This document shows, piece by piece, positions 1 through 64,000 of a stretch of DNA of 64,000 nucleotides. Under the pieces are notes generated by a model. That model had not been told where the DNA came from and searched no databases. It worked only from the letters and a program-made list of their open reading frames with translations. Location of the stretch: NCBI RefSeq assembly GCF_003334315.1, contig NZ_QOWR01000015.1; one strand, written 5' to 3'. How positions within the stretch are numbered: position 1 is the stretch's first letter; every line of letters starts with the position of its first letter. The position numbers and the translations under genes were made by a program. This DNA is from Escherichia coli. Lineage in GTDB: Bacteria; Pseudomonadota; Gammaproteobacteria; Enterobacterales; Enterobacteriaceae.

Positions 1-21064: not shown

Positions 21065-22163
21065 TCATAACCCTGCTTTCAAACTTGCTTCGATAAATTG
21101 ATCCAGGCTGCCGTCCAGCACGGCCTGCGTGTTGCGGGTTTCTACCCCGGTGCGCAGATCTTTAATGCGGGAGTCATCAAGGACATAAGAACGAATCTGG
21201 CTGCCCCAGCCGATGTCGGATTTGTTATCTTCCATCGCCTGTTTCTCGGCATTTTTCTTCTGCATCTCCAGTTCATAAAGCTTCGCTTTCATCTGCTTCA
21301 TGGCCTGGTCTTTGTTCTTGTGCTGGGAACGGTCGTTCTGGCACTGGGTCACGATCCCGGTCGGGATGTGGGTAATACGCACCGCAGATTCGGTACGGTT
21401 AACGTGCTGACCGCCCGCGCCGGACGCGCGATAAACGTCAATGCGCAGATCCGCCGGGTTGATTTCGATATCAATATCATCATCAACTTCCGGATAAACA
21501 AACGCGGAGCTGAACGACGTGTGGCGACGACCGCCGGAGTCAAACGGGCTCTTACGCACCAGGCGGTGAACGCCAGTTTCTGTACGCAGCCAGCCGTAAG
21601 CGTAATCGCCGGAGATTTTGATCGTCACGGATTTAATACCCGCCACTTCACCTTCCGACTCTTCGATGATTTCAGTTTTGAAACCACGCGATTCTGCCCA
21701 GCGCAGATACATACGCTCAAGCATGCTCGCCCAGTCCTGTGCTTCCGTACCGCCAGACCCCGCCTGAATATCGAGGTAGCAGTCGGCGCTGTCATATTCG
21801 CCAGAGAACATACGGCGGAACTCAAGCTGCGCCAGTTTTTCTTCCAGGGCGTCGAGTTCAGCAACGGCTTCGTTAAAGGTTTCTTCGTCGTCAGCTTCTA
21901 CAGCCAGTTCCAGCAGACCAGAAACATCTTCCAGCCCCTGTTTCATTTGGTCGAGGGTGTCGACAACGGCTTCGAGGGAGGAACGCTCTTTACCCAGCGC
22001 CTGTGCGCGTTCGGGTTCGTTCCAGACATCCGGCTGTTCCAGCTCGGCGTTTACTTCTTCCAGACGCTCTTTCTTGGCGTCGTAGTCAAAGATACCCCCT
22101 AAGAACGTCGGAGCGTTCCGTGAGGTCCTGAATGCGATTATTTACCGGATTAATTTCAAACAT
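21065..22163 (-). CDS. prfB: Peptide chain release factor 2, expressed through a programmed +1 frameshift
   Basis: Frame-0 start ATG at 22161-22163 encodes [25 protein letters not shown] then hits in-frame TGA (22086-22088); the +1 frame continues from 22087 to the stop at 21065 and contains the GGQ motif. Confidence 0.95.
22085..22100 (-). promoter_or_regulatory. prfB autoregulatory +1 frameshift site
   Basis: Minus-strand sequence AGGGGGTATCTTTGAC: internal Shine-Dalgarno-like element, then the CUU slippery codon and in-frame UGA. Confidence 0.9.
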
Positions 22164-22204
22164 GGTCTGATTTCTTTTATTGAGCTAGTCAAAATGCGGT
22201 GATA

Positions 22205-22238
22205 AGAGCGGGATTGTACCCAATCCACGCTCTTTTTT
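22205..22238 (+). terminator. Terminator-like hairpin with plus-strand T-run between recJ and prfB
   Basis: About 12-bp stem (AGAGCGGGATTG / CAATCCaCGCTCT) followed by TTTTTT on the plus strand, 16 bp downstream of the recJ stop. Confidence 0.4.
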
Positions 22239-22253
22239 ATAGAGAAGATGACG

Positions 22254-23987
22254 CTAAATTGGCCAGATACTGTCGATGATAATTTGCAGGCTGCGGTTGC
22301 CGCGAAACTCGTTGATATCGAGCTTATAAGCCAGTTGCACTTCGCGCACGCCGTTATCCGGCCAGAGGGCGGTATCGACATTAAAAGCAATACCATCCAG
22401 CAGTGGACCGCCGCCGACCGGTTCGACCATCACCTTCAAATGACGTTCGCCCACCAGCCGCTGTTGCAGCAGACGGAAATGACCGTCAAACAGCGGCTCC
22501 GGGAACATCTGCCCCCACGGGCCAGCATCGCGCAGCAGCTGCGCCACTTCCATGGTCATTTCGGCCGGGCTTAACGGACCGTCTGATACCACTTCGCCTT
22601 GCAATAGCGAAGGGTCCAGCCACTCAGTAACCAGTTCGCCAAACCGTTGTTGAAAGAGTTTGAATTTATCCTCTTCCAGCGACAAACCCGCCGCCATCGC
22701 ATGACCGCCAAACTTCAGCATCATGCCAGGGTAGAGTGTGTCTAATCGCTCCAGCGCATCACGCATATGCAGCCCCTGAATGGAGCGACCGGAACCTTTC
22801 AGCGTACCGTCACCTGCTGGCGCAAACGCGATAACCGGACGGTGAAAACGCTCTTTGATGCGCGAAGCCAGAATACCAACAACGCCCTGATGCCATTCGG
22901 GGTGATACATTGCCAGCCCGCCGGGTAGCGTGTCACGGCTGCGCTCCAGTTTCTCGCACAGGGTCAGGGCTTCAATTTGCATTCCTTGTTCGATCTCTTT
23001 TCGCGTCTGGTTTAGCGCATCGAGTTCATTTGCCAGCACGCGCGCTTCGCCGATGTTGTCGCACAACAACAGCGCCACACCGACGGACATATCGTCCAGT
23101 CGTCCGGCAGCATTGAGACGTGGCCCCAGCGCAAAACCTAAATCGCTGGCGGCGAGTTTTTGTGCATCACGGTTTGCCACTTCAAGCAGCGCTTTAATCC
23201 CCGGACGGCACTTTCCGGCTCGGATGCGACTCATCCCCTGCCAGGTCAGAATGCGATTATTAGCGTCCAGCGGCACGACGTCCGCCACTGTCCCCAGCGC
23301 GACCAGATCCAGCAGTTCTGCCAGGTTAGGAATTGCGATGTTACGCTCATCAAACCAGCCCTGATCGCGCAAAAAGGTGCGCAGCGCCAGCATCAGATAA
23401 AACGCCACACCCACGCCTGCCAGTGATTTCGACGGGAAATTACAGTCGCGCAAGTTAGGGTTAATGATCGCTTCCGCTGCGGGTAATGTGTCGCCCGGCA
23501 AATGGTGATCGGTAACAATAACCGGGATGCCCAACGAGCGAGCGTGCTCAACTCCCGCATGGGAGGAAATACCGTTATCCACCGTGACAATTAACTGCGC
23601 GCCACGGGCATGGGCCTGATCGACCACTTCCGGGCTTAAGCCGTAACCGTCTTCGAAACGGTTTGGTACCAGGTAGTCGATATTGCTGCAACCAAGCGAG
23701 CGCATCGCCAGCACGCTTAGAGCCGTGCTGGTGGCACCGTCGGCGTCGAAATCACCGACCACAATAATCCGCGTTCCTTCGCGAAAAGCGTTGTAAAGGA
23801 TCTCAACGGCCTTTTCGACGCCGCTCAGTTGCTGCCAGGGCAGCATACCTTTAACACTGCGTTCCAGTTCTTGCGCACTGCGTACTCCCCGGCTGGCGTA
23901 TAAACGGCGCAGCAAGGGAGGCAATTCCGCGGGCAAGTCTGCCGTTTCATCGACTTCACGGCGACGAAGTTGTATCTGTTGTTTCAC
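22254..23987 (-). CDS. recJ: Single-stranded-DNA-specific exonuclease RecJ
   Basis: 577-aa ORF with DHH phosphoesterase motifs. Confidence 0.95.
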   Translation of the reverse strand: MKQQIQLRRREVDETADLPAELPPLLRRLYASRGVRSAQELERSVKGMLPWQQLSGVEKAVEILYNAFREGTRIIVVGDFDADGATSTALSVLAMRSLGCSNIDYLVPNRFEDGYGLSPEVVDQAHARGAQLIVTVDNGISSHAGVEHARSLGIPVIVTDHHLPGDTLPAAEAIINPNLRDCNFPSKSLAGVGVAFYLMLALRTFLRDQGWFDERNIAIPNLAELLDLVALGTVADVVPLDANNRILTWQGMSRIRAGKCRPGIKALLEVANRDAQKLAASDLGFALGPRLNAAGRLDDMSVGVALLLCDNIGEARVLANELDALNQTRKEIEQGMQIEALTLCEKLERSRDTLPGGLAMYHPEWHQGVVGILASRIKERFHRPVIAFAPAGDGTLKGSGRSIQGLHMRDALERLDTLYPGMMLKFGGHAMAAGLSLEEDKFKLFQQRFGELVTEWLDPSLLQGEVVSDGPLSPAEMTMEVAQLLRDAGPWGQMFPEPLFDGHFRLLQQRLVGERHLKVMVEPVGGGPLLDGIAFNVDTALWPDNGVREVQLAYKLDINEFRGNRSLQIIIDSIWPI

Positions 23988-23992
23988 GCGAA

Positions 23993-24703
23993 TTATTTAC
24001 CGCTGGTCATTTTTTGGTGTTCGTCGAGGAATTCTTTCATCTCTTTCGGCGGCTGGTAACCCGGAACAAGTGTGCCATTGCTCAGCACAACTGCCGGAGT
24101 ACCGCTAACGCCAAGCTGGACGCCAAGTGCGTAATGGTCGGCAATATCCACGTCGCAGCTGGCTGGTGCGACGCTTTTACCTGCCATCACATCATCAAAC
24201 GCTTTGTTTTTATCTTTCGCACACCAGATAGCTTTCATTTCTTTCTCTGCATCGCTGTCCAGCCCCTGGCGCGGGAAAGCAAGATAACGCACGGTGATCC
24301 CCAGCGCGTTATAGTCTGCCATTTGCTCATGCAGTTTGTGGCAGTAACCACAGGTAATATCAGTAAACACGGTGATGACGTGTTTTTCCTGCGGCGCTTT
24401 ATAAACGATCATCTCTTTTTCAAGCGCATTCAACTGCTTTAACAGCATCTTATTGGTGACATTGACCGGAGCCGTGCCGCTAACGTCATACATTGGCCCC
24501 TGAATGATATGTTTACCATCATCGGTGATGTACAACACGCCGCTGTTAGTCAGAACTGTCTTCATGCCAGCTACGGGCGCGGGCTGAATATCGCTGCTTT
24601 TGATGCCCATTTTGGCTAACGTTTGTTGAATTGCCGCGTCATCAGCCTGAGCAAAACCTGAAAACGCCGCTAACAAAGTAAACAACATAAAACCTTTCTT
24701 CAT
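23993..24703 (-). CDS. dsbC: Thiol:disulfide interchange protein DsbC
   Basis: 236-aa ORF with signal peptide and CGYC active site. Confidence 0.95.
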   Translation of the reverse strand: MKKGFMLFTLLAAFSGFAQADDAAIQQTLAKMGIKSSDIQPAPVAGMKTVLTNSGVLYITDDGKHIIQGPMYDVSGTAPVNVTNKMLLKQLNALEKEMIVYKAPQEKHVITVFTDITCGYCHKLHEQMADYNALGITVRYLAFPRQGLDSDAEKEMKAIWCAKDKNKAFDDVMAGKSVAPASCDVDIADHYALGVQLGVSGTPAVVLSNGTLVPGYQPPKEMKEFLDEHQKMTSGK

Positions 24704-24727
24704 AAATCTTCCCGTTCTTTTCAGACA

Positions 24728-25624
24728 TCACGCCCGCGGGTGATGCTGTTGATGAAGTTGCCGCAGACGCTCGGTAGCGACATGCGTATAAATTTGCGTG
24801 GTGGAGAGGTCGCTGTGGCCCAGTAGCATCTGCACCACGCGTAAATCCGCACCATGATTTAATAAATGGGTGGCAAAAGCGTGACGCAACACATGCGGTG
24901 ACAGCTTTTCGCTGTCGATACCCGCCAGCACGGCATAATGTTTAATGCGGTGCCAGAAGGTCTGTCGCGTCATCTGCTGCGCACGCTGGCTGGGGAACAA
25001 CACATCAATAGAGACACCGTTCAACAACCACGGTCGCCCATGCTCGAGATACGTTTCCAGCCAGTAAACCGCCTCTTCACCTAACGGCACCAGGCGCTCT
25101 TTGTTGCCTTTACCAATGACCCGCACTACGCCCTGACGCAGGCTGATATCACTCATTGTCAGTCCGACCAGTTCAGAGACACGCAGCCCGGTAGCATACA
25201 ACACTTCAAGCATGGCTTTATCGCGTAGCTCCAGTGGCTGATCAATTAATGGTGCCTGTAATAAACGTTCGACCTGCGCTTCGCTTAAATCTTTTGGCAA
25301 ACGCTGTGGCAATTTCGGTGAAGCGAGATGCGCACTGGGATCGTCTTCACGAAACTTTTCGCGATAAAGATACTGGAACAATCGGCGCACTGCACTCAGC
25401 AAACGCGCTGAGCTGGTGGCTTTATACCCGCCCTCCAGCCGTTCTGCCAGTAATGCCTGCAAATCGTCACTTTGCGCCGTCGCCAGCGTCAACCCGCGGT
25501 GATGCAACCACTCCACCATCATTGACAGATCGCGACGGTAAGCGTTCAACGTATTTTCAGCCAGATTTTTTTCCAGCCACAGAGCATCAAGAAACTGCTC
25601 GATGCGTGCCAGATCCTGTTTCAC
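24728..25624 (-). CDS. xerD: Tyrosine site-specific recombinase XerD
   Basis: 298-aa ORF with the C-terminal catalytic region of a tyrosine recombinase (HVLRHAFATHLL, YTHV). Confidence 0.95.
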   Translation of the reverse strand: MKQDLARIEQFLDALWLEKNLAENTLNAYRRDLSMMVEWLHHRGLTLATAQSDDLQALLAERLEGGYKATSSARLLSAVRRLFQYLYREKFREDDPSAHLASPKLPQRLPKDLSEAQVERLLQAPLIDQPLELRDKAMLEVLYATGLRVSELVGLTMSDISLRQGVVRVIGKGNKERLVPLGEEAVYWLETYLEHGRPWLLNGVSIDVLFPSQRAQQMTRQTFWHRIKHYAVLAGIDSEKLSPHVLRHAFATHLLNHGADLRVVQMLLGHSDLSTTQIYTHVATERLRQLHQQHHPRA

Positions 25625-25735
25625 TTGCGCCCCTTATGGTCACTCATTTGATCCATTATGCCTTATTGTGCCGTGACTAAAGCGATTCTGATACACTAGC
25701 TGCAAAAGCCACAGCAGAATCGAGAAGCTTACGTT

Positions 25736-26257
25736 ATGAATATGGGTCTTTTTTACGGTTCCAGCACCTGTTACACCGAAATGGCGGCAGAAAAAATCCG
25801 CGATATTATCGGCCCAGAACTGGTGACCTTACATAACCTCAAGGACGACTCCCCGAAATTAATGGAGCAGTACGATGTGCTCATTCTGGGTATCCCGACC
25901 TGGGATTTTGGTGAAATCCAGGAAGACTGGGAAGCCGTCTGGGATCAGCTCGACGACCTGAACCTTGAAGGTAAAATTGTTGCGCTGTATGGGCTTGGCG
26001 ATCAACTGGGATACGGCGAGTGGTTCCTCGATGCGCTCGGTATGCTGCATGACAAACTCTCGACCAAAGGCGTGAAGTTCGTCGGCTACTGGCCAACGGA
26101 AGGATATGAATTTACCAGCCCGAAACCGGTGATTGCTGACGGGCAACTGTTCGTGGGTCTGGCGCTGGATGAAACTAACCAGTATGACCTTAGCGACGAG
26201 CGTATTCAGAGCTGGTGCGAGCAAATCCTCAACGAAATGGCAGAGCATTACGCCTGA
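25736..26257 (+). CDS. fldB: Flavodoxin 2
   Basis: 173-aa long-chain flavodoxin ORF. Confidence 0.95.
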
Positions 26258-26296
26258 TCTCACTGACGGCTTAGCGCATATGCTTTGCCGTCATCT

Positions 26297-26963
<667 letters not shown>

Positions 26964-27193
26964 TCACGAAAATCCAGTACCCGGCTATTGTAACGTGTTT
27001 TTCGCCTTCTTTTACGGGAATATCAGTAAACACCATCGCGATCGCGAAATTAATTCACAACAATTCAATGGCTTCATTTTTTTGGAAGTCGCCTCGCAGA
27101 AGGCACAGATCGCGTAGTGAAAGCACTTGCATTGCCTCATAGCTCTTTTACCATTAGTCATTAATACGCCGTTAAGCAACTCAGGACTCTATT

Positions 27194-28174
27194 ATGGCTT
27201 TTACACCTTTTCCTCCCCGTCAGCCTACGGCTTCTGCCCGTTTACCGCTGACGCTGATGACGCTTGATGACTGGGCGCTTGCCACCATTACTGGCGCGGA
27301 CAGCGAAAAATATATGCAGGGTCAGGTGACAGCAGATGTCAGCCAGATGGCAGAAGATCAGCACCTGCTCGCCGCCCATTGCGACGCCAAAGGTAAAATG
27401 TGGAGCAATTTACGTCTGTTCCGCGACGGCGATGGCTTTGCATGGATTGAACGGCGCAGCGTGCGTGAACCGCAGCTGACTGAACTGAAAAAATATGCGG
27501 TATTCTCTAAAGTGACCATCGCGCCAGACGACGAGCGTGTGCTGCTTGGTGTTGCCGGTTTTCAGGCGCGCGCCGCGCTGGCAAATCTCTTTAGCGAACT
27601 GCCTTCGAAAGAAAAACAGGTAGTCAAAGAAGGCGCGACCACTTTGCTATGGTTTGAACACCCGGCAGAACGTTTCCTGATCGTAACCGATGAAGCTACT
27701 GCTAATATGCTGACCGATAAACTGCGCGGTGAAGCGGAACTGAACAATAGCCAACAGTGGCTGGCATTAAACATTGAAGCGGGTTTCCCGGTGATTGATG
27801 CCGCCAACAGCGGGCAGTTTATCCCACAGGCGACCAATCTCCAGGCGCTGGGCGGTATCAGCTTTAAGAAAGGCTGTTATACCGGACAAGAGATGGTGGC
27901 GCGAGCAAAATTCCGTGGTGCCAATAAACGTGCGCTCTGGTTGCTGGCAGGTAGCGCCAGCCGACTGCCGGAAGCTGGTGAAGACTTAGAGCTGAAAATG
28001 GGCGAGAACTGGCGTCGTACCGGTACGGTGCTGGCTGCGGTAAAACTGGAAGATGGTCAGGTCGTGGTACAGGTCGTCATGAATAACGATATGGAACCGG
28101 ATAGCATCTTCCGCGTACGCGACGATGCGAATACATTGCATATCGAGCCGCTGCCGTATTCGCTCGAAGAGTAA
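27194..28174 (+). CDS. ygfZ: Folate-binding tRNA-modification protein YgfZ
   Basis: 326-aa ORF, GcvT-like fold family. Confidence 0.9.
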
Positions 28175-28179
28175 ATCTC

Positions 28180-28365
28180 TTTATCGCATCAGGCATTTAT
28201 CGCCTGATGCGACGCTGGCGCGTCTTATCATGTCTGGGATTTGATGCCTTTATCACAACAGGGACGAGGCCCGTAGATCGGATAAGGCGTTCACGCCGAA
28301 TCCGGCAGTTGTGCTCCGATGCCTGATGCGACGCTGGCGCGTCTTATCAGGCCTACAAAGGCATA
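28180..28365. repeat. REP/BIME cluster (three REP units)
   Basis: Two copies of GCCTGATGCGACGCTGGCGCGTCTTATCA (28202-28229 and 28321-28348) flank an inverted REP (CGGATAAGGCGTTCACGCCGAATCCGGC). Confidence 0.7.
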
Positions 28366-28369
28366 CCCA

Positions 28370-29032
<663 letters not shown>

Positions 29033-29192
29033 TTACTCCGGAGAAACGTACACGCACATGTATACCTCTCCAGCGTAACTGAGAATAGTTCCAGTGAACA
29101 CCTGTTAGCTAAAATAAATTCTGATTTGAGACTAATCTCCTAAAAATCATGAAATTAAATGCGAAATTTCAACCAACAGGCGTGAGTTCAAT

Positions 29193-29504
29193 TTAAAGAC
29201 ATTTAAATTCAATCACATAAAACTGTGTCTGACCGGGATAGATGTCGGCAATGACCTTTATCAGTTCAGTCAGGGTCATATTTTCCTGCTCTGCATGTTT
29301 TTCCGTCAGCGTATCCAGCGTTACGGTTGAGGTTGCGGTGACTTCAATCGTGCAAAAATAACCGTCATCTTCAAAACGCCCGACACGAAGCACATCACCC
29401 GTTTTGAAGTGCGATTCAGACTCGTCGCGGATGGTGATGGTTTTACGCCCAGCCAGAATGTCATCCTGGAAACGTTGAAAAAAAGTGATGTCGTTTGGCT
29501 GCAT
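29193..29504 (-). CDS. yqfB: ASCH-domain protein YqfB
   Basis: 103-aa ORF; divergent from bglA. Confidence 0.85.
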
Positions 29505-29521
29505 GGTACTATTTCCTGTAA

Positions 29522-30982
<1,461 letters not shown>

Positions 30983-30994
30983 GTCGATGAAGTA

Positions 30995-31020
30995 CCGGAT
31001 GCAATACTTGTTGCATCCGG
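30995..31020 (+). terminator. Strong hairpin after bglA (terminator-like; T-tract not immediately adjacent)
   Basis: Perfect 10-bp stem CCGGATGCAA / TTGCATCCGG starting 13 nt after the bglA stop; T-rich stretch follows about 10 nt later. Confidence 0.4.
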
Positions 31021-31038
31021 TCAGACAACTTCCCTGTT

Positions 31039-31782
31039 TTATTTCCCGCCCGCCAAATCGATAAAACTTCCCGTGACGTAAGAGGCTTTATCACTTAGTA
31101 GCCAGACAATGGCCTGCGCGACCTCTTCTGCCTGTCCACCACGCTGCATGGGGATGTTCGACTTAACGCGATCGACGCGTCCAGGCTCGCCGCCGCTGGC
31201 GTGCATTTCGGTATAAATAAACCCTGGCCGCACGCAGTTAACGCGGATCCCCTGCGCGGCGACTTCCAGCGATAGTCCGGTGGTTAACGTATCAATCGCC
31301 CCTTTCGATGCCGCGTAATCAACATATTCCCCTGGCGAACCCAACCGTGAGGCCACCGAAGAGACATTGACGATAGCGCCGCCACTGCCACCATTTTTAA
31401 GCGCCATGCGTTTTACCGCCTCGCGGCAGCAGAGAAAATATCCCGTCACGTTGGTGGAAAGTACTCGGTTGATTCGCTCTGCGGTAAGGTTTTCAACGGT
31501 GCACTGGGTAAACAAGATCCCGGCGTTATTGACCAGCGCTGCTAGCGGTTCATCGTGCTGATCGATTGCTGTAAACATTGCGATGACCTGATTTTCGTCG
31601 CTGATATCCGCCTGGAGCACGAATGCTTTGCCACCGGCTTGCGTTATTAAGTTCATCACTTCCTGCGCCGCGTGGAGGTTTTGCTGATAATTAACCGCCA
31701 CCGTATACCCTTCTTGCGCCAACAGTAATGCAGTTGCCCGCCCGATGCCGCGACTGCCACCAGTCACAAGTGCTATAGCCAT
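31039..31782 (-). CDS. ygfF: Short-chain dehydrogenase/reductase (YgfF)
   Basis: 247-aa ORF with TGGSRGIG cofactor-binding motif and the SDR catalytic Y-x3-K motif. Confidence 0.85.
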   Translation of the reverse strand: MAIALVTGGSRGIGRATALLLAQEGYTVAVNYQQNLHAAQEVMNLITQAGGKAFVLQADISDENQVIAMFTAIDQHDEPLAALVNNAGILFTQCTVENLTAERINRVLSTNVTGYFLCCREAVKRMALKNGGSGGAIVNVSSVASRLGSPGEYVDYAASKGAIDTLTTGLSLEVAAQGIRVNCVRPGFIYTEMHASGGEPGRVDRVKSNIPMQRGGQAEEVAQAIVWLLSDKASYVTGSFIDLAGGK

Positions 31783-31865
31783 TTGTTTTTCCGAGAAAAA
31801 TTAATTCGTTGACGTATCTTTGAGATTGCTAACAAACTGGCTCAATCTTCAATGTTGGCACGCTT

Positions 31866-31972
31866 TTCCCCCTCGCCCTTTCAGGGAGAGGGCCGGGGTG
31901 AGGGTAAATATTCGCGCCAGTGCCGGCCTGTTCCCCTCACCCTAACCCTCTCCCCAAAGGGGCGAGGGGACT
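31866..31972. repeat. GC-rich imperfect palindromic intergenic repeat (about 105 bp)
   Basis: Arms CCCCTCGCC / GGCGAGGGG, GGGAGAGGG / CCCTCTCC and GGGGTGAGGG / CCCCTCACCC pair across a central spacer. Confidence 0.5.
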
Positions 31973-32003
31973 GTCTGAGCACTTTTGTACTTTGTCATCT
32001 GAC

Positions 32004-32026
32004 TAAAAAGGCGCCGAAGCGCCTTT
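32004..32026 (-). terminator. Intrinsic terminator after gcvP
   Basis: Minus-strand hairpin GGCGC-UUCG-GCGCC followed by UUUUU; about 25 nt after the gcvP stop. Confidence 0.55.
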
Positions 32027-32048
32027 AGAAAATAGTCGAATCAGTGAA

Positions 32049-34922
32049 TTACTGGTATTCGCTAATCGGTACGCAGGAGCAGAACAGGTTACGGTCGCCG
32101 TAAACATCATCCAGACGTTTCACTGTCGGCCAGTATTTGTCTGCCACACCTGCCGGGAATACCGCAACTTCACGGCTGTACGGATGCGCCCACTCGGCGA
32201 CCAGTTCGCTCTGAATGTGCGGCGCGTTCACCAGCGGGTTATCTTCCAGCGGCCAGACACCGGCTTTCACCTGGTCAATTTCTGCGCGGATAGCCAGCAT
32301 CGCGTCGATAAAGCGATCCAGTTCCACTTTGCTTTCAGATTCAGTCGGTTCAACCATCAGCGTACCCGCCACCGGGAACGACATCGTCGGCGCGTGGAAA
32401 CCGTAGTCGATCAGGCGCTTGGCAATATCCAGCTCGCTGATGCCGGTTTCTTCTTTCAGCGGGCGAATATCGAGAATACATTCGTGCGCCACGCGACCGT
32501 CGCGACCGGTATACAGCACCGGGAAGGCATCCTGCAGGCGGCTGGCAATATAGTTGGCGTTGAGGATTGCCACCTGGCTTGCTTTTTTCAGCCCTTCTGC
32601 GCCCATCATGCGGATGTACATCCAGCTGATTGGCAGGATAGAGGCGCTACCGAACGGTGCCGCAGAAACCGCACCCTGACGGGTTAACATGCCTTCGATT
32701 TGCACCACGCTATGACCCGGTACAAACGGTGCCAAATGCGCTTTCACGCCGATCGGTCCCATACCCGGACCACCACCGCCGTGCGGAATGCAGAAAGTTT
32801 TATGTAGGTTAAGGTGTGAAACGTCCGCACCAATAAAGCCCGGCGAGGTGATGCCAACCTGGGCGTTCATGTTCGCGCCATCAAGGTAAACCTGACCGCC
32901 GAACTGATGCACGACTTCACACACTTCACGGATCGTTTCTTCATACACGCCGTGGGTAGAAGGATAAGTCACCATGATACAGGAGAGGTTATCGCCCGCC
33001 TGTTCCGCTTTCGCGCGCAGATCAGTCAGATCGATGTTGCCGTTTTTATCACACGCCACAACCACCACCTGCATTCCTGCCATATGTGCAGAAGCGGGGT
33101 TAGTTCCGTGCGCAGAAGCCGGGATCAGGCAGATATCGCGATGCCCTTCGTTGCGGCTTTCATGATAATGACGAATCGCCAGCAGGCCCGCGTATTCGCC
33201 CTGTGCGCCAGAGTTCGGCTGCATACAAACGGCGTCGTAACCGGTCAGTTTCACCAGCCAGTCAGCCAGCTGCGCAATCATCTGCTGATAACCTTCGGCC
33301 TGCTCCGGCGGGCAGAACGGGTGCAGTTCGGCAAATTCCGGCCAGGTGATTGGGATCATCTCGGCGGCGGCGTTCAGTTTCATGGTGCAGGAACCCAGCG
33401 GGATCATCGCCTGATTCAGCGCCAGATCTTTACGCTCCAGCGAGTGCATATAGCGCATCATTTCGGTTTCGCTGTGGTAGCGATTAAACACCGGATGGGT
33501 GAGGATTTCGTCGTCGCGCAGCATCGCAGGCTGGATAGAGCGGCTGTCGTGAGCCACGTCTTTGTCCAGCGTGTCGATGTCCAGGCCGTGGTTATCGCCC
33601 AGCAGCACGTTGAAAAGCTGCATTACGTTTTCACGCGTGGTTGTTTCATCAAGGGTGATCCCAACCGCGTTCAGAATATCGCTACGCAGGTTGATTTCAG
33701 CCGCTTCGGCACGCGTCAGTACGCCCGCTTTGTCGGCCACTTCCACACACAAGGTGTCGAAATAGTGCGCATGGCGCAGTTTCAGACCTTTTTGTTGCAG
33801 GCCCGCCGCCAGGATATCGGTCAGACGGTGAATGCGGTTAGCGATACGTTTCAGGCCAACCGGGCCGTGATAAACGGCATACAGGCTGGCGATGTTTGCC
33901 AGCAGTACCTGGGAAGTACAAATGTTGGAGTTCGCTTTCTCACGGCGGATATGTTGCTCGCGAGTCTGCATCGCCATGCGCAGCGCGGTATTGCCAGCTG
34001 CATCTTTCGATACACCGATAATACGGCCCGGCATTGAGCGTTTGTATTCATCTTTCGCCGCAAAGAATGCCGCGTGTGGGCCACCGTAGCCCATCGGCAC
34101 GCCGAAGCGTTGCGCCGAACCAAAAACAATATCCGCGCCCTGTTTACCCGGCGCAGTTAACAGCACCAGCGCCATAATATCGGCGGCAACGCTGACCACA
34201 ATTTTGCGTGATTTCAGTTCGCTAATAAGCGCAGTGTAGTCGTGAATTTCACCGGTAGTGCCTACCTGCTGTAACAGCACGCCGAAGACGTCCTGATGGT
34301 CGAGCACTTTTTGCGCGTCATCGACAATCACTTCAAAACCAAAGGTTTCGGCACGAGTACGGACCACATCCAGCGTTTGCGGATGCACATCGGAAGCCAC
34401 GAAGAAGCGGTTGGCATTTTTCAGTTTGCTGACGCGTTTCGCCATCGCCATTGCTTCGGCGGCAGCGGTGGCCTCGTCCAGAAGAGAAGCAGAGGCCATA
34501 TCCAGTCCAGTCAAATCCAGCGTTACCTGCTGGAAGTTGAGCAGTGCTTCAAGGCGGCCCTGGGAGACTTCAGGTTGATACGGAGTGTACGCGGTATACC
34601 AGCCCGGATTTTCCAGCATGTTACGCAGGATAACCGGCGGTAGCTGCACGGCGGTGTAACCCATGCCGATGTAAGACGTGAAGCGTTTATTGCGACTGGC
34701 AATAGCCTTGAGTTCTGCCAGTGCGGCGTATTCGGTCGCCGGTGCGCCAACCTGCGGTGGTGTCGCAAGTTGAATATCTTTCGGCACAATCTGGCCGGTC
34801 AGCGCGTTTAACGATTGTGCACCAACGGCATTCAGCATTTCTTGCTGTTGCGCGGCGTCCGGTCCGATATGGCGTTCAATAAAAGCGCCGCTGTTTTCAA
34901 GCTGGCTTAACGTCTGTGTCAT
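32049..34922 (-). CDS. gcvP: Glycine dehydrogenase (decarboxylating), glycine cleavage P protein
   Basis: 957-aa ORF; PLP-dependent P-protein sequence. Confidence 0.95.
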
Positions 34923-45260: not shown

Positions 45261-45491
45261 TCAGACCCCGTTGGCAAGCCGCGTGGTTAACTCATCCATA
45301 AAATATCGCGCAATGGCAGGCATCCCCTTTCGCCCCGCAAATAAGGCATGCAACAATCTGGGTATGCCGCTCCACGGAGCAAACAGGCGCACCAGTTCAC
45401 CGTTCACAAGCCCCTGTTTACAGGCAAATTGAGGCAATAACGCCACGCCATTCAACACAACCAGGGCGCGAACTCGCTGAGCGAAATGCAT
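45261..45491 (-). pseudogene. yqfE: Remnant (C-terminal effector-domain fragment) of a LysR-family regulator, yqfE-like
   Basis: 76-aa ORF resembling only the C-terminal part of a LysR-type regulator; no DNA-binding N-terminus present; divergent from argP. Confidence 0.55.
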
Positions 45492-45574
45492 TAGCGCAAA
45501 TCCCTGATCTTTTAAGCTGCGCGTTTAACCACGAATACAAATGTTACCCGCCGACGGCTTCGGTATATGCAACC

Positions 45575-45592
45575 TGACACAAAATTGTGTCA
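45575..45592. promoter_or_regulatory. Perfect 7-bp inverted repeat (TGACACA-aaat-TGTGTCA), candidate operator upstream of argP
   Basis: Palindrome about 40 bp upstream of the argP start; such dyads are typical of autoregulatory LysR-family sites. Confidence 0.3.
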
Positions 45593-45632
45593 TAGTGCAG
45601 GAAAAAGCATTTACCAGGAGCAGACAACAGCA

Positions 45633-46526
45633 ATGAAACGCCCGGACTACAGAACATTACAGGCACTGGATGCGGTGATACGTGAACGAGGATTTGAGCG
45701 CGCGGCACAAAAGCTGTGCATTACACAATCAGCCGTCTCACAGCGCATTAAGCAACTGGAAAATATGTTCGGGCAGCCGCTGTTGGTGCGTACCGTACCG
45801 CCGCGCCCGACGGAACAAGGGCAAAAACTGCTGGCACTGCTGCGCCAGGTGGAGTTGCTGGAAGAAGAGTGGCTGGGCGATGAACAAACCGGTTCGACTC
45901 CGCTGCTGCTTTCACTGGCGGTCAACGCCGACAGTCTGGCGACGTGGTTGCTTCCTGCACTGGCTCCTGTGTTGGCTGATTCGCCTATCCGCCTCAACTT
46001 GCAGGTAGAAGATGAAACCCGCACTCAGGAACGTCTGCGCCGCGGCGAAGTGGTCGGCGCGGTGAGTATTCAACATCAGGCGCTGCCGAGTTGTCTTGTC
46101 GATAAACTTGGTGCGCTCGACTATCTGTTCGTCAGCTCAAAACCCTTTGCCGAAAAATATTTCCCTAACGGCGTAACGCGTTCGGCATTACTGAAAGCGC
46201 CAGTGGTCGCGTTTGACCATCTTGACGATATGCACCAGGCCTTTTTGCAGCAAAACTTCGATCTGCCTCCAGGCAGCGTGCCCTGCCATATCGTTAATTC
46301 TTCAGAAGCGTTCGTACAACTTGCTCGCCAGGGCACCACCTGCTGTATGATCCCGCACCTGCAAATCGAGAAAGAGCTGGCCAGCGGTGAACTGATTGAC
46401 TTAACGCCTGGGCTATTTCAACGACGGATGCTCTACTGGCACCGCTTTGCTCCTGAAAGCCGCATGATGCGTAAAGTCACTGATGCGTTACTCGATTATG
46501 GTCACAAAGTCCTTCGTCAGGATTAA
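45633..46526 (+). CDS. argP: LysR-family transcriptional regulator ArgP (IciA)
   Basis: ORF 45567-46526 trimmed to ATG at 45633 ([15 protein letters not shown]); N-terminal helix-turn-helix. Confidence 0.9.
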
Positions 46527-46730
46527 TCCATCAAATAATGCCTGATAGCACATATCAGGCGTTGTCCTCACTTCTTTTTGTATTCCTTGAATCACATCAC
46601 AAAATAGACAAATCTCAGGCGGCAAAAAACGACGTCTGAATGCATTTTTTTTTGCTGGCGACAAACCCACGTAAAAAGCTCACCGTAGGCGCAAATACCC
46701 TCATTTTGATTGCGTTTTACGGAGCAAATA

Positions 46731-48875
46731 ATGTCTAACGTGCAGGAGTGGCAACAGCTTGCCAACAAGGAATTGAGCCGTCGGGAGAAAACTGTCGACT
46801 CGCTGGTTCATCAAACCGCGGAAGGGATCGCCATCAAGCCGCTGTATACCGAAGCCGATCTCGATAATCTGGAGGTGACAGGTACCCTTCCTGGTTTGCC
46901 GCCCTACGTTCGTGGCCCGCGTGCCACTATGTATACCGCCCAACCGTGGACCATCCGTCAGTATGCTGGTTTTTCAACAGCAAAAGAGTCCAACGCTTTT
47001 TATCGCCGTAACCTGGCCGCCGGGCAAAAAGGTCTTTCCGTTGCGTTTGACCTTGCCACCCACCGAGGCTACGACTCCGATAACCCGCGCGTGGCGGGCG
47101 ACGTCGGCAAAGCGGGCGTCGCTATCGACACCGTGGAAGATATGAAAGTGCTGTTCGATCAAATCCCGCTGGATAAAATGTCGGTTTCGATGACCATGAA
47201 TGGTGCGGTGTTGCCGGTACTGGCGTTTTATATCGTCGCCGCAGAAGAGCAAGGTGTTACACCTGATAAACTGACCGGCACCATTCAAAACGATATCCTC
47301 AAAGAGTACCTCTGCCGCAACACCTATATTTACCCACCAAAACCGTCAATGCGCATTATCGCCGACATCATCGCCTGGTGTTCCGGCAACATGCCGCGAT
47401 TTAATACCATCAGTATCAGCGGTTACCACATGGGGGAAGCGGGTGCCAACTGCGTGCAGCAGGTAGCATTTACGCTCGCCGATGGGATTGAGTACATCAA
47501 AGCAGCAATCTCTGCCGGACTGAAAATTGATGACTTCGCTCCTCGCCTGTCGTTCTTCTTCGGTATCGGCATGGATCTGTTTATGAACGTCGCCATGTTG
47601 CGTGCGGCACGTTATTTATGGAGCGAAGCGGTCAGTGGATTTGGCGCACAGGATCCGAAATCACTGGCGCTGCGTACCCACTGCCAGACCTCAGGCTGGA
47701 GCCTGACTGAACAGGATCCGTATAACAACGTTATCCGCACCACCATTGAAGCACTGGCTGCGACGCTAGGCGGTACTCAGTCACTGCATACCAACGCCTT
47801 TGACGAAGCGCTTGGTTTGCCTACCGATTTCTCAGCACGCATTGCCCGCAACACCCAGATCATCATTCAGGAAGAATCAGAACTCTGCCGCACCGTCGAT
47901 CCGCTGGCCGGATCCTATTACGTTGAGTCGCTGACCGATCAAATCGTCAAACAAGCCAGAGCTATTATCCAACAGATCGACGAAGCCGGTGGCATGGCGA
48001 AAGCGATCGAAGCAGGTCTGCCAAAACGAATGATCGAAGAGGCCTCAGCGCGCGAACAGTCGCTGATCGACCAGGGCAAGCGTGTCATCGTTGGTGTCAA
48101 CAAGTACAAACTGGATCACGAAGACGAAACCGATGTACTTGAGATCGACAACGTGATGGTGCGTAACGAGCAAATTGCTTCGCTGGAACGCATTCGCGCC
48201 ACCCGTGATGATGCCGCTGTAACCGCCGCGTTGAACGCCCTGACTCACGCCGCACAGCATAACGAAAACCTGCTGGCTGCCGCTGTTAATGCCGCTCGCG
48301 TTCGCGCCACCCTGGGTGAAATTTCCGATGCGCTGGAAGCCGCTTTCGACCGTTATCTGGTGCCAAGCCAGTGTGTTACCGGCGTGATTGCGCAAAGCTA
48401 TCATCAATCTGAGAAATCGGCCTCCGAGTTCGATGCCATTGTTGCGCAAACGGAGCAGTTCCTTGCCGACAATGGTCGTCGCCCGCGCATTCTGATCGCC
48501 AAAATGGGCCAGGATGGGCACGATCGCGGCGCGAAAGTGATCGCCAGCGCCTATTCCGATCTCGGTTTCGACGTAGATTTAAGCCCGATGTTCTCTACAC
48601 CTGAAGAGATCGCCCGCCTGGCAGTAGAAAATGACGTTCACGTAGTGGGCGCATCCTCACTGGCTGCCGGTCATAAAACGCTGATCCCGGAACTGGTCGA
48701 AGCGCTGAAAAAATGGGGACGCGAAGATATCTGCGTAGTCGCCGGTGGCGTCATTCCACCGCAGGATTACGCCTTCCTGCAAGAGCGCGGCGTGGCGGCG
48801 ATTTATGGTCCAGGTACACCTATGCTCGACAGTGTGCGCGACGTACTGAATCTGATAAGCCAGCATCATGATTAA
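46731..48875 (+). CDS. scpA: Methylmalonyl-CoA mutase (cobalamin-dependent)
   Basis: ORF 46710-48875 trimmed to ATG at 46731 ([15 protein letters not shown]); C-terminal B12-binding DxHxxG motif (GQDGHDRG). Confidence 0.9.
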
Positions 48876-49863
48876 TGAAGCCACGCTGGCAGAAAGTATT
48901 CGCCGCTTACGTCAGGGTGAGCGTGCCACACTCGCCCAGGCCATGACGCTGGTGGAAAGCCGTCACCCGCGTCATCAGGCGCTAAGTACGCAACTGCTTG
49001 ATGCCATTATGCCGTACTGCGGTAACGCCCTGCGACTGGGCGTTACCGGCACACCCGGCGCGGGGAAAAGTACCTTTCTTGAAGCCTTTGGCATGTTGTT
49101 GATTCGTGATGGATTAAAGGTTGCGGTTATTGCGGTCGATCCCAGCAGTCCGGTCACTGGCGGTAGCATTCTCGGGGATAAAACCCGCATGAATGACCTG
49201 GCGCGTGCCGAGACGGCGTTTATTCGCCCGGTACCATCCTCCGGTCATCTGGGCGGTGCCAGTCAGCGAGCGCGGGAATTAATGCTGTTATGCGAAGCGG
49301 CGGGTTATGACGTAGTGATTGTCGAAACGGTTGGCGTCGGGCAGTCGGAAACGGAAGTCGCCCGCATGGTGGACTGTTTTATCTCGTTGCAAATTGCCGG
49401 TGGCGGCGATGATCTGCAGGGCATTAAAAAAGGGCTGATGGAAGTGGCTGATCTGATCGTTATCAACAAAGACGATGGCGATAACCATACCAATGTCGCC
49501 ATTGCCCGGCATATGTACGAGAGTGCCCTGCATATTCTGCGACGTAAATACGACGAATGGCAGCCACGGGTTCTGACTTGTAGCGCACTGGAAAAACGTG
49601 GAATCGATGAGATCTGGCACGCCATCATCGACTTCAAAACCGCGCTAACTGCCAGTGGTCGTTTACAACAAGTGCGGCAACAACAATCGGTGGAATGGCT
49701 GCGTAAGCAGACCGAAGAAGAAGTACTGAATCACCTGTTCGCGAATGAAGATTTCGATCGCTATTACCGCCAGACGCTTTTAGCGGTCAAAAACAATACG
49801 CTCTCACCGCGCACCGGCCTGCGGCAGCTCAGTGAATTTATCCAGACGCAATATTTTGATTAA
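48868..49863 (+). CDS. argK: MeaB/ArgK-type GTPase (mutase chaperone)
   Basis: 331-aa ORF with P-loop GTPGAGKST; overlaps the scpA stop by 8 nt. Confidence 0.9.
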
Positions 49864-49873
49864 AGGAATTTTT

Positions 49874-50659
49874 ATGTCTTATCAGTATGTGAACGTTGCC
49901 ACTATCAACAAAGTGGCGGTCATTGAGTTTAACTATGGCCGAAAACTTAATGCCTTAAGTAAAGTCTTTATTGATGATCTTATGCAGGCGTTAAGCGATC
50001 TCAACCGGCCGGAAATTCGCTGTATCATTTTGCGCGCGCCGAGTGGATCCAAAGTCTTCTCCGCAGGCCACGATATTCACGAACTGCCGTCTGGCGGTCG
50101 CGATCCGCTCTCCTATGATGATCCGTTGCGTCAAATCACCCGCATGATCCAAAAATTCCCGAAACCGATCATTTCGATGGTGGAAGGTAGTGTTTGGGGT
50201 GGCGCATTTGAAATGATCATGAGTTCCGATCTGATCATCGCCGCCAGTACCTCAACCTTCTCAATGACGCCTGTAAACCTCGGCGTCCCGTATAACCTGG
50301 TCGGCATTCACAACCTGACCCGCGACGCGGGCTTCCACATTGTCAAAGAGCTGATTTTTACCGCTTCGCCAATCACCGCCCAGCGCGCGTTGGTAGTCGG
50401 CATCCTCAACCATGTTGTGGAAGTGGATGAACTGGAAGATTTCACCTTACAAATGGCGCACCACATCTCTGAGAAAGCGCCGTTAGCCATTGCCGTTATC
50501 AAAGAAGAGCTGCGTGTACTGGGCGAAGCACACACCATGAACTCCGATGAATTTGAACGTATTCAGGGGATGCGCCGCGCGGTTTATGACAGCGAAGATT
50601 ACCAGGAAGGGATGAACGCTTTCCTCGAAAAACGTAAACCTAATTTCGTTGGTCATTAA
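49874..50659 (+). CDS. scpB: Methylmalonyl-CoA decarboxylase (crotonase family)
   Basis: ORF 49832-50659 trimmed to ATG at 49874 (MSYQYVNVATINK) with AAGGA RBS. Confidence 0.9.
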   Translation: MSYQYVNVATINKVAVIEFNYGRKLNALSKVFIDDLMQALSDLNRPEIRCIILRAPSGSKVFSAGHDIHELPSGGRDPLSYDDPLRQITRMIQKFPKPIISMVEGSVWGGAFEMIMSSDLIIAASTSTFSMTPVNLGVPYNLVGIHNLTRDAGFHIVKELIFTASPITAQRALVVGILNHVVEVDELEDFTLQMAHHISEKAPLAIAVIKEELRVLGEAHTMNSDEFERIQGMRRAVYDSEDYQEGMNAFLEKRKPNFVGH

Positions 50660-50682
50660 TCCCTGCGAACGAAGGAGTAAAA

Positions 50683-52161
50683 ATGGAAACTCAGTGGACA
50701 AGGATGACCGCCGATGAAGCGGCAGAAATTATCCAGCATAACGACATGGTGGCATTTAGTGGCTTTACCCCAGCGGGTTCGCCGAAAGCCCTACCCACCG
50801 CGATTGCCCGCAGAGCTAACGAACAGCATGAGGCCAAAAAGCCGTATCAAATTCGCCTGCTGACGGGGGCGTCAATCAGCGCCGCCGCTGACAATGTACT
50901 TTCTGACGCCGATGCTGTTTCCTGGCGTGCGCCATATCAAACATCGTCCGGTTTACGTAAAAAGATCAATCAGGGCGCGGTGAGTTTCGTTGACCTGCAT
51001 TTGAGCGAAGTGGCGCAAATGGTCAATTACGGTTTCTTCGGCGACATTGATGTTGCCGTCATTGAAGCATCGGCACTGGCACCAGATGGTCGAGTCTGGT
51101 TAACCAGCGGGATCGGTAATGCGCCGACCTGGCTGCTGCGAGCGAAGAAAGTGATCATTGAACTCAATCACTATCACGATCCGCGCGTTGCAGAACTGGC
51201 GGATATTGTGATTCCTGGCGCGCCACCGCGGCGCAATAGCGTGTCGATCTTCCATGCAATGGATCGCGTCGGTACCCGCTATGTGCAAATCGATCCGAAA
51301 AAGATTGTCGCCGTCGTGGAAACCAACTTGCCCGACGCCGGTAATATGCTGGATAAGCAAAATCCCATGTGCCAGCAGATTGCCGATAACGTGGTCACGT
51401 TCTTATTGCAGGAAATGGCGCATGGGCGTATTCCGCCCGAATTTCTGCCGCTGCAAAGTGGCGTGGGCAATATCAATAATGCGGTAATGGCGCGTCTGGG
51501 GGAAAACCCGGAAATTCCTCCGTTTATGATGTATTCGGAAGTGCTACAGGAATCGGTGGTGCATTTACTGGAAACCGGCAAAATCAGCGGGGCCAGCGCC
51601 TCCAGCCTGACAATCTCGGCCGATTCCCTGCGCAAGATTTACGACAATATGGATTACTTTGCCAGCCGCATTGTGTTGCGTCCGCAGGAGATTTCCAATA
51701 ACCCGGAAATCATCCGTCGTCTGGGCGTCATCGCTCTGAACGTCGGCCTGGAGTTTGATATTTACGGGCATGCCAACTCAACGCACGTAGCCGGGGTCGA
51801 TCTGATGAACGGCATCGGCGGCAGCGGTGATTTTGAACGCAACGCGTATCTGTCGATCTTTATGGCCCCGTCGATTGCTAAAGAAGGCAAGATCTCAACC
51901 GTCGTGCCAATGTGCAGCCATGTTGATCACAGCGAACACAGCGTCAAAGTGATCATCACCGAACAAGGGATCGCCGATCTGCGCGGTCTTTCCCCGCTTC
52001 AACGCGCCCGCACTATCATTGATAATTGTGCACATCCTATGTATCGGGATTATCTGCATCGCTATCTGGAAAATGCGCCTGGCGGACATATTCACCACGA
52101 TCTTAGCCACGTCTTCGACTTACACCGTAATTTAATTGCAACCGGCTCGATGCTGGGTTAA
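50683..52161 (+). CDS. scpC: Propionyl-CoA:succinate CoA transferase
   Basis: 492-aa ORF, acetyl-CoA hydrolase/transferase family; last gene of the scpA-argK-scpB-scpC operon. Confidence 0.9.
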   Translation: METQWTRMTADEAAEIIQHNDMVAFSGFTPAGSPKALPTAIARRANEQHEAKKPYQIRLLTGASISAAADNVLSDADAVSWRAPYQTSSGLRKKINQGAVSFVDLHLSEVAQMVNYGFFGDIDVAVIEASALAPDGRVWLTSGIGNAPTWLLRAKKVIIELNHYHDPRVAELADIVIPGAPPRRNSVSIFHAMDRVGTRYVQIDPKKIVAVVETNLPDAGNMLDKQNPMCQQIADNVVTFLLQEMAHGRIPPEFLPLQSGVGNINNAVMARLGENPEIPPFMMYSEVLQESVVHLLETGKISGASASSLTISADSLRKIYDNMDYFASRIVLRPQEISNNPEIIRRLGVIALNVGLEFDIYGHANSTHVAGVDLMNGIGGSGDFERNAYLSIFMAPSIAKEGKISTVVPMCSHVDHSEHSVKVIITEQGIADLRGLSPLQRARTIIDNCAHPMYRDYLHRYLENAPGGHIHHDLSHVFDLHRNLIATGSMLG

Positions 52162-53054
52162 TGACTCGTCCCGTCACGATCTTCAGCAATATGCTGAAGC
52201 ATCGTGGCGGTATAACGATGATTTCTGATTGAATAAAGATATTCCTGCATATACATCGGCCTGTGCGGTGCATCAAAATATTTCAGCGTTGCCGGATTCA
52301 CCAGTCGCCAGGCAAAATGCGGGATCACCGTCAGAAAATGTCCGCGCTCCACGGCGCTGATTTTGGCCATAAAACTGTAGGGACGATAAATAATGGTTGG
52401 ATTGATCCCACAAGGTCGCATATTCGCATCAATCATTGCTTCGAAGTTGGCCCGGTTCTGAAAGCGCATTTGTAGCCAGGGCAGCTCCTGAAGCAGCTCT
52501 TGCTCTTGACGCTCTTCATAACGGCGAGAAACGAGAAAGCCCAATCGCAGCGGCGGTAGTTCACTGATAGTCAGGTTTTCCAGTTCCTGAACTCGTGCAG
52601 ATACATGCTGTGGGGAGATAATAAAATCTAACTGACGGTCAAAAAGATTATCGATAACGCCATTTTCGCTGAACTCAACTGGCTGGGCGGTCACGCCTTC
52701 ATACTTATCTCCGAGACTAATCAACTGATCGAAAATAATTGTCGGATAAGTATTATCTATGCCAATCACAATTTCTCGTGAACGACGCCCTGAGTTATGG
52801 ATTTCATTATCAATCGCAGAAAGTCGTTGATAAACCGGGAACAGTTTTTGATACAGTTCCTGTCCGGCTTTATTGAGGCTGATATTATTATCTTTGCGGG
52901 TAAATAGCGTATAGCCAATTTGTTCTTCCAGCGCGGCAATGCTTTTACCAAATGGCGAAGCCGTCATATGGATTTTTTCTGCCGCCCGGGCAATATTATT
53001 GGTTTGCGCTAATAAAATGAAATTGCGCATCTTTTTCGAAATAAAAATGTCCAT
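52158..53054 (-). CDS. ygfI: LysR-family transcriptional regulator YgfI
   Basis: 298-aa ORF with N-terminal HTH; stop overlaps the scpC stop by 4 nt (convergent). Confidence 0.85.
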   Translation of the reverse strand: MDIFISKKMRNFILLAQTNNIARAAEKIHMTASPFGKSIAALEEQIGYTLFTRKDNNISLNKAGQELYQKLFPVYQRLSAIDNEIHNSGRRSREIVIGIDNTYPTIIFDQLISLGDKYEGVTAQPVEFSENGVIDNLFDRQLDFIISPQHVSARVQELENLTISELPPLRLGFLVSRRYEERQEQELLQELPWLQMRFQNRANFEAMIDANMRPCGINPTIIYRPYSFMAKISAVERGHFLTVIPHFAWRLVNPATLKYFDAPHRPMYMQEYLYSIRNHRYTATMLQHIAEDRDGTSH

Positions 53055-53221
53055 CCCCCCTCCCCCGCATCCTTGTCCGCTTAACCGTTTCAGTCAGCCT
53101 ATCCTTGATGAAACCGCGAGCAAAGATAGGTGATTACGTCATGGTTTTACAGAAAATTACAGAAAAAGGAGGCAATATCGGGTAAAGGCATTAGCCCGAC
53201 GAATACGTCGGGCTACAAGTA

Positions 53222-53962
53222 TTATTGTGCTGCAGGTGTTTTAGCGGGTTGTTGATCCACAGGTTCTAACTGGAAGACCACATCGACCTGATCATCAAAC
53301 TGAATAGCGGCCTGCTCGTAAGTTTCCTGGGCGGACACCGGCGCGGCATCGGCTTTCATCATCCGCACCATTGGGCTGGGCTGATAGTTGGAAACATGGT
53401 AGCGCACGCTATATACCGGCCCCAGTTTACGATGAAAGCCGTTCGCCAGTTCCTGCGCCTGATGAATCGCGTTATCAATCGCTGCCTTACGCGCTTTGTC
53501 TTTATAGGCATCCGGCTGCGCCACGCCCAGCGACACAGAACGAATTTCGTTAAGACCCGCCTTCAGCGCACCATCCAGCAAGGAATTCAGTTTGTCTAAC
53601 TGACGGAGCGTGACTTCCACCGTTCTCACAGCGCGGTAGCCTTTAAGGATACTTTTACCATCCTGATAATCATAATCTGGCTGGGTGCGTAAGTTCGCTG
53701 AGCTGATATCTTTTTTCGCGATCTGATTGAGTTCAAGGAAGGAAATGTATTGTGCGACGCGCTCATCTGCCTGTTTCTTGGCAGTAGCGGCATCCTTCGC
53801 GGCCACGTTAACTTCAATCGCAAGAGTGGCAATGTCTGGCACCGCATCCACACTTGCCGTACCGGAGGTGACAATATGCGGTCCATCCGGCAATTCGTTA
53901 GCCTGCGCTGCCATCCCGCTAATACCCATTAATGCCGCCAGGGCGATAACTTTGAACTTCAC
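53222..53962 (-). CDS. yggE: Periplasmic DUF541/SIMPL-family protein YggE
   Basis: 246-aa ORF with N-terminal signal peptide. Confidence 0.85.
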   Translation of the reverse strand: MKFKVIALAALMGISGMAAQANELPDGPHIVTSGTASVDAVPDIATLAIEVNVAAKDAATAKKQADERVAQYISFLELNQIAKKDISSANLRTQPDYDYQDGKSILKGYRAVRTVEVTLRQLDKLNSLLDGALKAGLNEIRSVSLGVAQPDAYKDKARKAAIDNAIHQAQELANGFHRKLGPVYSVRYHVSNYQPSPMVRMMKADAAPVSAQETYEQAAIQFDDQVDVVFQLEPVDQQPAKTPAAQ

Positions 53963-54054
53963 GTTAGTCTCTCCGTGTTAATTGACTTGCCCAAAATTCA
54001 GGACCTCTGGAGGCAAGCTTAGCGCCTCTGTTTTATTTTTCCATCAGATAGCGC

Positions 54055-54690
54055 CTAACTGAACAAGGCTTGTGCATGAGCAATACCGTCTCTCGCCAGC
54101 TGCAAGGCTATAAACCACATGACACATCCCACTACCAGATTGATAATGCGCTGTGATTTTGCCGTGCGCAGGCGCGGTGCCAGCCAGGCTGCGAGAATAG
54201 CCAGACCAAAGAACCACAGGAAAGAGGCGCTAATTGTCCCGAGCGCAAACCAACGTTTTGGTTCGACGTCAAGCTGCCCGCCAAGGCTGCCCAGTACAAC
54301 AAAAGTATCCAGGTAAACATGCGGATTCAGCCAGGTCACTGCCAACATGGTGGCGATAATTTTCCATCTTCCTTGCCTCAGGACTTCGGCACTGGCTAAC
54401 TCAATATTACTGCTCATCGCTGTTTTAAAAGCGCCAAAACCATACCAGAGCAAGAAGGCTACGCCGCCCCAGGTGACCAGCGCCAGCAACCACGGCGACT
54501 GCATCAATAACGCGCTGCCACCAAAAATCCCGGCGCAAATCAGGACCAAATCGCTGATAGCGCAAAGTAAGGCAATCATAATGTGGTACTGACGACGAAT
54601 GCCCTGATTCATCACAAAAGCATTTTGTGGACCGAGCGGTAGGATCATAGCTGCGCCAAGCGCAAGACCTTGAAAGTAATAAGAAAACAC
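54055..54690 (-). CDS. argO: Arginine exporter (LysE family)
   Basis: 211-aa polytopic membrane ORF. Confidence 0.9.
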
Positions 54691-54828
54691 GTTGGATATT
54701 CCGAATTAAGTATCTGATGCAGAGACTATATCGCGGGATTGTTATTAGCGGAAATTGATAATATTAATTGGCAATCAGAAAAACTAATAAGAGAGAGGCC
54801 AGAGAGTATTATCTGGCCTCAGTGTTGA

Positions 54829-55689
<861 letters not shown>

Positions 55690-55831
55690 TCAATATTCCT
55701 TTTCAACTGACTCAAAATGGAGAAATACACTCCGCCGCCTTATGACGGGCAGTCTGACAAGGGTAAACAATAAAGCATAATTTTGCCAAATAGATCACAG
55801 ATTTCTCATCTGAATCACCTTGCTTTTGGCG

Positions 55832-55853
55832 AAAAAATCCCCGCAGAGCGGGG
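55832..55853 (-). terminator. Distal copy of the fbaA intrinsic terminator
   Basis: Minus-strand hairpin CCCCGC-UCU-GCGGGG followed by UUUUUU. Confidence 0.5.
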
Positions 55854-55879
55854 CTCAGACAGATATCAATGTGCGCTTT

Positions 55880-55985
55880 GTCATGCCGGATGCGGCGTGA
55901 ACGCCTTATCCGGCCTACAAAAACCTGCAAATTCAATATATTGCAGGATACGTGTAGGCCTGATAAGCGTAGCGCATCAGGCAAT
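55880..55985. repeat. REP pair (BIME) downstream of fbaA
   Basis: GCCGGATGCGGCGTGAACGCCTTATCCGGCCTAC and inverted GTAGGCCTGATAAGCGTAGCGCATCAGGC. Confidence 0.7.
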
Positions 55986-55998
55986 TTTGCTTTTGGCG

Positions 55999-56022
55999 AA
56001 AAAAAGACCCGCAGAGCGGGCC
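55999..56022 (-). terminator. Proximal fbaA intrinsic terminator
   Basis: Minus-strand hairpin CCCGC-UCU-GCGGG followed by a 7-U run, about 25 nt after the fbaA stop. Confidence 0.55.
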
Positions 56023-56046
56023 TTGAGATAAGCAGAAAGGAATGAC

Positions 56047-57126
56047 TTACAGAACGTCGATCGCGTTCAGTTCCTGGAATGCTTTTTCCAGACGAGCGAT
56101 CATCGAAGTCTGACCGGCACGCAGCCATACGCGCGGATCGTAGTATTTCTTGTTCGGCTGATCTTCGCCTTTCGGGTTACCCAGCTGACCCTGCAGATAA
56201 GCTTCGTTCGCTTTGTAGTAGTTCAGAACGCCTTCCCAGGTTGCCCATTGGGTATCGGTATCGATGTTCATTTTTACTACGCCGTAGCTTACGGAGTCTT
56301 TGATTTCCTGAGCAGTAGAACCGGAACCACCGTGGAATACGAAGTTCAGGCTGTTGTGCGGCAGGTTGTGTTTCTTAGAAACATATTCCTGAGAATCACG
56401 CAGGATGGTCGGAGTCAGAACCACGTTACCCGGCTTGTAAACACCGTGTACGTTACCGAAGGACGCTGCGATGGTGAAACGCGGGCTGATTTTGCTCAGC
56501 TCGGTGTATGCGTAATCAACGTCTTCCGGCTGGGTGTACAGTGCAGAAGCGTCCATGTGGCTGTTGTCCACGCCGTCTTCTTCACCACCGGTACAACCCA
56601 GTTCGATTTCCAGAGTCATGCCGATTTTGGACATGCGCTCCAGGTATTTAGAGCAGATTTCGATGTTCTCTTGCAGAGATTCTTCAGACAGGTCGATCAT
56701 GTGAGAAGAGAACAGCGGCTTGCCGGTAGCAGCGAAGTGTTTTTCACCCGCGTCCAGCAGACCGTCGATCCACGGCAGCAGTTTCTTCGCGCAGTGGTCA
56801 GTGTGCAGGATAACCGGAACACCATAATGTTCAGCCATCTGGTGAACGTGATGCGCACCAGAGATCGCGCCCAGGATAGCAGCACCCTGCGGAACGTCAG
56901 ATTTCACGCCTTTACCAGCGATAAAAGAAGCACCACCGTTGGAGAACTGAACGATAACCGGCGCTTTAACTTTAGCAGCGGTTTCCAGTACGGCGTTGAT
57001 GGAGTCAGTACCGACGCAGTTTACTGCTGGCAGTGCGAAGTTGTTTTCTTTTGCTACCTGGAAAACTTTCTGTACGTCATCACCAGTGATTACGCCAGGT
57101 TTTACGAAATCAAAAATCTTAGACAT
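56047..57126 (-). CDS. fbaA: Fructose-bisphosphate aldolase, class II
   Basis: ORF 56047-57210 trimmed to ATG at 57126 (MSKIFDFVKPGVITGDD). Confidence 0.95.
   Translation of the reverse strand: MSKIFDFVKPGVITGDDVQKVFQVAKENNFALPAVNCVGTDSINAVLETAAKVKAPVIVQFSNGGASFIAGKGVKSDVPQGAAILGAISGAHHVHQMAEHYGVPVILHTDHCAKKLLPWIDGLLDAGEKHFAATGKPLFSSHMIDLSEESLQENIEICSKYLERMSKIGMTLEIELGCTGGEEDGVDNSHMDASALYTQPEDVDYAYTELSKISPRFTIAASFGNVHGVYKPGNVVLTPTILRDSQEYVSKKHNLPHNSLNFVFHGGSGSTAQEIKDSVSYGVVKMNIDTDTQWATWEGVLNYYKANEAYLQGQLGNPKGEDQPNKKYYDPRVWLRAGQTSMIARLEKAFQELNAIDVL

Positions 57127-64000: not shown

Follow-up and report, generated by a model that had tools for sequence, protein, structure and literature searches.

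The prfB gene in the 64-kb window (the whole stretch of Escherichia coli DNA that was analysed) is interrupted by a UGA near its start. We are almost certain that the E. coli RF2 gene here carries its canonical site for autoregulation by programmed +1 ribosomal frameshifting. A sequence-only reading had made the same identification on the basis of established knowledge, and appropriately so. The sequence features were all present, the fused protein was RF2, and the RefSeq annotation carries the note 'programmed frameshift'. No sequence evidence against the canonical reading of prfB was found. prfB is the classic gene which uses recoding to gauge how active its own product is. The site has been known for about 40 years and is routinely annotated; it is the type example itself and adds no new knowledge. 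The +1 frameshift of E. coli prfB was reportedly first described by Craigen et al. in 1985 and by Craigen and Caskey in 1986.

Anatomy of the prfB frameshift site

The elements of the site, all on the minus strand of the window, are the following.

22161-22163, minus: ATG initiation codon of prfB, base equivalent to the RefSeq prfB CDS start
22089-22163, minus: frame-0 segment of prfB, codons 1-25, the last being CUU (Leu25), from translation
22095-22100, minus: internal Shine-Dalgarno-like AGGGGG, codons Arg22-Gly23, located by script
22092-22094, minus: 3-nt spacer UAU, the Tyr24 codon, which occupies the E site while CUU occupies the P site
22088-22091, minus: slippery run CUU_U, made up of the Leu25 codon and the initial U of UGA
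22088, minus: T skipped in the +1 shift
22086-22088, minus: premature in-frame stop UGA, frame-0 codon 26, read by RF2 alone
22085, minus: C 3' of UGA, giving the weak termination context UGAC; it ends the Asp26 codon GAC of the +1 frame
21065-22087, minus: +1-frame segment of prfB, codons 26-365 and the stop TGA at 21067-21065
21550-21542, minus: SPF, within the +1-frame segment
21427-21425, minus: Ala246, within the +1-frame segment
21415-21407, minus: GGQ, within the +1-frame segment
Minus-strand letters: ...AGACC ATG TTT GAA ATT AAT CCG GTA AAT AAT CGC ATT CAG GAC CTC ACG GAA CGC TCC GAC GTT CTT AGG GGG TAT CTT TGA C TAC GAC GCC...

Translation of frame 0 from the ATG at 22161-22163 yielded 25 residues and a UGA stop at 22086-22088, exactly as the sequence-only reading had it. 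The CUU and the internal Shine-Dalgarno-like AGGGGG which it had placed ahead of UGA were located at 22091-22089 and 22100-22095, respectively. AGGGGG lies exactly 3 nt 5' of CUU and 6 nt 5' of the stop. The +1 frame is open from just past a TAA (22144-22142) to the TGA at 21067-21065. The marks of the known site, a UGA near the prfB start with CUU before it and C after it and AGGGGG at its spacing, were all present. The AGGGGGNNNCTTTGAC motif occurred a single time in the 64-kb window with one mismatch tolerated, and 0.08 occurrences were expected from shuffles. That AGGGGGNNNCTTTGAC sits at the exact junction of two frames which jointly encode complete RF2 is far beyond chance.

A comparison with the known RF2 autoregulatory site had been suggested as a check, and every element proved to be identical. 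The E. coli prfB site of Craigen et al. (1985) likewise has a 25-codon leader with AGGGGG, the UAU spacer and CUU UGA C, followed by the body of RF2 in the +1 frame. There was no difference at the site, and annotated E. coli chromosomes contain the DNA with 100% identity.

An Rfam search of 21000-23000 (E ≤ 10) returned Erse noise as the sole match, with 9.9 bits where the gathering score is 138. The absence of an Rfam family at the prfB site was expected because the signal is linear and unstructured. Equally, a downstream stimulatory RNA structure was not found: the 111 nt from the site folded with a z-score of -0.63, and 53 of 200 shuffles folded equally well. In dnaX an internal Shine-Dalgarno-like stimulator assists a -1 shift on A_AAA_AAG, and a downstream hairpin is required. 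In contrast to dnaX, prfB shifts +1, has a stop-codon pause as the sensor and lacks a significant downstream structure. Nevertheless, the ribosome likewise changes frame at a defined slippery sequence in E. coli dnaX (-1) and pheL (+1), both established E. coli frameshift cases (PMC5373646).

The two frames jointly encode RF2

Joining 22163-22089 to 22087-21065, with T 22088 skipped, resulted in a protein of 365 amino acids. The NCBIfam model TIGR00020 (prfB) scored this fused protein with 525.9 bits at a curated cutoff of 370, and the alignment covered residues 12-362 in one colinear stretch which crosses the junction. The RF1 models reached 305.7 and 303.8 bits and stayed under their cutoffs of 400 and 423. 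The Pfam domains were PCRF (31-219) and RF-1 (228-337). The RF2-type stop-codon recognition tripeptide SPF was at 205-207 and the catalytic GGQ at 250-252; thus, the RF2 body including GGQ is indeed in the +1 frame, as had been stated. Comparisons with PDB 1GQE (E. coli RF2) and with the PDB entries of K-12 RF2, many of them ribosome complexes, gave 364 of 365 identical residues, contiguous through L25-D26. The residues of the frame-0 leader are the N-terminus of the deposited E. coli RF2 sequences.

Codon 246 of prfB (window 21425-21427, minus strand) is GCG, i.e. Ala. The RF2 of the E. coli K-12 laboratory lineage, in contrast, has Thr246. Because prfB encodes Ala246 rather than Thr246, the window is not from a K-12 strain. 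The Ala246 'B-type' RF2 is fully active and is present in most E. coli; Thr246 RF2 terminates poorly at UGA (PMC5373646).

Alternatively, ribosomes might start anew within the locus, with AGGGGG as a conventional ribosome-binding site; the products would then be the 25-residue peptide and, separately, an RF2 that lacks its N-terminus. The strong Shine-Dalgarno character of AGGGGG is in keeping with this. However, the +1 frame contains no ATG, GTG or TTG from the TAA at 22144-22142 up to Met73 (21946), some 150 nt past AGGGGG, and the sole nearby TTG (22089-22087) is in the third frame. Further, residues 1-25 are joined to residue 26 onward in the RF2 family model and in the deposited E. coli RF2 sequences, and the RGYL or RGSL leader ends are conserved across phyla among the matches listed (see below). 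Initiation within the +1 frame was rejected, as a start codon is absent there, and two separate products are scarcely credible. With no start codon in the +1 frame before Met73, RF2 can therefore not be made without a shift, as the programmed frameshift provides.

Conservation of the interrupted frame

The 1.3 kb around prfB are 100% identical to many E. coli chromosomes, and the region is present as a single copy per genome in 5426 complete genomes. A 71-nt region around the site was found in all of them (5426/5426), and the 30-nt core TCCGACGTTCTTAGGGGGTATCTTTGACTA was unchanged in 5417. The commonest nearby variant in E. coli is the synonymous exchange of TAC for TAT at Tyr27. The sequence-only reading had named a single uninterrupted frame on re-sequencing as the outcome that would speak for an error; 5417 of the 5426 complete E. 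coli genomes keep the interrupted core. The interruption of E. coli prfB is real and conserved.

For a view across species, one genome per species was scanned with the query AGGGGGTNNCTTTGAC, and at least 120 loci were obtained. As these loci were picked by the motif, they show the co-location of motif and RF2, not its prevalence. Among the matches listed, the N-terminus of RF2 carried AGGGGGTNNCTTTGAC in 103 of 120, and the +1 frame matched E. coli RF2 with 26-89% identity. In these 103 listed RF2 matches the alignment of the +1 frame began at residue 26 of E. coli RF2 (median; range 26-32), and GGQ was present in 90 of the 90 listed ORFs that were complete within the locus. The frame-0 leaders of the listed matches had mostly 21-27 codons and ended in RGYL or RGSL. 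The spacer codon of the 103 listed RF2 matches was most commonly TAT (62), followed by TCT (22), TAC (11) and others. The prfB sites of other bacteria share the Shine-Dalgarno-like element, the 3-nt spacing, CTTT, TGA and C about 21-27 codons into the gene, whereas the spacer codon and the leader sequence vary. The taxa among the matches listed included Gammaproteobacteria, Bacillota and Bacteroidota, with Vibrio, Halomonas, Chromatium, Bacillus, Staphylococcus and Streptococcus, and further Bacteroidia, Chlorobiota, Omnitrophota and Rickettsiales.

A premature stop in prfB has been reported in 8,164 of 12,753 species genomes (64%), with a near-invariant AGGGGG, 3-nt spacing, CTTT, TGA and following C (PMC12421855). 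There, the AGGGGG consensus was derived from more than 8,000 genomes, CTTT was termed the 'slippery sequence', and the site was absent in some lineages such as Actinomycetota and Thermotogota (PMC12421855).

In-frame and variant prfB alleles in other E. coli assemblies

Nine of the 5426 genomes were without the exact 30-nt core. Six were characterised: three have four Gs in the G run (G4), two have two Ts in the T run (TT) and one has six Gs (G6). The equivalent window positions of the variant sites are as follows.

22095-22099: G run
22088-22090: T run

A 1-nt deletion places prfB in frame in at least five of the 5426 complete E. coli assemblies, NZ_CP024650.2, NZ_CP029973.1 and NZ_CP031355.1 (G4) and NZ_CP008805.1 and NZ_CP010304.1 (TT). 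The strains with GGGG for GGGGG are BH100 substr. MG2014, 51008369SK1 and O145 RM8995-C1. In the G4 alleles prfB is in frame as ...LRGIFDY..., the UGA is gone, and all three are annotated with the uninterrupted CDS WP_105166511.1. CTTGAC for CTTTGAC was present in O157:H7 SS17 and SS52, which are cattle-faeces assemblies; here, prfB is an uninterrupted CDS whose product is identical to the normal one, WP_001701073.1. The genes next to prfB are intact in the five assemblies.

The G4 genomes belong to three unrelated backgrounds, diverged by 0.8-2.8% from the window over 40 kb. In their 40-kb neighbourhoods, no gene has a further indel that changes its frame and none is annotated as a pseudogene, which spoke for a real mutation. 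A change from G5 to G4 was counted three times at prfB in about 5420 genomes; the controls were recJ with 1 in about 5047 and uacT with 0 in 4399, and the excess was not significant, being too small to set real mutations apart from a background of homopolymer errors. It appears to us doubtful, if conceivable, that RF2 autoregulation was really lost in nature, and repeatedly so, in the five in-frame alleles; the other explanation is an artefact of assembly or curation. If the losses were real, they would parallel the compensatory deletions in Pseudomonas fluorescens, where experimental evolution yielded real 1-nt deletions of such kind (preprint 10.64898/2026.01.08.698412).

The G6 allele is that of strain A15 (NZ_CP028759.1), with six Gs for five in the internal Shine-Dalgarno run (equivalent window 22095-22100). 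In RefSeq its prfB is still a 'programmed frameshift' which yields WP_105166511.1, and the adjacent recJ is flagged as 'frameshifted'. A15 is probably a homopolymer-error-prone assembly. The case illustrates that annotation pipelines can paper over errors at the prfB site.

Such cases bear on the question whether the frame break in the window is itself a sequencing or assembly error, or the mark of a pseudogene, the true gene being one uninterrupted frame. Single-base homopolymer errors at this very spot are known in public assemblies, as exemplified by the G6 allele beside a 'frameshifted' recJ, and five assemblies do have prfB in frame by a 1-nt deletion. Against this stand the 5417 of 5426 independent complete E. 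coli genomes which share the exact 30-nt core of the window with the frame interrupted, and the 103 distant species, among the matches listed, in which the interrupted architecture is repeated. Moreover, the break coincides exactly with the conserved CUU UGA C, and AGGGGG precedes it at the distance that is conserved. A pseudogene is implausible because RF2 is an essential termination factor. The census of E. coli genomes effectively refuted an error or a pseudogene, and we consider either as vanishingly improbable.

Proposed mechanism of the programmed frameshift

The mechanism of the programmed +1 frameshift is established; it is carried over here from published work on identical or near-identical E. 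coli sequences. Ribosomes would initiate at the ATG at 22163 and read 25 codons. At this point CUU (Leu25) would occupy the P site and UGA, in the poor context UGAC, the A site. When RF2 is abundant, termination at UGA would be expected, and the 25-residue peptide would be released. When RF2 is scarce, the ribosome would pause at UGA. AGGGGG would pair with the anti-Shine-Dalgarno tail of 16S rRNA and would destabilise the tRNA in the E site. In competition with RF2, the peptidyl-tRNA-Leu would slip one base forward, from CUU to UUU. GAC (Asp26) would then enter the A site, and the +1 frame would be read to the full 365-residue RF2. Since abundant RF2 tips the balance towards termination and scarce RF2 towards the shift, RF2 would set its own level.

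The shift efficiency on the same E. coli sequence is 20-50%, dependent on the level of RF2. Weiss et al. are said to have described the pairing of AGGGGG with the 3' end of 16S rRNA in 1988. RF2-dependent +1 shifting at this sequence was reportedly demonstrated by Craigen and Caskey in 1986, by Curran and Yarus in 1988 and by Marquez et al. in 2004; work by Weiss in 1987 and by Curran in 1993 is said to belong to the primary references on the mechanism of the prfB shift. A competition between RF2 and the slip has been described, together with a loss of the E-site tRNA promoted by AGGGGG pairing at short spacing (PMC12421855). By ribosome profiling of the native E. coli locus, the shifted fraction was estimated as about 28% in K-12 and as 21% where RF2 is of the B type; in the absence of RF3 it was about 47% (PMC5373646).

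The frame could in principle be restored by RNA polymerase rather than by the ribosome, i.e. by transcriptional slippage on the G5 or T3 run. Homopolymer runs are certainly present at the site. Yet the runs of 5 G and 3 T are below the about 8-9 or more A/T required for productive transcriptional slippage. Also, the conserved RF2-specific UGA, the C following it and the exact Shine-Dalgarno spacing fit a translational RF2-sensing mechanism only, and in vitro as well as in vivo work credits the ribosome (Craigen & Caskey 1986; Weiss 1988; Marquez 2004). Transcriptional slippage at prfB is therefore very unlikely, and we favour the ribosomal +1 shift.

Annotation of prfB and its neighbourhood

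On identical DNA, the RefSeq annotation of prfB joins two pieces into a CDS of 1099 nt (75 + 1 + 1023). The mechanical ORF list at its default threshold contained 21065-21946 only, a frame of 293 amino acids from the first ATG of the +1 frame. The remark of the sequence-only reading that the ORF track reports only the downstream frame thus holds at the default length threshold; the 25-aa ORF at 22086-22163 appeared in the list once the threshold was lowered to 20 amino acids. The 293-aa ORF was listed alone because the +1 frame has no ATG, GTG or TTG ahead of the ATG at 21946. With naive ORF calling, prfB comes out split or truncated, as a 293-aa fragment from Met73. Therefore, the two pieces have to be joined manually or by a pipeline that is aware of frameshifts, such as that of RefSeq.

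Two long ORFs run antisense on the plus strand, one of 334 amino acids over prfB (21098-22102) and one of 471 amino acids over lysS (19655-21070). Both are most likely spurious because they overlap almost completely with well-supported genes on the opposite strand.

The RefSeq gene order on identical DNA is xerD-dsbC-recJ-prfB-lysS, with idi convergent. Two features follow prfB.

19538-21055, minus: lysS (lysine--tRNA ligase), the second gene of the prfB-lysS pair, separated from the prfB stop by 9 nt; from the ORF and from RefSeq on identical DNA
19498-19519, minus: terminator-like G+C-rich hairpin with a T tail just past lysS; from a consensus scan, a pattern match only

From the 9-nt spacing and prior knowledge we infer that prfB and lysS are co-transcribed. 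The GAGGA Shine-Dalgarno sequence of lysS overlaps the TGA of prfB (TTATGAGGAACCAACATG; window 21055-21067, minus strand). Because of this overlap and the 9-nt gap, translation of lysS is probably coupled to ribosomes which finish the +1 frame. If so, the output of LysRS would be tied to prfB frameshifting.

Upstream, the spacer between recJ and prfB (22195-22235) contains, just past the recJ stop, a hairpin that is long but imperfect (minus strand: AAGAGCGTGGATTG-GGTA-CAATCCCGCTCTT). In the scan its inner stem was terminator-like on the plus strand. The hairpin may be the recJ terminator. A consensus scan of 19300-22500 found no sigma-70-like promoter in the recJ-prfB spacer; the sole match in this range was at 21795-21767, inside prfB, i.e. 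one found with 2.3 expected by chance.

Elsewhere in the window four Rfam matches were above the gathering score, all on the plus strand: 6S/SsrS RNA at 41863-42046 (139.8 bits), a Sib antitoxin RNA at 42695-42845 (133.8 bits), with the ibsC toxin gene at the equivalent place in other genomes, naRNA4 at 28276-28353 (75 bits) and ES036 at 55919-55961 (47.3 bits). These are ordinary E. coli features.

Follow-up and report, generated by a model that had tools for sequence, protein, structure and literature searches.

The 35-base feature between recJ and prfB in the 64-kb stretch of Escherichia coli DNA analysed here (hereafter the window) can be assigned with high confidence as the core sigma-70-type promoter of the prfB-lysS operon, set within a conserved inverted repeat. 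The prfB-lysS promoter itself is already known, and its identity at these bases had been missed by the original prediction, which described a canonical plus-strand intrinsic terminator lying between two minus-strand genes. The interpretation favored here, to which a probability of roughly 55% is attached, is that the promoter resides in a hairpin that is itself under selection, that this hairpin forms a structural boundary in read-through RNA, and that the plus-strand terminator is a by-product or an auxiliary insulator.

The window represents the xerD-dsbC-recJ-prfB-lysS region of the E. coli chromosome, and its open reading frame layout agrees with the annotation of MG1655. The minus strand encodes lysS (19538-21055), prfB including its frameshift (21065-22163), recJ (22254-23987), dsbC and xerD, and the plus strand encodes idi (18947-19495), which is convergent on lysS. 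A 301-nt probe over the site yielded one match each in 5426 of 5426 complete E. coli genomes, under recJ and prfB. The MG1655 sequence is the same as the window sequence across the site, and coordinates were converted as NC_000913.3 = window + 3,014,119. This mapping was checked by the published operon 3' end at 3033612, which corresponds to window position 19493 and falls in the T-run of the lysS terminator. The recJ stop codon TAG (22254..22256, minus) and the prfB start codon ATG (22161..22163, minus) delimit a spacer of approximately 90 nt in most of 80 Enterobacteriaceae species. Along the gene strand (minus) the order of elements within the spacer is fixed: cTATAAAAAAG, the 5' arm of the repeat, G-n-TAnnnT, the 3' arm with CCCGCyC, TTATCACCGCATTTTGAC, an A-rich stretch, and the ATG.

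The inverted repeat occupies 22205..22233 (-28 to +1 of the prfB promoter) and is comprised of two 6-bp blocks, a 1-nt bulge and a 4-nt loop. Read on the plus strand from 22205 to 22238, the arms AGAGCG-GGATTG and CAATCC-A-CGCTCT enclose the loop TACC and are followed by TTTTT. The bulged base is A22227 on the plus strand (T on the gene strand), and an additional A22204-T22234 pair is possible at the base of the stem. The plus-strand T6 run (22233..22238), whose first T doubles as the last base of the stem, reads as A6 on the gene strand at -33..-28. Predicted RNA folding energies were -16.6 kcal/mol for the plus strand and -18.1 kcal/mol for the minus strand (z of about -6.3), with 0 of 200 shuffled sequences folding as well. 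The hairpin begins 20 nt past the recJ stop on the gene strand, and its base lies 41 nt from the prfB ATG. The original prediction was accurate in its description of the sequence: the 12-bp stem followed by T6 is present on the plus strand at 22205-22238, it lies between the recJ stop and the prfB start with the T-run 15 nt from the former, and the minus-strand U-tract is displaced, as the stem is followed there by TATCACCGCATTTTG and the U-run begins 11 nt past it.

Clean hairpins with a folding energy of -16 kcal/mol or lower followed by at least six T residues numbered two in the 64-kb window, both strands together; the same strict census in 40 dinucleotide-preserving shuffles gave a mean of 0.225, roughly tenfold rarer than in the window. 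The recJ-prfB hairpin was the only clean canonical terminator shape on the plus strand of the window. A looser terminator scan of the region returned 15 candidates compared to 11.7 expected, which is not significant, and at the recJ-prfB site it picked up the inner 6-bp stem only. The 55-nt element is single-copy and unannotated, and 5103 of 5426 complete E. coli genomes have it in identical form. No match near the element was returned by an Rfam 15 covariance-model scan of 19000-24500 at E of 10 or lower. A dispersed repeat (REP, ERIC/IRU or MITE) was rejected as its identity, given that it occurs in exactly one place per genome in 5426 genomes.

Evidence for the promoter was obtained from published transcript maps and from sequence conservation. 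SMRT-Cappable-seq (Yan et al. 2018, PMC6131387; supplementary files 3 and 4) reported an operon at NC_000913.3 3033612-3036324, reverse strand, comprised of b2891|b2890, which was flagged as the 'same' as a known operon (PMC6131387). The transcription start site (TSS) derived from these cap-selected long reads (PMC6131387), 3036324, corresponds to window position 22205 (minus strand), where the 3' arm has its outermost base. The -10 hexamer TACAAT (22213..22218, minus) is located in the loop and the top of the 3' arm and ends 8 nt upstream of the TSS. Between the two lies a GC-rich discriminator, CCCGCTC (22206..22212, minus), which also forms the lower 3' arm. At the -35 position, across a 17-bp spacer, the gene strand reads TATAAA (22236..22241, minus), a 3/6 match to TTGACA; the A6 run overlaps this position and the upstream part of the spacer, and the 5' arm constitutes the spacer. 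With 8 of 12 consensus matches the promoter falls below the 9/12 threshold of the promoter scan and was therefore not reported by it.

TACAAT is the sole TAnnnT on the gene strand of the recJ-prfB intergenic region (IGR). The TAnnnT pattern and a G two bases upstream of the hexamer are invariant in 48/48 aligned unique sequences and in 70/70 unique IGRs (80 species), and the hexamer variants differ in the middle positions only (TACAAT, TAAAAT, TAATAT, TAGAAT, TAAACT and TAAGAT). Invariance of the first T, the A and the final T is the signature of a -10 element, a prediction that was then borne out by the published TSS. Furthermore, discriminator positions C33, G34, C35 and C37 of alignment A1 are nearly invariant, and at the -35 position T2, A5 and A6 of the same alignment (hexamer positions 1, 4 and 5) are invariant or nearly so. 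From what is generally known of GC-rich discriminators, CCCGCTC may confer stringent control. Since the TSS is placed at the last base of the stem, the hairpin is absent from the prfB-lysS mRNA. A T at the reported TSS is unusual, and transcription may actually begin 1-2 nt from it. The upstream TATAAA was considered as a second -10 element and rejected, as it lacks the final T and is replaced in several genera by TGTAAT, with G at the critical second position; no second TSS for this box was present in the searched SMRT-Cappable-seq files.

The element resembles a sigma-70 housekeeping promoter in its TAnnnT 8 nt from a mapped 5' end, its upstream G, its 17-bp spacer and its 7-nt GC-rich discriminator, and the operon boundaries match the known prfB-lysS unit. 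It differs in that the -35 hexamer matches at only three of six positions and in that the sequence from -28 to +1 is a near-perfect inverted repeat kept by covariation, a feature that ordinary promoters do not need.

Conservation of the hairpin was examined in the recJ-prfB spacers of 80 Enterobacteriaceae species, representing 70 unique IGRs, and covariation was assessed in 48 unique E. coli-type sequences. In the latter, pairing was kept in 81% of cells compared to 37-49% for slid partners. Double-change cells numbered 44 versus 16 +/- 4.5 in shuffled alignments (0 of 500 shuffles reached 44), and such changes were found in seven stem pairs. Pair 12/36, for example, was GC in 19 sequences, AU in 14 and GU in 13, and pair 18/31 was GC in 24 and AU in 17. 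Compensatory changes thus keep the inverted repeat across the Enterobacteriaceae, indicating that the pairing itself is selected. A different stem is found in Buttiauxella, Cedecea, Franconibacter and Siccibacter, either GCGGCGTAAA...TTTACGaCCGC or GCGGCAT...ATGCCGC, and it still encloses the -10 element, which is TAAACT or TAGACT in the GCGGCGTAAA-type stem of Buttiauxella, Cedecea and Franconibacter. Replacement of the stem sequence with retention of pairing points to structure, not to a fixed protein-binding sequence, as the conserved property. As RNA, the gene strand was the more stable in 35 of 70 unique IGRs and the other strand in 35 of 70, so the asymmetry between G-U and A-C pairs does not identify the strand whose RNA is selected, and the signals from individual pairs conflict.

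The A/T-rich run beside the stem is interrupted in other lineages, reading TAATTAAAG in Salmonella and some Citrobacter, TTAATAAG in Klebsiella and AAAACAG in Kosakonia. In three Citrobacter species (L006, L010 and L012) the IGR measures 217-218 nt versus 90, owing to an insert of approximately 127 nt between the recJ stop and the -35 box. This insert lies directly upstream of cTATAAAAAAG and leaves the box, the hairpin and the prfB leader intact, and it therefore marks the upstream edge of the functional unit. Copies of this unannotated repeat are dispersed over intergenic sites, with a median of 9 per E. coli genome, and it resembles ERIC/IRU. Superficieibacter electus (L047), with an IGR of 182 nt, carries a separate canonical gene-strand terminator, CCGGCAGA...TCTGCCGG followed by GTATTTTTG, between recJ and the promoter hairpin, so that the ending of recJ and the start of prfB are physically separate in this species.

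Several further observations concern the prfB leader and the coding sequences on either side. The 5' untranslated region of prfB (22164..22204, minus; approximately 41 nt) is without significant structure (z = +0.64) and includes ACCGCATTTTGAC (22200..22188), which, at +6..+18 on the minus strand, is almost invariant across the 80 species and more so than its surroundings. In Buttiauxella, Cedecea and Siccibacter the stem ends, on its 3' side, with the leader bases CCGC and has ATTTT as its tail; the corresponding bases are unpaired in E. coli-type sequences. The minus strand also contains an imperfect direct repeat, with one copy in the 3' arm (ATCCCGC, 22214..22208) and the other at the start of the leader (ATCACCGC, 22203..22196). 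Either copy could, in principle, serve as the partner of the 5' arm, with AUUUU following the distal pairing. An attenuator-like arrangement of this kind (GCGnGGAT with ATCACCGC, then AUUUU) was judged implausible in E. coli, where counting by eye gave 6 of 8 pairs and a 19-nt loop against a main stem of -18 kcal/mol; the same count gave 7 of 8 in Pluralibacter-type sequences (L019). The direct repeat may be what is left of the longer symmetric stem that Buttiauxella has.

Within prfB, suppression of synonymous variation among 77 unique sequences is limited to the first 24 nt and the surroundings of the programmed +1 frameshift site CTTAGGGGGTATCTTTGAC (22083-22163, minus; codons 1-8 and 19-27), as expected from the known autoregulation of RF2. 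The stop codon of recJ is TAG, a rare and RF1-only codon, in most species, directly upstream of the gene for RF2. A second in-frame TAG is found 22 codons past the recJ stop, within the prfB leader (22186..22184), and since this is the next one, a ribosome reading through the recJ stop would melt the hairpin. The placement of a TAG ahead of prfB is reminiscent of the hemA UAG upstream of prfA (PMC7530605) and may be a coincidence.

Transcription is known to proceed from recJ into prfB. Isoforms reported by SMRT-Cappable-seq include dsbC-recJ, xerD-dsbC-recJ and dsbC-recJ-prfB (PMC6131387), and the sigma-E regulon table of Bury-Mone et al. 2009 (PMC2731931) groups xerD, dsbC, recJ and prfB (b2894-0), with sigma-E induction of 4.0-fold for dsbC, 2.3-fold for recJ and 4.3-fold for prfB (PMC2731931). 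Co-induction of prfB with dsbC and recJ by sigma-E indicates that read-through on the gene strand is real. As expected from the missing U-tract, the hairpin does not stop polymerases arriving from recJ. The earlier suggestion that some transcripts read through into prfB is thus supported by both the dsbC-recJ-prfB isoforms (PMC6131387) and the sigma-E data (PMC2731931).

Published 3' ends were searched for the locus. The curated Term-seq list of Adams et al. 2021 holds no 3' end on either strand between 3034626 and 3040416, a weak negative as the list is thresholded, and the searched SMRT-Cappable-seq files contain no coordinate of the form 30362xx-30363xx besides the TSS, likewise a weak negative given the thresholding and the exclusion of RNAs shorter than 1 kb. 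Neither a TSS nor a 3' end for the locus was obtained from the supplementary data of Kim 2012, Ettwiller 2016, Conway 2014, Dar & Sorek 2018 and TERMITe. The Term-seq list of Adams et al. 2021 does include a 3' end inside lysS at codon position 548 (NC_000913.3 3034626, minus; window 20507), which may relate to the dsbC-recJ-prfB isoforms lacking lysS.

The capacity of each strand to terminate was compared with a hairpin-plus-tail discriminant applied to both strands of 78 sequences with ViennaRNA energies. The formula is reportedly that of d'Aubenton-Carafa et al. 1990. Because it was combined with ViennaRNA energies, its zero point is uncalibrated and the following values are relative only: in E. 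coli the plus strand had a tail score of 4.5 and d = +18.6, and the gene strand, with the tail UAUCACCGCAUUUU, had a tail score of 2.19 and d = -18.2. On the same relative scale, passes were obtained for the gene strand in 0 of 78 sequences and for the opposite strand in 20 of 78 (about a quarter), and the opposite strand scored above the gene strand in most of the 78 (median d of -11 versus -37). The plus-equivalent strand passes in E. coli and in some Citrobacter, Enterobacter and Kosakonia, and fails in Salmonella (tail CTTAATTAC), Klebsiella and Raoultella. The T-tail is therefore patchy while the hairpin and promoter are kept, indicating that the deep conservation pertains to the hairpin and promoter and not to a terminator-grade tail.

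These results bear on the favored reading, a promoter in a selected hairpin that serves as a boundary in read-through RNA, in the following manner. In RNA that originates at the xerD and dsbC promoters, including sigma-E-driven RNA, the hairpin would form in the intercistronic part, and with no U-tract after the stem it would not be expected to terminate. Its most likely role would be that of a structural boundary, e.g. protecting the 3' end of the dsbC-recJ segment or serving in its processing. Counted against the boundary role is the lack of any 3' end or processing site at the hairpin in the Adams 2021 Term-seq and SMRT-Cappable-seq tables. On the plus strand, the hairpin is followed by the complement of the promoter A-run and would constitute a sequence-competent intrinsic terminator in E. 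coli; from its composition it would probably terminate, stopping an antisense polymerase that arrived through prfB. Such termination would probably be a side effect, or auxiliary insulation, and not what the element exists for, and it is proposed with moderate confidence that the E. coli plus-strand 'terminator' arises from the promoter A-run beside the repeat. The A-run is left unexplained by the sigma-70 -35 consensus, and it could have been selected as a plus-strand U-tract.

The element compares with known intercistronic stabilizing stem-loops (e.g. REP hairpins), which block 3' exonucleases, in being a stable hairpin without a U-tract, located just after a stop codon in the untranslated gap of a read-through RNA; unlike REP and ERIC repeats, the recJ-prfB element is single-copy. 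Compared to a canonical intrinsic terminator, the plus strand has the expected GC-containing 12-bp stem, 4-nt loop, energy near -17 kcal/mol and six U residues directly following, which places it in the same class as the lysS terminator (19498-19519), with its 3' end mapped at 3033612. Dissimilar are its orientation against both flanking genes, the retention of the U-tail in some lineages only, the lack of any known arriving transcript and the lack of a 3' end in the two tables searched, which are thresholded.

The foremost alternative, which is nonetheless regarded as unlikely, is that the element was selected as a plus-strand, antisense terminator or insulator and that the promoter was fitted into the same sequence. 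Such a terminator would stop polymerases that have passed lysS and prfB, whether from idi read-through or from spurious promoters, before they reach the prfB promoter and recJ-dsbC-xerD. In its favor are the 12-bp stem, 4-nt loop, energy of -16.6 kcal/mol and adjoining T6 in E. coli, the higher scores of the plus orientation in most of the 78 sequences (median d of -11 versus -37) and an A-run that is not demanded by the -35 consensus. A potential source of transcripts is idi. The lysS terminator (AACCCCGGCAAATGTCGGGGTT + T6, 19498-19519, minus), with its mapped 3' end at 3033612 (window 19493), is followed on the plus strand by ATGAGCATAACG; the T-run of the idi/lysS hairpin is thus on the lysS side only, leaving idi of E. 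coli without a canonical terminator of its own, a further point for this alternative. The first canonical plus-strand terminator past the idi stop (19495) is the recJ-prfB element, 2.7 kb on, with none between and no other clean one on the plus strand of the window.

The case weakens when other lineages and the transcript data are considered. The idi/lysS hairpin appears bidirectional in many other genera. The lysS terminator is flanked by an A-run as well as a T-run in Enterobacter, Kosakonia, Lelliottia and others, yet these retain the recJ-prfB hairpin, which excludes read-through from idi as the general driver of the element; as a general source of antisense RNA such read-through was rejected, being plausible for E. 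coli only. Untranslated antisense RNA would, moreover, normally be stopped by Rho well before 2.7 kb. The promoter scan found no promoter-like site on the plus strand from 19500 to 22205, and prfB holds no conserved antisense -10 element beyond what coding explains. An antisense promoter or cis-antisense sRNA was accordingly rejected, the sole candidate being TAATTT with CTGAAT (6/12) in prfB codons 3-5, the conservation of which can be put down to coding and translation initiation. Salmonella (tail CTTAATTAC), Klebsiella, Raoultella and Kosakonia retain the hairpin with a degraded T-tail, and at pair 12/36 the gene strand carries G-U in 13 of 48 unique sequences, leaving the plus strand with an A-C mismatch close to the stem base. 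No plus-strand 3' end at the site is listed in the curated Term-seq of Adams 2021 or in the SMRT-Cappable-seq tables. Termination of an antisense transcript, as entertained in the original prediction, may occur on the canonical plus strand, but neither an antisense promoter nor an antisense 3' end was found, and conservation of the T-tail is patchy.

A leaky or bidirectional terminator, at which part of the xerD-dsbC-recJ transcripts end and the rest read into prfB, is quite improbable. The hairpin does lie 20 nt past the recJ stop, the usual place for a terminator, and the dsbC-recJ and xerD-dsbC-recJ isoforms stop before the end of prfB ('ShorterEnd'; SMRT-Cappable-seq, PMC6131387). The absence of any 30362xx-30363xx coordinate besides the TSS in the searched SMRT-Cappable-seq files, one of which was covered in part, suggests that these shorter isoforms end elsewhere. 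A symmetric appearance is seen in Buttiauxella, Cedecea, Siccibacter and Franconibacter, where the stem extends to ...ACCGC and is followed by ATTTT(C/G), with the A-run upstream, and the separate gene-strand terminator after recJ in L047 was also counted in support. Weighing against it, the E. coli gene-strand tail is UAUCACCGCAUUUU, the discriminant is negative in 78 of 78 sequences, no Term-seq 3' end is recorded at the site (Adams 2021), and sigma-E induces prfB as strongly as dsbC. The element is comparable to the bidirectional terminators of convergent genes in having an A-run on one side of a symmetric hairpin, and the Buttiauxella, Cedecea and Siccibacter versions, with both an A-run and ATTTT, are closer to that form; it departs from them in that the E. 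coli T-run is on one side only, the genes are co-directional and a promoter lies inside the stem. The original proposal that the element may act bidirectionally to end recJ transcription is not supported by the gene strand, which lacks the U-tract, passes the discriminant in 0 of 78 sequences and has no 3' end in either of the two tables.

A role at the level of DNA, either as an operator for a dimeric regulator or as a supercoil-dependent cruciform tuning prfB-lysS transcription, is considered very unlikely. The repeat is centered on the -10 element and covers -28..+1, a typical repressor site, and the equal stability of the strands is what would be expected if neither RNA mattered. Opposed to this are the compensatory substitutions that change the stem, its wholly different sequence in the Buttiauxella/Cedecea group, and arms of 12-13 bp with a GC-rich base, which are short for cruciform extrusion in vivo; prfB is not known to have a regulator. 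Loose terminator-like matches are as frequent as in shuffles, which could speak for a chance hairpin that has no role apart from the promoter hexamers; this reading is effectively dismissed by the z of about -6.3, the strict census (2 versus 0.225) and the family-wide covariation and conservation.

With the promoter identified, the anomaly of a reverse canonical terminator between co-directional genes is mostly gone, as its bases are those of a known promoter, and the case offers a caution for terminator prediction, in that promoter A-runs beside palindromes can mimic terminators on the opposite strand. A more elaborate and rather doubtful proposal is that of a dual-coded boundary, in which one 29-bp palindrome would serve as the spacer, -10 element and discriminator, as an orientation-specific terminator shielding the promoter and the recJ unit from antisense polymerases, and as a hairpin setting the stability of the recJ segment relative to the prfB segment in sigma-E read-through RNA. 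If true, this would represent a compact insulator kept by covariation across the Enterobacteriaceae, with the sequence of the terminator limiting that of the promoter and vice versa. The interest that remains is modest: an essential operon, that for RF2 and lysyl-tRNA synthetase, has its core promoter inside a hairpin kept by compensatory changes. Were the hairpin shown to insulate, or to influence RNA stability in connection with sigma-E read-through, it would provide a neat case of overlapping transcription signals, albeit not a new field.

Follow-up and report, generated by a model that had tools for sequence, protein, structure and literature searches.

The 195-bp extragenic spacer between the stop codons of the convergent genes ygfZ and trhA (formerly yqfA) in Escherichia coli is a BIME-2-type REP cluster of the textbook kind. 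The explanation that best accounts for the observations overall, to which we assign a probability of roughly 0.8, is a BIME-2-type array that supplies hairpins at mRNA 3′ ends and changes in size through slippage or recombination. The array is real, non-random, and ordinary, and acts as the literature describes: REP/BIME arrays, their copy-number variation, and their targeting by IS621 and IS1397 are already known (PMC3333891; PMC1525189; PMC11208160).

Anatomy of the REP array and its place among known REP elements

The stretch of DNA analyzed (the window) is 64 kb long, and the limits of the spacer were taken from its list of open reading frames (ORFs). The names ygfZ and trhA/yqfA are those of the RefSeq annotation of genomes that are 99.8-100% identical to the window, and REP orientation is given by the GTAG-first convention of Ton-Hoang et al. 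(PMC3333891). From 5′ to 3′, the spacer contains a 13-nt inverted z2 fragment, a degenerate z2 REP, a linker, a y REP in the opposite orientation, an S linker, and an intact z2 REP. The features are as follows.

27194-28174, plus strand: ygfZ, encoding a tRNA-modifying/folate-binding protein; ORF of 326 aa, stop codon TAA at 28172-28174
28184-28196, plus strand: partial inverted z2 REP head TCGCATCAGGCAT; 13 nt, present in short and long alleles
28202-28238, minus strand: z2 REP number 1, degenerate; first 29 nt the same as in REP number 3, tail TGTCTGGG
28202-28320, unstranded: 119-bp unit (z2, tail-to-tail linker, y, and S linker), the copy number of which differs between strains
28231-28272, unstranded: tail-to-tail linker from z2 number 1 to the y REP; 42 nt, single-copy in E. 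coli genomes
28273-28306, plus strand: y-type REP with GTAG at 28273-28276, in opposite orientation to the z2 copies
28307-28320, unstranded: head-to-head S-type linker from the y REP to z2 number 3; 14 nt, inside the naRNA4 match
28321-28357, minus strand: z2 REP number 3, intact; GTAGGCCTGATAAGACGCGCCAGCGTCGCATCAGGC on the minus strand, 0 substitutions relative to the z2 consensus
28335-28338, unstranded: loop TGGC of z2 number 3, homologous to the IS1397 insertion position
28346-28356, plus strand: IS621 target ATCAGGCCTAC, empty; exact match in the tail of z2 number 3, with the CT core at 28353-28354
28370-29029, minus strand: trhA, ORF of 219 aa, the convergent partner of ygfZ

The y and z2 strings used for REP matching are taken to be the consensus of each type. 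Matches to these strings, a repeat search, and a match to the Rfam model RF02564 bear out the first-pass annotation, which had placed a REP/BIME array between ygfZ and yqfA with its middle REP oppositely oriented; this middle REP is of the y type and lies on the plus strand.

The repeat search found a direct repeat of 34 nt with 94% identity (28202-28235 versus 28321-28354), 119 nt from start to start, the first 29 nt of which are identical between the two z2 copies. In an exact-pattern search, the 29-mer GCCTGATGCGACGCTGGCGCGTCTTATCA was found at 28202-28230 and 28321-28349 and nowhere else in the 64 kb, and it had no match in 100 dinucleotide-preserving shuffles. Given these spans, the earlier description of identical 29-bp REP units flanking the array holds for the identity itself, whereas the end coordinates then assigned (28229 and 28348) are one base short. 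Tandem Repeats Finder, which reports the 119-bp period in a strain with five REPs, is silent on the window because only about 1.3 copies are present.

Beyond the shared 29 nt, the z2 copies diverge. The three substitutions by which z2 number 1 departs from the z2 consensus are confined to the GTAG/outer-stem end, and this copy ends in ...TTATCATGTCTGGG where the intact form has ...TTATCAGGCCTAC. TCTGG stands at the GTAG/CTAC position; with this tail, the copy therefore lacks CTAC/GTAG, has a broken outer stem, and contains no IS621 target. In z2 number 3, GTAG is read as CTAC at 28353-28356 on the plus strand; the GTAG end lies 12 nt, and the paired stem 17 nt, past the trhA stop codon. The y REP has three mismatches to the consensus GCCGGATGCGGCGTGAACGCCTTATCCGGCCTAC in a pattern search and is somewhat decayed in the window strain (GTAGATCGG... 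and ...GCCGAATCCGGC), whereas other long alleles retain GCATCCGGC.

A perfect copy of the y consensus is located elsewhere in the window (55885-55918, plus strand), where it forms a pair with a z1 REP (about 55948-55982). This pair (55885-55982) is the one other REP locus within the 64 kb and looks like a BIME-1-type element. An Rfam ES036/CssrF match (55919-55961, 47.3 bits) is located between its y and z1 REPs, and a second exact IS621 target is found at 55954-55964 on the minus strand. Within the spacer itself, a 15-nt motif (CTTTATCGCATCAGG, 28179-28193) recurs as CTTTATCACAACAGG (28248-28262) with 13 of 15 positions identical. The first of these overlaps the partial inverted z2 head, and the second, situated within the tail-to-tail linker, could be a decayed REP head or a chance match.

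The array has the properties expected of REPs. Imperfect palindromes of 30-40 nt with a bulged hairpin are present, strong in z2 number 3 and weak in y, and GTAG is found 5′ of the hairpin foot in y and z2 number 3, though not in z2 number 1. The sequences match the family, are extragenic, and have a high genomic copy number, pieces of the spacer region recurring at a median of 11 places per E. coli genome (megablast). BIME-2 elements are tandem z2/y copies, the number of which at one locus differs between strains (PMC3333891). Like these, the ygfZ-trhA array alternates z2 and y orientations, has a short head-to-head S linker (14 nt between y and z2 number 3), is extragenic and located between convergent genes, and is tandemly repeatable, with one, three, or five REPs in different strains in steps of 119 bp. 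It departs from them in that the first z2 lacks the GTAG end and that an extra 13-nt inverted z2 fragment yields a non-canonical hairpin beside the ygfZ stop codon. REPs are bound by gyrase, Pol I, and IHF and are targeted by REP-specific insertion sequences (Tobes & Pareja, PMC1525189).

The closest named relative is REP325/naRNA4, the yjdM-yjdN BIME-2 array, which shares the y-S-z2 unit and the placement of a hairpin array in a 3′ UTR. The Rfam covariance model for naRNA4 (RF02564) matches 28276-28353 on the plus strand with 75 bits against a gathering threshold of 59.5, and matches more weakly (26 bits) over the vestigial pair at 28161-28234. This score could suggest that the y-S-z2 pair gives rise to a nucleoid-associated non-coding RNA resembling naRNA4, which would condense the chromosome in concert with HU; in line with this, transcription has been reported for most REPs (Qian et al., 2015; PMC4550694). 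We regard that reading as extremely improbable. Because the model consists of one y-S-z2 unit of REP325, a match to it means similarity to a REP pair rather than a function, and about 62% of E. coli genomes lack the matched segment. REP325/naRNA4 itself has been found to cause no measurable nucleoid compaction, with REP-REP contacts unseen, in a study whose authors include one of those of the original work (bioRxiv 10.64898/2026.03.23.713779). REP325 comprises six tandem units inside an operon of co-directional genes, whereas the ygfZ-trhA array lies between convergent genes and is made up of a single full unit together with remnants. We take the match to confirm a BIME-2-type REP pair rather than to indicate an RNA gene.

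In the RefSeq records of K-12 MG1655 (NC_000913.3, 3040500-3045500) and W3110, there is no repeat_region or REP feature in the ygfZ-trhA spacer; the array is left unlabelled by automated annotation pipelines. Two small ORFs over the array (28291-28449, minus strand; 28319-28522, plus strand) were dismissed, as they overlap trhA and consist mostly of REP sequence. The Rfam scan at gathering thresholds also identified 6S RNA (ssrS; 41863-42046, 139.8 bits) and a Sib antitoxin RNA (42695-42845, 133.8 bits), both of which are expected neighbors in this part of the E. coli chromosome.

Hairpins beside two convergent stop codons

In a fold of the sequence next to ygfZ, the 28184-28196 fragment pairs with 28202-28212 in a perfect 11-bp stem with a 7-nt loop, beginning 9 nt after the ygfZ stop codon. 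This stop-proximal hairpin has a predicted energy of -24.5 kcal/mol on the plus strand and -25.4 kcal/mol on the minus strand (z = -3.5 and -5.2, respectively). Because the end of z2 number 1 is degenerate, the 13-nt fragment upstream is a better partner for the 5′ arm of this REP than the REP's own 3′ arm; taken by itself, z2 number 1 forms the inner 5-bp stem only. The degeneracy of the first z2 and the hairpin that the inverted fragment forms near the ygfZ stop codon are details beyond those in the first-pass annotation. On the trhA side, z2 number 3 folds with -21.4 kcal/mol on the plus strand and -21.9 kcal/mol on the minus strand (z = -4.5 and -5.1). The bulged hairpin expected of a REP is also predicted for y, but it is weak (-14.5 kcal/mol, z = -1.3), no more stable than shuffled sequence. 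The fold of the entire spacer reaches -82.1 kcal/mol on the plus strand and -84.0 kcal/mol on the minus strand (z = -5.0 and -5.5 against shuffles).

A consensus scan for a hairpin followed by a T-run found none in the spacer, its three matches all lying inside trhA. As the spacer hairpins have no T-run, they are not classical intrinsic terminators, and that reading was rejected.

Pairing is largely kept among 14 distinct alleles. In the stop-proximal hairpin, 98% of cells are paired, with one compensatory change from A-U to U-A, and in the canonical REP hairpin 93% of cells are paired, with a G-C pair of the inner stem replaced by A-U in five rows. Two base pairs are altered on both sides across the 14 alleles. 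These patterns give modest support for conservation of the structure, with few independent events.

The most likely role of the array, judged by analogy with other REPs, is to provide bidirectional 3′-end hairpins for two convergent mRNAs. The ygfZ transcript would enter the array from one side and the trhA transcript from the other, and both genes are expressed, as indicated by differential-expression rows in published supplements. Transcribed from either side, the hairpins would block 3′-to-5′ exonucleases and partly attenuate read-through, effects for which other REPs provide experimental precedent. REPs located within about 15 nt of stop codons reportedly affect translation termination. 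REP325 acts as a partial, partly Rho-dependent terminator and as an mRNA stabilizer, not as a nucleoid organizer (Harris et al., bioRxiv 10.64898/2026.03.23.713779), and in convergent gene pairs with a REP both genes are more highly expressed (bioRxiv 10.64898/2026.03.23.713779).

It is also conceivable, though in our judgment unlikely, that the array is neutral selfish or relic DNA without effect on its neighbors, tolerated between convergent genes and subject to random decay or expansion. Alleles with one, three, or five REPs, IS-disrupted alleles, and scarred alleles are all found in apparently healthy lineages; two of the REPs, number 1 and y, are degenerate; and the presence of different REPs in the same spacer of Pseudocitrobacter suggests repeated colonization of a permissive site. 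Neutrality is harder to reconcile with the presence of a hairpin near each stop codon in every sampled allele, except those that are IS-disrupted or scarred, in which the trhA-proximal hairpin is broken. Changes in the stems are, in addition, partly compensatory, and other REPs have been shown experimentally to affect mRNA stability and termination. A role as 3′-end hairpins is accordingly the reading that we prefer.

Gain and loss of the 119-bp unit

Variation was followed in 5,426 complete E. coli genomes. A 651-bp query over the locus matched all 5,426 (megablast) and was contiguous in 5,301; many of its matches are split in two, with a span of 532 bp rather than 651 bp. Of the 5,426 genomes, 2,037 (37.5%) contain the inner 95 bp of the unit (28228-28322), a lower bound because megablast may miss divergent copies. 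This segment is confined to a single locus in each genome (median, 1 place), and eight genomes contain it twice. One of these eight that was examined, ETEC1716, has a 314-bp spacer with five REPs and 2.2 perfect copies of the 119-bp period; this spacer (429-742 of the extracted locus) represents a perfect tandem duplication of the 119-bp unit. Genomes without the inner segment are exactly 119 bp shorter and have one REP in 14 of 14 sampled cases.

Alignments of 11 and 18 alleles resolve two main forms, in which the spacer has either 195 bp and three REPs or 76 bp and a single z2 REP. Among 60 genomes sampled across the collection, 24 alleles were long, 30 short, and 6 of other kinds; the long/short split rests on these 60 sampled rows, the query coverage totals for the short allele being unusable as the pieces are joined in long alleles. 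The number of REPs per allele (one, three, or five) thus corresponds to zero, one, or two extra 119-bp units, and since about 60% of E. coli genomes have one REP, the extra two units are dispensable. The comparison of the spacer across strains clearly excludes an identical spacer in all relatives, and the variability between strains that had been proposed for the array is confirmed, in multiples of 119 bp and, in 118 genomes, by insertion sequences.

The YD786 short allele equals the window minus a precise 119 bp, plus one SNP in 532 bp, and the crossover could fall anywhere in the 29-nt identity. The directly repeated z2 copies, identical over 29 nt and 119 nt apart, would allow unit number to change through slippage during replication or through unequal recombination. 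Both the precise deletion in YD786 and the perfect duplication in the five-REP strain fit slippage or unequal exchange between the z2 copies, and from sequence comparison this is probably how unit number changes.

The same exactness of the 119-bp steps would be compatible with the activity of RAYT (TnpA-REP), the REP-associated tyrosine transposase. The binding and cleavage rules of RAYT involve a bulged REP bearing GTAG and CC/T sites on an inverted REP (PMC3333891; here and below, a slash marks a cut site or junction). An arrangement of this kind, a GTAG-bearing bulged REP beside an inverted REP with CC/T sites, is present in the sequence of y and z2 number 3, which makes the array a candidate for RAYT involvement: GTAG is found on the 5′ side of the y REP on the plus strand (28273-28276) and of z2 number 3 on the minus strand, the two REPs form bulged hairpins, and a type I site TGCC/TGAT (28320-28327) and a type II site GGCC/TACA (28350-28357) are found. 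RAYT would bind the GTAG REP on single-stranded DNA and cut the CT sites of neighboring inverted REPs, and rejoining would add or remove 119-nt units. The type I cut position falls within the 29-nt identity that bounds the 119-bp unit, and cuts made at the corresponding CC/TGAT in each z2 copy would be separated by exactly one unit.

We nevertheless consider this mechanism quite improbable, and give an equally slim chance to the specific proposal that the exact 119-bp gains and losses were made in vivo by RAYT cutting at CC/TGAT sites one unit apart. In z2 number 1, the equivalent site is CGCC/TGAT rather than TGCC/TGAT, this copy is without GTAG, and the y REP is decayed in the window strain. 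The inner 95 bp is found at no other locus in the 5,426 genomes, so there is no sign of unit transposition, and 29 nt of homology at a spacing of 119 nt suffices for slippage. Furthermore, the RAYT activity was demonstrated in vitro only (PMC3333891). Slippage or recombination between the direct z2 copies therefore remains the favored mechanism.

As for direction, the three-REP form is found in the divergent strain E69 (95.2% identical over 3.8 kb), in which the z2 copies differ at 4 of 29 positions. In E. albertii NBRC 107761, contig NZ_BBMY01000128.1 starts inside the S linker, which is found in the long form only, and this contig end probably reflects a break in the assembly at the repeated y REP. 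A scan of 100,044 species genomes for outgroups, using a degenerate pattern of the trhA C-terminus, returned three loci, one of which is cut inside the array; the polarity of the indel, which rests on E69 and the truncated E. albertii contig, is in consequence weakly supported. On this thin comparison, the form with three REPs is probably an old one from which at least some of the single-REP alleles derive by precise deletion. Three or more independent deletions are unsupported: only YD786 closely matches a sampled long allele, and in a virtual-deletion comparison the other sampled short alleles have at least 14 flank differences from every sampled long allele. The z2 copies of two further long alleles, VG12A2 and 12867, differ by one loop base, which indicates that the perfect identity of the copies in the window is a lineage-specific state, a single substitution away, produced by mutation or conversion.

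Outside Escherichia, the same spacer of Pseudocitrobacter faecalis DSM 27453 contains two y-like REPs arranged tail to tail, with dissimilar linkers. The ygfZ-trhA spacer is REP-permissive across genera, with differing content.

Insertion sequences at the array and implications of its variation

IS621, which encodes a bridge-RNA recombinase of the IS110 family, has as its natural target an 11-nt sequence, ATCAGGCCTAC (or ATCGGGCCTAC), with a CT core (Durrant et al., 2024; PMC11208160). Neither IS621 nor IS1397 is present in the 64-kb window. In the population, a right junction of IS621 with the trhA end was found in 111 of 5,426 genomes and a left junction with the long allele in 33 records. 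As at known IS621 REP sites, insertion is at precisely the CT of the target, and in all 111 genomes the element adjoins the trhA end. In 12867 (long allele) and 55989 (short allele), IS621 follows ...ATCAGGCCT and ends in ...ACAGTATCT/ACAAAGG. Unlike these occupied sites, the target in the window is empty, and the first z2 copy offers none.

An array variant that carries ...TTATCAGTATCTACAAAGG was found in 19 genomes, mostly labelled O104:H4, in which (for example, in 17-07187) ...GTCTTATCAGTATCTACAAAGG replaces ...GTCTTATCAGGCCTACAAAGG. This variant is identical to the IS621-occupied 55989 allele after a deletion between two CAG triplets (ATCAG/GCCT... and ...AACAG/TATCT), and by this comparison it is probably the scar of an imprecise loss of IS621. 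The variant destroys the outer stem of the REP and the IS621 target.

IS1397, a member of the IS3 family with specificity for REPs (PMC1525189), has inserted in the loop of z2 in O78 strain 3, with duplication of TGGC (GACGCTGGC/IS1397/TGGCGCGTC). In this strain, the element occupies 1831-3342 of the extracted locus, which has a single z2 REP. This resembles the known insertion of IS1397 in the palindromic units of BIMEs, here at the ygfZ-trhA locus, in the z2 hairpin loop, and with a 4-bp duplication. Of the 5,426 genomes, 7 have the IS1397 junction; the alleles in which it was observed all have a single REP and belong to strains other than that of the window. Together, IS621 and IS1397 account for 118 of the 125 genomes without a contiguous match to the locus. 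The earlier suggestion that the array is a recombination hotspot consequently holds in a restricted sense, for local gain and loss of units and for IS insertion; large rearrangement breakpoints were not seen at the locus.

For annotation, the Rfam "naRNA4" match at ygfZ-trhA should be taken by annotators as "REP pair", not as a gene. For the biology of REPs, the locus represents a clean population-scale case of gain and loss of a BIME-2 unit, with three or more REPs in about 38% of genomes and one in the sampled remainder, and it is a natural and often used landing site of the IS621 bridge recombinase with a probable scar of its loss. Were RAYT in fact to have made the changes in unit number, a locus with thousands of sequenced alleles would serve as a natural read-out of RAYT activity. 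If REP number tunes the expression of ygfZ or trhA, the alleles would constitute a ready-made natural experiment.

Follow-up and report, generated by a model that had tools for sequence, protein, structure and literature searches.

A single family of short structured repeats in Escherichia coli has been described four times, and bears the names BoxC (Bachellier et al., 1990s), PIT (Hoyne and Maher 2000, 2002), TMECO (PMC4666352) and HPG1/HPG2 (PMC5100583). The TMECO paper treats its motif as the same as the BoxC known from the 1990s and the PIT elements described by Hoyne and Maher (PMC4666352), and BoxC was recovered as an E. coli stem-loop family as well (Petrillo et al. 2008). Isolated type A mm and type B mm strands exhibit melting temperatures of 70-74 degrees C and triplex-type NMR signatures, according to CD, NMR and melting data; duplex alone is seen once the complementary strand is added, and DMS footprinting in vivo revealed no protection and detected no stable triplex (PMC4666352). 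A K+/Mg2+-dependent switch between G-quadruplex and hairpin, accompanied by an ion-dependent change in CD, is reported by Kaplan et al. (PMC5100583). Earlier tests of PIT elements found neither promoter nor terminator activity, and RNA polymerase was unaffected (via PMC4666352). Loci bearing the motif vary more between strains than control loci, no functional class was found among the genes neighbouring it, and Enterobacter asburiae is the published record holder for TMECO copies (PMC4666352). The motif is reported to be missing from Salmonella (PMC4666352), and little conservation of it is reported in Salmonella and Yersinia (PMC5100583).

The palindrome found between ygfF and gcvP is a known member of this family, since a BoxC/PIT/TMECO pair is catalogued at exactly these K-12 coordinates. 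More specifically, its two halves are TMECO no. 10 (CCCTCGCCCTTTCAGGGAGAGGGCCGGGGTGAGGGT, K-12 3,045,989-3,046,024, sense, type B mm) and TMECO no. 11 (K-12 3,046,087-3,046,052, antisense, type A mm) in Table 1 of Holder et al. 2015 (PMC4666352), and they are also HPGQ 32 and HPGQ 33, the G-quadruplex motifs placed between ygfF and gcvP by Kaplan et al. 2016 (PMC5100583). Recomputation of the Table 1 entries from the K-12 record revealed no mismatch with the published K-12 coordinates. With respect to sequence, K-12 coordinates, inverted pairing of type A with type B and intergenic site, the element itself shows no difference from BoxC/PIT/TMECO/HPG as described. The existing descriptions of the family, and the tabulation of this very copy in two papers, were missed by the initial annotation. 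As a sequence feature the palindrome is ordinary, to be masked or annotated as BoxC and not treated as a discovery. What is not found in those papers is the composite of about 180 bp to which the pair belongs, the alternation of this composite with BIMEs in one slot, and a link to DUF559 genes.

Within the window, which is the whole 64-kb stretch of E. coli DNA that was analysed, the palindrome occupies 31866-31972 and is intergenic, with the start of ygfF (31782, minus strand) on one side and the stop of gcvP (32049) on the other. According to the ORF list and the K-12 annotation both genes lie on the minus strand, ygfF (an SDR oxidoreductase) at 31039-31782 and gcvP at 32049-34922. Gene order agrees with that of E. 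coli K-12 MG1655 along the window, but the DNA is not K-12; it differs by 51 SNPs in 10 kb, none of which falls within 31592-32672. An inverted-repeat search of the window located two arms of 39 nt each (31869-31907 and 31931-31969) that are 82% complementary and 23 nt apart, and the GC content of the palindrome is 65%, compared with 52% for the whole window. The single-stranded DNA of 31860-31975 folds with -35.7 kcal/mol (z = -5.15) and its minus-strand RNA with -76.6 kcal/mol (z = -7.3), values that none of 200 shuffles equalled in either case. The GC-rich imperfect palindrome of the initial annotation is thus real. Its three sets of arms are all present, but they represent in fact two inverted copies of one three-block motif. 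Likewise, the cruciform or hairpin proposed for it agrees with a fold far better than that of shuffled sequences, whereas the published biophysics favours an intrastrand triplex or a G-quadruplex/hairpin switch and not a cruciform alone.

The three-block motif is the BoxC consensus, 5'-CCCTCNCCC-N3-6-GGGNGAGGG-N3-GGGNGAGGG-3', to which both halves of the palindrome conform. The only strict consensus matches in the 64 kb are those at 31870-31904 (+) and 31934-31968 (-). The left half, TMECO no. 10 (31870-31905, plus strand), reads CCCTCGCCC-TTTCA-GGGAGAGGG-CCG-GGGTGAGGG-T and is a type B motif with one mismatch and a CCG loop, while the right half, TMECO no. 11 (31933-31968, minus strand), reads CCCTCGCCC-CTTTG-GGGAGAGGG-TTA-GGGTGAGGG-G and is a type A motif with one mismatch and a TTA loop; the pair thereby follows the rule of one A plus one B for inverted pairs. 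Between the two motifs lies a 27-nt spacer (AAATATTCGCGCCAGTGCCGGCCTGTT, 31906-31932) that is kept in five of six aligned pair copies from different loci. Each strand carries one G-quadruplex motif of the form (G3+N1-7)4, at 31884-31904 (+) and 31933-31955 (-), and these are the sole two in the window. On the complement of TMECO no. 10 the sequence CCC TCA CCC CGG CCC TCT CCC TGA reads P-S-P-R-P-S-P-stop (31905-31882, minus strand), and a minus-strand ORF of 33 aa (31881-31982) has the tail ...LPSPRPSP. The small ORFs inside the palindrome are taken as non-genes, and the PSPRPSP reading alone is considered informative.

The genome-wide repeat search for which the initial annotation had called reveals a dispersed family. 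A blastn search with the 107 bp against 5,426 complete E. coli genomes returned 83,492 related places in 5,409 of them, with a median of 17 places per genome (range 1-31); the 64-kb window contains the BoxC pair once. The core motif supposedly shared with the element at 34960-35030 did not hold up, as the two have only an 8-mer (GGGTGAGG/CCTCACCC) in common and the element exhibits no blast similarity to the BoxC pair. This 8-mer occurs five times in the window against 1.16 occurrences expected. The element at 34960-35030 is single-copy, is present in all 5,426 E. coli genomes, and needs 6-7 substitutions per half to fit the BoxC template in the '+ -' layout, a tolerance that lets unrelated sites in the window match too. 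On these grounds its membership in the BoxC family is not demonstrable, and it may at most be an ancient, degenerate BoxC pair. The gcvH-gcvP spacer in which it lies (34958-35035) contains three adjacent hairpins (z = -5.4) and is inside the gcvTHP transcript. A further lookalike is found at 6382-6415, where CCCTCTTCCCGCAGGGAAGAGGGTTAAATAAGGA combines a Y-R hairpin with a GGGTTA tail in the manner of a decayed BoxC half, seven substitutions from the template.

As the initial annotation held, the palindrome is distinct from canonical REP, because the REP consensus (GCCTGATGCG...CTTATCAGGCCTAC) is missing from 31822-32003. The Rfam model for the REP-derived naRNA4 finds a match at 28276-28353 and none at the palindrome. 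The site of that match belongs to a BIME of three REP units between ygfZ and trhA (28161-28353), and it scores 75 bits for naRNA4/CssrE against a gathering score of 59.5; strain p11A has about 120 bp less in the ygfZ-trhA spacer. An Rfam search in E-value mode over 28-38 kb yielded for the palindrome microRNA-like matches only, at 24-34 bits against gathering scores of 71-97, which were rejected as generic artefacts of long hairpins.

The palindrome had also been placed between the gcvP terminator and the promoter region of ygfF. It does lie downstream of the terminator hairpin and upstream of ygfF, but no sigma-70-like promoter was detected in 31700-32100. The same scan of 31700-32100 reported no intrinsic terminator either, and its empty result carries little weight because it overlooked the evident hairpin of gcvP, which probably escaped the consensus through extension of its stem into the A/T run. 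This intrinsic-terminator-like hairpin, AAAGGCGC-TTCG-GCGCCTTT followed by TTTTT (32005-32026, minus strand; inverted repeat GGCGC-TTCG-GCGCC), is outside the repeat and marks the insertion point. After the long hairpin of the palindrome comes GGGGGAAAAGCG on the minus strand and ACTGTCTG on the plus strand; it has no T-run and does not have the form of an intrinsic terminator.

The sequence that has been copied among loci is larger than the pair. Megablast with 31650-32150 matched 31819-31999 of the window at 87-88% identity elsewhere in other strains, with 641 genomes matching at gldA-yijF and 65 at yggN-yggL. When these copies are aligned with three K-12 pairs, the 27-nt spacer and the flanks are both conserved. 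The copied unit is therefore a composite of about 180 bp, at roughly 31822-32003. Its left flank (31822-31869; GAGATTGCTAACAAACTGGCTCAATC...GGCACGCTTTTCC) accompanies the pair at 87-88% identity at gldA-yijF and yggN-yggL and includes an outer frame, TTGCTAACAAA, that is homologous to the flank of a BIME allele at the same locus in cryptic-clade Escherichia. The right flank (31969-32003; GACTGTCTGAGCACTTTTGTACTTTGTCATCTG), recognized by alignment, includes the frame GTACTTTGTCATC and a one-mismatch match to GCACTTTGTCATC at 31987-31999, and its end is no more than 2 bp from the breakpoint (32004/32005) of a presence/absence polymorphism of ygfF plus BoxC. A palindrome or terminal inverted repeats spanning the whole 180-bp composite were considered and rejected, as there is no convincing pairing past the 39-nt arms.

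Comparison with related genera is revealing of how the composite arrived. Only 60-71 bp separate gcvP from ygfF in K. aerogenes and Pseudescherichia, and this spacer contains the AAAGGCGC-N4-GCGCCTTT hairpin. In K. aerogenes the terminator hairpin leads directly into the ribosome-binding region of ygfF, which starts about 20 nt past the terminator. Because the spacer is this short in K. aerogenes and Pseudescherichia, the adjacency of ygfF and gcvP is ancestral, and about 210 bp were gained in Escherichia right after the terminator. It was thus in the Escherichia lineage that the composite came to lie in the gcvP-ygfF spacer, immediately past the conserved terminator of gcvP. In cryptic-clade Escherichia (GCA_004323655.1) the spacer is 405 bp long and is made up of two tandem units, each consisting of terminator hairpin, frame, BIME and frame, and then a third hairpin. 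The gcvP terminator hairpin is hence found three times in this genome (locus L133, 1118-1490), with the two tandem BIME units between the copies. The flanks of the BoxC composite can be aligned with the outer frames of the cryptic-clade allele (GATGNCAAA ... TTTGTNANCAAT) and with its far hairpin. To judge from the sequence, it looks as though insertion in cryptic-clade Escherichia copied about 20 bp of the terminator, leaving a long target duplication. At the far end of the insertion in the window, 31796-31821 (AAAGATACGTCAACGAATTAATTTTT, minus strand) aligns with the intact third hairpin copy of the cryptic-clade allele (AAAGGCGCTTTGGCGTCTTTATTTTTT) and is a probable decayed second copy of the gcvP terminator hairpin. 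The possible long target duplication would then be intact in the cryptic-clade allele and decayed in the window. No short target-site duplication was identified at gldA-yijF or yggN-yggL.

At these latter two loci K-12 possesses a BIME, with an L-like motif flanked by two REPs, in exactly the slot of the BoxC composite. The BoxC composite and BIME/REP are alternative occupants of one slot at three loci, gcvP-ygfF, gldA-yijF and yggN-yggL, as seen in alignments of 31822-32003 of the window, of L004 (3001-3190) with L130, of L005 (3001-3190) with L131, and of L133 (1120-1480). Outer frames (GATGACAAA ... TTTGTYATC) are shared by the two kinds of occupant at two of the three slots.

The gcvP-ygfF locus has also undergone loss. 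While 3,026 of the 5,426 E. coli genomes keep the K-12 arrangement, about 2,400 (44%), among them B2-type strains and others such as p11A, are without window 31002-32004, which comprises ygfF and the composite; ygfF is thus present or absent jointly with the repeat. In p11A and like strains about 100 bp with a REP-like remnant join bglA to the gcvP terminator. The breakpoint at 32004/32005 is the outer edge of the composite, against the terminator. In local terms, the insertion puts a distance between ygfF and the gcvP terminator, and its site is prone to deletion.

Evidence of a candidate partner for the repeat came from outside the enterobacteria. The matches listed from a consensus scan of species-representative genomes span four genomes, and show the breadth of the motif and not its distribution; among them are more than 100 loci in Mitsuaria chitosanitabida, the remainder being in Methylomirabilota, Contendobacter and one unclassified genome bin. 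Three 9-mers of the motif are kept across these four genomes, and the loops and flanks vary. In Mitsuaria chitosanitabida (L018-L124), 28 of 34 close pairs are divergent ('- +') and 15-272 nt apart, the opposite of the '+ -' layout of E. coli. A search for ORFs between motifs revealed a DUF559 protein of 139 aa in Mitsuaria, together with a paralogue in the same arrangement. The DUF559 protein of K-12 is YcjD (NCBIfam NF007294; nearest solved structure 3HRL), which is about 50% identical to the Mitsuaria proteins with the acidic and histidine residues invariant. The literature predicts YcjD to be a PD-(D/E)XK nuclease of the Vsr-like kind and places it together with Vsr and the homing endonuclease of a group I intron; DUF559 is grouped with I-Bth0305I, a Vsr-like PD-(D/E)XK homing endonuclease (PMC3424549).

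The association was tested on 80 metagenomic loci that were picked by DUF559 peptide patterns only, the motif playing no part in their choice. The strict motif is present at 27 of the 80 loci and the relaxed motif (three substitutions or fewer) at 59; 25 of the 80 are without a motif. Motif density reaches 1.92/kb within 250 bp of the DUF559 gene compared with 0.08/kb further off, and five shuffled replicates gave no matches. The motifs are oriented as well as close. Upstream, the motif closest to the gene is '+' in 39 of 42 loci, with its end 1-127 bp ahead of the ORF; downstream, the closest one is '-' in 43 of 48 and usually starts 1-22 nt before the end of the protein match; longer layouts, '-+ ORF -' and '-+ ORF -+', are frequent. 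No conserved leader was found between the upstream motif and the DUF559 start codon. Motifs stand beside DUF559 genes in Sinorhizobium meliloti (perfect motifs), Azospirillum, Sphingomonas, Neisseria gonorrhoeae, Deinococcus proteolyticus and a Klebsiella plasmid, and the '+ ORF -' pattern recurs also in Mitsuaria, E. asburiae and at E. coli ycjD (DUF559 loci L136-L227). The DUF559 locus of Picosynechococcus has no motif and that of Synechocystis has degenerate motifs only. Across many phyla, BoxC motifs bracket YcjD-like DUF559 (Vsr-fold) genes at a fixed polarity: '+' motif, ORF, '-' motif.

In enterobacteria the relationship is closer still, for the DUF559 ORF ends inside the type-B motif. 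The ORF of Enterobacter asburiae closes with ...CAA CCC TCA CCC CGG CCC TCT CCC TGA, which is the type-B motif on the complement with the stop codon in the hairpin loop, and a type-A motif follows 11 nt later. The ycjD gene of K-12 (1,351,204-1,351,760; L135 1705-2261) has an ORF end, ...NRRSPSP*, that falls inside a degenerate BoxC, and in a 95%-identical relative the end is a complete motif. Beyond the gene K-12 has a second, incomplete copy of the ycjD 3' end, with TMECO no. 9 at a distance of 167 bp downstream. Tails encoded by BoxC (PSPRPSP, PSPQPSP, PSPWKGEGE) close 83 of the 120 nearest YcjD homologue clusters, and PSPRPSP-stop is common to the type-B half in the window and the usual C-terminus of enterobacterial DUF559 proteins. 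Among those best 120 clusters no Salmonella or Yersinia protein is named, which agrees with the reported absence of the motif there. This link is an association and not a mechanism. No paper tying DUF559 or YcjD to BoxC repeats was found in a searchable literature that is limited, and with prior publication elsewhere possible, the association is the one result here that may be new.

The ycjD gene is missing from 2,048 of the 5,426 E. coli genomes (38%), O157 included, and O157 still contains about 13 BoxC places. A simple dependence of BoxC abundance on ycjD was rejected, as O157 and B2 strains without the gene keep their BoxC copies. Because E. coli strains lacking ycjD still carry about 13 BoxC places, a resident nuclease is not needed for keeping the repeats. 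In strains without ycjD (O157, ST131 and others) other DNA occupies the whole stretch that runs from sapF up to the outer limit of TMECO no. 9 (L135 query 1-837), and papers on the EefABC efflux operon that mention ycjD suggest that this operon may be what stands in its place.

Two comparisons looked for descent of a solo pair from a cassette, and neither supports it. The 27-nt spacer was considered as a remnant of a DUF559 ORF; one orientation gave p of about 0.075, and six spacers compared with three ORFs in two orientations gave p = 0.03-0.95 with no consistent position. A solo pair was likewise considered as derived from a cassette on the same contig (L177), where the similarity outside the motifs is weak and the derivation is not clear.

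Several known systems resemble this arrangement in part. Like BoxC, the repeats of REP/BIME and REPIN-RAYT are short, structured and intergenic, and they often stand in inverted pairs that fold into one long hairpin; BIME shares with BoxC the very same slots. In REPIN-RAYT, as in BoxC, abundant repeats are found together with a single- or low-copy nuclease or transposase gene that is itself flanked by repeats. Unlike REP, however, BoxC has neither the REP consensus nor a GTAG tag, and its associated gene encodes a Vsr-fold PD-(D/E)XK nuclease (DUF559) where that of REPIN-RAYT encodes an IS200/IS605-type Y1 transposase. BoxC further differs from REPIN-RAYT in that one repeat overlaps the end of the ORF, and mobilisation of BoxC is an inference only. 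Free-standing genes for Vsr-like homing endonucleases (e.g. I-Bth0305I) resemble the DUF559 cassette in placing a small nuclease gene of the same structural group between the halves of a conserved sequence, with ORF-less versions elsewhere in the manner of filled and empty sites. The DUF559/BoxC arrangement differs from these in having no intron or intein context and, as its putative 'target', a multi-copy repeat in place of a single conserved gene. MITEs (Correia, ERIC/IRU, RUP) are similar to the BoxC composite in size (about 100-200 bp), terminal inverted repeats, intergenic position, variability among strains and co-transcription with neighbours. In contrast to MITEs, the composite has no identified target-site duplication and no known cognate transposase, and its internal sequence has no demonstrable derivation from the DUF559 gene.

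These comparisons bear on the explanation favoured here. The inverted BoxC pair, as the core of the composite of about 180 bp, is probably a selfish, non-autonomous relative of the DUF559 cassette, and it appears to serve no dedicated host function between gcvP and ygfF. Such a relative might be either an ORF-less deletion derivative of the cassette or an empty target for it. These two forms are equally open, because the spacer is unlike the bodies of DUF559 ORFs and the solo pair is not clearly derived from a cassette. Spread would probably occur by recombination or gene conversion triggered by the nuclease. The folds available to separated strands (long hairpin, triplex, G-quadruplex) may be a local source of instability, and read-through RNA would carry a very stable hairpin from the pair. 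An extension of this explanation to the family as a whole is more tentative, with slightly less than an even chance of being correct. It holds that BoxC/PIT/TMECO may be the terminal and flanking repeats of a widespread selfish YcjD-like DUF559 (Vsr-fold) cassette, that inverted pairs may be ORF-less derivatives or empty homing targets, and that the nuclease might act on the structured repeat and drive its copying by recombination, much as in REPIN-RAYT though with an unrelated enzyme.

Alternatively, the pair could act in RNA as a REP-like regulatory element of the host. In read-through transcripts from gcvP, or in a long ygfF leader, the hairpin might block exonucleases, terminate transcription a second time or insulate ygfF from gcvTHP. 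The two neighbouring genes are co-oriented, the very stable minus-strand fold between them (-76.6 kcal/mol, z = -7.3) is in the direction of transcription, and the insertion altered the coupling of gcvP and ygfF, because in Klebsiella ygfF begins about 20 nt past the terminator. Such a role is nonetheless unlikely, since the hairpin has no T-run, the scan of 31700-32100 gave no terminator- or promoter-like site, and the published PIT tests found neither of these activities and no effect on RNA polymerase. Furthermore, copies of the family are found in every context of gene orientation, including the divergent fepB-entC, and an unrelated BIME fills the slot in other strains.

Equally improbable is a switch in DNA structure that serves the cell by regulating neighbours or by adaptive variability, whether through the intrastrand triplex of Holder or the G-quadruplex/hairpin/duplex transitions of Kaplan. 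The conserved blocks that form these structures double as DUF559 coding sequence and flanks, and because of this their conservation is explained without a regulatory role. Each strand does bear one canonical (G3+N1-7)4 motif, the sole two in the window, and the published melting of type A mm and type B mm oligonucleotides at 70-74 degrees C, their triplex NMR signatures and the ion-dependent CD switch are as such a switch would predict. Opposed to these are the published findings of duplex only with the complementary strand, of no DMS protection in vivo and of no common functional class among neighbouring genes. The greater variability of motif loci than of controls in published comparisons, and the breakpoint at the edge of the element in the present locus, would suit adaptive variability too.

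Lastly, a chance palindrome or locus-specific structure without relatives, the outcome that the initial annotation had named as refuting its claim, has nothing more in its favour than a single occurrence in the 64-kb window and is exceedingly improbable, because there are 83,492 related places in E. coli genomes and none of 200 shuffles folds as well, and the motif recurs outside E. coli, at more than 100 loci of Mitsuaria and in genome bins of Methylomirabilota and Contendobacter.

For about 30 years the BoxC family has gone without an explanation; a triplex, a G-quadruplex switch and 'adaptive instability' have been proposed, and no partner protein was found. Should the physical link with DUF559 genes be confirmed, BoxC would become a candidate substrate for E. 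coli YcjD and for the thousands of proteins annotated as 'endonuclease domain-containing proteins'. Confirmation would also provide a reason for the constant pairing of type A with type B and for the conserved 'loops', one of the two motifs being coding sequence that ends in a stop codon. The DUF559 cassette and its BoxC repeats would then constitute a second nuclease-plus-repeat system beside REP/RAYT.

Follow-up and report, generated by a model that had tools for sequence, protein, structure and literature searches.

Between rpiA and argP on the Escherichia coli chromosome lies an ORF of 76 codons whose product resembles the end of a LysR-type regulator, and the question that it raises is whether this is a protein, the wreck of one, or a piece of DNA that has come to serve its neighbors. 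We approached it in a stretch of 64,000 nucleotides (hereafter, the window). The window is E. coli chromosome; a 501-bp query spanning the ORF found matches in 5,426 of the 5,426 complete E. coli genomes in RefSeq, at up to 100% identity. The genes of this neighborhood are as follows.

43058-44290, minus strand: serA (gene order of the window)
44546-45205, minus strand: rpiA, intact, co-directional with and downstream of the ancestral LysR gene (RefSeq annotation of identical or near-identical loci)
45261-45491, minus strand: yqfE (b2915), the 76-aa chimeric pseudogene ORF (ORF list, flag in NC_000913.3, UniProt name, and partial Pfam match)
45633-46526, plus strand: argP (iciA), intact (418 bits against a cut-off of 197 with the NCBIfam ArgP/LysG model; RefSeq annotation)
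46710-48875, plus strand: scpA (gene order of the window)

The ORF list bears out an ORF of 76 codons that starts with ATG, as the earlier note on this DNA had it. It is divergent from argP, the two ATGs being separated by 141 bp, and the adjacent rpiA is 100% identical across 219 aa (tblastn against the window). The earlier note had seen in the ORF nothing but the C-terminal, effector-binding end of a LysR protein, without an N-terminal DNA-binding region, and had pointed to a full-length intact homologue at this locus in this DNA as the observation that would overturn its reading. The profile searches agree with that description: the match to Pfam LysR_substrate (PF03466) covers model positions 151 to 208 of 209 only (E = 1.2e-4), and with the NCBIfam LysR models it is confined to the last ca. 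60 positions (profile positions ca. 230 to 297). LysR_substrate was the only Pfam domain returned, and when the intact orthologue described below was used as a tblastn query, only its residues 236 to 298 were recovered; the LysR helix-turn-helix region is absent from the whole 64-kb window, and no full-length homologue was found there. Of the two things expected of a functional LysR protein, a DNA-binding domain and a complete effector-binding domain (type 2 periplasmic-binding fold), the ORF thus has neither.

The feature is real, but it is ordinary and already known. The curated K-12 MG1655 record (NC_000913.3) flags the same 231-bp ORF as pseudogene yqfE, b2915, and UniProt calls the K-12/CFT073 allele "Uncharacterized protein YqfE," while PGAP labels the ORF variously as "LysR substrate-binding domain-containing protein," "type 2 periplasmic-binding domain-containing protein," or "hypothetical protein." The allele in the window is WP_001322018.1. 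K-12 yqfE shares with it the locus, the 231-bp ORF, and the junction described below, and differs at 6 nucleotides (3 amino acids) in the LysR-derived part. A literature search for "yqfE" returned only the gene list of one genome-reduced strain and an unrelated Bacillus paper, and "b2915" yielded nothing useful. The yqfE database entries that we examined mention neither an intact parental module nor breakpoints nor a chimeric start, and it is these that explain the ORF.

In strain EC19 the rpiA-argP interval measures 3,416 bp, against 427 bp in the window, and its gene table shows four genes there (coordinates prefixed L001 refer to the EC19 locus):

LysR-type regulator, 298 aa, minus strand, 55 bp upstream of rpiA
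L001 5009-5108: divergent spacer of 100 bp between the LysR and azoreductase genes
FMN-dependent NADH-azoreductase, 209 aa, divergent from the LysR gene
DUF1471 (YdgH/BhsA/McbA family) protein, 86 aa, after the azoreductase gene
Ferric-reductase-like membrane flavoprotein, 441 aa, last gene of the module, before argP

NCBIfam matches were consistent with the assignments of all four module genes, and gene tables give the same layout (rpiA, 298-aa LysR gene, azoreductase, DUF1471, ferric reductase, argP) for EC19, PCP06238, KN12-1, and ECA64. At least 80% of the 3.1-kb module segment is held by 233 of the 5,426 complete E. coli genomes (4.3%). The intact regulator (WP_022646093.1 or WP_000568123.1) is orthologous to the ORF and occupies the same position, its residues 236 to 298 being 95% identical to ORF codons 14 to 76; unlike the ORF, it has its full length of 298 aa, aligns end to end with LysR family models, and is paired with an azoreductase operon, whereas the window keeps 21% of it. 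Beyond E. coli, a contig scan of one genome per species, run with patterns from the E. coli LysR protein and with more distant orthologues (Salmonella, Citrobacter, Escherichia albertii, and Escherichia fergusonii) outside its scope, found a regulator between rpiA and argP, with synteny as in EC19, in Escherichia whittamii, Escherichia sp. E1V33, and Escherichia sp. MOD1-EC7003. A Pseudocitrobacter genome also has the regulator at the rpiA-argP position, with 72% identity. A full-length homologue at the orthologous position, which one expects of a pseudogene, is therefore present in E. coli itself, in other Escherichia species, and in Pseudocitrobacter.

Given this gene order and the divergent arrangement usual for LysR-type genes, the lost protein probably regulated the neighboring azoreductase operon, and this operon, now also lost, rather than argP would have been its natural partner. 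The earlier note had called the fragment a truncated paralogue, which, as regards argP, is not supported. The ArgP/LysG subfamily and the parent of yqfE share a superfamily and a divergent orientation, but they are not close paralogues: between the intact parent and ArgP, BLASTP gave E = 0.004 across 36 aa, and on the ArgP/LysG models the parent reached 55.9 bits where NF002964 requires 197 and 53.3 where TIGR03298 requires 273.55, a general LysR-family likeness only. Its best NCBIfam models were PRK14997, YafC, and AaeR, each below cut-off.

The module is not everywhere whole. In Pseudocitrobacter (L011 4553-6894) the LysR, DUF1471, and ferric-reductase-like genes are syntenic and an azoreductase gene was not detected; either the module may have gained the azoreductase late or Pseudocitrobacter may have lost it separately. 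The ferric-reductase-like gene is split by IS1 in KN12-1 and Ecol_881 (module region; L024 6521-8448); in E. whittamii and Escherichia sp. E1V33 it is disrupted by frameshifts or by deletions within the gene, and MOD1-EC7003 has a deletion running from the DUF1471 gene into the ferric-reductase gene together with a frameshift in the LysR gene. Even the "intact" module is eroding, independently across strains and species.

Alignment of the window with full-length homologues, the check proposed in the earlier note, resolved the short form into the following pieces.

45206-45260, minus strand: 55-bp spacer from the LysR stop codon to the rpiA start, 55 of 55 positions identical to the intact-module strain EC19 and untouched by deletion
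45261-45453, minus strand: LysR-derived remnant, comprising the stop codon and the last 63 codons (residues 236 to 298 of 298)
45453/45454 (L001 4304/5651): junction of deletion 1 (base-level junction alignment)
45454-45534, plus strand: azoreductase 3' remnant, residues ca. 182 to 207 of 209, whose antisense strand gives the yqfE ATG and the first 12 codons
45535-45576: 42-bp segment at the site of deletion 2, possibly a diverged ferric-reductase-like remnant (last ca. 10 codons)
45577-45632, plus strand: 56 bp of native argP upstream sequence, colinear with L001 7417-7472 and identical at 55 of 56 positions
45588-45596: TGTCATAGT motif, which resembles an extended -10 element, in the native argP upstream region

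From the rpiA side, window 44500-45453 is colinear with L001 3351-4304 at 98.5% identity, and within this the LysR remnant corresponds to L001 4112-4304 (95.9% nucleotide identity; 95% by tblastn for residues 236 to 298). Colinearity then stops at an unambiguous junction, with no microhomology in the sampled alleles, so that the truncation has a defined breakpoint relative to the intact gene. Compared with EC19, 1,346 bp (L001 4305-5650) are gone: LysR codons 1 to 235, the spacer with the divergent promoters, and all of the azoreductase gene but its 3' end. What follows the junction is the other end of that gene: blastn matched 45454-45511 to L001 5651-5708 at 91%, tblastn matched azoreductase with E = 2e-9, and a 26-residue translation of the plus strand from 45455 aligns in frame with TQPGRELAEQNALAQIPDLITQVFNH of EC19, so the remnant reaches ca. 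45534, near the azoreductase stop codon. From 45577 onward the window again matches EC19, from L001 7417 onward, which is the native upstream region of argP. Between the two, deletion 2 has taken about 1.7 kb with the DUF1471 and ferric-reductase-like genes, and a segment of 42 bp stands at its site. No significant match to this segment was found within the 1.7 kb that E. coli intact alleles have and the window lacks. In 5,000 shuffles, a colinear similarity as high as that to the E1V33 allele arose 8 times, as high as that to E. whittamii 156 times, and as high as that to EC19 about 1,300 times. Tentatively, this weak resemblance would make the segment a strongly diverged remnant of the last ca. 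10 codons of the ferric-reductase-like gene.

The junction also accounts for the start of the ORF. Codons 14 to 76 correspond to LysR residues 236 to 298, and codon 13 spans the junction. Codons 1 to 12 (MHFAQRVRALVV), the ATG included, are antisense azoreductase sequence, and the yqfE ORF is thus a chimera made by deletion. The description of it as a decayed, truncated LysR fragment is therefore right for codons 14 to 76, but it does not extend to the start codon and the first 12 codons, whose origin had gone unseen, as had the loss of three further genes beside the LysR gene.

We consider it very probable, from these comparisons of sequence, that the ORF is a nonfunctional deletion scar, the known pseudogene yqfE. 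In an ancestral Escherichia, the four-gene LysR/azoreductase/DUF1471/ferric-reductase-like module would have stood between rpiA and argP, and about 3.0 kb of it would have disappeared through two adjacent deletions in the ancestry of most E. coli. What is left is the last 63 LysR codons fused to the last ca. 27 azoreductase codons in opposite orientation, then the 42 bp, then the native argP upstream region. Read backwards over the junction, the LysR frame meets an ATG 12 codons into antisense azoreductase sequence, yielding the 76-codon ORF that gene callers report. The product would be dead on several counts: the DNA-binding domain is missing, about a quarter is all that is left of the effector-binding domain, the original promoter is lost, and the sequence is drifting and eroding further, lineage by lineage.

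This erosion was followed in 60 genomes evenly spaced along the match ranking. The full 231-bp ORF is present in 39 of them (ca. 65%) and the intact module in 2, with 1 more genome showing another form; the remaining 18 (ca. 30%) carry a further 45-bp deletion inside the LysR-derived part, and in 8 of these 18 no ORF is annotated. The 45-bp deletion (at the position of window ca. 45373-45418) is in frame, and the 4-bp repeat AGGC on either side of it suggests that it arose through microhomology. In the alleles of O157, CX21, CE10, and 2012C-4221 (about 13% of genomes), the ATG has become TTG and Gln5 a stop codon, beside the 45-bp deletion, and strain E09 has extra deletions of 24 bp and 89 bp, the latter of which shifts the frame and takes out the junction. 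A functional small protein would be expected to keep its ORF and start codon throughout the species; here, about one sampled genome in three has a shortened ORF or none. The genome-reduced strain DGF-298, in which yqfE through mscS is missing, is viable.

Two strains have gained DNA at the locus. Insertions of ca. 271 bp in E2348/69 (L004 1057-1383) and ca. 80 bp in E09 (L007 1057-ca. 1200) lie between the rpiA start and the stop codon of the remnant, and a TATAAT-like hexamer just upstream of rpiA is retained despite them. Presumably, both insertions are of the ERIC/IRU type of intergenic repeat, which they resemble.

The earlier note had further proposed that the promoter region of the fragment now serves argP. 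This proposal is not supported, because the spacer that held the LysR promoter (L001 5009-5108), in which a functional LysR gene would have its own promoter, lies wholly inside deletion 1, and because the 56 bp at 45577-45632 are native to argP. From the ORF's ATG to argP there is the azoreductase 3' remnant, then the 42-bp segment at 45535-45576, and then these 56 bp, which are invariant in the E. coli alleles compared and adjoin argP in intact-module strains too; they are thus argP's own. They contain the Shine-Dalgarno sequence AGGAG as well as TGTCATAGT, which is kept in other Escherichia species and in Pseudocitrobacter and is likely the extended -10 element of argP. A consensus promoter and terminator scan of 45150-45700 called neither, and an Rfam scan of 42000-47000 (E ≤ 1) found nothing in the rpiA-argP interval, its only hit being a SIB RNA near serA. 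We found no accessible paper that maps the argP promoter. An older claim, that PhoB controls iciA/argP, is contradicted by ChIP-seq data showing no PhoB binding or regulation (PMC10294691).

The alternative that survives best is that the scar DNA, rather than the ORF, has a function, the 3' end of the LysR gene harboring upstream promoter elements of rpiA or the junction DNA supplying the -35 element or another upstream part of the argP promoter. The stop codon of the remnant is indeed followed by the rpiA start after 55 bp, and ca. 40 bp of the LysR 3' end together with the spacer are kept in all sampled variants, even in E09. On the argP side, if TGTCATAGT is the -10 element, then the -35 element would fall at about 45568-45573, in junction DNA, and 45561-45574 are invariant in 16 alleles. 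Taken as a whole, however, 45454-45576 varies at 0.12 to 0.14 events per site, like neutral DNA, and conservation begins only at 45577. Moreover, intact-module strains have wholly unrelated sequence upstream of the 45577 block and yet encode an identical ArgP protein (WP_000828351.1); E2348/69 and E09 tolerate their ERIC-like insertions on the rpiA side of the remnant; the LysR promoter spacer is gone; and no promoter-like site passed the consensus scan. The junction DNA may make a minor contribution to the -35 element of argP, but a functional role for the scar as such seems improbable to us beside that of a scar without function.

Whether the encoded protein is under constraint was judged from a site-by-site comparison of 16 scar and 7 intact alleles, to which 13 extra loci (11 scar and 2 intact-module) had been added. 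In the 16 scar alleles, variable-site events per site at codon positions 1, 2, and 3 were 0.079, 0.063, and 0.222 in the LysR remnant, against 0, 0, and 0.082 in rpiA and 0.017, 0, and 0.178 in argP; the corresponding values were 0.12 to 0.14 for the noncoding scar (45454-45576) and 0 for the native argP upstream region (45577-45632; 16 E. coli alleles). Little constraint on the encoded protein is left. Relaxed constraint and further independent lesions, the hallmarks of a pseudogene, are thus both in evidence, with the caveat that the ratio of nonsynonymous to synonymous change is not fully neutral. K-12 and E2348/69 differ in the remnant by 8 synonymous changes and 1 nonsynonymous change. 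Scar-only changes in the 63 LysR-derived codons number about 9 nonsynonymous to 9 synonymous, where the neutral expectation is about 70 to 75% nonsynonymous (binomial P of about 0.005 to 0.06), and intact-only changes number 4 to 13 (with the frameshifted MOD1-EC7003 gene left out).

Five of the synonymous polymorphisms, at coding positions 18, 24, 54, 72, and 117, are common to scar and intact or outgroup alleles (window 45261-45453 compared with L001, L008, L009, L010, and L012). This pattern points to recombination with intact alleles, or with unsampled intact donors, rather than to selection. A single deletion event is insufficient to explain the shared variants unless scar and intact alleles have recombined or mutations have recurred. 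The third-position excess is best read as inherited from a time when the gene was still intact, or from intact alleles. Pairwise dN/dS might suggest that the ORF is under purifying selection, but the shared synonymous polymorphisms, the variable first and second positions, and the destruction of the ORF in a large clade make this unlikely. Weak residual purifying selection is likewise unlikely, in this sample of 16 scar and 7 intact alleles, for lineages in which the ORF survives.

The same data bear on a second alternative, that YqfE is a translated, functional mini-protein, for example, a LysR C-terminal fragment that modulates another LysR-type regulator, selected in ca. two thirds of E. 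coli. The ORF begins with an ATG and is whole in ca. 65% of the genomes sampled, synonymous change is in excess relative to strict neutrality, and the common 45-bp deletion preserves the frame. Nevertheless, a large clade has lost the start to TTG and a stop at codon 5, frameshifting deletions occur elsewhere, and codon positions 1 and 2 exceed those of the flanking genes in variability by a factor of roughly 5 or more; the window allele alone has three amino acid changes relative to the intact protein. Expression and folding present further difficulties, since the original promoter is deleted, the consensus scan saw no promoter-like site in the interval, and 63 residues of a two-lobed domain of ca. 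200 would be unlikely to fold alone. The curated K-12 annotation, too, is that of a pseudogene. We therefore hold a functional mini-protein to be very unlikely, and it is just as doubtful that the chimeric ORF is translated and weakly selected in the lineages that retain it, as a small protein born from the deletion junction.

The converse history, with an ancestral short form into which the four-gene module was later inserted in a few strains, would sit well with a module confined to 4.3% of complete E. coli genomes, but we give it almost no credence, as it is refuted by the partial-gene remnants: the short form holds the 3' ends of both the LysR and azoreductase genes in correct order and orientation, pieces that an insertion cannot create, and other Escherichia species and Pseudocitrobacter carry the module in synteny. 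From these partial pieces of two module genes, and from the same position of the regulator in those other taxa, we infer that the module is ancestral at the rpiA-argP locus and that the short form arose from it by deletion.

That yqfE is most probably a nonfunctional deletion scar matters mainly for annotation, as PGAP gives the pseudogene ORF protein labels in thousands of genomes. What is added here to the existing pseudogene entry is the origin of the ORF, with the parental four-gene module, the two deletions, the chimeric start, and the frequencies of further decay. The locus also offers a small, clean case of ongoing gene loss at a fixed position, in which a regulator-plus-redox operon is under independent loss in several Escherichia lineages.

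One neighboring feature deserves mention. The SIB RNA near serA (Rfam RF00113) is full length at 42695-42845 on the plus strand of the window and scores 133.8 bits against a gathering score of 56. It corresponds to the sibC/ibsC type I toxin-antitoxin locus beside serA, and related genomes have ibsC annotated at the equivalent position.

Follow-up and report, generated by a model that had tools for sequence, protein, structure and literature searches.

The scpA-argK-scpB-scpC operon of Escherichia coli and the convergent gene ygfI, which lie within a 64,000-nt stretch of DNA (the window), appear to form one ancient, co-transferred unit. In the reading that we consider fairly probable, a known and silent operon travels together with ygfI, the TTAA shared by the two converging stop codons is a by-product, the scp mRNA would end at a hairpin, and the ygfI mRNA is presumably stopped by Rho. 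The co-travel of the five genes across many bacteria is the new part, while the locus and its overlap are already known. The observation in an earlier note on this DNA was not new, since the locus is annotated and the scpC-ygfI pair has already been catalogued as an excludon.

The region is the annotated sbm/scp "sleeping beauty mutase" locus of E. coli (Table 1). The scpA product matched the NCBIfam equivalog NF006944 with 1253 bits (cut-off 876), and its C-terminal B12-binding domain also matched TIGR00640. The argK product scored 495 bits (NF006958, cut-off 329), the scpB product 485 bits (NF008506, cut-off 257), and the scpC product 754 bits (TIGR03458, cut-off 659) and 602 bits (NF053853, cut-off 500). 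The ygfI product was assigned to the SrsR equivalog NF047842 with 635 bits (cut-off 425), and YgfI orthologues carry the Pfam domains HTH_1 (PF00126) and LysR_substrate (PF03466). Mutase, MeaB-type GTPase, decarboxylase, and CoA-transferase genes follow one another on a single strand in the order that defines the E. coli sbm/scp operon, with gaps of 10 nt between argK and scpB and 23 nt between scpB and scpC. The 8-nt overlap of the scpA and argK coding sequences, read directly from the sequence, is common to all Enterobacterales loci compared. The earlier note had named these genes, their close packing, and the scpA/argK overlap, and all three were borne out by the ORF list, the raw sequence, NCBIfam, and RefSeq.

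Table 1. Genes and sequence elements of the scp-ygfI region (positions are those of the window).
Feature	Position	Strand	Length	Description	Basis or remark
CRP-like site	46586-46601	+		CTTGA-N6-TCACA, upstream of scpA	Putative; weak consensus match
Palindromic element	46616-46659	none		Conserved CAGGCGGCAAAAAACGA-N-TTTTTTTTTGCTGGC, candidate operator	Poly-T at 46645-46653
scpA (sbm)	46731-48875	+	714 aa	Cobalamin-dependent methylmalonyl-CoA mutase	NCBIfam, RefSeq annotation
argK (ygfD/meaB)	48868-49863	+	331 aa	Mutase-associated G-protein chaperone, MeaB-type GTPase	NF006958
scpB (ygfG)	49874-50659	+	261 aa	Methylmalonyl-CoA decarboxylase, crotonase fold	NF008506
scpC (ygfH)	50683-52161	+	492 aa	Propionyl-CoA:succinate CoA-transferase	TIGR03458, NF053853
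ygfI (srsR, alias dhfA)	52158-53054	-	298 aa	LysR-type transcription factor, convergent on scpC	NF047842
Shared stop tetramer	52158-52161	both		TTAA	TAA for scpC (+), TAA for ygfI (-)
Terminator-like stem-loop and tail	52166-52233	+		Candidate end of the scp mRNA, tail TTTCTGATTGAA	Within ygfI codons 278-297

The operon sits between argP and ygfI-yggE, and the locus found matches in 5426 of 5426 E. coli genomes, many at 100% identity. In RefSeq, K-12 MG1655 and the E. coli chromosomes that are identical or nearly so to this region show equal geometry, annotated as scpA-meaB-scpB-scpC/srsR. The K-12 operon (b2917-b2920, with ygfI/srsR as b2921) is alike in its genes, order, overlaps, and junction. 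Over argP-ygfI, the window and MG1655 share 99.06% identity, and the YgfI protein and the junction are identical; the differences include 2-3 amino-acid changes per scp protein and a poly-T tract of T9 in the upstream palindrome, compared with T8 in MG1655.

A YgfI orthologue (58-99% identity) was found tail-to-tail with scpC in all 43 scp-bearing loci of Enterobacterales and Aeromonas, a sample of 43 species that are not phylogenetically independent. The neighborhoods retrieved for nine genera represent at least six unrelated flanking contexts; in these, every YgfI orthologue examined adjoins an scp operon, and the boundary of the transferred block falls exactly at ygfI. The Aeromonas copy of the block shows 85-89% amino-acid identity, and therefore a recent transfer of exactly these five genes is indicated. 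YgfI belongs to a narrow family, in which full-length matches extend only down to about 61% identity. The unit is also retained in lineages where scpC and ygfI are separated by 128-186 nt or overlap for longer. In about 1150 of the 5426 E. coli genomes, about a fifth of the complete ones, the operon has been lost and ygfI is intact. Taken together, the five genes appear to have been both inherited and horizontally transferred as a unit. In the literature searched, we found no description of the linkage in 43 of 43 loci, the six contexts, the overlap in 33 of 43 species, or the palindrome upstream of scpA.

The coding sequences of scpC (stop TAA, 52159-52161) and ygfI (stop TAA, the reverse complement of 52158-52160) overlap by 4 nt at their stops, as the earlier note had reported; ORF list and raw sequence agree on this, and the geometry is that of RefSeq. 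The same spacing (-4) occurs in 33 of the 43 species, and the tetramers TTAA, TTAG, CTAA, and CTAG are all represented. In the other loci, the spacing is -6 (n = 2), -9 (n = 1), -15 (n = 2), -30 (n = 2), -40 (n = 1), 0 (n = 1), or +186 (n = 1), so that a spacer is absent in 42 of 43; two further genomes have +3 and +128. We considered whether the 4-nt overlap is a rare event and rejected this, as 2 of the 9 convergent gene pairs in the window share a TTAA, the second being yqfG/yqfH (18821-18824). A neutral model of 3'-end extension reportedly accounts for the length distribution of convergent overlaps (Kingsford et al. 2007, as summarized in PMC3887535). The shared TTAA is probably an old, mutationally "sticky" by-product of coding regions that abut without a spacer, in which only the outer bases drift because a change of the central TA destroys both stops together. 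The exact length of the overlap is probably not under selection and seems to be neutral. Alternatively, selection for antisense coupling, and not inertia, could account for the near-universal lack of a spacer.

With no spacer available, the 3' ends of both RNAs must form within the partner gene. A hairpin begins 5 nt past the scpC stop; its stem spans 52166-52221, with core arms at 52171-52188 and 52192-52210 identified by an inverted-repeat search. Folding of 52150-52290 gave a minimum free energy of -46.6 kcal/mol (z = -3.6), and none of 200 shuffled sequences was equally stable. An alignment of 17 sequences shows the hairpin to be conserved, 5 of its 16 pairs having double changes, and synonymous-site identity is raised across the ygfI codons that encode it. 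In most lineages, recoding the peptide with synonymous codons gives a less stable structure, the exceptions being Yersinia and one Kosakonia species, in which the hairpin was not significant by this comparison. The tail that follows reads gaTTTTTca in most genera and is an interrupted T-tract, TTTCTGATT, in E. coli. The site resembles a Rho-independent terminator in having a long G+C-containing stem-loop directly after the stop and then a T-run (TTTTT in most genera). However, it lies wholly inside a coding sequence of the opposite strand, its T-tract is interrupted in E. coli, and a consensus terminator scan did not call it. The earlier statement that no terminator lies between the genes is literally correct, as there is no intergenic DNA at all, but it overlooks a conserved, unusually stable hairpin and the T-rich tail after it, both inside ygfI.

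Most likely, this hairpin and tail, within the final 20 codons of ygfI, mark the point where the scp mRNA ends or to which it is trimmed, which would make a sense/antisense overlap of about 60-75 nt unavoidable. For the ygfI mRNA, the 130 nt of minus strand past the ygfI stop, inside scpC, showed no structure beyond chance (z = +0.9), and no terminator-like site was found on this strand before 50535. No C-rich, G-poor stretch resembling a Rho-utilization site was obvious just beyond either stop. The ygfI mRNA is predicted to run antisense into scpC without a recognizable intrinsic terminator and to be stopped otherwise, presumably by Rho.

The four genes had also been described as a complete set for converting succinate to propionate. 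Their identities hold, and the completeness of the pathway needs qualifying. Haller et al. (2000) reportedly proposed a succinate-to-propionate cycle. On the other hand, the sbm pathway has been called incomplete because propionate is formed from glucose only when methylmalonyl-CoA epimerase, which is missing, is added (PMC5512728), and the literature on this point is divided. None of the genomes examined has an epimerase gene within the five-gene block. The operon is hardly expressed in E. coli (PMC3850637) and has been described as silent (PMC5512728), and the literature searched names neither an inducer nor a native regulator. A sigma-70 consensus scan of the intergenic regions upstream of scpA and ygfI found no promoter in either, and a -10 element could not be placed with confidence upstream of either gene. 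A search for known RNA families over 46300-53400 gave nothing credible, which indicates that no known riboswitch or leader is present.

Upstream of scpA, the palindromic element occurs in each of the 11 genomes with ygfI that were examined, drawn from at least six flanking contexts, and the Sodalis version is a near-perfect palindrome of 33 bp. Its pattern has only 2 other matches across all loci compared, and it is absent upstream of scpA in the one Methylococcales operon examined, which has no ygfI. The CRP-like site reads TTTGA-N6-TCACA in Klebsiella and Salmonella and has close variants in aligned Aeromonas and Yersinia sequences; in the Sodalis group it was not evident in the alignment upstream of scpA.

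The linkage, the flanking contexts, the stop overlap, and the palindrome suggest, without proving it, that the operon has its own regulator in YgfI, a proposition that we regard as about evenly balanced. YgfI resembles other LysR regulators with an adjacent cognate operon in its HTH_1/LysR_substrate architecture, its strict adjacency, and the dyad-symmetric element upstream of the operon. In contrast to the typical divergent pairing, ygfI converges on the operon from its 3' end and lies 5.4 kb away from the scpA promoter. Also unlike such pairs, scp has not been reported as a target: genomic SELEX identified 10 SrsR sites, none of them at scp (PMC9181523), and a study combining published ChIP-exo with new RNA-seq named dhaKLM and never mentioned the scp genes (PMC9068703). 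Apart from the excludon table, nothing in the literature searched connects ygfI with scp. An apparent likeness of the scpA palindrome to the SrsR box was not supported statistically. The box TCAGATTTTGC, allowing up to 2 mismatches, had 33 matches in the window against 25 +/- 4.6 expected, which is no enrichment, and none in the scpA promoter. With a weight matrix built from 13 published SrsR boxes, the scpA half-sites ranked no higher than the top ~0.13% of positions in the window, not a significant result for a 200-nt region. Upstream of ygfI, the alignment shows no element kept across contexts that could serve as an autoregulatory site.

A more specific proposal is that YgfI/SrsR is a dedicated, effector-responsive sbm regulator acting at the palindrome, maybe together with CRP, and that the junction and the hidden terminator tune its level; we consider this less likely than not. 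Laboratory silence of the operon would then stem from the absence of its inducer, and possibly also from expansion of the operator poly-T in E. coli to T7-T9, compared with T6 in other genera. The junction without a spacer and the terminator within the ygfI coding sequence might adjust the amount of regulator through antisense read-through.

Convergent interference between scp and ygfI transcription is plausible, and the idea is not new. ExcludonFinder lists scpC-ygfI among 165 convergent excludons of MG1655, with transcript overlap in at least 50% of 58 RNA-seq data sets (PMC12288877). The tail-to-tail junction might be a selected device of this type giving feedback between regulator and operon, in which antisense reading into ygfI or scpC would lower the partner, either because polymerases collide or because RNase III cuts the duplex. 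The near-universal lack of a spacer, the excludon listing of the pair, and the lack of a terminator for the ygfI mRNA would fit such a device, and srsR is not always silent, its mRNA rising about 25-fold in stationary phase (PMC9181523). However, the transcript overlap is obligatory where coding regions overlap, so that any such transcribed pair scores as an excludon by definition, and the literature searched gave no report for scpC-ygfI of mutually exclusive expression, of RNase III processing, or of expression with scp on and off. The intact unit also coexists with the gaps and longer overlaps noted above, the conserved hairpin would restrict scp read-through to about 70 nt, and interference in laboratory E. 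coli is probably small because the operon is almost off (PMC3850637). We consider a selected device of this kind unlikely.

Slightly less likely again is that the adjacency is functionally meaningless. YgfI would then be the stationary-phase/stress factor SrsR (or DhfA) acting on other targets, the scpA palindrome would bind a different factor encoded by the host, and the hairpin would follow incidentally from the peptide sequence at the YgfI C-terminus. The SELEX and dhaKLM studies, the non-significant box statistics, and the E. coli genomes that keep ygfI after operon loss agree with this reading. Against it, all YgfI orthologues examined are scp-attached in at least six contexts with the block ending at ygfI, the palindrome accompanies ygfI and is missing from the one Methylococcales operon examined, and the hairpin exceeds synonymous recodings in stability.

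The stop overlap alone matters little, as it restates an annotated locus and a catalogued overlap. The terminator-like hairpin inside a coding sequence is a small, clean example of how abutting convergent genes could form 3' ends without intergenic DNA. The co-inherited LysR regulator, the candidate operator, and the natural deletion series offer handles on the role and the inducer of sbm. Those who engineer the sbm operon for propionate, 1-propanol, or odd-chain products might also benefit from the regulator and operator leads.

The ORF table and the raw sequence bore out all of the coordinates and overlaps that the earlier note had given for the scp (sbm) operon, scpA-argK-scpB-scpC, and for the convergent LysR-type regulator gene ygfI. 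In the raw sequence, the start of argK overlaps the end of scpA by 8 nt, and the other gaps within the operon are 10 and 23 nt. On inspection, a Shine-Dalgarno-like purine run was seen ahead of scpA, scpB, and scpC but not of argK, the gene that overlaps scpA. The + strand reads GGT TAA at 52156-52161 and the - strand reads CAT TAA, ending at 52158 (raw sequence). Since both readings end in TAA there, the TTAA at 52158-52161 is common to the two coding sequences. The window contains 9 convergent gene pairs, 2 of which share a TTAA stop tetramer, and the scpC-ygfI overlap is not unusual. Additionally, a neutral model of 3'-end extension, as cited in PMC3887535, has been reported to account for convergent overlap lengths. 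The second TTAA stop-stop overlap is located at 18821-18824, between the small-protein genes yqfG (+) and yqfH (-).

Features of the scp-ygfI region (window coordinates)
Feature	Position	Strand	Source
CRP-like motif, CTTGA-N6-TCACA	46586-46601		
Palindrome (candidate operator)	46616-46659		
T-run within the palindrome	46645-46653		
scpA	46731-48875	+	ORF table and raw sequence
argK (meaB)	48868-49863	+	ORF table and raw sequence
scpB	49874-50659	+	ORF table and raw sequence
scpC	50683-52161	+	ORF table and raw sequence
Folded RNA segment	52150-52290	+	
Stem-loop	52166-52221	+	
ygfI	52158-53054	-	ORF table and raw sequence

With ScpC as the query and one genome per species, 80 loci were retrieved. 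A YgfI orthologue (58-99% identity) lies convergently and directly after scpC in all 43 Enterobacterales and Aeromonas loci with scpA-meaB-scpB-scpC. The stop-to-stop gap in these 43 loci (negative for overlaps) is -4 in 33, in which all four possible tetramers (TTAA, TTAG, CTAA, and CTAG) occur; -6, -15 (Salmonella arizonae and diarizonae), and -30 in 2 each; and -9, -40, 0, and +186 (Sodalis) in 1 each. Beyond this set, the gap is +3 in a Hafnia genome and +128 in "Martelella alba". The exact overlap length is probably not essential, given that the five-gene unit also occurs with other overlaps and with gaps. A change in the central TA would destroy both stops, so only the outer bases of the tetramer drift, which matches the four tetramers seen. 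On the best-supported reading, the five genes would constitute one unit, and the shared stop would be a frozen by-product of two abutting coding regions.

The five-gene block was found in at least six unrelated neighbourhoods when contexts with 10-kb flanks were compared (loci L005-L039 and L085-L097). It lies between yggE and argP in Escherichia, Klebsiella, and Salmonella, between yniB and a fructosamine kinase gene in Yersinia, between flagellar genes with a small HTH gene and kup-kdpA in Aeromonas, between an MFS transporter gene and a dehydrogenase gene with a CsoR-like gene in the Acerihabitans group, and beside other neighbours in Sodalis, Hafnia, and "Martelella". The Aeromonas block proteins are 85-89% identical to those of E. 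coli, and this similarity points to recent horizontal transfer of exactly the five-gene block. YgfI forms a narrow family: full-length relatives extend only to about 61% identity. Methylococcales carry a four-gene scp operon without ygfI. No account of the conserved unit and its contexts was found in the literature searched. The CoA-transferase also occurs outside the block, as a stand-alone ScpC paralogue (80% identical) in Citrobacter braakii ATCC 51113 (locus L048, 4001-5476) has no scpA, meaB, scpB, or ygfI nearby.

In E. coli, the 6.8-kb stretch matched all 5426 complete genomes, many at 100% identity, and the genes in the matching genomes are named scpA, meaB, scpB, scpC, and srsR in RefSeq, flanked by argP and yggE. 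The window DNA is from a strain other than K-12: identity to MG1655 over argP-ygfI is 99.06%, and the junction and the YgfI protein are the same. At least 80% of the region is covered in only 4273 of the 5426 genomes, the remainder typically showing 36-37%, and the operon is decayed in about 1150 of the 5426, among them the type strain, ATCC 11775. In that strain, window positions 47750-52007 and the smaller segments 47022-47049 and 47658-47710 are deleted (relative to the locus L002). The deletion of ~4.3 kb fuses a scpA stub to the final 153 nt of scpC, so that both genes persist as pseudogene stubs, with srsR intact and the 4-nt junction unchanged. Deletion-bearing genomes with intact srsR thus indicate that the operon is dispensable and that ygfI is kept. 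In an otherwise 100%-identical strain, the match (H1, NZ_AP027829.1 1875744-1883321) is split in two pieces and spans 7578 bp against a 6801-bp query, indicating an IS-sized insertion of ~0.78 kb within the argP-yggE interval. Elsewhere in the window, Rfam matches at the gathering score were obtained for 6S RNA (ssrS, 41863-42046), a Sib antitoxin RNA opposite the ibsC toxin gene (42695-42845), naRNA4 (28276-28353), and ES036 (55919-55961).

The sequence just beyond scpC folds strongly. The + strand RNA segment reached -46.6 kcal/mol versus -34.0 ± 3.5 kcal/mol for shuffled sequences (z = -3.6; 0 of 200 as stable), and a long stem-loop, beginning 5 nt past the scpC stop and spanning ygfI codons 278-297, makes up the dominant part of the fold. 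The hairpin was found in 17 aligned sequences from Escherichia, Citrobacter, Klebsiella, Salmonella, Yokenella, Pluralibacter, Superficieibacter, Kosakonia sacchari, two further enterobacteria, and Aeromonas, with both-side changes at 5 of 16 pairs. In most lineages its stability exceeds that of 300 synonymous recodings of the YgfI tail (z -2 to -4); in Yersinia and Kosakonia pseudosacchari it does not. In 9 of 9 comparisons with E. coli, the hairpin codons show greater synonymous codon identity than the remainder of ygfI does; the difference is individually significant (p < 0.05) in only 3. The tail after the stem reads gaTTTTTca in most genera and TTTCTGATT in E. coli; a consensus terminator scan did not call the hairpin. 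It resembles an intrinsic terminator, or else a stem protecting the 3' end, that would serve scp mRNA from within the opposite gene. On the - strand, the RNA downstream of the ygfI stop is not structured beyond chance (z = +0.9), and no terminator-like site was detected by scanning until 50535.

Alignment of scpA upstream regions from 7 contexts, followed by a search of 11 genomes, revealed a conserved block with the palindrome CAkGCGkCAAAwAAyGA-N-TTTTTTGmnrGC. A candidate operator, it occurs upstream of scpA in all examined genomes that carry ygfI, is near-perfect over 33 bp in Sodalis, and is absent from the Methylococcales scp promoter examined, where ygfI is lacking. Only two other matches to the pattern occurred across all loci retrieved. 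Its T-run is T9 in the window, T8 in K-12 MG1655, T7 in ATCC 11775, and T6 in every other genus examined, and this tract length might shift the half-site spacing in the E. coli promoter. The half-conserved CRP-like motif upstream of it in E. coli corresponds to TTTGA-N6-TCACA in several genera, with close variants in Klebsiella, Salmonella, Aeromonas, and Yersinia. No comparable common element was found by aligning ygfI upstream regions. To the eye, the palindrome is similar to the published SrsR box, but the similarity was not significant in a weight-matrix scan.

YgfI has been renamed SrsR, in work that reports 10 sites by genomic SELEX, a TCAGATTTTGC box, and srsR mRNA rising 25-fold in stationary phase (PMC9181523), and also DhfA, an activator of dhaKLM (PMC9068703); the scp genes are mentioned in neither report. 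That the operon has its own regulator in YgfI is favoured by the conserved linkage and by the palindrome's co-occurrence; published binding studies and the persistence of ygfI where the operon has been lost argue against it, and we consider regulation of the operon by YgfI about evenly balanced.

The earlier note had proposed a complete succinate-to-propionate gene set and interference by convergent transcription; its observations were upheld, and its interpretation is partly supported. The gene identities are sound, as all five proteins exceeded the curated NCBIfam cut-offs in a profile search (methylmalonyl-CoA mutase, MeaB GTPase, methylmalonyl-CoA decarboxylase, YgfH-type succinate CoA-transferase, and LysR regulator SrsR). 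However, the complete route is contested, since the native operon is described as an incomplete pathway because methylmalonyl-CoA epimerase is needed (PMC5512728). The finding as first written is already known, its central idea having been catalogued: scpC-ygfI is among 165 convergent excludons, present in at least half of 58 MG1655 transcriptomes (PMC12288877).

Without a spacer, each mRNA must acquire its 3' end within the partner gene: the scp mRNA probably terminates at the embedded hairpin, and the ygfI mRNA probably somewhere inside scpC in a factor-dependent manner. Sense/antisense overlap is thus unavoidable when both are transcribed. The operon, which bears the name "sleeping beauty mutase" operon, is described as hardly expressed (PMC3850637), so the antisense effect is likely small in E. 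coli. That the arrangement is a selected excludon seems unlikely, and a full scenario combining a YgfI regulator, the palindrome, and antisense tuning, somewhat less so, is still doubtful. As new leads, all modest, the analysis yields the five-gene unit, the hairpin embedded in ygfI, and the candidate operator.

Follow-up and report, generated by a model that had tools for sequence, protein, structure and literature searches.

The spacer between mscS and fbaA of Escherichia coli holds a BIME-1 repeat element bracketed by two copies of the fbaA terminator. We consider it most probable, at roughly 0.8, that a BIME-1 (z1, L, y and B) inserted at the foot of the fbaA terminator in the ancestor of E. 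coli and E. albertii, duplicating its target. The insertion, together with the duplication, has been inherited vertically since before these two species split, and the length polymorphism now seen within E. coli reflects repeated loss of this old insertion and not a recent gain.

Organization of the mscS–fbaA spacer

The window, the 64,000-nucleotide stretch of DNA that was analysed, carries the argO–mscS–fbaA–pgk segment of E. coli, as identified from the list of open reading frames and from the RefSeq annotation of identical and near-identical records. This region matches several complete E. coli genomes at 100% identity and K-12 and BL21(DE3)-type records at 99.5%, and MG1655 coordinates are obtained by adding 3,014,118 to the window coordinates. 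The features of the spacer and its two flanking genes are as follows.

54829–55689, minus strand: mscS coding sequence, the downstream gene (ORF list; RefSeq annotation of identical or near-identical E. coli records)
55690–56046: mscS–fbaA spacer, 357 nt between two minus-strand genes
55820–55855, minus strand: terminator copy 1, distal from fbaA, on the mscS side (direct repeat, terminator scan, fold); tail 55820–55831, U-run 55832–55837, hairpin 55839–55853
55854–55884, minus strand: B motif of BIME-1, the outer flanking motif, 31 nt, reading ATGACAAAGCGCACATTGATATCTGTCTGAG on the minus strand
55885–55918: y-type REP (palindromic unit) of BIME-1, with CTAC at 55915–55918 (inverted repeats, fold, partial Rfam naRNA4)
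55919–55953: L linker of BIME-1, 35 nt, with a small hairpin of its own; conserved core TGCAATATATTGAATTTGCA on the minus strand at 55926–55945
55954–55982: z1-type REP, inverted relative to the y REP, with GTAG at 55954–55957 (inverted repeats, fold)
55983–55986, minus strand: AAUU between the z1 REP and terminator copy 2
55987–56024, minus strand: terminator copy 2, proximal to fbaA, the main termination site (direct repeat, terminator scan, fold, Term-seq); tail 55987–55998, U-run 55999–56005, hairpin 56004–56024
56047–57126, minus strand: fbaA coding sequence, the upstream gene and owner of the duplicated terminator (ORF list, annotation)

In the sense of fbaA (minus strand, 5′ to 3′) the order is copy 2, AAUU, z1 REP, L linker, y REP, the 31-nt segment and copy 1. 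A sequence-only reading of this DNA had pointed to two near-identical segments here; both strings are indeed present, although copy 1 starts at 55820, one base away from where it had been placed. Copy 1 reads TTGCTTTTGGCGAAAAAATCCCCGCAGAGCGGGGCT (55820–55855) and copy 2 reads TTGCTTTTGGCGAAAAAAAGACCCGCAGAGCGGGCC(TT) (55987–56024), with a start-to-start distance of 167/168 nt. Their first 18 nt are identical and the remainder differs by one indel and three substitutions. A GC-rich hairpin with a T-run is a generic shape common to intrinsic terminators, so that the similarity might be put down to coincidental convergence; this explanation is already refuted by the 18/18 identity of the tails, the identical loops, a deletion allele that is exactly one repeat period shorter (see below), and a local flank alignment score of 52 at fbaA, against a mean of 14.1 and a maximum of 22 in 420 non-cognate BIME-1 flank pairs.

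Both copies scored as intrinsic terminators on the minus strand in the terminator scan, in agreement with the sequence-only reading. Copy 2 folds as AAGGCCCGC-UCU-GCGGGUCUU followed by U7 (9-bp stem, 3-nt loop, −14.3 kcal/mol) and copy 1 as CCCCGC-UCU-GCGGGG followed by A and U6 (6-bp all-GC stem, 3-nt loop, −11.8 kcal/mol). In each, the GC-rich stem-loop lies directly before the U-run, and 3′ ends fall within the U-run in vivo. These ends are the published Term-seq values for K-12 MG1655 (Adams et al. 2021, Supplementary file 1; PMC7815308). A 3′ end classified as 'primary fbaA' was reported at 3070119 in LB at OD 0.4 (160,555 reads) and in M63 at OD 0.4 (120,854 reads), and at 3070118 in LB at OD 2.0 (54,607 reads) (PMC7815308). 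These positions correspond to 56001 and 56000 of the window, the fifth and sixth U of copy 2, where an end was thus called in all three conditions. An additional 3′ end of class orphan was reported at 3069950 in LB at OD 2.0 (44,902 reads) (PMC7815308); it corresponds to position 55832, the last U of copy 1, and was called in only one of the three conditions, that of late growth (LB OD 2.0). Since Term-seq ends lie in the U-runs of copy 1 and copy 2, both modules yield RNA ends, and 3′-end mapping, which had been proposed as a check, found K-12 ends at both hairpins and not at one. The distal end at copy 1 could arise in part from 3′ exonucleolytic trimming back to a stable hairpin. Most fbaA transcripts would stop at the proximal copy 2, and those that read through would contain the BIME-1 stem-loops and stop at the distal copy 1, the outcome being a two-stage insulation of mscS from the very highly expressed fbaA.

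The same table lists 3′ ends at two neighbouring hairpins. The hairpin at 54795–54820, after mscS, has a poor U-run (UCUCUUAUUA), yet a 'primary' 3′ end was called at 3068909, position 54791 of the window. At the hairpin in the pgk–fbaA spacer (57313–57332), the 3′ end at 3071427 (position 57309) is consistent with partial termination within the pgk–fbaA operon.

BIME-1 has been defined as a single-copy unit in which y and z1 are joined by a long conserved L linker (Ton-Hoang et al. 2012, PMC3333891). The element between the two terminators has this structure: y and z1 are in inverted orientation with CTAC and GTAG at their feet, confirming the two inverted REPs (55885–55918 and 55954–55982, with a 35-nt linker) that had been seen between the copies. 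The y REP folds at −20.9 kcal/mol (z −4.3) and the z1 REP at −13.2 kcal/mol, and partial matches to Rfam naRNA4 (REP) were obtained. The long linker is recognized by the Rfam family ES036/CssrF with 47.3 bits, against a gathering score of 37.6, and its core TGCAATATATTGAATTTGCA is an exact 20-mer shared with 21 other BIME-1 sites in metagenome contigs. By eye, ATTCAATATATTG within the linker fits the IHF consensus WATCAANNNNTTR with one mismatch and may represent an IHF site. The B motif at fbaA aligns to the consensus ATGAACAAAGCGCACTTTGTCAACAATCTGA that adjoins the y REP at 20 other BIME-1 sites, and the B segment is single-copy per genome at megablast stringency; we had at one point regarded an inner segment of 28 nt as unique sequence, a reading that was dropped when alignment with other BIME-1 sites identified it as a diverged B motif. 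At the other end, the A motif of BIME-1 is absent or reduced to its last 3–5 nt and is replaced by 23 nt of U-run and tail. The left end of the element is missing at fbaA, where the direct repeat abuts the z1 REP. As described for BIME-1, the whole unit is present or absent among natural isolates.

Two further observations concern repeats of this kind. ES036 (the CssrF 'sRNA') matches the BIME-1 L linker at full length (55919–55961 of the window) and above its gathering score, so the family seems to model the linker of a multi-locus repeat element and not one sRNA gene. A second REP cluster in the window, at 28185–28360 and 3′ of a plus-strand gene, has GCCTGATGCGACGCTGGCGCGTCTTATCA repeated in direct orientation at a distance of 119 nt, enclosing an inverted y-type unit; it may be BIME-2-like or atypical, and no duplicated flanking hairpin was seen at this cluster.

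An old insertion, repeatedly lost

We compared FbaA-encoding loci from one genome per species (FbaA protein identity 72–99% across loci L005–L084); among the loci listed, E. albertii is the only other Escherichia species, and E. fergusonii, E. marmotae and Salmonella are not among them. Among the species listed, one terminator and no BIME were found in two Citrobacter species, Kluyvera, Enterobacter cloacae, two Pluralibacter species, Phytobacter, Superficieibacter and Mangrovibacter. In these seven genera the single terminator has a homologous U-run and tail, followed by the conserved mscS upstream region, and copy 1 of E. coli is contiguous with this native mscS-side flank conserved in the outgroups. 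The E. albertii spacer has the structure of the window, with copy 2, z1–L–y, the B motif and copy 1. It differs from that of E. coli at 7% of spacer positions, and mscS differs at 12.7% of positions, whereas E. coli alleles differ from one another at 0.5–1.6% of the spacer; given this divergence, the duplicated structure of E. albertii is not the product of recent transfer. Taken together, the absence of the BIME from seven genera and the duplication in E. albertii place insertion and duplication before the split of E. coli and E. albertii. These results show that the single terminator is the ancestral state and that the duplication is tied to the BIME; none of the genomes sampled had two terminator copies without a BIME.

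The sequence TGTGATCTATTTGGCA, located just 3′ of the fbaA terminator and upstream of mscS (55775–55800, minus strand), is conserved in E. coli, Citrobacter, Enterobacter and Pluralibacter. To the eye it looks like a half-site of CRP type together with a −35-like TTGGCA; a simple promoter scan returned nothing on the minus strand.

Comparison of strains, which had been suggested as a way to look for presence or absence of the unit, revealed a 167-bp length polymorphism within E. coli. The inner segment is present in 3,771 of 5,426 complete E. coli genomes; the frequency of the short allele, about 30%, is an estimate obtained by subtracting 3,771 from 5,426, and in two spread samples 12 of 39 and 19 of 60 rows were short. 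The short form lacks exactly 167 bp of the spacer, including the BIME and one terminator; the terminator that is left is composite: the hairpin is that of copy 2 and the tail that of copy 1. A SNP lies 7 nt left of the repeat, at position 55813; three alternative bases are found there, and each of them occurs in both forms.

A at 55813: long in the window and K-12; short in TW10690
T at 55813: long in A30; short in PD23, O2:H6 and ETEC4068
C at 55813 (the E. albertii state): long in SMS-3-5 and cap22a; short in AZ161 and PEC011

Over 1,094 flank positions, only 3 differences separate the short allele of TW10690 from the long sequence of the window, as against 14–22 from the other five short alleles. 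Because long and short forms occur on three haplotypes, and the same insertion cannot credibly have happened three times over, the short form has arisen more than once by precise deletion from one repeat to the other, the crossover lying in the A/T-run. The argument rests on the TW10690 flanks and the three-state SNP at 55813. We had also considered a GAC/ATC dinucleotide difference shared beside the fbaA stop as evidence for recurrent deletion, and dropped it, as the wider flanks of PD23 group with other short alleles. At this place (56044–56045) GA and AT (the latter found in E. albertii) both occur with long and short alleles on unrelated flanking haplotypes, which suggests either that this place has mutated repeatedly or that tracts of conversion were very short.

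In its arrangement the short allele cannot be told from the outgroups, and it combines the least-diverged halves of the two copies, as would be expected if it were ancestral in E. coli and the long allele had entered or spread by recombination. We regard such a gain as very improbable: the homologous long structure is found in E. albertii at normal interspecies divergence, the two forms on each of three local haplotypes would call for three identical insertions, and TW10690 again pairs a short allele with flanks close to those of the long window sequence. The copy-2 tail differs from the copy-1 tail in SMS-3-5, A30, cap22a and E. albertii, and the 18/18 identity is therefore due to later gene conversion, showing that conversion equalised the tails in the lineage of the window strain and K-12.

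Stem-loop duplication at other BIME-1 sites

We scanned metagenome contigs with the exact L-linker 20-mer TGCAATATATTGAATTTGCA and obtained 102 usable copies from 24 genomic sites, 21 of which were BIME-1. An anchored alignment gave the consensus of the element: an A motif (T)GAGACTGATGACAAACGCAAAAYT, followed by z1, L and y, and then the B motif ATGAACAAAGCGCACTTTGTCAACAATCTGA. The outer 15 nt of A and B are mutual inverted repeats. The consensus ends GAGACTGATGACAAA and TTTGTCAACAATCTG, complementary at 12 of 15 positions by our own count, were found at most of the 21 sites, so that terminal inverted repeats are present at most sites, the fbaA site being without its left end.

Scores of cognate flanks aligned in direct orientation were 25–52 at six of the 21 sites, all above the non-cognate maximum of 22 (420 pairs). 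Besides fbaA, the five sites scored 35, 30, 30, 29 and 25, and two more scored 21 and 18. A clear flanking repeat is thus present at only 6–8 of the 21 sites sampled; some others have a hairpin on one side only. Where present, the flanking repeats start exactly outside A and B, and each is a GC stem-loop specific to its locus. Perfect GC hairpins adjoin 20 of 42 element ends, as compared with 3 of 42 control windows placed 100 nt further out.

Seven comparisons of filled and empty sites, including fbaA–mscS, gave the same result: one stem-loop in the empty allele, and one on each side of the element in the filled allele. Empty alleles of the six other sites came from complete E. coli genomes, and the duplicated sequences were as follows.

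metE–ysgA: CGGGTGGTAAYRCCACCCG, 19–20 nt
rutG–ymdF: CACCGCCGGTWACCCCGGCGG, 21 nt (1,734 genomes cover at least 80% of the filled query)
yqjG–yqjF: AAACGAGGAGCTTCCYCCTCGTTTT, about 25 nt
srmB–yfiE: AATGCCGGGTTTAAKCCCGGCATT, 24 nt (2,525 genomes cover at least 80% of the filled query)
yacH–lpdA: AGCGGC-loop-GCCGCT, 19 nt
mog–satP: TCCCCC-loop-GGGGGA, 17–21 nt

A direct repeat on both sides of the element and a single copy in the empty site, the signature of a target duplication, were therefore found at fbaA–mscS and at six further sites. The insertion of a unit with defined inverted ends is thereby shown to go with duplication of a whole target palindrome, and the proposal of the sequence-only reading that a REP insertion was accompanied by local duplication of the fbaA terminator was borne out by single terminators in the outgroups, the double arrangement in E. 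albertii and the same signature at six sites. The duplication has no fixed length: it corresponds to the palindrome ± 1–4 nt at the six sites (17–26 nt) and to 36–37 nt at fbaA, so that lengths range from 17 to 37 nt and follow the target palindrome.

At the six other sites, the A or B motif has taken the place of the U-run after the upstream hairpin copy. The fbaA site differs in that the A motif is missing and the duplication includes the U-run and probably a 12-nt tail; it is because the duplication extends through the U-run that both fbaA copies are able to terminate. These findings bear on the possibility that tandem terminators were selected first, to insulate mscS from fbaA, and that the BIME-1 landed between them later. 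Such an origin could account for the hairpin and U-run kept in both copies in E. coli and E. albertii, and for 3′ ends at both copies in vivo. We nevertheless judge it very improbable, even more so than the gain of the long allele, since a genome with two copies but no BIME was not found among those sampled, six unrelated BIME-1 sites are flanked by duplications of the same kind, and about 30% of E. coli genomes do with one copy; the upstream copy at other sites usually loses its U-run, so that no adaptive second terminator can be invoked there. Tandem termination is a consequence of the insertion and not the cause of the duplication. The earlier suggestion of tandem terminators insulating mscS accordingly held as far as both hairpins give 3′ ends, whereas insulation is a by-product of the insertion and not its reason.

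Two of the sites showed additional variation. The BIME-1 site at chbG–katE (L109 / L208) is polymorphic, and many genomes match its katE side only; the short allele examined (ZH48) was ruled out as a clean empty site, as it holds an unrelated stretch of about 50 nt that includes a different hairpin. In E. coli N96 (NZ_CM169999.1 652830–653627, H179), yqjG–yqjF spans 798 bp, as compared with about 440 bp in the empty and 620 bp in the filled allele (L197); the same terminator may here have received a larger insertion or two of them.

Mode of insertion and relation to known elements

The footprint can be explained by a mechanism in which the target palindrome would fold out into a hairpin or cruciform, one strand being broken at one foot and the opposite strand at the other, with a stagger equal to the length of the palindrome. 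An element with the inverted termini NAGAYTGNTGAC ... GTCAACAATCTG would be joined between the breaks, and repair synthesis would then leave a full copy of the stem-loop on each side. With breaks at the feet of the extruded target and subsequent fill-in, the length of the duplication would be set by the structure of the target. We infer the staggered cleavage from the footprint only. At fbaA, the target duplicated in this way would be the whole terminator stem-loop with its U-run and probably also a 12-nt tail behind it, so that the element is flanked by two copies. The 167-bp unit (BIME-1 and one terminator copy) has since been lost repeatedly by recombination between the repeats, with crossover in the T/A-run.

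The original duplication may have been shorter. The ancestral copy-2 tail (CGCCAGAAGAAAAATT in E. albertii) fills the same length as the A motif and, by eye, matches the A-motif consensus at 10–11 of 16 positions and the copy-1 tail likewise at 10–11 of 16. Because the tail is equally near to both, the duplication at fbaA may originally have comprised the hairpin and U-run only, the A motif having been remodelled later.

TnpA(REP)/RAYT, a single-strand, hairpin-dependent, C|T-cleaving transposase, would be a candidate enzyme. TnpA(REP) cleaves single-stranded DNA only, needs the REP hairpin, and cuts C|T at a distance on either side; its published activity is in vitro cleavage at C|T only. It is because of this specificity that we name it as a candidate, both consensus ends of the element containing C|T (GAGAC|TG and AATC|TG). 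Against the proposed mode of insertion, IS200/IS605-type Y1 transposition, the closest biochemistry, makes no duplication (PMC2817692), and the length here is not fixed (17–37 nt), unlike that of classical transposase duplications.

The variable length (17–37 nt) would also be expected from a replication error, in which a strand stalled at the terminator hairpin would switch by microhomology to a BIME-1 and return upstream, so that the terminator is copied twice. Target and element are both strong hairpins able to stall polymerases, and at fbaA the left junction lies within A-motif-like sequence (CAAAAGCAA as compared with CAAACGCAA), which suggests microhomology. On the other hand, the ends of the element are sharply defined and inverted at nearly all sites, as expected from recognition of termini and not from random switching, and at six sites the duplication closely matches the extent of the palindrome. 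To our knowledge there is no demonstrated case of a template switch that copied from a distant locus; we consider this explanation unlikely, though a more serious contender than the other alternatives discussed above. As a broader proposal, BIME-1, and perhaps enterobacterial REPINs generally, would integrate specifically at the feet of terminator stem-loops and duplicate the entire target palindrome; we advance this generalization tentatively, with somewhat less than even confidence.

Although REP and BIME sequences are the most abundant repeats of E. coli and have been on record for some forty years, papers of 2011, 2021 and 2026 describe the mechanism by which they spread as not established. 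For BIME-1, location at gene ends, IHF binding and presence or absence among isolates are known (PMC3333891, PMC1187871, PMC2817692), the absent state being termed 'excision' or 'presence/absence' with no footprint given. The fbaA unit resembles BIME-1 in its inverted y REP, L linker and z1 REP, its B motif, its extragenic position at the 3′ end of a transcription unit, and its presence or absence among strains as reported (PMC3333891, PMC1187871); it differs in that the A motif is missing or replaced. The literature searched, which did not cover Bachellier et al. 1997 (Genetics 145:551), where a prior description is possible, contains no mention of a duplicated terminator or stem-loop flanking BIME-1, and a general insertion footprint of BIME-1 appears to be undescribed so far.

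Two inverted REPs with GTAG acting as one replicative unit are also characteristic of REPINs, which are mobilised by RAYT/TnpA(REP), single-strand Y1 HUH transposases related to IS200/IS605; REPINs are inherited vertically over long periods, duplicate very rarely, and have been seen to excise in population sequencing (PMC3116915). No target duplication has been reported for REPINs, whereas here a direct repeat of 17–37 nt equals the target palindrome, and the mobile unit reaches past the REP pair to the inverted A and B termini. MITEs such as ERIC/IRU and Correia elements are likewise small, non-autonomous and palindromic, with terminal inverted repeats, flanking direct repeats, and filled and empty sites (PMC3184786). 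Their direct repeats are short and fixed by the parent transposase, whereas those described here are variable and follow the target stem-loop. No parent IS with BIME-1 termini is known. Finally, fbaA resembles known tandem terminators in having two hairpin and U-run modules in series after a very abundant mRNA, both with 3′ ends, but here the second module arose as a by-product of an insertion, the two are set 167 nt apart by a repeat element, and about 30% of strains do without the second.

The fbaA locus itself is ordinary, being made of known element types and dispensable in that same fraction of strains. A stem-loop-sized footprint at seven sites with matched empty alleles, however, makes the question of spread concrete and testable, in the form of a proposal with a hairpin as target, breaks at both feet of that hairpin, an element with defined inverted ends, and possible loss by recombination between the copies. 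If true, integration at the feet of a stem-loop would represent a way of inserting that has been described for no family of transposons, and targeting of stem-loops would explain both the location of these repeats at the 3′ ends of genes and their precise loss. Each BIME-1 insertion rewires a 3′ UTR, usually leaving the element between a U-less hairpin and the real terminator; fbaA is the exception, in that insertion made two working terminators.

The duplicated hairpins at srmB–yfiE (L097), rutG–ymdF (L096) and yacH–lpdA (L087) have diverged mostly in their loops or by paired changes that keep the stem. At srmB–yfiE, GCCGGG/CCCGGC has changed to GCCAGG/CCTGGT, and at yacH–lpdA the stems of the two copies are identical while 5 of 7 loop positions have changed. 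Because the divergence is mostly confined in this way, the pattern suggests that the U-less copy may still be constrained as a hairpin.
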